NCBI GenBank assembly: GCA_965153355.1
Contig: OZ231126.1
Span: 43,772,001 to 43,836,000 of the forward strand
Length of the DNA stretch: 64,000 nt
Direction of reading: 5' to 3'
From: Flaccisagitta enflata
Taxonomy: Eukaryota
Shown here piece by piece: positions 1-64,000 of this stretch. Position 1 is the stretch's first letter, and each line of letters starts with the position of its first letter. The notes beneath the pieces were generated by a model. The model did no database searches. It was not told the origin of the DNA and saw only the letters and a program-made list of their open reading frames with translations. The position numbers and the translations under genes are program-made.

Positions 1-310
1 AGAGTGAAAGAATGAAAAGAAGAATAGAAAGAAGAAAGAAAAGAAAGAAAGAAAGAAAGAAAAAAAGAAAGAAAGAAAGAAAGTTAGAAAGAAAGAATGA
101 AAGAACGAAGGGAAAAGAAGAACCAACCAACCAACAAAAAACATCAAACATACAAAGAAACAAAGAAACAAACAATCAATGAGTGAGAGAAAGAAGGGTA
201 AAACAAAAACAAACCTGCTTACAAGTAAAAAAAAAATCATATTGACACAATGACACACAAACAAACAAAAAAATATTTCATGAGTTTTTTTGTTTGTTTT
301 TTTTCAACAG

Positions 311-457
311 GCGAGCGACGACGGTGGTTGGGTGATCAGTTCGGCGAATGGTGGTCGCGCCATCGACGTGCCTAACTATTCTACGGATCAAGGATGCAAC
401 TTGAATTTGTGGGAAAAGCACGGAGGCGAAAATCAAGTCTTTTACGCGGAATCATGA
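311..457 (+). CDS. Terminal exon of a ricin-B (beta-trefoil) lectin-like protein; upstream exons lie outside the window
   Basis: Polypyrimidine tract plus caacAG acceptor ending at 310. The exon reads ASDDGGWVISSANGGRAIDVPNYSTDQGCNLNLWEKHGGENQVFYAES*, which matches the ricin-type subdomain pattern (G+.lDV...st..G..l.lW...gg.NQ.W/F). Confidence 0.75.
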   Translation, partial: ASDDGGWVISSANGGRAIDVPNYSTDQGCNLNLWEKHGGENQVFYAES

Positions 458-747
458 GAGATATTCAGAGATTTAAGAGAACAAATATTGATACATGCTT
501 TCATTAATCAATTTGTCAACGCCGATTCTTTCTTTTCTTATTTACTTTTATGCATTTTTTGTGGTTTTTTTTTCATGCCATTCTGGGATTCTTTGATGAT
601 AATGATGATATCTTTTTTAATGATTTAGTCGAAGCAAAAAAATCTAAATAATATTTCAGGGAAAAGTTTTTTTGCTGATTCTGTTTGTTAAGATACGCTT
701 ATTCTTGTTGAAAAAAAAAAACAATCACTGATATCATTTTGAATATA

Positions 748-1309
748 CAGTATGATCCATCTCGACTGTAACATTTCGTGACGACATTGCTAAAAACGTA
801 ATAGAGATAATTTGATTCTGAAAAAAATATATGAAAAGTAACTGCTTGGCATTTTATGAAAAAGCATTTCTCAGGATTTTCTACCAAATTTTAGTGCCTT
901 TTACATAGAAGAGACTTTATGGCAAATTATACTAAAAAAGGTTATTTTTCTCTCTTTTTTTCAATAAACTGTATCCAATTGTGATTTTTTCTCATGTATG
1001 TCACAAACTAGATCAATAAGCTTTATATTTGAGACCTATCTGACATCAAAAGCCAAAAGCTATCAGAAAATTAAAGCAATGTCAAAAAAACATTTTTTTG
1101 ATAAAGTGATAAAATAGTATGTTTTGTAAAGTGTGATATTTGTTTAATTATATATTTAGGGGATTAGATATCCTTGAAAAGTCCTGGACACCTATTATCA
1201 TAAAATGCCAAACCGATACCTATCAGAGACTTTTTTCAGATTTGGATTATCTTTATTAGTTTTGGAGTTATGCCGTCATAAAATGTTACAATCGAGATGA
1301 ATCATACTG
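748..1309. mobile_element. Tc1/mariner-type MITE
   Basis: Imperfect TIRs cagtatgatccatctcgactgtaacattt... / ...aaatgttacaatcgagatgaatcatactg, with TA on both flanks. Confidence 0.85.
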
Positions 1310-1714
1310 TATTTTAAATGATCACCAACGCGATCAATTTGAGCAATTCAAACAAAACCAAAAGGATTCCTTGAAAAAAATCATTGTCATTAGAAATAAG
1401 GCAGATTTTACGAAATGGCTAGCTGTTTAACCCATCTTTTGTCCTTCTCTATCAGTCAGGGTTTGCGAGGCACTTTCATTCACTTTAGGTTTTAGTTATG
1501 AATATTTTACCACTAATCATTGTTGGCAACTAAAACAATTGAGTCAAAGACGTTTGACTCGTTCAAAATTCTCACTGCAACAGGGAGCCCACGAAATGAA
1601 TGAAGTTCATTGTGCTAATTAACACCTCAACTATTAATTGATAGTAAAAACCAATCGCCCAAACACGAATGCGAACAAAGACAGTGAAATACATGATCAA
1701 CTTCATTTAAAAAA

Positions 1715-2041
1715 TCAAAGATAGATTTTCCTTTTGTTTCCAATCCGTTTTCGGCAGATATGACACAAATAAATCTTTTCCGCGCACTCGAAACACGACA
1801 AATCCCCGCATTCAAAGGCGCAGTCGATCGGCTTCTCCAAACAAATCCCACATTCCAACAACGGAGAATGATGGGACGTTTGCCGCGTGGCGACGCCCGA
1901 CGGAGACTTGGCCGACGCTTTTCTCGCCGCGGTGGACGCGGTTAATGTCGCTTCAGTCATGGCAGATTCGACCGCCGCAATCACATCCGCGACTGCTTCG
2001 TCGTCCCAACTTCCTTCTGCTTGACAACGACGGTTATCGGA
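1715..2041 (-). CDS. C-terminal RING-finger segment (Mind-bomb/IAP-type RING spacing) of the LRR-filamin-RING gene
   Basis: LECGICLEKPIDCAFECGDLSCFECAEKIYLCHICRKRIGNKRKIYL*; the expected His ligand is Asp. Confidence 0.8.
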   Translation of the reverse strand, partial: SDNRRCQAEGSWDDEAVADVIAAVESAMTEATLTASTAARKASAKSPSGVATRQTSHHSPLLECGICLEKPIDCAFECGDLSCFECAEKIYLCHICRKRIGNKRKIYL

Positions 2042-5000
2042 CACTGTGCTTTTAAAACAATTCTGAGTGAAACGTCATATAACTGTGGGTTTTTCAGCAT
2101 TTTTGAGCAGTATTGGGGTGTGAGAGCATGTAACTAGCAAAAACAAAATCATTCCCTGAGCGCTTTTTGAATAATCTGCAAAATAGAAGAACCTTCAAAA
2201 TCAGAAAAAAATAGTCCTAATTTCAATGCAGATTCTTCTAAGATGTGTTGACTAAATTTCTGATTCTATATTGTTAATCTATGCAAAATTCCCTTTCATT
2301 TGATAGGTCGCACTCTATACTTTTGCAAAGAATTAAAATTTTTATTTTTTGAGTCACCGTTACAAAAAAGTAACGGTGGCTCAAAATATGAAAACCTAAT
2401 TTCTATATAAAACCATATAGTGTGACCTATCAAATGAAAGGAAATTTTGTATAGAATATCAATATGGAATCAAAAAATGAGCCAATACAACTTATTAGAA
2501 TCTGCATTACAAATAGGTTTAATTTTCTTCTATTTTGCAGATTATTCAAAAAGCGCTCGGGGAATGATTTTATTTTTGCTAGTTACATGCTCTAACATCC
2601 CAATACTGCTCAAAAATGCAGAAAAACCCACAGTTATATGACTTTCCACTGAGAATTTTTTTAAAAGCACAGTGCGGAGCTTATGTTGGGTTGATTTACG
2701 CTATTAGAGTCGAATGATGGTTCACTCGAATTGAGATCATTTTGTTCTTCGGGATCAATGGATAGGTCACCAAACAGAGAGTTCAGCCAAGGAGGGCTCG
2801 ATGCCTCATTTTCCGGCATCATTTCCATTGGGGGCGCGGTTGGAGTGATCTCATTCGACCAAAGTCTTCGTCGAAGAGGTGAGATGTACGACAATGAAGT
2901 GGATGATGAGGAAGGCGATGGCGACGACAATGGTGACTCTGGTGGCGATGGAGATTGGCTGATGAGTGGCAGATGAATGGCAGACCGGAATGGCAACGTT
3001 CTTGGAGGAATTTGAAGCGAGGAATAGATTGAGAACGTTTCCGAGGAAGTGGAAGATATGGATGACGATGGCGACTGCGATGGAGCAGATGGAAGTCTCG
3101 TAGGTGAGCGCTGCGAAAATGGCGGTGGTCGCGGCGGAAGTTGACAACGTGCGGTTAATGGCGGCAGTGGTGGGCGATGTGGGGAAGATGGTGGCGAGGA
3201 TGTCTGAGTTGCCGATACCGATGCCAATGATAATGTGGATATTGTTGATGCCAAGGAATACACCGATCGATTTGACATTTGTGATGACAAAGAGTCTGTT
3301 GACGTTGCTGATCTCGAGGATGACACCGATAGATTGGATGTTTGTGATGACAAAGACTTTGACGTTGTTATGTGCGGCGGAGACACCGAGTTAGACGCCG
3401 ATGGAAGAGACGAAATCAGGGCGAATTCACCTCGATTTCGGGTTATTTTCACGTGATAAGGGCTCCCGGGAACGTGGAGTCCGGACCATTTGACTTGAAT
3501 GATGTAGTCGCCGGATTCCGTTGGTTTATATAGGCACAAAATGTTTCTTCTCCAACCAAAAGTGTTACTCTCAAATTTATTCATTTTCACCGTTAATGCC
3601 CCCATGGGACCTTTGACATTAACGGTCAGTTTACCGTCTCCCGCGCCCGTTGTTTCGCACGAAAATTTACCTTCAAAGACTGGTAGATATCCGTCTTCCA
3701 GCCCTGGTCCACTGGCTTTGACCTTGGAGGCATTGGCAGATGACGGCGTCCAAAACAGGGTCGAGGCTAACGTCGACGAAGGGTTGGAAGGGAGTTGATG
3801 TGATGAGGAAATGGAAGAAGAAGCAGACATTGTTGATGGTCGAGGCAGTGATGGTGGAGGTGGTGGTGGTGGGGGTGGTGGTGGTGGTGCAGGTGGTGGT
3901 GGCGGTGGTGGCGGTGGTGGTGCAAGCGACTTGGTGAATGATAATGATGAAGATGATTCGGGAGATGAACGTTTTTTTAGAGGAGTTGAAGATTTTGTCA
4001 CAGGAGGTGGTTGTGTTGGTTTGGACGGAAGCAAGCGAGATTTTAGGGTGGAAGCTGAGGCTTCTTCTTTACCGCTGATTTGGCAAGATGGTTTGATCAC
4101 GGTTTGATGCACGGGACGAAAGCTCAAACCAAACCTCGAAGATGGCATCACATGGTCATGGTCAACGGAATGGTTAGGAAAAGGATCGGCGTGATCGACG
4201 GATTCATTGGTTAACGGATGTGGATGATCGAGGGAATGGTTGGGTGATGTAGGTGGACCATCTGAATGATTTTGTTGACACAAAGGTTTATCACGATTTA
4301 CATGACGTCGAAGATATTTTGCATAGATTGCCTCGGGAGAATATCTCAACGGGTTGTTGCCAAGAAAAACACTAACTGGATTCACATCATTAACCTTGGG
4401 GACAAAAAAAATGGCGGATTTTTGAAACCTTTCTTTTGAACCATAACGCGATAGAACGTATGAAAAATGGATTAAAATTGGTGATGCCTGTAAAGCCCTT
4501 CGAAAGATCTTTCATTTGAGTCGTGTCTGGTATCTGAAGCTTTATTCATTTAGAAATGGCATAGGTTTGAAGAAAAATATCACCGATTGGAAAAAGGGCA
4601 AATATTGTCTTTTTTTCGATTAGCAATTTTTGACTCAAAGTCTTTCTTAATAATGCAATTCAGAATTGTCACAGCTACTTGATATCCATGAGCAAATTAA
4701 AGAGCTTCGAATTTTCTTCAAAATGGCGTCAAGAATAAATTTTTTACTCAATGCGTTTAGTTTCTATGTTTCAACAAACAAAAACATGCAAATCCTATAG
4801 TGAATTCTCAAATTCCAGACAACCTGTCTTCATCCCAATGCCATTTCTAAACGAAAAAAGCTAGGACAACCAGCAACGTCTCATTTGAAAGATCTTTCGC
4901 AGAGCTTCAAAATGGTCACCGATTTTTTATAGTTTCATTCAATTTAAGGGAGATAGAGTTAGTTTTCCAAAATCCGCCATTTTTTATGTCCCCAAGGTTA

Positions 5001-5911
5001 CCAACCAAAACACAGCGTAAGTTGCCAATCTGACCTCCCGCAATAAAAAAGTCGATGACGGGTTCTAGCGGAATTTCCGTGATTTTGTTGTTTTCCAAGT
5101 CAACGAAGATTTTCGTTTGCGGGAATGACTTCTTCTGAATTCGTCCAGGAAAGAGAAATGATGGAGGCAGAGACTCGATGGAGCAGTCTGTTGCCATCAA
5201 AATCTGCAGAAAAGACCTCTCTGGAAGATCCGGCAATTGGCGCAACCCTAACGGAGCGTACATAATGATAGAGTGAAGAAGGCAAAAAAAACTTCTAGTT
5301 CTAGGTATAGCGTAAGAAATTTTACTAGTAGACTTTATCAGAAACATGTTTACAACATTTTGTCTATTTTGCACGATGTCTAAGTACTGACCTGTATTTC
5401 CCGAAACATAAACTTCCTTTAATCGATGAGAAAATAAGTTTTCCGGTAGCGACCGCAAATCACACTGGGATACGTTTAGGTACCATAGATGCACTCCTAG
5501 ACTGACACTTGGATAATCATTGACGATAGATTGCAGATATTTGTTACGATTGAGATAGATTTTGGCGAGCCACAAATTGTGGTACCAAAAACTCGGCTGA
5601 ATCAACCTCAAATCATTTCCAGTCAAGCTAATGACTTGGACAGCCGATAATTGAACCATCCATTCCGGGATAACGTCAAATTTGCAGTTTTTGGCGTCCA
5701 CCATCAAGACTCCAGACAGTTTCTCCACACCTTCGATTAATTTTATGGGTGTTTCATCCAAATGAAGCTGTTTGACGTTAGCTAGAGAATCTCCCTCCGC
5801 GTCGATAGTAATTTTGGACGGTGTAACACCGCTGTCCAAAACAGCCGAAATATAAAGATGTTCATTGTACATCAAATCTTGGATATTTTGCTCTGTGATT
5901 GAAATCGCCAT
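1715..5911 (-). CDS. LRR + proline/serine-rich + filamin repeat + C-terminal RING protein (putative E3 ligase), interrupted by two MITEs; may be a pseudogene
   Basis: The ORFs 4916-5911 (LRRs), 2661-4385 (poly-Pro, filamin repeat ...KWSGLHVPGSPYHV) and 1715-2044 (RING CGIC...CFEC...CHICR) join in frame when 4393-4998 plus TA and 2042-2674 plus CGGA are removed. The junctions read RCVLVGN|DVNPVSVFLGNNP and QPNISS|DNRRCQ, giving 984 codons. There is a probable in-frame GT-AG intron at 5248-5391. Confidence 0.75.
2042..2674. mobile_element. Palindromic MITE with CACTGTG...CACAGTG ends and a 4-bp TSD (Chapaev/CMC-like)
   Basis: The element is an inverted repeat over nearly its whole length. CGGA is present on both sides (2038-2041 and 2675-2678). 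Confidence 0.9.
2675..4392 (-). CDS. Middle segment (Pro/Ser-rich plus filamin/ABP280 repeat) of the LRR-filamin-RING gene
   Basis: 574-aa ORF containing ASKVKASGPGLEDG...FSCETTGAGDGKLTVNVKGP...YKPTESGDYIIQVKWSGLHVPGSPYHV, a filamin Ig-like repeat. Confidence 0.8.
4393..4998. mobile_element. MITE (TA-flanked, or piggyBac-like with TTAA/TTAC flanks)
   Basis: TIRs accttggggacaaaaaaaatggcggattt / aaatccgccattttttatgtccccaaggt, with further internal inverted arms (gaaagatctttc, catttgag). Flanks are TTAA on the left and TTAC on the right. Confidence 0.88.
4999..5911 (-). CDS. N-terminal leucine-rich-repeat segment of the LRR-filamin-RING gene
   Basis: Repeated LxxLxLxxN-type motifs (VKQLHLDETPI, VQVISLTGNDL, LWYLNVSQCDLRSLP, VDLENNKITEIP). 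Probable 144-nt intron at 5248-5391 (g|gtcagt...ttag|). Confidence 0.8.
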
Positions 5912-6514
5912 TTTTTATCATAGGGACGATAATGAAAAACTCGTTGTATTGGAGATTCCAAAATTGTTTTCGACAACCAAATTCCAAAGCAGAGGAGTCA
6001 AAACATATTCTTGCATAACCGGTTTTTTTTTTAAATTTGAACTTCAAAGTTCTCTTTTTGGGCATCGGTTCTGAGGGGAACAACATCCTGAAGAACGTAA
6101 TGAGACTTCTGTTTGTCAGTCTGACCGTCTGTCCTCAAGTTTGTTTGCATCTCCGATCATTCATGCCTCTGTATCACAGCGCGATACATGCCATGCCTCT
6201 CAAGCCTCAAATCAGCCTTCAATGCAATGGTGTGTTGTTTCAAAGCCGAATCAACAGTCATTTGTTTTTCTTTCCTGTTGCCCATTCTCCTGTTTCTAAA
6301 AATGGGTGCTGCTCCCTTAGGCCTTCAAATGTTCATTTGATTTTTAGTCGCGTTCGCGAAACCCAATAGTGATAAGTGTTACTAATGCCGAAGAAAAAAC
6401 CGGCTTCCCAACTCGCGTTGGGGTGGGCAGGTGTCAGGGGCAGAGATGAAATAGGCTAACTATGCATTTGGACAGGAACAGCAATAATAACCGTCCGTTA
6501 ACGCCCAAAAAGTA

Positions 6515-7073
6515 AACAGGTCACCCAAGGGCGCTAGGGCAATATGTGGTCAGCGATACCCGTTGCCCTGCTTTGCATGGTTGTGAATAGGAATGAGAGG
6601 AAGCAGGGCAGCGGCCTCAAAGGGAGATTTTTGATTGTTCGTCCATTTGTTCATCCGTCTGTTTGTCCGTCTGTCCATCCCCCCAGGCCCTCTCAGGCCT
6701 GAAATCTGTCCTCTCAGCTCAGACCTGAAATCTACCCTCTTAGTCCTGAAATCTGTCCTCGCAGGCCTTGAATCTGAGAGGGCAGATTTAAGGCCTTGGA
6801 GGACAGGTTTCAGGCCCGAGAGGACAGATTTCAGGTCTGAGAGGGCAGATTTAAAGCCTGAGAGGGCAAATTTCAGGCCTGAGAGGGCAAAGTTCCGGCC
6901 TGAGAGGGCAGATTTCAGGCTTGAGAGGGCAGAGTTCAGGCCTGGGAGGGCGGGTTTCAGGCCTGAGGGCCTAGGGGGACTAACAAACAAACCAACAAAC
7001 AAATGGACAAACGAACAAAATGTCCCCTGTGTTCTACAGGACTTCGTTCCCTCCGGGGCCGCTGCCCAAAAAA
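6515..7073. mobile_element. Dispersed repeat family A (asymmetric inverted repeats with an internal 20-21-bp minisatellite; Helentron/DINE-like)
   Basis: Shared ends (ggtcagcgatacccgttgccctgc...gcagggcagcggcc / ctacaggac...ggggccgctgcccaaaa) and tandem aggcctgagagggcagatttc units. Related copies lie near 8445-8910, 15557-15965, 22163-22400, 30159-30811, 54520-55120 and 55690-55810. Confidence 0.75.
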
Positions 7074-8062
7074 GTAATGTCCGACCGACTGACGAACAGA
7101 CAGATCTGGTGACAGGGCCAATGAGAGCCTTTGACCGGCCCTAATCTGACCACCGACCAAATGTTCTTTCCATATCAAGGTAGAATTCAATGAAGAACAA
7201 ATTCCTTACATTACATTCGATTTAACGTTTTAACCATAGTTACATACTTTTTGGTGGAATAAGAAATATCATGACCTTTGGTCCGTTTGTCCGTAAGTGC
7301 ATCTGTCTGACTCGTTTTCGTTAAAACCATCAAAAACAAAATCATCGATTTTCTTCGTTTCTTTTAGCATCACATCCGTCTACTCAACCATCGCTTTTCA
7401 TTATTCGTTCATCAAATCATTCACTCAATGATTAATACATTCTCATTCCGCGAGGCACACAAATTACAAAGGAAGTCTTTTAAGTGGACCGAGTCATGGA
7501 CCTCAAGATCGTGGATTGGCTTTGCAATATCTAAGTCTATGATAATTGCTCACTGATGTCCGCATTAGTCATACAAATGACTAACCACCCATTTCTGAAG
7601 AAAGAATGATCCGTGAGCAACAACAACAACAACAACAACAGCAACAGCATGTATGCAACAGCGTACAACCACACCCAGCGGCACAATTATAACCAACACA
7701 ACAACAGCAACAACAACAGCAACAACCAACAGCAGCAACAGCAACAACAACAACAGCAACAACAATAACAACAACAGCAACGCAGACCGCAACGCAACAA
7801 CCTCGTTAACCGAACCGCATCGTTTTTAGTCGCGGACCCGCAACTCTATAACCGTGTCGGTCGGTCAGTATGTCGGTCCCGGTCGATCCGTCACATTTTT
7901 GAAATGCGAGCGGTTTTTGCATAACTGCTCCTGCCCAACCGTCTGCGACTGTCTCGCCGTGTATCCGGCCATGTTTGAGTGTGCTTTATTTCTCCACTCA
8001 TTAAAGCATCGATGTAAACCTAATTAGCAATTTCATGCCCTCTTACGATCTTATCCTGTATT

Positions 8063-8063
<1 letters not shown>

Positions 8064-8157
<94 letters not shown>

Positions 8158-8162
8158 CTCTC
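8064..8162. repeat. (CT)n microsatellite
   Basis: Pure CT run. Similar runs occur at about 13331-13422, 14880-14931, 35615-35831, 36960-37055, 43181-43291 and 49239-49378. Confidence 0.95.
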
Positions 8163-9600
8163 TCACATAAACACGCATCTCGATCCCAGGTGATCAGAAG
8201 GATACTACCGCTCATGTGGATTTTCGGACGGTTTGAGGAAAGGAAGAAGAAACGATGAAGAAGAAGAAGAAGAAGAAGAAGGAAAAGATAAGAAGAAGAA
8301 AAAAGAAAAGAAAAGAAGAAGAAGAAAAGAAGATAAAATAAAAAAGAAGAAAAGAAAAGAACAAGAAAACAGAAGAAAGAAGAAAGAGAAGAAGAAGAAG
8401 AAGAAGAAGAAGAAGAAGAAGAAGATGAAAAACTTAAAAAAAAGTCATCAAGGATCGCACATGGTCATTGGTCAGCAATTGATACCCTGCTTGGATTGAT
8501 TAACTGAAAGTGGAGTGAGAGCAGGGGCAGCCGGCCCAATGGGCCGATATTCTGTGGATACAGGTGAATTTCCATACATCTGGAGAGGGCATATTTGAAG
8601 CTTTGTAGCGTTACTATGATATTGGTGGAGATTGTGGTTTAATTCTTTCAATTTACGTTATTCAATGGGAATATTACACATTTTTTCAGTTTTCATATTG
8701 TTTAATGGAAACATGCATGTTTTGGTTTTGTTTTTTTTGTTTTATAAGTTTCACGTCATTCAATGGGAGTTTGTCTTGTCAATTTCATGTTATTCAAAAT
8801 TTGAAGCTTAGGAACCTCAGGGCGGACGTATAGACGGAAGGACGTACGAACATAAGGAAATTCACCCCTGTGTCCTACAGGACATCGGCCCTTTGGGGCC
8901 GCTGCCCAAATAGTAAGGTGAAGATGAATAAGGAGCGGATCTGACGAGTCGTTTGATGATGAAGCAATGAAGCTCGCTTTCTTTTTTTCAAGCTTTCAAC
9001 TGAGTCGAATCGAAGTGTGTGGATGGGATTGCGTTTTTTCTTAACTGGGGAGTGTTTCCCGGCTTTTAATCCCAATTCTTAATGATAGAAAATAGTTTTT
9101 AAGTCAGAATTAAAAACTTGGGAAATAAAAATCAAAGAAAAAAACGCCGCATATTAATTTCCATCTGTAGAAAGCACTTCGCCTGACTGCTTCCAAAGAA
9201 TTAACTCCATCGTTATTCTTTTCTTCGTCAAAAAGAAGAAGAAAAAACGACGGTAATAAGTAAAAGAAACAAAGACAAAACAAGGGATATACGAATAAAA
9301 CTCCTGAAAGAGACGAATCTGAAAAAAAACGATATCCTAACAAGTAATAAAAACGGACGCGAAGAAGCAATCCATTTGAAGAACATTAAATTTACTTGAC
9401 ACGGGGAAAAACAATTCTGAAAGGTAAGGGAAAAAGAAAAGAAGAAAGGTGTGGCAAAATAAAAAAAGAAAGAAGAAAGAATATTACGCGTGCAACGTAG
9501 ACGGCAGCGACTGAGTAATCGAGTAATCTGATACACAAATACAACACCATTATGTGTGTTTAGTTTTATGGATCAATGTGATGTGCGTGCTCGTGACTGT

Positions 9601-9746
9601 GGGGGCGTTTCTAGTCAAAGACGATCGCGTTTTGAACGGGTCACTCGGTCGCTCGTTACATTCATTCACTCGCACGGCTCACTCCGCTCACTGTTATCGC
9701 GTTTCACGGGAACAAACGCGTTCTTGGCGCTCACTAGAAACACGCC
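9601..9746. mobile_element. Short MITE, family C (4-bp TSD)
   Basis: Ends gggggcgtttctagt / actagaaacacgcc, flanked by CTGT on both sides. A longer copy lies in reverse orientation at 44398-44656. Confidence 0.75.
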
Positions 9747-9881
9747 CTGTGTGGTTGCAAATTGCTGGCACGTGCCTCCAAGTTTGATTCTTGGTTGCCT
9801 TACCGGTATACTCATTTTTCTTCATCAGCCATATGGGTTTTTCTATTTTGTTATTTTTTTAGTTACTGAAACATGAATGTT

Positions 9882-9913
<32 letters not shown>

Positions 9914-10212
9914 GAGACAGAATTGAAGAGAGACAGACAAATTGAAAACGCGGACAAGACTCGAAAGATAGCTCCTTACGCGGACTGACATGGATATGGA
10001 CATTGGACAGACAGACAAACAGACAAACAAACTAGAGAGAGAGAGAGAGAGAGAGCGTGTGTGTGTGTTGTGCACGTAAGCGTGACTGTTACTGTTACCG
10101 AGGAGGTGAAGTTTGAATCGAGCTCGACTCACGAAATTGCAAAAATTGATTCTTTTGAGGTGAAAACGGAAAAAAAAATGAGCAACGAAAATTTTGTGGA
10201 GAATTGTTTATT

Positions 10213-10365
10213 TTTAGTCGCGTGCACGCGACTCTACACCCCGCTTTGTCGGTCTGTCCGTCCGTCCGTCGGTCCGTCCGTCACACATCACTTTTTCTGT
10301 TTTTTCTCAATTACAGCCCCTGCCCACCTGCACGCGACTGGGGTAGCCGTGTATCCGGCCTTGTT
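10213..10365 (+). mobile_element. Repeat family B: DINE-1/HINE-like non-autonomous Helentron
   Basis: T-run, then agtcgcgtgcacgcgact (subterminal repeat plus its inverse), a GTCC/GTCG microsatellite, a second gcacgcgact, a 3' stem-loop gccgtgtatccggc and cttgtt. About 20 copies in the window, e.g. 7826, 18531, 26290, 30015, 37183, 37493, 40238, 45745, 46357, 49426, 51047, 58413 and 63630. Confidence 0.75.
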
Positions 10366-11175
10366 TTCTGACGCTTGAGTGGGTTGCTGGTTTTGTTTCC
10401 CTCTGACTCTGTGAGTCTACAACTGCCTTAGTCAGTCAGATTTTCTAAAACGTTTTGCTTTTTTAGTATATATCCTCTCGTGAGCAATTTATGGATGATT
10501 TCTTTGATTTCTTAACATTCTATAGATTGATTGGTCGATTGATGGACTGATTGATTGATTTATTGATTGCTTTTTTTTACTGATCAATTGATTGAACATG
10601 AATGACTTGAGTATTGATTAAATGGATTAAGCTTTGATTGAATGAAATAAGTATCGATTGAATAAATTATTGATTGATTTTTTCATTAGATAAATGATAG
10701 TTTAAAGACGAGAAAAAAAGTAATATAAATCGGTTGCCCGGTTGAGAGATTGATCTTGAATATTGTATGTATAAGTCATTTTTGTTTGCCTGATGGGTTC
10801 ATATAGTGCATAAGGAAGACGAATGATGCCATTGCATTCTCCCTTTTGGTTGTCATGAGCATTACGGAAACTTTGTTTATATATGACCATATCATCGTTG
10901 AAGTTGACAGTTTGTATGTCGTCAGACTATCAGTATCAGCAGTATTGGATATCGATGCGGTTGGAACGAAGTCGTCGTCGAAATGGTTAAAAAAAAATGT
11001 GAGGTGATGAATTTCGTTGGAATTGGCTCCCGATCCTTTTCTGATCAGACAGCCTCTATACACTAAATTCGTTTGCATAAATTTTGAGTGATAATTTTCC
11101 CTCATAGTTTAATTGCTCATTGTCAATATGACCAATAATCCTTTCAAACTTTTACAGAGGCGATGATATTTTAGT

Positions 11176-11543
11176 GAGAGGGGCAGCCAAAATCGCTTAT
11201 ACCCCTACCTGCAGCTTAGATGTTCAATAGCATACAGACATTAACGGTGGTGGGCAGTAGCTTATCCCAACGCTTTTCCCGCCATAGAGACGATTTCTTT
11301 TATTCAACATAGTTTTAAAGATACCGGCCTTTTAAGGGTGAAAAACTGAAAATCAGCCATTTTCGGAAGTGTTGGATTCAGCCCTTTTATGACCAATATT
11401 TCAGAAATGAAATGGAAATTCAAATAATGCCTCGATGACAGGAATTGTATTGGGATAAGCATCTAAATGTTACCTCATTTGCCCATATAGCATTGTCCAT
11501 CTGAGATGTGGGTGAGGGTGCTAGCGATTTTTCTGCCCCTCTC
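11176..11543. mobile_element. MITE with GAGAGGGGCAG termini
   Basis: gagaggggcagccaaaatcgct... / ...agcgattttttctgcccctctc imperfect TIR; no clear TSD. Confidence 0.65.
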
Positions 11544-11566
11544 ATTGCATTATCATAAGATCTGTA

Positions 11567-11744
11567 CAGTTGAACCCCGCTCTAATGGATTTCAGGGGAC
11601 CAAAAATTTTCTTCTGTTATAAGCAGAATTCTGTTATTGCCAGTAAAGGAAATAAAAAAGAATTACCTTGAAGAGATCATGAATTTGAATTTGTTATAGG
11701 CGGGATTCCATTGGAAGCAGGTCCGTTAGAGCGGGGTTTAACTG
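11567..11744. mobile_element. Small Tc1/pogo-type MITE
   Basis: ta|cagttgaaccccgctctaatgga ... tccgttagagcggggtttaactg. Confidence 0.75.
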
Positions 11745-12124
11745 TTATTGAATAAAAGAAAAGTTTACACGAGGCCCTATCCATATCTTCAGTGAGGGGG
11801 GGGGGGGAGAATGATGCAAGAAGATGATGAGCTGGTAGAATGGTAGATTTCTTGCTAACGGGCGTATACAAGACAAACTGTTAAACGTCTTCACCGGGAC
11901 CACTGCCCAATATGGTAAGAGGGCGAGGTTCGCCACCTATCGAGCTACCGAGTAACCTTAAGCTGATAATGTCGTGGAATTTACGCGAGCATTTTATCGG
12001 TTTTCCAATCGCTTAGACGAGAGAAAACTTACTCTTTCCACGCAATAAGAAAAAGGAAAAGAGGGAAAAGAAGTCGATAAATTCGATAACGAATTCATTC
12101 ACGTTCAGGCGGTTGTTTGTGACA

Positions 12125-12158
12125 ATGGGCAAAAAAAAGAAGGATCCCCAAGGAGCAG
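12125..12158 (+). CDS. Candidate alternative first coding exon (MGKKKKDPQGA) of the paramyosin-like gene
   Basis: acaATG start, strong CAG|GTTAGT donor, phase 1 matching the acceptor at 17680/17681. There is an upstream acceptor at 12108. Confidence 0.45.
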
Positions 12159-13327
12159 GTTAGTCGCACGACCCCGCTGAAACACTCCCTTTTCACCAAC
12201 ACTTTTTACACACATGCAAGAATATACAGACTTCACAAAACCAGTTATAAGGCACCTTTTCAGGGATTAGTTTCTCAAGGACAAGTGCCATCACAGTAAA
12301 TCCACACAAATCGATATCGCGCATTCATGAGCCATCTGATAGACACTTTTCTCTTTATTTACATCTTCTAATTTTAAAGTCTTTTTTTTTTCTTTCTTTT
12401 TTTTTTTTTGAAAGATTAAAAATTCTTTCCGTCTGAGAGTGCCTTCACCCTCCACCGAAGCACTTGCACATTAAGGCCACCAGTGGTGGCCACCACCTCA
12501 CACTCACAGCTTCGCATCTTGAACAGGCAAAAAAAAATACAACTAAAAAGTCAATGAGATGGCGAGAAAAACATACACACATGACCGATGCATCTGGAAA
12601 TATCAAATCCCAAATAACTTAAATCTGGTGAACCCCTCGTCAACCCTAAATTTGATTTGGTTCCATGATTTAAAAAAAGAACCCTTCGTGTTTTATCCGT
12701 GACTTTTAATGGATAAATCGTTTCATAAAAGTGGCATAACGATCAGCTCATGATTGTTTTAATCACTGTTAAACTAAGTGTTGCTCTCAATAAAATACGA
12801 TTGATTGAATCCCTGTGAACTGGAAATGCCATGACTCATCATGCATTGTCATGATCTATCATGCATTTTTTATGCTCAATTATGTAAATCATCATTCCCG
12901 GTCGTGCGAAGCTGTCATGCGTCTTAGATTGTCCCAGTCCTTTCCTGTTGCCCATGGGCTGAATTGCGTGTCAGTCCATGAATGTCCATTGGGCATGAAA
13001 ATGTCGTCATGGCGATCTCTTTGTAATTAGTTGGTGTTTTTTTTTTTTAATCTTGTGTTTAGACACCATTTGTATCCAGAAACGGTTGCGAATTCACCGA
13101 GATAATTGGTGAACCAATGTCACTTATGCAGTCCGAACGATTTCTGTCTCTTCTTCTTATCATCCTGCTTGAATTTGCCATCATCAATTCGCGCATACAC
13201 GTCTTTAGAATGCATGGCTTCTTTCATTGGCATGTCAAATAACCACGCTTCCGCTCATAACAATACAATGATTTGCCATTTGATCATATCTATCCAACTA
13301 TATTTTCTATCTATTTATCGCACCATA

Positions 13328-13426
<99 letters not shown>

Positions 13427-14765
13427 CTCTCTTTCATATACATATATCACTTTCCATCTTTTTCTCCCATTCCTCCCACATCGTCATAAGTTTTCCTTCG
13501 GAGAGTGATTCATCACCTGTTCATCACCTGCCCCTTCATCACCAGCCCTTTCCTTTCGATCACCACCTTTTCATTCTCTCTGAAACGTACCTCTTTTGGT
13601 CTTTCCCCCTCTTTGGTATCTCCCTCTTAGGAATATCACACTCTCAAATCGCTTTTGAAGAGAGAAAAGGAAAAGAAGAAGAAGAAAAAAAATTGAACGC
13701 ATCAATAATTCAGCCGGTTTTTGTTATTCTATATTCGAGGCACGTGAGAAAAAAAAACTGAGTTATATCCAAGTGGAACGTTTTTCCAATTTTTCCCCCT
13801 CCAAAGGGGCAAAAAGCGGTAGTTCAAACTCCCCAACCCGTGAACTTCAACAAGAGCTTCGACCCCGCGTCAGTCAGGCCAGGATCGGCCGGATAGATTT
13901 TCTATCCCGTCGGTTTGTCCAGCCGGTTCTTCCAGTCCGCCTGTCCGTCCCTTCGCCCATCCTACGTTGCACGCATGCTGTGTCTCCGGTCCGTCTGTCG
14001 AACCGTTTTTTTTTCTTCGCAACGATTCTCGAGGGAGTCGTTCGAATGGAGATTGGCAGTCTGAGTAACAGACCAATGAACCAACCAAGGGCTTGCTCAT
14101 CTTACAACATTTTTTTTTTCGTTTTTCTTAATGATCATTTTGCGTAAATCATATCAAATTCCGATCTAGAAGTATTTCATGAGTATGATTGAGTGCTCTT
14201 TTATTCACTTATGTTTATAGAAATAGTCACTAAAAAATGAGCCGCGTTGCTCTGTGTTGTAACACTCGGATGACATTAAAAGGGTTCTGTAATCAGAATG
14301 CGAGGAGATATCCAGAAACACGGTTAGATAAAGAGCATATTGTTAGACAGAATTGATTTGGCAGGGGTAGTGACACAAAATCAATGACGAACGAGCACGA
14401 GGATGGACGCTCAAACGGATGGATGGACCGATTGACGGACACAGTTACCAACTGATTTGCTTGTCGACTATAGATTTGAGTCGGGGAAAAAAGATGCGCT
14501 CTGTTTGTGTATCGGGCGCCCTCCTAAAAACTCACTGAAAATGGATCATCGACCATGTTTGTGCAGATTTTTCGGAAGAATGATCTTTTCACTTCGGATC
14601 AAGTAGACAGGCACCCACCGTTTCTCCCCTTTCTCTACTGTCTGCCTCACTTTCTCTTTTTGCATTAGCTTTATCTCTTTCTCACTTTCTTTTTCTCTTT
14701 CTCTCTGTCTCTCTCTCTTTCTCTGTCTCTCTCTCTCTTTCTCTGTCTCTCTCTCTTTCTCTGTC

Positions 14766-14868
<103 letters not shown>

Positions 14869-14876
14869 TGGCATCT

Positions 14877-14936
<60 letters not shown>

Positions 14937-15244
14937 TAACACCATTTTCATGTGGGCTTTGATCCAGAAGACTCTTCTCCTGGTTTTTTTATCTCCCCCA
15001 CGAATTGCAAAAAAATGTTATGAAGATGCTTTCCAAGCCTCGAGGCTTTTTTTTAAAGATCGAGATATGCATCATCTCTTCCTCGTTCTTTTACTTCCAT
15101 CTGCCACTTCTTTCTTCATCACTCTCTCTTAGGTATGGACGATCTGTCCATCCGTCTGAGTCACTTTCTCCTCCCTCTCTCCTTTCTCCTCAGTACGGCA
15201 CAGTTTTTTTTTTTCCATTTTCCCTTTTTTTTTCTTTCATTCTT

Positions 15245-15325
15245 CTTTCTTCCCCTTGATCTTCTTTCCCTTCTTCTTCTTTCCCTTTTCTTTACTTTTC
15301 TTCTTCTTCTTCTTCCTCTTCCTCT

Positions 15326-15396
<71 letters not shown>

Positions 15397-15525
15397 TTCT
15401 TCTTCTTTTTCTTTTTCTTTTTCTTTTTCTTCTTCTTCTTCTTCTTCTTCTTCTTCTTCTTCTCTTTCTTTTTCTTCTTCTTCATTTTCTTCTTCTTCTT
15501 CAATATCATCATCATCATCATCTTC
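15245..15525. repeat. (CTT)n microsatellite
   Basis: Long CTT/CCT run that generates spurious poly-E, K, F and L ORFs. Confidence 0.95.
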
Positions 15526-16221
15526 CGAGCTTCCACTTCTCCCTAAATTCTTTTCGGACAGCGGCCCCGAAGGGGACTTAGTCCTGTAGACCACAGGGGG
15601 ACTTATGTTTGTTAGTCCCCCACAGGCCCTCTCAGGCCTGAAATCTGCCCTCTCAGGCTTGAAATCGGCCCTCTCAGGCTTGAAATCTGCCCTCTCAGGC
15701 CTTGAATCTGCCCTCTCAGGCCTGATATATGCCCTCTCAGGCTTAAAACCTGTCCATTCGGGCCTTAAACCTGCCCTCTCCGATTCAAGGCCTGAGAGGG
15801 CAGATCTCAGGCCTGAGAGGATGGATTTCAGGCCTGAGAGGGCCTGGGGGGACTGACCGACGGATCCCCCTGGGATCTACAGGACTTCGTGCCCTTCGGG
15901 GCCGCTGCCCTGCTTCCTCTCATTCCAATTCACAATCATGCAAAACAGGGCAACGGCTATCGCTGTTTGTCCGTCTCGTTTTCTCTTTTGTAGTTAGACT
16001 TGGCCTTTATTCGATCGCGCAATGGGTCGGGGTTGAACTGATGAAGCTGAGGATGATAACATTGAATTGATGATAATGATGATCAGGTTGATGATAACGT
16101 TAATGATGATTGTGTCGATGGTGAGTAATGACCGTTGAGTCTACAAATTAAATTACGCACGAAAGGGCAATCACTATGCTTTAATTCTAATGAATTTATT
16201 GGATAAGGGCAAGTTTGCATG

Positions 16222-16362
<141 letters not shown>

Positions 16363-16836
16363 TAAGTGATGATCTTCAATATCTTGACAATCATCCTGAG
16401 AACAGTGATATTGCAATGATGATGAAGATGAATACGAACATGAGATGATGATTGTTGAAATCGCGATCCAAGGCAAAAAAAATCGTAGTTGAAACTGAGT
16501 TCATGATCCAAATATTTCAGCCTCTCTCGCGCTTCTCGTCCGCCCGCCCGCCCTTTAACAACTGCAGCCGGCTCAGCTCTCGATCTCGACTGTGAGTGAG
16601 TGAGGAAAAGAGTAAAGAGAACAAGCAAGCTAGTGCCTTCGTGATTAGCCTCACGCACGCGCAAAAACGGCCACAAAACCGTGTTTTAAAAGACGCCAAC
16701 ACGGTTTAGACAACAACAACATCATTTACAACAACATCATTGCAGGGCTCAGGCGTGTGTGTGCCGCGTCTGCATCTATCCTCGTGGTACTCTATCCTTG
16801 TGGTCATCCTTGTGGCCATCCTCATAGTCCTCAAAC

Positions 16837-28966
<12,130 letters not shown>

Positions 28967-30158
28967 GGAAGAGGAGGAGGAGGAGCAGGAGAAGGAGAAA
29001 GAGATGAAGGAGCGAGGGAAAGCGATAGAGAATTGAAGGGGGAGAAAGTCATGTAGTATTGGAGACTTATAGTATCGTTAGCCTTAGAAATCATTCGTCT
29101 ATGTCATTATTATATTCAGCGTACATACTATAGTCTATAGTATGAATTGAGCTGGAAACTTATCTATTAAGTATTTATATGGGCATGAAATGGGGAGATA
29201 CAGAATAGAGTTCACTTGTATCAATAAAAAAAGAGTAAACTTGCCTTTGGTTATTTAAAAAAACAATAGTAAACAAGAGTAAGTAAGTAAGAAAGTAATT
29301 CCAAGAGTTATCAAGTTTAAGCTATTATTATCAACGAATATGTTATGCTCTATACATCTAGATTGCACAACGAACCAAAGAATCAACTATTTATTTCCAT
29401 CCTTATATTCTTGATTGTTTTATTCCATTTTTTGGATTTCGCCTTCTTTTGGTGTTCAGCCGTAATTCGGTTTTCAAACCAATATTTAAATTTCTTCGCT
29501 TTTTTCTTTCCATCTTCACCATTTTTTAAAAGGCCTGTAAGACTGAAAGATTGTATTTTTCTATTCTGCAATTCTGGTACTAAGGAAGTTTTAATGAAGA
29601 GAGGAAAGTACTTTTTAAATGAGCTAAATGAGCTAAATCATTGGATTTCAACGAGAAACGTGATGCAGTGAAATTCTTTTCTATTATAACTTGCACGAAA
29701 AACTAAAAGATGAAACTGGTATCGCGACACTTGTTTTCCGATTGGTCTTTTTTTTTTTCGTTTTCGTCTTCTTTCTCTTTTGTATCCCATTTCATTCTTT
29801 TATTGAATTGAAGAAATAAAGTTTGTTTAACGAATTGTGGTATTGATTGGAGGTGACGGCATCTTAGAATGAAGATTGAATTCAATTAGTTCGATACATC
29901 GATTGCTGTCTGCGGGATTATTAGTGTTGGTCATTAAGTTAATCAATCAGTCCGTAACGCATAGCTTTTTGAGCTTTTCAGTTAAAAAAACAGCAAATGA
30001 ACAAATAAACAAAAAACAAGGCCGGATACACGGCCAATACCAGTTGCGGACGGATGGGCAGGGGCGGAAATGCGCGTTTTCACACTTTTCGACTCGTGCT
30101 GACGGACCGACGGACCGACGGACAAAGGCTCTTATAGAGTTGCGTGTCCGCAACTAAA

Positions 30159-30811
30159 ACTAGTCATCCAAGGATCGCATATGGTCAGCGGTACCCGATG
30201 CCCTGCTTGGAGTGATCAGGTGAAGTAGTGAAGTGAGAGCAGGGCAGCGGCCCCAAAGGGCCGATGTCCTGTAGGCCACAGGGGGAAATTTCCAGACGTC
30301 CTGAGGGGTAATGAATCAGGCCCAAGAGGTAATTGAAGCGAGATTTGAGGTCTGGGGGAAAGATTTTAGGCCTGAAGATTAGATTTGAGGCCTGGGGGCA
30401 GGCCTGAGGCCTGAGGGGCAGATTTGAGGCCTGGAACACAGATTTGAGGTCTGGAGAGCTGATTTGAGGCCTGGAACACAGATTTGAGGCCTGGAGAGCT
30501 GATTTGAGGCCTGGGGCAGATTTGAGGCCTGGAACACAGATTTGAGGCCTGGAGAGCTGATTTGAGGCCTTGAGAGCTGATTAGAGTCCTGGTGAGCTGA
30601 TTTGAGGCCTGGAGAGCTGATTTGAGGCCTGGAGAGCTGATTTGAGAGCTTAGAGGGCCTAAATCAGGCCTGAGAGGATTTGAGGCCTCAACCGCCAACA
30701 GGGGGGGGGGACGGACGGCCGGACGGATGGACGGACGGAAGGACGGACGGACGTCTGGAAATTCCCCCCTGTGTCCTACAGGACATCGGCCCTTTGGGGC
30801 CGCTGCCCAAA
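30159..30811. mobile_element. Family A element, best-preserved copy, with a 20-bp gatttgaggcctggagagct minisatellite
   Basis: About 60-bp inverted repeats (30242-30301 vs about 30749-30808), one subterminal and one terminal; A/T-run flanks. Confidence 0.8.
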
Positions 30812-30869
30812 AACCAATACACAGTGCAGACGATCAGATACGTTCACTCACCAACCGCTTGCTTCACTA

Positions 30870-31646
30870 CAGGGTGTCCCAAGTCAGTTGCAACATAAAG
30901 AATCGACATATTTCTGCTTCTAAGTCCTCAAATCAATTTCTGAAAAAAGATCTGAAAAGATGTTGGTCTGCACTTTTTACATGCAAAATTTCATCATAAT
31001 CGGACAATTTCTTTAGGGGCCACATTTCTTTGAAATACACTAGTGATTTCTGACCATGTCTTTTTTTAGTCTTTTACTTTTTGCTGTACTTGGCAGTAGC
31101 TGTCTTTAATTGCTTGTCATTTTTCAACCAATTGAGCTAAAACCCTGCGATTGGTCTCAAATGGCAGATAATTTGTCATAGATTTTGAATCACCAAAAAA
31201 ATTTGACAATTTTCCAAGATTTGATAAAATTTTCATTGTTTTTTTCAAGATTTTCACTTTTGATTTTGATAATTTTAGACAAAAAACATCAATAAAGTCA
31301 TAAATTATCAAAAATTTCCAAGATTTCGATGCAGATGTACAATCTATGTACAATTATCTTTCATTTGAGACCAATCCCAGGTTTCTGAATCAATTTGTCA
31401 TAGAAAGGCAGAGATTTAAAGTCAGCTACTTTCTAATACAGCTGTAAAAAAGATGATTTTCCACTTAATGTTACCACTCATTTGATGTTCTTCTGACCCA
31501 CAACTATCCAATACTCCAAGTGGAAGCTTGGTATGACAAAAAGTGCAGACCTAGATCTTTGTAGATCTTTTTTCAGAAATCAATTTGAGTTCCTAGAAGC
31601 AGAGATATGTCGATTCTTTATGTTGCAACTGACTTGGGACACCCTG
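30870..31646. mobile_element. Tc1/mariner-type MITE
   Basis: ta|cagggtgtcccaagtcagttgcaacataaagaatcgacatat ... atatgtcgattctttatgttgcaactgacttgggacaccctg|ta. Confidence 0.92.
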
Positions 31647-31717
31647 TAGTAGACGAACATTAAACAGGTGACGCGGGGTCACAACATCGTTGCGGATGGG
31701 ATTATTTTCTCGTACAG

Positions 31718-32912
31718 CCAAGGCGCGCGCTTCAAGCGTTCTTCTTCCTCTCCCAATACCAACGACCGTCCCACTAAGGGCCACGGATTGCGCTAGATGG
31801 CTCCTTGGGTATTTGGGTGAAAATTTTCATCTCTGCTATATGGCTCAAACTTAGTAGATTGGTCATAGTAGTATTTGAGCATATATTACCGGTCCATATG
31901 ACAGGTTTTATGGCAATTAAGAGTGAAAAAAGGCGACCTAAATGGACATTACTACGAAAAATGCTAAATTTCAAGAAAAATCAATGAATTTTTTGGATTA
32001 TCTGTTACGATTTCAAAAAGCTCATGATATCTTCAATGTTGGATTGGATTCCTTCATTTATGTTTACATGTCTGGAAAAATTTAAAAAATCATTATTTTT
32101 TACATTTTTAGCACTATTAAATCATTCTACTTTCACTACATATTTGACCTAATTTGCATGCTTTTATTACCCTATAGATATAAAAAATCGCACAAGGACG
32201 CACAATGAGCGACCTATGCCAAAATGTAGTGCAAGGGGTCCTGAATCCAGAATGGTATGGCTCAAGTGGGCCTTCAACGTCCAAACTGCGATTTTTTTAG
32301 CCTAAAATGGACAAGTAATAATGTGGGTAAAAGTAAAAATCTATATTTGATTGGAAGAAAAATGAGCAAAATGAGCTAAATGAGCAAAAAGAATGATATT
32401 TTTTGAGCACGTTATTAAGGAATCTTATTGAACAAAGACAAAAATCTAAATGATTTGGTCAAAACAACAGACAATTTAAATACTAAATGTAAGAGAGTTA
32501 GCAGTATTTTTCACTTCATTTTTTTAGATTTCTCTTCTTTTGTACTCTATGCTCATAAAGCTCTTAGTCCAATAGAAATGAGTCAATATTGGGTAAAAAT
32601 AGTTTCATAACGTCTGAAAATATGCAGAAAAATGTTTTTCACTCTGTATATTTCATAAGGAATAATGTAATGGAAAAGATGTAATGTTGATCCCCAGTGA
32701 GCCACCTAGCGCACAATGCAGCCCACAGTGCGTCCGTTCGTCAACAGGACCGAACTCTCTCTGCGGCCGAGGTGAGGGGAAAAAAGGGAATCGCGATTAC
32801 ATTCACATTGCATCTCATCTAGACTTAACAGGGGCGAGCGTAATGGGAGGATCGACTTAGATAAGTCTTTTGTGCCCTCTTCCAGCGACTGAGACAATTA
32901 TCAGCCATGCGC

Positions 32913-32943
<31 letters not shown>

Positions 32944-32952
32944 AAAGAAACA

Positions 32953-32984
<32 letters not shown>

Positions 32985-32986
32985 CT

Positions 32987-33036
<50 letters not shown>

Positions 33037-33392
33037 AAGAGTTGAGTTGATGTGCACACACAAAAAGAGACACCATGGACAGATGGACAGACGGACAAAC
33101 CGACGGATGGACAAAGCATCTATGTATGAAAACAGAAACTTGCATCGGTTGTCATTCGCTGGTTTTTCGGCAGGTGGCGAAAGTTATCGGCGCTCGATGG
33201 TCTCAACTCTCTGAGGAAGACAAACGTCCGTACCAACAACAAGCGGAGCAAGAGAAAGCCCGCTACAAAAGGCAGATGGCAGAAGGGAGACGCGGCAACA
33301 TGTTCTACTGGATGGCCGCCCCGAATCGGGGCCCGATGGCACACCAACAAGAAGATGAAGAGGAAGAGGAAGAAGAGGCAGATGACGATTAA
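31718..33392 (+). CDS. HMG-box protein with an acidic C-terminal tail (HMGB/HMG-D-like); box exon split by a transposon; 5' exon not located
   Basis: 31718-31771 + 32736-32771 + 33174-33392 gives PRRALQAFFFLSQYQRPSVRQQDRTLSAAEVAKVIGARWSQLSEEDKRPYQQQAEQEKARYKRQMAE...EDEEEEEEEADDD*. Canonical GAG|GTGAGG...ggcAG intron at 32772-33173. Confidence 0.85.
31772..32730. mobile_element. Transib-like non-autonomous element (CAC...GTG ends, 5-bp GC-rich TSD)
   Basis: About 39-bp imperfect TIR (cactaagggccacggattgcgctagatggctc vs the reverse complement cactgtgggctgcattgtgcgctaggtggctc). CGTCC is duplicated at 31767-31771 and 32731-32735. Confidence 0.85.
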
Positions 33393-33806
33393 TTGCGGCA
33401 TAGAAACCATAGAAAACTGCAAGGCGTCGTTTAATCGTTACACTATTTCTCTATTTTTTTTTATCTTGTCATGTCCGTTGGTACATGGTTCATGCATGTT
33501 CATGACTTGAAACTCATCACTTTGATGATGGGTCGCTTCCTCGTCTTACTCTCAGATAATGGGAAATTATCTGTGTCAAAGAAAGTCGAAATAGAAAAAA
33601 TATACATGGCTACCCCAGTCACGTGCGGGGGGGGGGGGGCAGGAGCAGTGCTGTAGAAGGTGACCAGAGCATTTGGGAGGGGCTAAAAAGCTTAAAAAAT
33701 GCCAAAAAACAAAAAAAAAACAGGGGATCAACCAACCAACCAACTGACCGGCCGACCGACCCTCCAAGCGACCTAGTGACCGACATTGCGGGTGTAGAGT
33801 CACGTA

Positions 33807-34421
33807 CAGTACCTTCCGAGCAAACCCGGCTAAAACTGGAGGATTAATTTTTGTTACTTTAATTTCATTTTCCAAACTTCATTTTTTGCATCTAACTTAA
33901 TTTAAAGATAATTAATTCCTTGAACATATTTGGCTGTCAAAAAAAAAAATTTGTGATATCAAAGTGCATGAAGACATCAATATGGAGTGTTCTGACCCAG
34001 ACCATTGGATTCAGCAAAAAATTTTACCTACCCTAGACTACAAGAACAGCTAAATCAGACAATCATTTTAGGTTTTATGGTCATTTGAAGTTTTTAAGGA
34101 CAATTGTCCTAAATTATTTTGAGACAATTGTTCTTAAAAACTGAAAATAGCTGTAAAACCTGAAATAATTGTCTGATTGAGCTGTTCTTGTAGTCTTGAA
34201 TAGGTAAAATTTTCTGCTGAATCCAATGGTCTAGGTTAGAACACTCCAAATTGATTTCTTCATGCACTTTGATTTCACAAGTTATCTTTTTTAACAGCCA
34301 AATATGTTCAAGAAATTAAGTATCTTTTACTTAAGATAGATAAAGAAAATGAAATTAGGGAAATGAAATTATAGTAACAAAAATTAATCCAGTTTTAGCC
34401 GGGTTTGCTCGGAAGGTACTG
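33807..34421. mobile_element. Palindromic Tc1/mariner-type MITE nested in a family B element
   Basis: ta|cagtaccttccgagcaaacccggctaaaactgga ... tccagttttagccgggtttgctcggaaggtactg|ta; it splits agtcacgta...gcacgcgact. Confidence 0.92.
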
Positions 34422-35612
34422 TAGCACGCGACTAAAAATTATCGAGATGGCTCAGATACAAAATTAAGAACAAATTTGCATTTATTTACCAAGAGTACTA
34501 AGTTTAGCCAATGTTACTAAAAAACTGTTTTTGAAAATTTGTACTTATTTTATTTTTGGTCACTAACAGGGGGCTGGTTGAAATTCTAAATTTGTATAGG
34601 AAATGAAAAAGAAATAAAGAAAATAGTTTTATTTCCAAATCGATTACAGAGAGAACTATGTTTTTCAAAATGCAAATTTTCCCTGTGTTTGGCTTTCTTA
34701 GAATTTCGACCTCAGTGAATGAAAAAAAGTGTAAGCAAAAATTCACTAACAAACATCATTTTCCTGCTTGAATTCTTGTGAATCGCACTCATCCTATGTG
34801 ACAATATGACATCAGCACAGAAACTTGGAATTCTACGTATTCTGCGTATAATGACTGATAGACAGGCCGAGAGACGAACCGAGTCGCACACTCACAGTCT
34901 CACACAGCCTCTTAATCAAATCAAAATGTTTTTTCTGGAGAATTTGTTTCTCTCCGAGATTGAGGTCCCTTGGCGACCTAGTTTTTCTCGGAGTCAGGAT
35001 TAACCCTCATATCTGTCTTGCTTGTGATCTCTCCGATTCTGACTCTTTAAATCAGTGTGTCTCTTCGTTTTCGTTTATGTCTATCCTTTTCTGTCTGTCT
35101 GTCTGTCTGGATCTCTTTTTTTTATTTTTTTATTTTTTGCTTATGTCCATCCTTTTCAGTCTGTCTGTCTGTTTTTCTGTCTATCTGTCTGACAATCTGT
35201 AATGCTGTGTTTTTGTCTTTGTTTAGAAGCGTCATCTGAGGTCTAGATATGAAAGTCTTTCCGTCACGTATTCCGTCCGCCAGTCTGTTGCGCCTCTTAA
35301 TAAATCGAGCTAGTTTCCTCTTGACTTTCTTTTTGCTATATCCCTCTATAAGAGGGTCTGTCCGTCCGTCCGTCCGTCCGTCCGTCCGTCCGTCCGTCCG
35401 TCCGTCCGTTACGCCTGTGCAAAAAAACATGTTTCACGGCTGCTTTTGGCCACGGTGAGATCCTACACTGAATTAAAATGATCGACAAACATGTTTTGAG
35501 TGCCTCTCTTACTACTCTGTCATTTCATCTGTCAGTTCGTCCATCTGTCCTGTACATGTCACATGTTCAATAAACGCAGACACAGTCCGGACGCATCGTT
35601 GCATATGCCGTG

Positions 35613-35835
<223 letters not shown>

Positions 35836-36303
35836 GCCGCAGCTGTCCTTAGGGTTTTTTCCCCTTTTCGCATTTCATCATGAACATTCTTGATCATTCT
35901 TTCTGTTTTTTTTTTTTTCGTTCTTGGGCAGCGGCCTCGAAGAAATCAATGTCAAATAGTTTCGCCGAGGGACTTTCTAATTCTGTCAATCTTTGCTTGT
36001 TACAAGCTTCATCTTTCCTAAACATAAGTGCCAACCCCAAGGTCAAAAAACCTAATCAGGAAGTCCAGTTGTCAGTACCAAGGCCAAAAGCCTGAGGCCT
36101 AAATTTCAGCTCCAAGACCAAAATCCATGAGGCAAAGATCAAATCCTGAACATGTTGTTCAAATCCTTGCCTCATGACCCAATTTCATGCATCATCATGG
36201 CCCAAATATCAGCCTGAAACTATAGTCATTGCCTTTTTTGGGGCCACTTTCCAAATACCCTCCTAAATATCATTGAGGTGCGGCGGCGGTACCACCAAAC
36301 ACA

Positions 36304-36721
36304 CACGCTTTTCTTTTTATAAGAACACTGTTTATAAGAACGTCAGCCTCAGATTTAGCCAAAAAATAAAAACATCTTAAGAACATGCTGAGCGTTTAAT
36401 TTGAAGATAAGAATAATATTTTTTCAAAAAACTAGTAAAATTATATGAAAAACCCTCTATGATTGATACTTTGATAATGATTTTTAAAATGATAATCTAC
36501 TATTCATTAAATATCAATCTCACATTTTTTTTTATATAATGAAATTTTTTTTTTACAATTACTTAAAATATATCATTATAGTAATATAAACATATAGTTA
36601 TAAAGAAATTATCTTATTAAAAAAAAACATGTTAAGAACGCTTGAGCCTTGAAACCGTGCTAAAGATAAAAACGCTGAGGCTTTCTTCAAAAATCCATGT
36701 TCTTTTAAAATGAAAAGCGTG
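36304..36721. mobile_element. MITE
   Basis: cacgcttttctttttataagaaca / tgttcttttaaaatgaaaagcgtg imperfect TIR. Confidence 0.65.
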
Positions 36722-36952
36722 TATCGCGCTATTGAGAGTATTTCCCCCTCAATCTCACGTGCTGACTTCATTTCTCCCCCTCTCCCCTCTCCTGTCACCA
36801 TCTCCTAGAAAACCGTATTGTCTCATTTTTCGTGTCCGTCAGTCTGCACGCTTTCGGTGAATAAACCACCGCGCGCCGACCCGGGTTCATCCATTGACCT
36901 CTCTCGCTCTGACTCTCTCTCTCTCTGACTCTCTCGCTCTGACTCTCCCTCC

Positions 36953-37062
<110 letters not shown>

Positions 37063-37939
37063 TTCTGTTTCTGTTTCTCTTTTGACCCTAGGAAGTGTTT
37101 ATCGACTGACGTCACAGCAGCACTAATTTTCTCGATTTCCCCAACATGGCCAAATCAAAAGCTATCGAAAAGCTCCGATATTTTTAGTCGCGGACTAGCG
37201 ACTCTATAAGAGGCTTTGTCCGTCCGTCCGTCCGTCGGTTGGTTGGTCGGTTGGTCGGTTGGTCCGTGGTGATCGAGTCGAAAAGTGGGAAAACACGCAT
37301 TTCCGCCCCTGCCCACCCGTCCGCGACTGGTATTGGCCGTGAATCCGGCCTTGTTTTTCTCCTACCTCTTTCTTTTTTTTTTTCAAAATTTTCCTTCCTT
37401 TTTTTTTCTTTTCTTTTTTTTGCTTTTCCCTTTTCTTTCTTTTTTCTTCTTTCTCGCTTGCTCCCTTTCTTTCTTTCTTTCTTGGAATCTTTTAAGTTGC
37501 GGACACGCAACTCTATTTAAGAGGCTTTGTCCGTCTGTCCGTCCGTCCGTCCGTCCATTCGTCAGTTGGTCCCACGAGTCAAGAAATGGTATAACAGGCA
37601 TTTTAGATGTTTTCTTTGGGTATGTGATTGTGTGGGGGGGGGGCATGGGGTGTGGATGGGGGTTAGATTCCCCTGCCCACCCGTCCGCAACGATATTGTG
37701 ACCCCGCGTCACTTGTTTTTTTTTCATTCTTTTTTTCATTTACTTTTTTGTTTTCTTTTCTTTTCGTTCTGTCTTCACTTCTTTCCGGCTCATCTCTACC
37801 AGTAATGGCGGCTGTCGCCGTGAGGAAAAAAGTCGTAAGCATTGGTCACTTTTCACCATCTTCAGTCATTGAAATTTTGTTAGATCAAATCAAAAGCAAT
37901 TGTATGTATTGACTGCACTGAAAATCAGAGAAAAATAGG

Positions 37940-38330
37940 ACTGAGCCAAATGAGCTAGATGAGCTAAAACAATCAAAATGATTCAACAAGACAACCAGCT
38001 TTGCTCACTGACATGCTTTCTTGTATTTGCATGCTTAAATCAAAACATTAATTTATTCATCCTGTTTAAAATTAAAGAAAAAGCGCAAGCTTAATGAGCT
38101 AAATGAGCTAGAATACTTGAAAACGCCCTCGCAGATGAGCAGCTCTGCTCACTGACATGTTTTTTTATTCGCTTGCTTAAACAAGTTTGAAAATATTCAT
38201 TCATTTATTATATTTGAAATCAGAAAGAACAGACTGAGCTAAGTGAGCTAAATGAGCTGAAATGCTCAAAAATACCCTTACAGATGAGCAGCTGTGCTCA
38301 TAAACATATTTTCTTGTATTTGCATGCTCA
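37940..38330. repeat. Degenerate tandem repeat, about 145-150-bp unit, 3 copies
   Basis: Recurrent gagctaaatgagct...cagct(c/t)tgctcactgacatg...ttgcatgct. Confidence 0.65.
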
Positions 38331-39496
38331 TGTAAACATAAATACACTCCTTTATTGATCAAACACAAAATCGTAAAAAATTGAAAAAAATTTCATTCGA
38401 ATTTTTCATAAATAAATCTTTAAAAAATCATAGCGCCAAAAGTATTTGTCGTAGAACATTCTGCTTGGCGCCAAATGAAAGAGAATTATCAAATTTACTT
38501 ACCCTATCAATTTCATTGGAGGCCCCATTCGCCCCTAGGAGAGCCACAACTTTCGCATAAGAAAATGAAAACCCTGTTTCTCTCGAATATGTCAAAAAGT
38601 CGAAGACTGACTTCGACTTTTTTCCCGATTAGACATAACCGGCAGTAACGTCGGTCTGTCCGTCGATCTATACGTGTCCGCTCGTCGGGCGTGCACCACG
38701 CATTCACTCGTGAAACGGGCCTTGTTTCTCTACTGTTTTGTCTTCAAAGTAAGATTTCCGTCGGTCGGGGCTCATAATTCAAGACCGCTTTACTTCCCGT
38801 CATTTTTTTTCTTTTTTGAAAAAAGAAAAAGTTTATTGTTTTTGTTGTCCATCAAGCTTGAATATACATGTACTAATCGTAGACTTAAAGGAAAGTCGCT
38901 CCAATTGCAAGTGCATTTATTCAGTCACTGCTTTGAAAAAAACAAGGCCAACAACTATAAGTCGCGTGCAAGACTTACAGATTGACTTAGAATGACTTAG
39001 ACTGATTCAGTATACTCGTAAATGACCTAACATGACTTAAAGAAATAAAATTGATAAAAAAAGAAAAAGTGTGACGGACCGACAGACCGACCGACAGACC
39101 GACCGACCAACCAACCAACCAACCAACCGACGGACGGACAAAGCAGGGTGTAGAGTCGCGTGCACGCGACTAAGAATCACTGTTTACACTTTTGTGATCC
39201 GCAATTTTCTGTTCATGTCAGCATGTTCTGGCGCAGTACATACAAATCTTCTCTGAACACACATCTTGTGAACAGATTGTGTGTTCCCAGTTGCCCAAAT
39301 GATCGTTGGAACATCCGGTCATGACTTATCCATCATGCTGCCGTGTTGCGCGCGATATTTGTCTTTATTTTGGTCCCATGAGACAGAGACAGAGGTTAAC
39401 GTCGCCCGATCTTCTATGATATCTATGCGTTGTTGTCTTTGTTTTCTTCGTTATCGTGTGGGCAACGATGTTGTTGTTCTTGTTGTTGTTGTTGTT

Positions 39497-39553
<57 letters not shown>

Positions 39554-39717
39554 ATGTTGTTGTTGTTGTTGTTTTTATTGTTATTGTAATTGTTGTTGTT
39601 GCTGTTGTTGTTATTGTTATTGTTATTGTTATTGTTATTGATATTGATATTGATATTGATATTGTTATTGTTATTGTTATTGTTGTTGTTGTTGTTGTTA
39701 TTGTTATTGTTATTGTT

Positions 39718-39777
<60 letters not shown>

Positions 39778-40909
39778 CTCGTTGCTGTAGTTCTTTTCTG
39801 CTTTTTTTTCTCTTTTTTTTTTCTCTTTTTTTTCTTTGTCGTTGTTTTTGTTGTTGATGTTGCTTCACTGAAGTTGAAGAAACTAATTGCTTTTTAAGTG
39901 CATCCTCGCACTTGTTTAAGAGGTCATGTCCGCCCGTCGGTTGGTCGGTCACGCAAACGTTTGATATGCGCGAAACGGATGATTCTGACGTAAATCTTCA
40001 TTACAATCACCTCCCATGCCTTACCACATTCATATTCATTCATTCATTCATTCATTCATTCATTCATTCATTCATTCATTCATCAATAACGTTCATTCAT
40101 AAATCCTAATCAACCGAGGCGCATTAATTGGCCATATTTGTGATTCTTCGATATGAAACCCATACTGAGTAGAAATATTACAATCATTGCAAGGGTCTCC
40201 TCCCTTCCTTCTCATGCTTCAAAATCTTCTTTATCGTTTTTAGTTGCGGACACGCAACACTATAAGAGGCTTTGTCCGTCCATTTGTTTGTCTGTTGGTC
40301 CATCCATCGCCCGACCAACGATTCGTCCAACCATTAGTCCATCATGCATCAGCACGAGTCGAAAAGTGAGAACACGAGCGTTTTACTAAAACTTTTGGAT
40401 ACTTTCTGCGATGTGTGTGTGTGGGGGGGGGGGGGGGGGTAGTCGTGGACTAGCGACTATATAAGAGGCTTGGTCCGTCCATCTGTTTGTCTGTTGGTCC
40501 ATCCATCGCCCGACGAGTCGAAAAGTGGGAACACGAGCGTTTTACTAAAACTTTTGGATACTTTCTACAAAGTGTGGGGGGGGGGGCGTGGAGGGAGGTA
40601 GGACGCCCCTGCCCACTCGTTGGCGACGATACTGGAACCCCGCGTCTCTTGTTCTTCTCTTTTCTTCCTCTCGATGTTGTTTTCATGGTGCAACTCTGCA
40701 GGGATTTCACTATTTTGTATCGTCAGCAACAAATACCTCAATGGGACGTCTTTTACGTTTTTATGGCATCTGTACAGAGTTTAAAATCCTTTCTCTTTCT
40801 CTTCCTCTCTGCCTTCTTCTAAGTTCTTCTACTTTTCAATTCACTCCGCATTTCAGTAGATTTTTCGCGGTGGTTGTAAGAATTCTAATGGCTTCCTGCC
40901 TTAAGAATC

Positions 40910-40953
<44 letters not shown>

Positions 40954-40975
40954 GCGTGTGCGTGTGCGTGTGCGT

Positions 40976-41025
<50 letters not shown>

Positions 41026-41176
41026 GCGTGTGTGTGTATGGAGGAACAAAACGTCAAAACATATATGTGTTCGTTGGTATGAATGTATCATGTATCGATT
41101 GCATTATGCTTACACATGCTTGTAAATGCACCCGAGTCACTTGCCAAAACACCTTACTTTGGTTTAAAGTCATATA

Positions 41177-41734
41177 CAGTAGATCTCGTCTAGACTTGAG
41201 ATAACGGGGGCAAGCATTGTCGAAACACAAATGAAGCCAGGGGAGTGATATTTTAATACTAATAAAGTGATGGTTTATTGCCCATGATAGCTGGTTGCCA
41301 TGGAAACGTATTTCTATGTATTTTTGCTAAAATATCAATATTTTGAGAAATTTTTTGAGGGAACATTTTTTAAAATTAAATTTGCTACAACTTTCCCACA
41401 GTATGTTCTGTAAGAATGTCGCTCGTTTAGCGGTTGCTAGGGGTCGTCACACATGGATACGCTCCCTAGCAACGGCCAAACGAGCGATATTCTTACAGAA
41501 CATACTGTGGGAAAGTTGTAGCAAATTTGATTTTAAGCAATGTTCCCTGAAAAAATCTCTCAAAATATTTATATTTTAGCGAGAATACATGGAAATGTGT
41601 TTCCATGGCAACCAGGTATCATGGGGAATTAAGCATCCTTTGATTAGTCTATGATCCAAATATCGCTCCCCTGCCTTCATTCGTCTTTCCACAATGCTTG
41701 CCCCCGATACCTCAAGTCTAGAGGAGATCTACTG
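41177..41734. mobile_element. Fully palindromic TA-flanked MITE
   Basis: ta|cagtagatctcgtctagacttgag ... ctcaagtctagaggagatctactg|ta, with arms continuing to the centre near 41455. A truncated left end of the same family lies at about 57994-58050. Confidence 0.92.
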
Positions 41735-42079
41735 TACACAAATCCCTTCGTCTCCAACTGTCTAAAACAACCATTTCTTTAATTTGTTTCTTGCAATTTC
41801 GTTGAACATTTTTTCCACGGGACCACCTGAGGCTCGGAAATCGCAATCATCAAAATGTTTTGTACGCTTTCGAGTAAAAATCTGCGCTTCCTTTAATCCA
41901 AAGGAAGCGAAGGCAACAACTACAAAGACAACGATAACTACAACGTCACGAATACGCCACAAAAACGCCAACGACGACGCCAACACCGACGCCAATGCAA
42001 CGACAACGGCAACGCCAACGGAAACGCCAACGCCAATGACAGGCTGTCGACAGCGCCATGGACATCGATAACAACAACG

Positions 42080-42182
<103 letters not shown>

Positions 42183-42353
42183 ATTCGAATCACACCACAT
42201 CGCATGACACACACGAGTACACGCAAAGCCGCGTGCGCGTCAAGTCAGCACGTTCTCGGATTCCAGGACGACAGGAGCGCGAGAAACTTGAATCCGCGCC
42301 GAATTTCCTCCAAACGCGCCTCGAGTTTTTTCCCCCGCGCGCGCGTTCAAATG

Positions 42354-42680
42354 GTCACGTGATGTGGCCAGTTGGTCATGTGATAAGGCAAGTTGATCAT
42401 GTGATAAGGCAAGTTGATCTTGTGATAAGGCTACTTAATCATGCTATTATTCAAATCAATCCTGTGATAAGGCGAACTGATCATGTGATAAGATAAGTTG
42501 ATCATGTCATAAGGCAAGTTGATCTCGTGATAAGGCTAGTTAATCATGTTATTATTCAAATCAATCATGTGATAAGGCAAACTAATCATGTGATAAGACA
42601 AGTTGATCATGTGATGAGGCAAGTTGATCATGTGATATGGCCCATAAGTCATGCAAGTTGATCATGTGATTCGGCAAAGT
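42354..42680. repeat. 21-bp minisatellite (gatcatgtgataaggcaagtt) with a 105-bp higher-order duplication
   Basis: Period 21; 42376-42480 is approximately repeated at 42481-42585. Confidence 0.85.
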
Positions 42681-43178
42681 TATCAAGTCATAAAGCAACC
42701 TGATGATCACAGCAAATGGCAAAATGCTCAGATGATCAGGCAATAATGATCGCAAGAGAGAGCATAGAGATCACATGTTTATGCAACATGACATCATATG
42801 AAACATCAATGCAATCACATAGTATGATCAAGTAGCATATGAAAATTTCTATCACATAATACGAATATGCAATCAATGCAAGTCGCGGAGACATTGTGGC
42901 CATTAGTGATAAAATGGAATGGCAAAGTCAGGTCATTTGGCAAAGTATTTACAAAGAATTTGTGTCATCTCTAGACATCCATCCGTGATATCATATAACA
43001 TGGCAAAAATTCTCAAGACATGGCAAAGTACCAGCGTGAAATGGCAAATCGATCATGAGATATGGCAATGAAATCACGTGGTCTATCCATAAGATCACGT
43101 GACGTTGTTTTTCCTCCGCGCGCGCGTTTTCCTGGTCATTTCATCCTCTTTTTTTTGTTCGCTACTTTTATCCCCAGA

Positions 43179-43276
<98 letters not shown>

Positions 43277-44397
43277 TCTCTCTCTCTCTCTCATTTATAT
43301 CCTCAAGACTTCTCTTTGCCGCTATTGAAGTTGTTTTACAAGCCCAGAAAATACTTAAATGGAAAATGACCCCTCATGGCCTCAGCCCTCAACACTTGTG
43401 CGCACTGAGCTGTCCCAATTTCTGAGCTGTCTCATTTTCATTTTTTTTTTTGTTTTCTGTTCCACTTAGGCATGAAGAAAAATTGCAAACTCGCAATTAT
43501 TTTCTTCAAGAGATTTTTACGGCAAAAGAGAGACATTTCTCCTAAAAGGTAGAAACTAAACTGAAAAAAAGACTATAGAGGAGGCAGAAGAAATTCGTTT
43601 TTAAGTGAGTTCACAACGAAATCAAAAAAGAAACGAAAAGAAGAAAACAAATAAGGAAACCTCATGCAAATCAAAGCAATGTGAAGACGTTTCCCAACTA
43701 AAGTGCTTCTATTCGCTCAATTACTTACGCTTTTAGTTTTATACACATGGCGTAAAAATCTAACACCTGTTCCACCGCGAAAAACTTGGATTTTAATTCA
43801 TTCGCCCTCGCATCTCTACAAGAGTCCGTCCGTCCGTCCGCCTATCCCTTAGTCCCTTACCAATGCTTTTTTTTCAAACTTTTTTGCATCAATATCTATT
43901 AAGCTATTATCTAAAACCATTGCACCCGGATAAATATATGACGGTTTTAATGAGGTTCTTCAACTATTTCCGGCTGTTATTCGTTTCGTAATAAAAAAAA
44001 TTGACTCGCGTTGTATTGTAAAAGGGATGTTCCTAAAGGTAAATGGAAGGATGCTCTTGTTGGCCATCTATTAGCCTCATCATTCATTCATCATTCATTT
44101 TTGCTTTTCCTCCTGATGACAAGTACAGGTTGTTCGACAAAGTGATGCTAACGCGCTTATCACCATAGCTTAGATGATATTTATATAATTTTTTTCGTAA
44201 TTCTCAATTCCCCTTGTTAAGTTGTCATTCAATCGTCAATTCAATTGTCATTTTGTGATAATCTCGCATCTCTTTCCCTTGTCATTTGTCTGAAGATCTC
44301 AATGCCTTAGTCACTTTTGTGATAATCTCGCATCACTTTTCCTTATTATCTGTCTGAAGATCTCACTACTTGTCAGTTTGTGGCGTTCTCACCTTAA

Positions 44398-44656
44398 GGC
44401 GTGTTTCTAGTGAGCGCTAAAAACGCGTTTGTTCCCGTGAAACGCGATAACAGTGTGAACACATATTCAAAAATTTCAACTGTCCCACGAGGGAGTGAGC
44501 AAAGTGAGTGAGCGAGCCCGTGAACGGAGCGAGCGAGCAAAGCAAAGCGGAGCGCTGCGGAGCAAGTGAGCGGAGTGAGCGGTGCGAGCAAACGAACGTA
44601 GCGAGCGACCGAGTGGCAGGTTCAAAACACGATTGTCTGTGACTAGAAACGCCCCC
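44398..44656. mobile_element. Family C MITE, longer copy
   Basis: ggcgtgtttctagt ... actagaaacgccccc, flanked by TTAA/TTAG; homologous to 9601-9746. Confidence 0.75.
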
Positions 44657-46571
44657 TTAGTTCCCCTTTTCATTCCACCTAAGATCTCTTCGCTTTGTGC
44701 GTTTGTGTCGGTTATCTTTTCTCTCCACTGATTCCCGTTTCTCGTAAATCGACCGGCTTTCCACTTTTCGCCTTCACACGGAAAACAACAGCAAGTACAT
44801 ATACAGTCAGTGTTTTACACCACAACCCGCCACCCCCCGAAAAAGCTGTTCCATGCTGTGCAATGTTGGAGACTTAGAGTATTGCTTTAGATTTTTAATG
44901 GTATGCGCAATATTGTCCACATCATGTCATTTTTACTGTTTCTTTGTTGGTCTGCTTTTACCGACAAACATGAGGAGAGTATATTTCAATAATTGTCATT
45001 AACGCGAGTTGCTTTAATGTTTGACTATATGTTACTAATGATTCATGATTAACATTACTAATGACCAGGCGCAGGCAATGCTTTGGAGTTTGGACACTGA
45101 CTGAACGTCAGAAAGCTCACATGTGTATTTCTCTAACATCATCGCGGTGAGTTGAGGCGACGACATTTCTCTTTGAAACTCGACCACTTCTTTTATGTTC
45201 GCGTTTTCTTTTGTTGTGCCCCACAACTGTGGAAGAAAATGGGAAGTTGGCAGTATGGTGACATGTTACATGGTGACATGTAGAATGGTGACAACAAAGT
45301 GATGACATATGACAGACATAGTGATGAAATCATGATGACAAAGTGATGGCGTGCAATGCGATCCAACGTGTTTTACGGCCTCCCATGCAATAGACGGTGT
45401 GGTTCTGTCAGGTTGGTCTCATCACCTTATGTAAAACCATCGTAAATTTGTTGGGGTTTGAATGAAGGTGATGGCATCGGCGTTATAGGATCGGTTTGTT
45501 CGTTTCCACATCCATTCTTTTGGTAAATCCTCCTCCACTTACCGACCGTCAGAGTGATAGAATGTCGAGTCGATTGGCCGCGACGAAAAAGAAGGGTTCC
45601 AATTTAAGATCCCAATATGCAAATCACGTTGGCTAGATTATATTATACCTATTAATTCATTCGCTTTGGATATAAAATATTATCGCACGAAGACATTCCC
45701 ACGGAAATAAAAAGATACTTCCCTGTAAGTTTACTCAAAATTTTTAGCCGCGGACACGCGACTCTAGTCTCTAGAACTTGCCGTGTCATTTCGTTCATCC
45801 GTCCGTCCGTCCCTCCGTCAGTCCAACCGTCCGTCGGTAATTTTTTTTCAAAATGTGAGCGGTTTTATGGTATACTGTCCGCGACCGGGGGGGGGGGGAG
45901 TGTATACGGGTTTGCTTTCTTTACCGTGTTTGCCAATGAATATATGACCAGCTTTATATCGATTTTTTCGTCGGTTTCCACCAAAACCAAAAGTGCCATT
46001 CTGAGCCCATTTTTCATCCATCATGGTTATTTCCGTTGTTATACTCTTTTTTTTCATCACTCAAATTTGTTTTGGCTGCCATCATCATCCCGTTTGTTAC
46101 ATCATTTGATATTTCTCCTCAACAATTGCTTTTTTCGTTCTATTTTTCGCGTTTTTTTCTTTTTTGCCCTCAAGCGACGATTTGTTTTTTCTCCAGACGT
46201 CTTTTTGTTGTCTTGATAATCAAAACAGATTTGTTTTTGTCTTGACACGTCGTTGTTTTTCGTCCCTGGGCTGGTGTGCGTCTGATTGATTTGTTATGCA
46301 GACGATGTGTGTCTGTCTTAAGCTCTCAATCTCGAATGATCGCAACTTGCTAAAATACAAGGCCGGATACACGGCAATCCAGTCGCGGACGGTTGGGCAG
46401 GAGCAGTAATGCGAAAACCGCTCGGAAAAAAATTCGTAACCTACCAACTTACCGACCGACACAGCAAGGTGTAGAGTCGCGTGTCCGCTACTAATAATGG
46501 TAAAAAAATGCGCTTTTCTGTAAACCCCGTCAATGCCGACCGACTTTTCTCCCGAAGAGGCGAACTTTTCC

Positions 46572-47565
46572 AATGTTAGCTCGGTCTAAAGTAACGCGCT
46601 GTAACAATGTAAGCTCAAGGCCCATCTGAACAAAAGCACTGTATTATGTATCAATGTAAGCCCGGTCTAAAGTAATGCACTGTAACAATGTAAGCCCAAA
46701 CTGAACAAAAGCACTGCATCAATGTAAGCCCGGTCTAATGTAACGAACTGTACCAATGCAATATGAGTCTAATCTGAAAAAAGCTCTGTACCAACGTAAG
46801 ACCCCCTCTAGATTGAAGTAACGCACTGTTCGTGGCTTACTTTGCAACGGGCTCATACAGGGTGTTTCACATCAAATGATATATAAGAAAACGATGTCAT
46901 TTTGCTTCTGAAAATGAGGAAACAATTTTGTAAAAAGATTCATAAAGTTTTTAAACTCTGATTTTTCCTGTAAAAATTTCATTGGTCTTAGTTGAGTAGT
47001 TTAGCCATAATATGAATTTGAAGTGAAATGAATATTTACAGTCAATATTTTTTTCATCCTGGAAATTTTTCTTCAAATTATTCTCACATCCAAACAGTTT
47101 GAGCTACAGATGCCAGATTGGTCTCAAATTAAAGATATTTTGTAATGTAATGTATTTCAGCAAGAGCATATACATAAGCACAATTGCCGTGGAAGCTAAA
47201 AGAAAATCCAAAGATTTTTTTCCATTGAGGTCCACAATTTTAATTTTCTTTCACTTGAGTCTAATCTGGCATCTGTAGCTCAAACTGTTTAGACGTGAGA
47301 ATGATTTAAAGAAAAACTTCCAGGATGAAAAACACATTGACTGTAAATATTTATTTAATTTCAAATCAATGAAATTTTTACATGAAAACTTGGAGCTTAG
47401 GAGCTCAATAAATCTATTTTCAGATTTATTGTCTTATTCTTAGAAGCAGAACAACATCGTTTTCTTATATATCATTTGATGTGAAACACCCTGTAGTGTG
47501 CGTGTACTGCTTTTGTAAGCCCGGTCTAAAGTAAGGCACTGTAACAAAGTAAGCCCGATCTGAAC
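46572..47565. repeat. About 33-bp degenerate minisatellite (aatgtaagcccggtctaaagtaacgcactgtaac) split by a MITE
   Basis: Units occur on both sides of the 46858-47493 insertion. Confidence 0.7.
46858..47493. mobile_element. Tc1/mariner-type palindromic MITE
   Basis: ta|cagggtgtttcacatcaaatgatatataagaaaacgatg ... catcgttttcttatatatcatttgatgtgaaacaccctg|ta. Confidence 0.92.
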
Positions 47566-48176
47566 CGCCACGCGCGCTGAACCGGTTTTACCCCATTTCT
47601 TTTGATATCTGATTCCTTTCGAAAGTTTCGATTCAAGATTTGCTTTTGCTTTAACGGCTTTCCTTCCGTCTCAATGCGCGAGTTATCGTCGTCGTTACCG
47701 TCGTCATCGTCGTCGACATCGTTGTCATGGTCGTCATCGACGTTGTCATCGTCAGCGTTACTGTCGTCATGGCCATAATCAACATCGTCAACGACATTAT
47801 CAACGTCGTCATCGTCGTTATCAACGTCGTTGGCGTAGTCATCATCAGCGTCATTCATAAGGCAATTGCACAAACAAGCAAACTGTTGAGAAAATGTTTT
47901 TGTGCTTTGAGTAACTAAATTCAAGCGGCCTCCAGCCTCCCGCGACCGGCGTAAGTTTCCATTTTTTATCATGGCAAAAAATGTAAACAAATCCTAAAGA
48001 ATGATTTAGGATCAACTTCACATTAGATTGGTTTTAACTTATTTTGTTTATTTGTCCCGCTCATTCAACCAGTCGATGGGCCGTTCGTGTCTTTTGATGA
48101 TATTTGTTGACAGTTTTCCCGTCACTGTTTTTGCCCTTTACTTATCATAAATTATCCAAAACGCGGCATCACCATG

Positions 48177-48411
48177 CACCGGGTAATCTGCAGCATAAAA
48201 CGGTAAGAGCAAACCCCGGGGGTTGCTCGGGGTTCTTCAGGTTTGTTGCCATTGTTTGTCATGATGTTTGAGTGTAGTATAGTACATTTTTAATAATGTA
48301 GTTGTTTTTGCAAGCAATTTTACCCTGAGCCAAGCCTGAGGCAAACCCAAGCCAATCCCGAGCAACCTCAAGCAACCTCCGGGGTCTAATCTCATCTCAG
48401 ATAACCCAGTG
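48177..48411. mobile_element. Small Transib-like MITE
   Basis: caccgggtaatctg / cagataacccagtg ends; the 5-bp flanks CCATG / CCACG differ by one transition. Confidence 0.65.
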
Positions 48412-49235
48412 CCACGCCTACCTCATTGCGCGCGACTTAAGCTACCGTGTTTCCATTTTTTTTCTCTTGGTAACAATGCTTTGTAGGTGAGAACAGACGT
48501 TGAAAGCGATTGGTAGAAATGATAAACGTTTGATCAGTTCTTTGTCGGTCGTAGATGTTTACCTAGGAAAAAAATTGAACTCAACTTTTTTCCATAATTT
48601 CATGGCTCACGCTTGCATAGGATATCCAATTGTAACTACCTTATTCCTTTTGATTAGCGCCCCGGGCGCTTTTGAAATTGATATGAAACATTGTCTTTTT
48701 TAACCTGCAATTAGCGCCCCCTCATTCACTTATGTATAAATGATTTTACATGAAACTTAATGCTTTTGATGAACATCTTGTAACTAGATGCAATAAAGCG
48801 CTGAAATACTAAAATCAGTTTTGCATTGTATACCATACCATTCTTATTTTCTTTTTCTTTGCCCACAAAAAACTTAAATCACAATTAATCTGAAAGGATT
48901 TTTTCTAAAAATATAATTTTGTGATGAGCTCTATTTGTTTGGGAAAGGGGGGCGCTGATTAGAGGGTAATGCAATTCATTTGCCATTTTTATCGTGAATG
49001 TTTTAGTTCCTGGACCGACTGTACCGGCTTAGATTTGTTGGTCTCTTTTGGGCTGGAGTTATCTGTGTTATGATAGGTTGTAGAACTCTTTTCCCATTCA
49101 TAAGTCGTAGAGGTTTTACTAATCTCATGCATGAAGTTGAAGAAAGTATTGATAGATTACAACTGTCTCCATCGCATAGGTTGTAAATGTTTCTCTTTAC
49201 TCAAATTTTTCACTCCCATCTGTTCTATCACCTCT

Positions 49236-49381
<146 letters not shown>

Positions 49382-49994
49382 CGTCCGTCTGTCCATGCAA
49401 ATTCCGTCAAGTCTTGCCAAACACTTTTTAGTCGCGGACACGCGACTCTACACCTTGCCGTATCGGTCGGTCCGTCGGTCACATTTCTGAATTGCGAGCG
49501 GTTTTCGCATTACCGCTCCTGCCCAACTGTCCGCGACTGGATTGCCGTGTATCTGGCCTTGTTGCTTTTGTAAGCTCATTTTGCATTTCTTCCTGATTTG
49601 TTTTCATAGTATTGTCATTTCAGTCGTTAAAGTCAATTTATACATGAAACTACATAAATTCCTAGTCTGTTGACCTAATCTTTTTTCAGCGTCCTGTCAG
49701 TAGCGCGCTCCGCAATTCTTTACACCGCTTCGTCAGTTGGTCCATTGGCATTGTTCAGTTACAGTTAAGCCTCACTGGCACAGCCCACCCGAACATGACC
49801 GGGATGGCCGTGTATCCGGCCTTTTTCTCCCTCACATCATTTTCTTTTTCTCTAGACAAGATTTCGCTTTGGCACCTTCTATTCCTCCCTTCATTTTCTT
49901 TTTTCCTCACTTCCTCTCACTATCTCTCTAATTTTTTTACTTCATTTTTCAAGTCCACACTCTTTCTCTCGCTATGGTGTGATTTTTTCCTCCT

Positions 49995-50062
<68 letters not shown>

Positions 50063-50185
50063 CATTCCTTCTCATTCTGTTTTTCCACTCGAGCGATAAA
50101 ATCATTGAACTCGATTCAGTGGCGCCCACTTGACACGAATCGCAAACCCAACGCCACGGATTCCATCGTCAGCTTCCGGTTTCCT

Positions 50186-50291
50186 GTTTCCGGCCAACAG
50201 TCTATGGTTTCCGACCCACAGTCTATGGTTTCCGGCCAACAGTCTATGGTTTCCGCTCAACAGTCTATGGTTTCCGCTCAACAGTCTATGG
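50186..50291. repeat. 21-bp minisatellite (gtttccgctcaacagtctatg) x5
   Basis: Direct tandem units; a dispersed unit lies at about 50813-50833. Confidence 0.85.
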
Positions 50292-51625
50292 TAGCCACCG
50301 GGAGTGGGATCGATTCGACTATGTTATTTTCTTGTCAACCAAAACCTCAATATTCTGGTAAGTTACTGTAACTTTTTTCTGGGAAACAGAATCAGAAATG
50401 TGATTGAAAGCCGTTCACCTTATTGATTTTCTCCATGCAGCTTGGTGCAGCATGCCTTTTAAAGGTTGTCTTTTCATATGCAAATTAGTCTAAGCGACTA
50501 ATTTGCATAGGCATATGCATCTTAATGACTTTCAAATTTCACAACATTTTAGGTGATGGTAGTAGATGTTGTTTGGAAGCAACAGTCACAGTTTCAGTTC
50601 AAATTTTGCATTTCTAAGGGGGGGTAATGACGATCTTACTGAAAACAAACATAAAATGGCCAATTAACGTTAAATTAAGTGCAATTGACCATATTTGCTA
50701 ACATCCAATTAAGAAAAAATTGCTTAACAACATCTTACTAGATACATATGAGCACATTGCAACCAAAAAAATAGTCAAAAATACATTTTTGATGTTTGAC
50801 TACTCCTGGCTATCTATGGTTTCCGCTCAACAGCCTGTGGCTTCCAGCCAATAGATCAAGCTCTTCCTAACAACATTTACCAGTTTCCTACCAACACCAT
50901 CTTGTTTCGGACCAATAATCAGATAGGATTTGTTTTCGAATCAAATTTGAGCAGGAGAACCAGAAGGTGAAAAACCTGTCAAGTAGAAGATCAAAAAGTC
51001 GTGGCTCTCGCTGATTCAATAATCCTGCAATCCATGATCCCTGACAATCAAGGCCGGATACATTGCTACCCCAGTTGCGTGCGGGTGGGCAGGGGGCTGT
51101 ATTTGAGGTCACTTGATCATTTGGGCAAGAGCAGTGAGGACAAAGACCGCGAAAAAAAAGTTGAGTGTGACGGACGGACGGATGGACGGACCGACAAAGC
51201 GGGGTGTAGAGTCGCGTAGATCGCGACTAAAAACATGGCCATGGGTCTAGGGCTGTTCCCTCGGAGAAAAAAAAACACTCAAAAGATGGTGAACGGACGG
51301 ACAAACGCATCGACATCGTAGTCTCTAGTCTCGCGGACATGAGCCTCAAGCTGCAAAATGATTCTTTATTGAATATGCGAAAGTTTTAGTCTGTAAACAC
51401 AACGGAAATGTGAGACTCATAAGATGAGAAAGCTTAAAGGATGGTGCGGCTGTCATAGTGGAAAGTGAGTCGGCGTTTTTGGACCAAAAAGAACGAAGTA
51501 TCCAATCTATATGGAGAGCGTTCTTTGTTTCAACGGGTGCATGTGGTCTAACCCAGGGCCGTATGGCAAGGGGCCGCCGGGGCTGTCATGGCGGCCCCTT
51601 GTAGGGATGGAAACCCCGGAGAGGC

Positions 51626-51702
<77 letters not shown>

Positions 51703-51997
51703 AACAAGGCTTTCTTTTACTGATATGCACTAAAAATCATTATTGTGTATATATATAGAAAAAAAATCCAAATTTAGACTGATCAGGACACTGAAAAGTT
51801 GTTGTGACACAAATTGAAGGTGGCACCCCCAAAATCAAAGACTCCCATACGGCGCTGGTCTAACCAGCCTCATCTTTCTCTCTTTATCTCTTTTTTGTCT
51901 TTCTTTCGTTCTTCTCTTGGTATCTCCAATAAGAGGCTCAACCCATCCGTTGTTGGTCCGTCATGCCCGAACCGTCAGTAAGACAGTTTGAGGTTTG

Positions 51998-52090
<93 letters not shown>

Positions 52091-53795
52091 TTTTTTTTTT
52101 TGCGAGTTTGTGTGACTGATCGGTATCCGCATCTATATTTCTCCGTTCATGTATGCGCTTCATCTTTACTTTAAGGCACTTGTCTTTTTTCAATGGGAAC
52201 CAACCATTAGAACCTAACTTCCCAGACAGTTTGTGATTACTGACAATAGACAGGTGCGGCTTGGCGCCCGTGGGTTTCTTTTTGTATGAACGCTTAAACA
52301 TTTTTTTTCCTCATTTTGGTTCTTTTTTTTTTTCTTCTATTTTTTTTTGCTTCTCTCCCTTTGTATGCAAGTCGCTTAAATGACGGGAGGGGAGGCGGCT
52401 CAGCCAATTGTTTGGCAAGTGGGTGGAAAATTGTTTTCTGAGCCCCAAATGTGTTCCGAGGGTATAAATTGAGGCTGAGGTCATTCGCTCGATGTACAAT
52501 GGGGGTCTTCCCCAAAACAAAGGCACTGTGGTCTATCAATTCATGTATTTGGCTCTTTATTTTCCAGAACGTACTCCATGTTTCGTTTTCTTCGCGTACT
52601 CAATTCATTCGGTCCACTCCCAACGAAACTTGCAAAACATACGCGAAAGGAATGATTTCATGTTTCTGAGTAATGAGTTTCGGTAATGAAATGGAAATCA
52701 TGTCCTGACTTCTTTTGTAATCTGATATGTCATAACCTCCGTCTTTTTGGTAGTTTGCCAATATCATTCATTCGCTTGCTCACGCAACATGTCTCCCTCA
52801 ATTCCTCAATGCCTCATATGCTTGCTTCTCTAACTCACCGCGGAGCCACAATACCAAACGAACAATGACGGCCTTCGTTGATATTTCTCCATATTTTAGA
52901 GCGACAGCCTTTTCACCAGTTTGGCATTCAACCAGATATACCTTTTCAGAATGTGGAAAAAATTATGTTCTATTTTCATAAATAATAAGTCATGATTTAC
53001 GGTGAGAGTGAGGTAGATGCTGAATGATCCATGAAATGATGAGTGAACAATAAACTATTACTTTTCTTCCCTCCCGTTTTTGGGTAGCGGCCTTGAAGGG
53101 GCCGATGCCGTATGCTTTCGCACATGGTAGATGGGCAAGGACAGCGATAGGATAGAGAATGTCACATTGGAATTTGGGCAGTTGCAGTGAGGCCAAAAAG
53201 CAGAATAAACGGGGAGTGGATCGGCCGACCAACACGGATCGACGGACCATCAAAGTGGTGTTTAGAGCTGTATACGTTTCAGTTCCATTTGAAAAGTGGT
53301 GATGTCGTAATGGCTGAATCCGTCTTATTCTAAATTCTGCTTCATAAAAAAGCGTTAACCACGATGAATCGTTCAACGCCATTTCTCATATAAAACAGTT
53401 CCAAACATATTTCTTTAACTTGGCCATTAATACAGCCGTCACCACAGCCTTTGCTTTCATTTAATTTTTTCCTCTCTCCTTCGGGATCATTTTTCTCATT
53501 TCACTGAAGCCAATTCTCGTTTTTCAAAACACATAAACTAAACCTCATGAATTCGCCGACCGTTAAGAAAGAAAAGAAGAAAAAAAAATAAACACAGACG
53601 TAAACATTCGAAATGTCCATTTATTCCTTCCGCTTAGTTGCCTTCTCGTGTGTATTTTAACCTCGAATCCATTTATCTAAGGCATCGGGTTCGGTGTTGG
53701 TGTTGATGAAATAATTGCGGTGGTGGTGGTGGTAGTGGTTGTAATGGTCGGTGAATCACCCATAGTTTGATCATTTAAGAGTTTTTTTTCAAGGA

Positions 53796-56700
53796 ACATC
53801 AAACAAATGAAATACAAGCAAAATGTTGCATATTCTTGAACCTTAAGGTATGTACTTTCAGGAAAAAAAAAGTTCTCTAAAATCCGCCACCAGGAACATT
53901 GCTAAAAAATAGGCTAAAAAGTAGCTATATAATGCGACATTAATTGTAAAGAATAGAGCGCATACCCAATGAGTTGTAGGCCAAATTTCCAAAAAAATCA
54001 GAAATAGTTTTTCAAAAATATGCTCTGTATTAAAACACAATTGATCTGAGCCAAAAACCTTGACTAGCTATCCTCCTGGGCAATATTGTCATATTCATGA
54101 TCCGGGTATGCTTAATGGAATTAAAGTAACATCAAAAATTTTTAGGAGCCTTTTATAATCCATAATGGACTGATAGAAAACCTTGGAAATGATCTAGTAA
54201 GAACGACATTTGATGGTTAAGTATGAAAATTGAGATATAGGGGATGGGAGCCCCTGAGGAACCCTCCAAGGGCTTTGAAAGGGAACCCCCCCCCCCAAAA
54301 AAAGGCTGAAGATGATCAAAATCACAATTTATGGCGTTATCTCTGCTGATTAATGTCTTAAGAATATATTTGCTGTCAACATATTCTCATCTGGTAGTGA
54401 GGAACAGTAGCAAAGGTTAAGAGCCCCTGGGGGAGCCTATCTCGGAGACCCCTAAGGGCCCTTTAAAGCCAAACTGACTCACCAAAAGGCAAGAAATGAC
54501 CGAAAATAATGATTTTTTGGGCTGTGGCCTTGAAAGGAATAATTTTCTGTAGTACACAGGGGGACTTTCACTTGTGCGTCTGTCTATTCATTCATATGTG
54601 CATTCCTCCCATCAAGCCTTAAGCCTAAAATCTGCCCTTGAATCAACTATCTCAAACCCCAAATCAGCTCTCTTAAGCCTGAAATTGGCCCTCTCGGGCC
54701 CAAATGCAGCCCTCTTTGGCCTTTTAGGCAGCGGCCCTTAAGGGGACGATGTCCTGTAGAACACAGGGGGACTTTTGTTTGTTTGTCTATGGGTCCATGC
54801 GTGCCCCTCACCTTGAGGCTCAAATCCCAGCCTCAAGGCTAAAATCCAAGCTTCAAGGCTCAAATCCCAGCCTTTAGGCTCAAATCCCAGCCTCGAGACT
54901 CAAAATCTTAGCCTTGAGGCTCAAATCCCAGCCTGGAGGCTCAAATCCCAGCCTGGAGGCTCAAATCCCAGCCTCGAGGCTCAAAAAAACCGAAAGTCCC
55001 GTGTTCTACAGGACATCGTCCCCTTTGGGGCCGATGCCTTACTACCCATAATCTACATTCACCAACATACATAGCAGGGCAATGGGTATCGCTGACCACA
55101 TATCGCCCTTGGGCGCCTGGTTAGATCTCAAACTAGTCCTCCCAGGGCCTCTCAGATCAGTCCCCACAGGCAACAGATGACCAGGCAAGTATCCCCCTGG
55201 TGAGAGAGGGAATAAAATCAAATGGTTTAGAGATGGGGAAAAAAATCAAAAGCTTGAAAAGAAAATTTTTTTCGAAGATTTAGCACTTTTGATAATACCA
55301 AAAAGTAAAATTTGATTACTAAAACACAATTTATATTATAATGTTTTATTGCTTTGTGGGAAAGAAAACCATAGATTTTATAACACAATGCGATGCAGGA
55401 AAGAAAAGCAATGGGGGGAATAAAATCAAAACCCCCTCAATTATACACAATACTGATTACAGATCAGCACCCTCAGCCCTTTATCGGCCTTGTTCAGCCC
55501 TGTTAGACTTTCACATCCCCCTCTTACATCTCAAATCAGCTTTATTAAGCCTCATATCAGCCCAGCTAGGCCAAAAATCAGACCTTTCAGGTTTTGAAAC
55601 AGTCTTGAAGAGGTATTAAAAACATCATAGGCCTTCAACCAGCTATCTAAGGCCTCATAAAATCTTTGAGGTAAGACAAATAAAAGTCCCAAGTGTTTTA
55701 TAGGACATCATTACCATTGAGGCCACTGCCCTGCTTCCTTACACTTGGAGTCACAGTGAGGTACAGCAGGGCATAGGATACCCCTGACCAGATATTGCCC
55801 TTGGGTGACTGGTTTGTTGATGATCCATCTGTCCGTCCATCACACTTTTGAATTCCGAGTGTTTTTTGCATTACTGCTCTTGTCCAGCCGTCCACAACTG
55901 GATTGCCGTGTATCTGGCCTTGTTTACCATGAAAAGCAAAAAATCCATACGCATAAGGTTGTTATCAGATTAAATGCATTAAAACTCAAAGACTATTGTT
56001 TGCACAGAATTCTGATGCTTGCCATCTGAAAGAGCATAGTCATATTTACCCTGTTTATTTGATGCATAGGCTCATATGGCCCAAAAAAGCAGAAAAATCA
56101 GAAAAAGGGAAATCCGGTTATTTTTCTCTGCCAGTCAGAAAGCCAAAGGATATTTGATTCTTTTCTATTCTAGTTGCGGACACTCAATTTTATAAGAGGC
56201 TTTGTCCTTCTGTCAGTCTATTAGTCTGTCAGTCCAATGGTCCATTGGACCGTAATGCAAGAGTTGAAATTTGTAGAAATGCGCATTTGGATGTGTTAGT
56301 GTGAAGGGGTGAGGCTGGGGGTTGGATGCCCCTGCCCACCCATCTGCAACAATGTTGTGACCCTACCTCACTTGTTTCTAAACAATATTGTCACTGACAG
56401 GTGGGCTGGGGCAAACATCCCCCTTCCACGACCTTCTACACACTCAAACACATGCAGGTGTGGAAGTGCGCTTTGTAGGGAAAATGCACTTTTTTACTTG
56501 ATCATTACAGACCAACAGATAGACTGACGTACCGACAGACAGATCAACAGACCAAGGGACTGATTGATGGACAAAGCTTCTCATCGAGTTGCGAGCTCAA
56601 GATTAAAAAACATTTTTAATGCATGGTTTATCAACATTTCAATCGAAATTCAATCAAAATTTCATTGAAAATGCCTTTCTTACAATAGAAAAATATTGCA

Positions 56701-56828
56701 AAAAAACAATGTAAAAAATTAGCTGTTTCCTGGTGGCGGATTTTGTAGAACTTTTCTCCCCATGATAGAATATCCCTTTAGGTACAAGATTATTTAGATT
56801 TCAGCTTGTATTAAATTTGTTTGATGTT
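53796..56828. mobile_element. About 3-kb element bounded by about 130-bp imperfect TIRs, carrying nested family A and B repeats
   Basis: aacatcaaacaaat..aatacaagc...aagttct..aaaatccgccaccagga on the left matches the reverse complement of 56720-56828; no transposase ORF recognised. Confidence 0.65.
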
Positions 56829-57010
56829 GAAATACAGTATGATTATACTACCATAACAACTCTGAATTAGGGCATAAAAGGATCAAAGACGCTTCTGTGT
56901 TAGTCACGTACATCTATCAATGTTGCTGTGTCCGTCGGTCCGTCGGTTGGTCCGTTGGTCAATAGGACGGCAACATTTCTGGTTTGCATGCGTTTTTGGC
57001 ATGTCTCCAT

Positions 57011-57164
<154 letters not shown>

Positions 57165-57421
57165 CGTGAATTGTAATGGGATAGTTGCGCTGTACCATGA
57201 TGATGTTAATTGTAATTTACGAGGTTAGGATTGGAATCAGTGTCGATTGTGATCGTGATGACATAAAAAGGTAGAACGACGGTGAATTTCGTCTCCTTAG
57301 GATTCAGGGTAAGTGACGTTGAAAATGAATTGCTTTCTTGTTGCCTTCTGTCGCCAAATTATTCAAATGCGTTTCGTCTTTTTTTTTTTCCTTCCTTTCA
57401 TTTCCAAACTGGATTCAGAGT

Positions 57422-57856
57422 CTCTCTTTGCCACCCTTCAACTCTCTTTGCCCTCCTATGCCTCTCTTTGCCTCCCTTTGCCTCTCTTTGCCTCTCTTTG
57501 GCTCTCTTTGCCTCCCTTTGCCTCTCTTTGCCTCTCTTTCGCTCTCTTTGCCTCCCTTTGCCTCTCTTTGCCTCTCTTCGGCTCTCTTTGGCTCTCTTTG
57601 CCTCTCTTTGCCATTCTTTGCCTCTCTTTGCCTCTCTTCGGCTCTCTTTGCCTCCCTCTGCCTCTCTTTACCTCCCTTTGCCTCTCTTTACCTCTCTTTA
57701 TCTCTCTTTGCCTCTCTTTGTCTCTCTTTGCCTCTCTTTGCCTTTCTTTGCCTCTCTTTGCCTCTCTTTGCATCTTTTTGCCTCTCTTTGCGTCTCTTTG
57801 CCTCTGTTTAGCTCTGTTTAGCTCTGTTTAGCTCTGTTTAGCTCTCTCTAGCTCTT
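57422..57856. repeat. 10-bp minisatellite (cctctctttg)n
   Basis: More than 40 tandem units, grading into gctctgttta. Confidence 0.92.
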
Positions 57857-59099
57857 TACTTGCACCTTCTCCCTAATTTCCACCTTAAATATGGGATTTG
57901 ACTTTCGCTTTTAGATCAGTTGCCGCTTTCCCGGTTTTAGATACGTCTTTGCAGCTCCATGAGAAGGTCTGTCCATCCGTCCGTCGGTATGTACAGTAGA
58001 TCTCGTCTAGACTTGAGATAACTGGGGCAGGCATTGTGGAAAGACGAATGCACACTGGGCCAAGTTTCCATTAATGTGCCCTAAACTCAAGCATTATACC
58101 TTATTTTACTCGTAATAACTTCCTTTTTCATCTGAAAATGCGTATTCGATATTCCAAGCAGCGGTTTAGAATTTCGCCTTTTTGATCTCCGCGAGCGAAT
58201 TAAAAAAGCGACTGATTTTCCTGGGAGCTCCTAAATCTTTGAGCAGAATCTAAGGGGTCCATGTATCCGATCAATATTGTTTTTGTAAAGCGTCAATTGC
58301 ATAAAGAGGACGTATTTTGGTGGCGCCGTGGATCTAACTGAACTCCGCAAATGTACAGATGTCTTAACCATTGATGTCAACAGTCATCGCTTAATAATCA
58401 CCAGCACGCAATTTTTAGTCGCGTGCACGCGACTCTACAACCCGCTTTGTCCGTCTGTTCGTCCTTCGGTCAAACTTTCTTTTTTTTACTTTTTATCGCA
58501 TTACTGCACCTGCCCAAATACATGAGAAGCCTTTTTCATCACTGCCCATGCCCACCAGCACGCGACTTAGGGAGCCGTGTATCCGGCCTTGTTCAGGTTG
58601 CTATGCCCTTCTGTTTGTCGTTTTGTTCTTTTTAGGTGCGCCATGGCACCTCTATAACTATAAGAGGCTCTACAATAAGAGGCTCTTTCCGTCGGTCGGT
58701 CGGTTGGTCGGTAGGTCGATCGGTTGGTCGGTCAAGCTCGAGAGAAAAATCCTATAAAATGTTTAAAATCACATGAGAACTCTTTTTAGATGCGCCATAG
58801 CACCTCTATAAGAGGCTCTGTCTGTTGGTCGGTCGGTTGGTTGGTCGGTCGGTCGGTTGGTCGGTCACGCTTGAGTTGAAAATCTCGAAAAGAAGCAAAA
58901 ATCACTGGAAATGATTCAGAATTATGCTAGGATGAATTTTAGATGCGCCATAGCATCTCTATAAGAGGCTCTGTCCGTCCGTCCATTTGTAGGTCACGCT
59001 CAAATAAAAAATCGCTAAAATTGTTTAAAGTCAATTGAAAACTGATTTAGTTCATCATTGATGATACTCGACATTTTCACCCAAATAATTAGCTACGGT

Positions 59100-59318
59100 T
59101 AGGTCTGAAAGAGCTGGGGATAGGTCGGATAGGCCTGGTGATAGGTCGGGTCGGTCTGGGAATAGGTCTGATAGAGCTGGGGATAGGTCTGATAGAGCTC
59201 GGGATAGGTCTGATAGTGCTTGGGATAGGCCTGATAGAGCTCAGGATAGGTCTGATAGAGCTAGGGATAGGTCTGATGGAGCTAGGGTTAGGTCTGATGG
59301 AGCTAGGGATAGGTCTAA
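59100..59318. repeat. 21-bp minisatellite (gataggtctgatagagctggg) inside a family B-like element
   Basis: About 10 tandem units followed by a gcccgtgtatccggccttgtt end. Confidence 0.85.
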
Positions 59319-59813
59319 GAATTAATAACGCCCGGCGCACCGTCTTGGCCCGTGTATCCGGCCTTGTTTATCATTCATATTACTCTTCATTTCATTCATT
59401 ATCATATTCCCTGTAGTCATGACAAACCAACAAGCCCGACCAGGCAAGACTGTGTCTCTGTGTGTATTGACTAAATATGTGAGATGTATGGAGATAACGA
59501 TGGACAAACAGATGAAGCGACAGAAAGGTGGAGGCTCTCAAAACACGTTTGTTGATCATTAGATTCAGTACAGGATCTCACCATGGCTTATATCAGCCGA
59601 GAAACGCGGTTTTCGCACGGACAGACGGTCCAACGGACAGACGCTCTTATAGAGATGCGTTCCTGACGGACGCATCTAAAAAGCTTTGATGATTTTATTG
59701 TTTTTTTTATAACGTGAAAATGTTTAATGCAATTACGGCCAAAGTGATAACGTGATCGCCGTACAACTTACTCAGGATTTGTCCAGGGGTTGGATGGTTA
59801 TTAGCCTGTACCG

Positions 59814-60434
59814 AAATGACAATAAACAATAAAATCAGAATTCTATGAGTAGTTCTTGTTGTATGGCTGTCTTGGGCTTCTAATGACATCAAATTTGGTC
59901 TGAAAGATTTGCATCTTGCTGGCCGCGCCTTACCTTGAACTTTCCTCAAGCCTATAGGAAACAAAAAAATTCAAGTTACTCAAATCTCATTTTTGACTGC
60001 ATATTTGAAATCTGCATGAAAAACTGATAATTGAAAGTGCTTTTCTTTTTTCAAAATTCCTTCGGGATCATAGTCAAAATTTATCTTGAAGATATGAAAA
60101 AAAGGTAAGTTCGGCGATTTTACATATAAATAAAAGAGAAAGGTAAGTTTTGCAAATTTTGATGCTTATTTTAAATACCTTCTAGTTAGAATATTGAAAA
60201 AAGGAAAACACTTTCAATTAACAGTTTTTTCTGCAGATTTCTAATCTGAAGTCAAAACAGAGATTAAAGCACTTTGAAATTTTTTGTTTCCCATAGAGGT
60301 AGGTTAATCTATGGGTATGGCGCGGAAAGCTTAATGCAGGATTTGAGTGGCAAAATTGATCTCAACAGGAGCCCAAGACAGCCCCACAGCATGAATTGCT
60401 TGTAGAATGCCACTTTTATTGCTTTTAGTCATTT
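59814..60434. mobile_element. Old palindromic MITE
   Basis: About 250-bp diverged inverted arms (ggctgtcttgggct / agcccaagacagcc; aattgaaagtg / cactttcaatt). Confidence 0.7.
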
Positions 60435-61386
60435 AGTAGAGATGCCACTCTCGCGAATCTAGCTTGCGACATCTTTGCTTTTAGATTTCTTCTTAGCGCG
60501 ATGGCAAGCCGGCTCCGGGTCTAGATGCCGGCTGTTTCTATGAGTATCCCAACAATGTGACATTTTTATGATTTTTCAGGATCACTAGGCGGGGGCGTTT
60601 ACCCGGCCAAATTATTTACTAATCCGGAATAATTATTTTGAATTTTTTTTATTTCTTAAGCGTAAGATTATTATTATTGAGCCTGAGCACTGTTTTTCTT
60701 TGCTCTGATTGGTTGAAAGAGAAACAGAATCAGGTTGTATGATTGGCTTGAAGAGTCACTCACGAACTATCGAAGGCCAAAAACGTTTCCCGACGTGCGT
60801 CGATTTTGTTAATTAAATTATTTAAATTTGATAGATTATCAAAGTTAGATTACAAAATTAGAACAAACAATCTTCACCACTCGTCAGTCAGAGCGAGTGT
60901 TCAATTGTTTCCAAATCGGGAACTAGCGTAATGTCGCCAGCAGCAAAGAAGAATCAGCTGACCGCGATGAATCAAAGACAGAACGAAGAAAAAATGCTCA
61001 GCCCTAGGAACTGTTACTCTACCGCCAAATGTCAGTGTTACGTGCCCGGGATAAAGATACCGTCATGTTTCTTAGAAAAAAAGCGAAGCATGAAGCATGG
61101 TTGGGCGAAGCAGTGCTTTTCTCAAAACTCAACTCCCCACCTCGGCGTTCCGTCCCCGCTCATGTCAGGAACATTTCTCTTGAAGGTGCGTCTTCGTGAT
61201 TCTTGCAGAAAAACAAAGCTGGATACGCGGCAGCACAATCGCGGACGGTTGGCCGGTTGCGGTAATGCAAAACCCGCTCATGATTCATAAATGCGAGGGA
61301 CCAACGCGACGGATGAACCTACAGACTGACACGGCATATAACTGTAAGGTGGAGTCACCTGTGCGGTGACTAAAGAGTGAAGTCAA

Positions 61387-61702
61387 GTTAAGGGGTAGGG
61401 TTGAGCTTGGGGGTAGGTTTGAGCTTGCGGCTAGGGTGAGCTTAGGGGTAGGGTTGAGCTTAGGGGTAGGGTTGAGTTTGGGGGTTGGGTTGAGTTTAGG
61501 TGTAGGGTTGAGTTTAGGGGTAGGGTTGAGTTGAGAGGTAGGGTTGAATTGAGAGGTAGGGTTGAGTTGAGAGGTAGGGTTGAGTTGAGAGGTAGGGTTG
61601 AGTTGAGAGGTAGGGTTGGGTTGAGAGGTAGGGTTGGGTTGAGAGTTAGGGTTGAGTTCAGGCCACGAGGGGTAGGGTTGAGATTGAAGGTAGGGGTGAG
61701 TG
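61387..61702. repeat. 18-bp G-rich minisatellite (gttgagttgagaggtagg / gttgagcttaggggtagg)
   Basis: About 16 tandem units with a strong G-strand bias. Confidence 0.88.
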
Positions 61703-61864
61703 TAGTTGTGCGTGTGTGTATGTGTGTGAATATGTGTGTGCGTGCGCGCGTGCGAGAAGAGGGGTGGGGTGTTATTGTATGACTACCCATCCCGCGTTAC
61801 TTAATACATGGCCAAGGATACACAAGATGTACTCGATTTAATTTCCTCCTTCTTCCCCCTTCAG

Positions 61865-61970
61865 ATCAGGACTGACGCATACGCGGAATAAGGATGGAAT
61901 AACAGGAACATGGAACATGAAACATGGAAGACCTCCTATAACGACAAGCCAAATTGGGAATCACAATGAG
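61865..61970 (+). other. Candidate internal exon of an unidentified gene
   Basis: Pyrimidine tract plus cAG acceptor, GAG|GTAAGA donor, one open frame (SGLTHTRNKDGITGTWNMKHGRPPITTSQIGNHNE); no recognisable domain. Confidence 0.35.
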
Positions 61971-64000
61971 GTAAGATTAAAAAAAATGTGATACATTTTT
62001 CAAAAAGAACATGTATTAGAATTGAGGCAAGCTTGCTATGCTCCTATTTCTCACAGAAAGTAATACTTCCTAGCTAAAACATATAATTGTAATAGTGTGT
62101 TGTTTAAACAAAACAAAAAATATGTTAAGAGTAAAATAAGATTTATATAAAGTTGAAAACATTTTAGGACATAAATGATTATTAAAAATTGTTTTTGATT
62201 TTACTTGAATTTCAAAAAAAGATTTTTAATTGCGTGCTCGCGACTCAACACCCCGCTTTGACCGTCTGTCTGTTGGTTGGTGGGTCAGTCGGTCTGTCTG
62301 TCTGTTGGTCCGTCACTTTTTGACTTTTTTTATCAATTTTTATGAACCTTTACTCATTTAAATAGTATACTAATATACTAAGTCATTCTAAGTGATTCTG
62401 TAATTCTCGCACGGGACTTGAATTGTAGGTGTTAGCCTTGTTTTTTAAAATCGTAGTTTCAGCATTTTTTGTTAACATAAATCGCTGTTTTTTAGAGAAT
62501 AGGAAATAATTGATTTTTCTTTAATGACTGCTTCATAAAATAATCATCAGGTTCTGTTACCCTTTTTATTTCATAAGGACCAGTAGGACTTCTTTAGGAT
62601 AGGATGTCTTTAATTTTTTGCAGATTTTAAGCTGAAACATTTTTAGCTGTATACCTAATATTTTGGCACAATTGTACAATTATCTGTGATCTTTTGTTTT
62701 TAAGCGTTTTTTTTTTTAAAATTAGGGTTAGGGGATAGTGTTAGGGTTAGGGACAGGGTTAGCTTTAGGGCTAAGGGTTGGCTGGGTTTCATGTATTATG
62801 GCCCGAAGCTATTCGAATTAAAGCTTTGCTCTCGCGGAGGATTCAGAAAGAAAAACAAAATTGTGCAGAGAATTATTCATTTTTTGCAATATTTTTTATG
62901 GTTGTTAAGTTTTGAAAAAAAAAAATTGTTAAAACTTAAAAATGTAATACTAATATAGAAAGATGAAATATTGTCCTGATTGTTTTATATTTGTATATGA
63001 TCATGAATTATTTATAAGAATTATTATTAGTTTTTAAAATTTTCTTTAAATTGAAGGCTGGGGCTGGTCCTTGAAATATTCCAAATTTTTGACAAATTTC
63101 TAATTCATATCCATGTTATTTTCATCCATTAATAAATAACAATTTTTTAAAAAAATTGTTATTTTCATCCATTAATAAATAACAATTTTTTAAAAAAATT
63201 AAGCTTAAAAAAATAACTGCAAATAAGAATGGTAAGGCTCACTTCAAAAATGCTTGTTCTTATACAAAGGAAAGCGTTTATTATAAAAACCGAGTCAATG
63301 ATAACATAAGAACAAGATTGAAAAGAGGTTAGGGGTAGGGATGAGTCTAGGGGGAATACTTTAGTTTAGGGGCAGGGAAGAGCTTACATTATAGATGTGA
63401 CACGGGGTTGCTTGGGGTTATTTGGCCAGTCCCTCCGTCCATCGGTCACACTCATGTTGGAATGAAAAAAAGGCGCACAATAGATGCCGCGGTTGTGATT
63501 ATGGGTGGGGGAAAGGGGTAAAATGACTGTGCCCACCCAGCCGCAACTATATTTTAGCCCCCTATTTGTTGTTGATTCCTTCTTTACAGTTGGGCCCTGC
63601 AATATCAGATGCCATGGGACGAACACATTAACAAGGCCGGATACACGGCCAATACCAGTCGCGGACGGGTGGGCAGGGGCGGAAATGCGTGTTTTCACAC
63701 TTTCCAACTTGATCACCACGGACCAACCAACCAACCAACCGACGGACGGACGGACGGACGGACAAAGCCTCTTATAGAGTCGCTAGTCCGCGACTAAAAA
63801 TTGTCATCTGTTGTAGATGGATTTTTATCATGCTTCATGTAAAAAGGTTTTGTTGACTGCATGTTAGGTATTATTCTTCAGCCTTGCAATGTTTGCTGGA
63901 AACGCAAAAAGGCGGACGCGGGCCGCGCATTCTTACGAAAGACATAACATGGAGATCGGGTCATCATGAAGAACTTCAAAACCACGGGAATCTCAATTTC

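What the first reader, a model, noticed from the sequence alone, without database searches (positions are those of the whole stretch)
1715..5911. Hidden 983-aa gene: three 'separate' ORFs become one frame when two MITEs are precisely removed
Seen: deleting 2042-2674 plus CGGA and 4393-4998 plus TA joins the LRR, filamin and RING ORFs with no stop or frameshift (4197-637-608 = 2952 nt = 984 codons). Two unrelated elements interrupt one reading frame that has otherwise stayed open over about 3 kb, although the MITE arms themselves are imperfect. Inference: either the elements are removed (by splicing or DNA excision) or the gene died very recently. Together with the HMG case, this makes three frame-interrupting MITEs in 33 kb.
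Basis: partly seen in the sequence, partly recalled or inferred. Interest (0 to 1): 0.8.

Follow-up and report, generated by a model that had tools for sequence, protein, structure and literature searches.

The report
Transposon-broken allele of LRR-RING gene
The assembled chromosome carries a broken copy of an ordinary ubiquitin-ligase-like gene with two small jumping elements stuck in it, while other DNA samples carry the same gene without them, so this is ordinary insertion polymorphism and not a new way of editing genes.

Summary
The arithmetic holds: removing both elements plus one target duplication each leaves 2952 nt with one terminal stop. But it is not a hidden 983-aa gene. An ordinary 144-nt intron (5248-5391) was missed, so the protein is 935 aa: LRR, filamin repeat, C3HC4 RING, from a large paralogue family. 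Both elements belong to high-copy MITE families and sit in what is one exon in paralogues. Precise empty sites exist as genomic DNA: element 1 in 2 of 3, element 2 in 3 of 3 DNA runs, on alleles with their own SNPs. The element-bearing allele looks decayed: it has Asp for the RING zinc-binding His, which 24 of 24 paralogue RINGs and the alternative alleles keep; its private changes are 9 non-synonymous to 3 synonymous. Best reading: a segregating double-insertion null allele sampled by a haploid assembly (0.85). In-frame cryptic splicing of both elements is possible on paper, with weak donors, and is untested: the one RNA run gave no reads. Low interest.

The parts
5392..5911 (-). Coding exon 1 (ATG at 5911), leucine-rich repeats
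   Evidence: paralogue matches stop at the same residue
5248..5391 (-).
   Evidence: donor CAG|GTCAGT, acceptor TTAG|G; donor at the same place in 9 of 11 paralogues; frame-breaking indels in other alleles fall inside it
5001..5247 (-). Exon 2, first part (last LRRs); cluster of changes private to the element-bearing allele at 5030-5052
4393..4998 (.). Element 2: 606-bp MITE, TA target duplication (4391-4392 and 4999-5000); polymorphic
   Evidence: empty site in X1, X2, X3
2679..4392 (-). Exon 2, middle part: LRR cap, Pro/Ser-rich linkers, poly-Pro, filamin repeat
3453..3737 (-). Single filamin repeat, 58% identical to the last repeat of a host filamin gene
   Evidence: Pfam PF00630 E 7e-15
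2042..2674 (.). Element 1: 633-bp MITE (family length 616), CAC..GTG ends, 4-bp target duplication CGGA (2038-2041 and 2675-2678); polymorphic
   Evidence: empty site in X1, X2
1715..2041 (-). Exon 2, last part with C-terminal C3HC4 RING (about 1742-1855) and stop
   Evidence: Pfam PF13920 E 2.7e-6
1804..1804 (-). Codon 907: Asp in the assembled allele where the RING zinc-binding His stands in other alleles and paralogues
31772..32730 (.). Third, unrelated 959-bp element with 5-bp target duplication inside an HMG-box exon (separate gene)

Best explanation
The locus is a two-exon gene for a 935-aa LRR / filamin-repeat / C3HC4-RING protein, most likely a RING ubiquitin ligase in which the LRRs pick a substrate and the RING recruits an E2 (function inferred from domains). 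It belongs to a large, partly redundant family. On one haplotype, the one in the assembly, two non-autonomous DNA transposons of different families inserted into exon 2 (shown). The first insertion knocked the allele out, after which the second insertion and point changes, including loss of a zinc ligand, were free of selection (inferred; order unknown, and two single-insertion alleles could also have recombined). Uninterrupted alleles persist in the population (shown site by site) and presumably supply the function (inferred). Nothing removes the elements: the empty sequence is simply the pre-insertion allele.
For: Precise empty joints in DNA contigs: 2037>2675 in X1 (depth 136.6) and X2 (156.6); 4389>4998 in X1 (137.5), X2 (113.5) and X3 (3.3; another study). 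In X2 the joint depths equal the whole depth at the nearest flanking SNPs, all non-reference, so only empty alleles are seen there; in X1 several coding SNPs are about 50:50. Empty alleles carry linked SNPs, none a stop among the 31 coding rows shown. His in 24 of 24 paralogue RINGs and in X1 (half), X2, X3; Asp in the assembly. Changes where all three runs differ from the assembly: 9 non-synonymous, 3 synonymous, pN/pS about 1. Both elements are generic high-copy families with exact target duplications in 18 of 20 and 20 of 20 copies. Paralogues read straight through the element-2 site in 5 of 8 cases printed; two others are broken there themselves.
Against: No RNA evidence either way. Only 40 of 181 SNP rows and 15 of 34 joints were shown, the polarised counts are small, and pN/pS over all 27 codons is 0.65 (p = 0.20 against neutrality), so selection on the empty alleles is not shown statistically. 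No contig spans both sites, so a doubly empty haplotype is inferred from X2, not seen. If the elements' 2.3% and 3.0% distance from consensus were all time at this site, a neutral frame would stay open with p at most 0.05; at about 1% divergence p is 0.07-0.27. X1 may be the assembly's source, and X1 and X2 share a study.
Confidence: 0.85

Rival explanations
1. Splice rescue: the filled allele is transcribed and both MITEs are removed with cryptic sites, giving a near-normal in-frame mRNA (nascent, still polymorphic intron gain of the introner kind).
For: In-frame routes exist: for element 2 a host donor at 5005 with the element's own strong acceptor at 4395 (loses one codon); for element 1 a host donor at 2699 with an element acceptor at 2063 (no length change), the best-scoring of 90 pairs. 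The frame has no stop or frameshift despite elements 2-3% from consensus. Introners are enriched in aquatic species and can borrow sites from flanks (PMC9860276, passages).
Against: Both donors score -1.7 and -1.9 against 4.6-8.7 for authentic family donors; for element 2 two better-scoring pairs are out of frame; about a third of pairs are in frame anyway (14 of 54, 26 of 90; crude matrix from recall). The allele has lost a RING zinc ligand. Only 2 of 38 other copies have 100 or more open codons on both sides, one in a retrotransposon ORF and one in a tandem repeat.
Confidence: 0.07
2. The elements are excised precisely from DNA (somatically or in the germ line), restoring the gene.
For: X1 shows both reference-type letters and empty joints.
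Against: Both empty sites have lost one target duplication exactly, which cut-and-paste excision seldom does (established knowledge, recalled), for two unrelated families; empty-site contigs carry many non-reference SNPs, also seen in X2 and X3, so they are other alleles and not derivatives of the assembled one.
Confidence: 0.02
3. The gene is non-functional in all alleles (a young pseudogene of a redundant family); the empty alleles are merely less damaged.
For: pN/pS over the 27 codons shown does not differ from neutrality (p = 0.20); 0 RNA reads; other family members are broken too.
Against: Empty alleles keep the RING His and family-typical residues at 239-241; no stop among shown rows; indels listed fall only in the intron, the elements or upstream, none in 2.8 kb of coding sequence. 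The RNA run also gave no reads on two families with thousands of copies, so it is no test.
Confidence: 0.06

Closest known systems
Polymorphic MITE and transposon insertions in a highly heterozygous marine invertebrate (Spadella cephaloptera Hox1 region, PMC2997562; abstract and first third of Results read)
   Same: Haplotype-specific insertions, MITEs near genes, high allelic divergence; 10 of 19 insertions there were polymorphic.
   Different: In the part read, coding blocks were conserved; here two insertions lie inside one coding exon. Cited as a precedent only; the organism of this window was not determined.
Introner elements (PMC9860276; passages read)
   Same: TIR/TSD DNA elements inside a coding exon; in-frame splice routes can be drawn that use element and flank sites.
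   Different: No splicing shown; weak donors; other copies are not in host exons; the carrier allele is decaying.
MITE families: CMC/Transib-like (CA..TG ends, 2-5-bp TSD; PMC12730594 passage) for element 1 and the HMG element; Tc1/mariner-like TA-target MITE for element 2 (label recalled)
   Same: Short, non-coding, inverted arms, fixed length, high copy, exact target duplications.
   Different: No autonomous partner was looked for, so the superfamily is assigned from ends only; TA targets also occur in other lineages.
LRR-RING E3 ligases such as LRSAM1 (recalled)
   Same: N-terminal LRRs and C-terminal C3HC4 RING.
   Different: No SAM domain found by Pfam; a single filamin repeat and long Pro/Ser linkers instead; lineage-expanded family with no database homologue at E<=0.001 among longer proteins (weak test). 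Orthology not tested.

Membership tests
MITE (element 1) | Terminal inverted repeats, short, non-coding | tested here: met
   633 bp, arms match over 257 of 333 columns
MITE (element 1) | Target-site duplication of fixed length and many same-size copies | tested here: met
   4-bp TSD exact in 18 of 20 copies; 40 scored of 2606 first-look candidates, 89-95% identical
MITE (element 2) | Terminal inverted repeats, TA duplication, many same-size copies | tested here: met
   TA in 20 of 20; 40 scored of 4983 candidates, 94-96% identical
MITE (both) | Autonomous partner transposase with the same ends | not tested
   no search made
Polymorphic insertion allele | Empty pre-insertion site with one target copy in genomic DNA | tested here: met
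   element 1 in 2 of 3, element 2 in 3 of 3 DNA runs
Null allele | No functional transcript or protein from the allele | tested here: inconclusive
   RNA run X23: 0 reads laid of 12.2 million read; indirect support from loss of the RING His
Introner | Element is spliced out of the mRNA | tested here: inconclusive
   no RNA reads
Introner | Usable splice sites at or near both ends | tested here: inconclusive
   acceptors present, donors weak (-1.7, -1.9 against 4.6-8.7, crude matrix)
Introner | Family copies recur as introns in coding exons of many genes | tested here: not met
   2 of 38 other copies have 100 or more open codons on both sides, neither in a host gene; only 38 of thousands of candidates examined
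Element inside a pre-existing intron | Intron at that position in relatives; intron sequence left at the empty site | tested here: not met
   5 of 8 paralogues printed read through the element-2 site, and L071 and L072 continue to the RING in one frame; empty sites rejoin the frame exactly
C3HC4 RING E3 ligase | Eight zinc ligands including His at position 4 | tested here: met
   met in the alternative alleles and 24 of 24 paralogues; the assembled allele has Asp
C3HC4 RING E3 ligase | Ubiquitin ligase activity | not testable with these tools
   needs an assay

The most novel reading that the evidence does not exclude
The doubly filled allele is still expressed in frame because each MITE is spliced out with one site of its own and one borrowed from the exon, so two independent intron gains are segregating in one exon of an animal gene, caught before fixation; the HMG-box insertion could be a third such case.
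Probability: 0.07. Interest if true: 0.6.

Novelty: new member of a known kind. Interest (0 to 1): 0.17.

Why it matters
As it stands it is a caution for annotation: a haploid assembly of a polymorphic, MITE-rich animal can show a live gene as three fragments, and gene counts or 'gene loss' calls from it can be wrong. It is also a tidy example of birth-and-death turnover in an expanded LRR-RING family. If the splice-rescue reading were true it would make intron gain by DNA transposons directly testable within one population, with filled and empty alleles side by side.

Tried and rejected
RNA test: polyA run X23 gave 0 laid reads from about 6% of the run, including none on the two high-copy elements; the tool marks this as no test, and I use it neither for nor against. 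Protein database search with exon 1 among longer proteins: 512 candidates, none at E<=0.001 (weak). ESM Atlas: only generic LRR clusters, no taxon or family information. No second close copy of the gene in the genome: best LRR paralogue 43% identical, filamin repeat found only here and in filamin genes, so 'broken recent duplicate beside an intact copy' is rejected. Arm imperfection as a clock: rejected, it is family-wide. Distance from consensus as time at this site: doubtful, since copies can derive from diverged donors (one HMG-element copy is 97% to the window copy against 92-94% for the rest). The first splice enumeration for element 2 had a frame error and was redone. Earlier notes of this scan: none by place or by words. 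Paper searches for segregating coding insertions and for MITEs spliced out in frame returned nothing close in the listings; these two searches do not show absence from print. Neighbouring 10 kb upstream of the window: no evident gene.

Full report
Observation. The window lies in a 794-Mb animal assembly of 9 contigs; the organism was not determined. Element 1 (2042-2674) has CGGA on both sides and element 2 (4393-4998) has TA on both sides. The remaining pieces are 911, 1714 and 327 nt, 2952 nt in all, and read in one minus-strand frame with only the terminal stop. Pfam finds LRRs, one filamin repeat and a C3HC4 RING in that order.

Correction of the gene model. The stretch 5248-5391 is an intron. 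It has a GTCAGT donor and a pyrimidine-rich TAG acceptor. The best paralogue matches to exon 1 end at the same residue, and 9 of 11 paralogues examined have a GT donor there. In runs X2 and X3 it has a 1-nt gain and a 47-nt stretch replaced by 8 nt, a net loss of 38 nt that would shift the frame if it were coding. The spliced frame is 935 aa, not 983.

The elements. Both are high-copy families: 2606 and 4983 first-look candidates, of which 40 each were scored, at 89-95% and 94-96% identity. I examined the top 20 loci of each. Target duplications were exact in 18 of 20 (4 bp, variable) and 20 of 20 (TA). The window copies are 2.3% and 3.0% from the consensus of the other 19, which have medians of 1.3% and 1.5%; that sample is biased to copies near consensus. 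The arm mismatches are shared by the family and do not date these insertions. Only 2 of the 38 other copies have 100 or more open codons on both sides: one lies in what reads as an LTR-retrotransposon pol frame (judged by eye) and one in a tandem repeat. CA..TG ends with a 2-5-bp duplication fit the CMC/Transib group (PMC12730594, passages); the mariner-like label for element 2 is recalled.

The gene family. Exon 1 has 138 matches and the RING 28 matches in the genome, each count including the gene itself; no close duplicate exists. Of 9 paralogue loci tried, 8 gave output: 5 read straight through the position of element 2, two break off there (L073, L075) and one hit was off target. L071 and L072 continue in one frame to the RING. 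The elements therefore sit in a single ancestral exon, not in old introns. The filamin repeat is found only here and in filamin genes and is closest (58%) to the last repeat of one of them.

The decisive test. Four runs were laid on 1400-6200. DNA contigs show the precise empty site of element 1 in X1 and X2 (skip 637) and of element 2 in X1, X2 and X3 (skip 608); X3 is a marine metagenome from another study, at depth 3.3, where single differences may be errors. In X2 the joint depths (156.6, 113.5) equal the whole depth at the nearest flanking SNPs, all non-reference. In X1 several coding SNPs are near 50:50, as for a heterozygote; X1 may be the assembly's source, and X1 and X2 share a study. 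Contigs at the empty sites carry their own SNPs, shared between runs, so these are pre-insertion alleles and not excision products of the assembled allele. No listed piece spans both sites. The seven listed small indels lie in element 2 (4), the intron (2) or upstream (1), none in coding sequence; 19 of 34 joints were not shown. The polyA run X23 gave 0 reads, even on the elements, and is no test.

State of the filled allele. Of 181 SNP rows 40 were shown; 31 are coding and touch 27 codons, 9 synonymous and 18 not, with no stop (pN/pS 0.65, p = 0.20 against neutrality). Where all three DNA runs differ from the assembly, the count is 9 non-synonymous to 3 synonymous (pN/pS about 0.97; small numbers, two codons mix rows). 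One of these is codon 907: the assembly has Asp where X1 (half), X2 and X3 have the zinc-binding His, as do 24 of 24 paralogue RINGs fetched (24 of 27 other matches). At 239-241 the other alleles match the A-F-L of paralogues L071 and L072 and the assembly does not. This is the pattern of a decaying allele.

Is the open frame surprising? With 4.6% of substitutions making a stop, a neutral frame stays open with p = 0.27 at 1% divergence, 0.07 if frameshifts come at 5% of the substitution rate, and at most 0.05 at 2.3%. The allele's private changes are about 1% of the coding bases that X3 covers (my estimate, a lower bound), and some will predate the knock-out. This is mild tension, eased by recombination with working alleles and by the fact that only still-open frames get noticed (inference). 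The window has about 12 distinct palindromic elements (14 rows less 2 nested); at that density two hits in 2.8 kb of unselected DNA has p near 0.1 (rough hand estimate).

Splicing. In-frame routes can be drawn for both elements: 14 of 54 donor-acceptor pairs for element 2 and 26 of 90 for element 1, about the third expected. For element 1 the best-scoring pair is in frame and keeps the length; for element 2 the element's end is a good acceptor, but the two best pairs are out of frame. Both in-frame donors score below -1.5, against 4.6-8.7 for authentic donors of the family. The matrix is crude and from recall (it gave the true acceptor only 0.8). Introners can borrow sites from flanks and are enriched in aquatic species (PMC9860276, passages), so the route is not excluded; nothing here supports it.

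The third case. A 959-bp element at 31772-32730 splits an HMG-box exon; its family has exact 5-bp duplications in 10 of 10 copies examined, of 1299 candidates. It is unrelated to the other two, and its empty site was not tested.

Mechanism and verdict. Shown: one gene, one true intron, two coding insertions, empty alleles in DNA, loss of a zinc ligand on the filled allele. Inferred: the intact allele encodes a RING ubiquitin ligase with LRR substrate binding; the filled allele is a null tolerated in a large family and in heterozygotes; the second insertion followed the knock-out or joined by recombination. Haplotype-specific MITE insertions in a polymorphic marine invertebrate are on record (PMC2997562, abstract and first third of Results). 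No supplements were read. Confidence 0.85; interest 0.17.

Noticed in passing
window 31700-33392 (+): HMG-box gene whose exon is split by a 959-bp CAC..GTG element with a 5-bp target duplication (31772-32730); family high-copy, 10 of 10 copies with exact 5-bp duplication. Polymorphism and expression untested.
   Followed up: partly
window 3453-3737 (-): The filamin repeat is 58% identical to the last repeat of a host filamin gene (G000 C2, itself present twice 18 kb apart) and is absent from the other family members found: a domain capture specific to this gene.
   Followed up: partly
G000-wide: Large lineage-expanded LRR family, 138 matches, with many on C8; several end in a near-identical C3HC4 RING. 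No database homologue found in one weak search.
   Followed up: partly
L075 6000-3900; L073 3430 onward: Two paralogues are also broken in exon 2 (frame lost after the last LRR, repeat DNA inside), suggesting frequent loss in this family.
   Followed up: partly
window 2042-2674: The window copy of element 1 has a 17-nt insertion relative to the 616-bp family.
   Followed up: no
window 733-1322, 30866-31650, 33805-34423, 41175-41736, 46856-47495, 59814-60434: Further palindromic MITE-like elements, several with TA ends; copies of elements 1 and 2 elsewhere often sit inside other repeats.
   Followed up: no
window about 17900-27340 (+): Multi-exon myosin-tail / paramyosin-like gene (Pfam Myosin_tail_1 on one exon); integrity not checked.
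   Followed up: no
window 22940-23392 (-): Short frame that reads like a C-type lectin domain (by eye), opposite the myosin-like gene.
   Followed up: no
window 28322-28966 (+): GC-rich 214-codon frame rich in Ser/Gly/Gln, possibly the first exon of the HMG gene or a separate gene.
   Followed up: no
window 6687-6970, 15600-15850, 22290-22390, 30240-30810, 54600-55600: Dispersed repeat family built on a 21-nt tandem unit with inverted ends.
   Followed up: no
L007 1500-2116: A copy of element 1 sits in an LTR-retrotransposon pol-like reading frame.
   Followed up: partly
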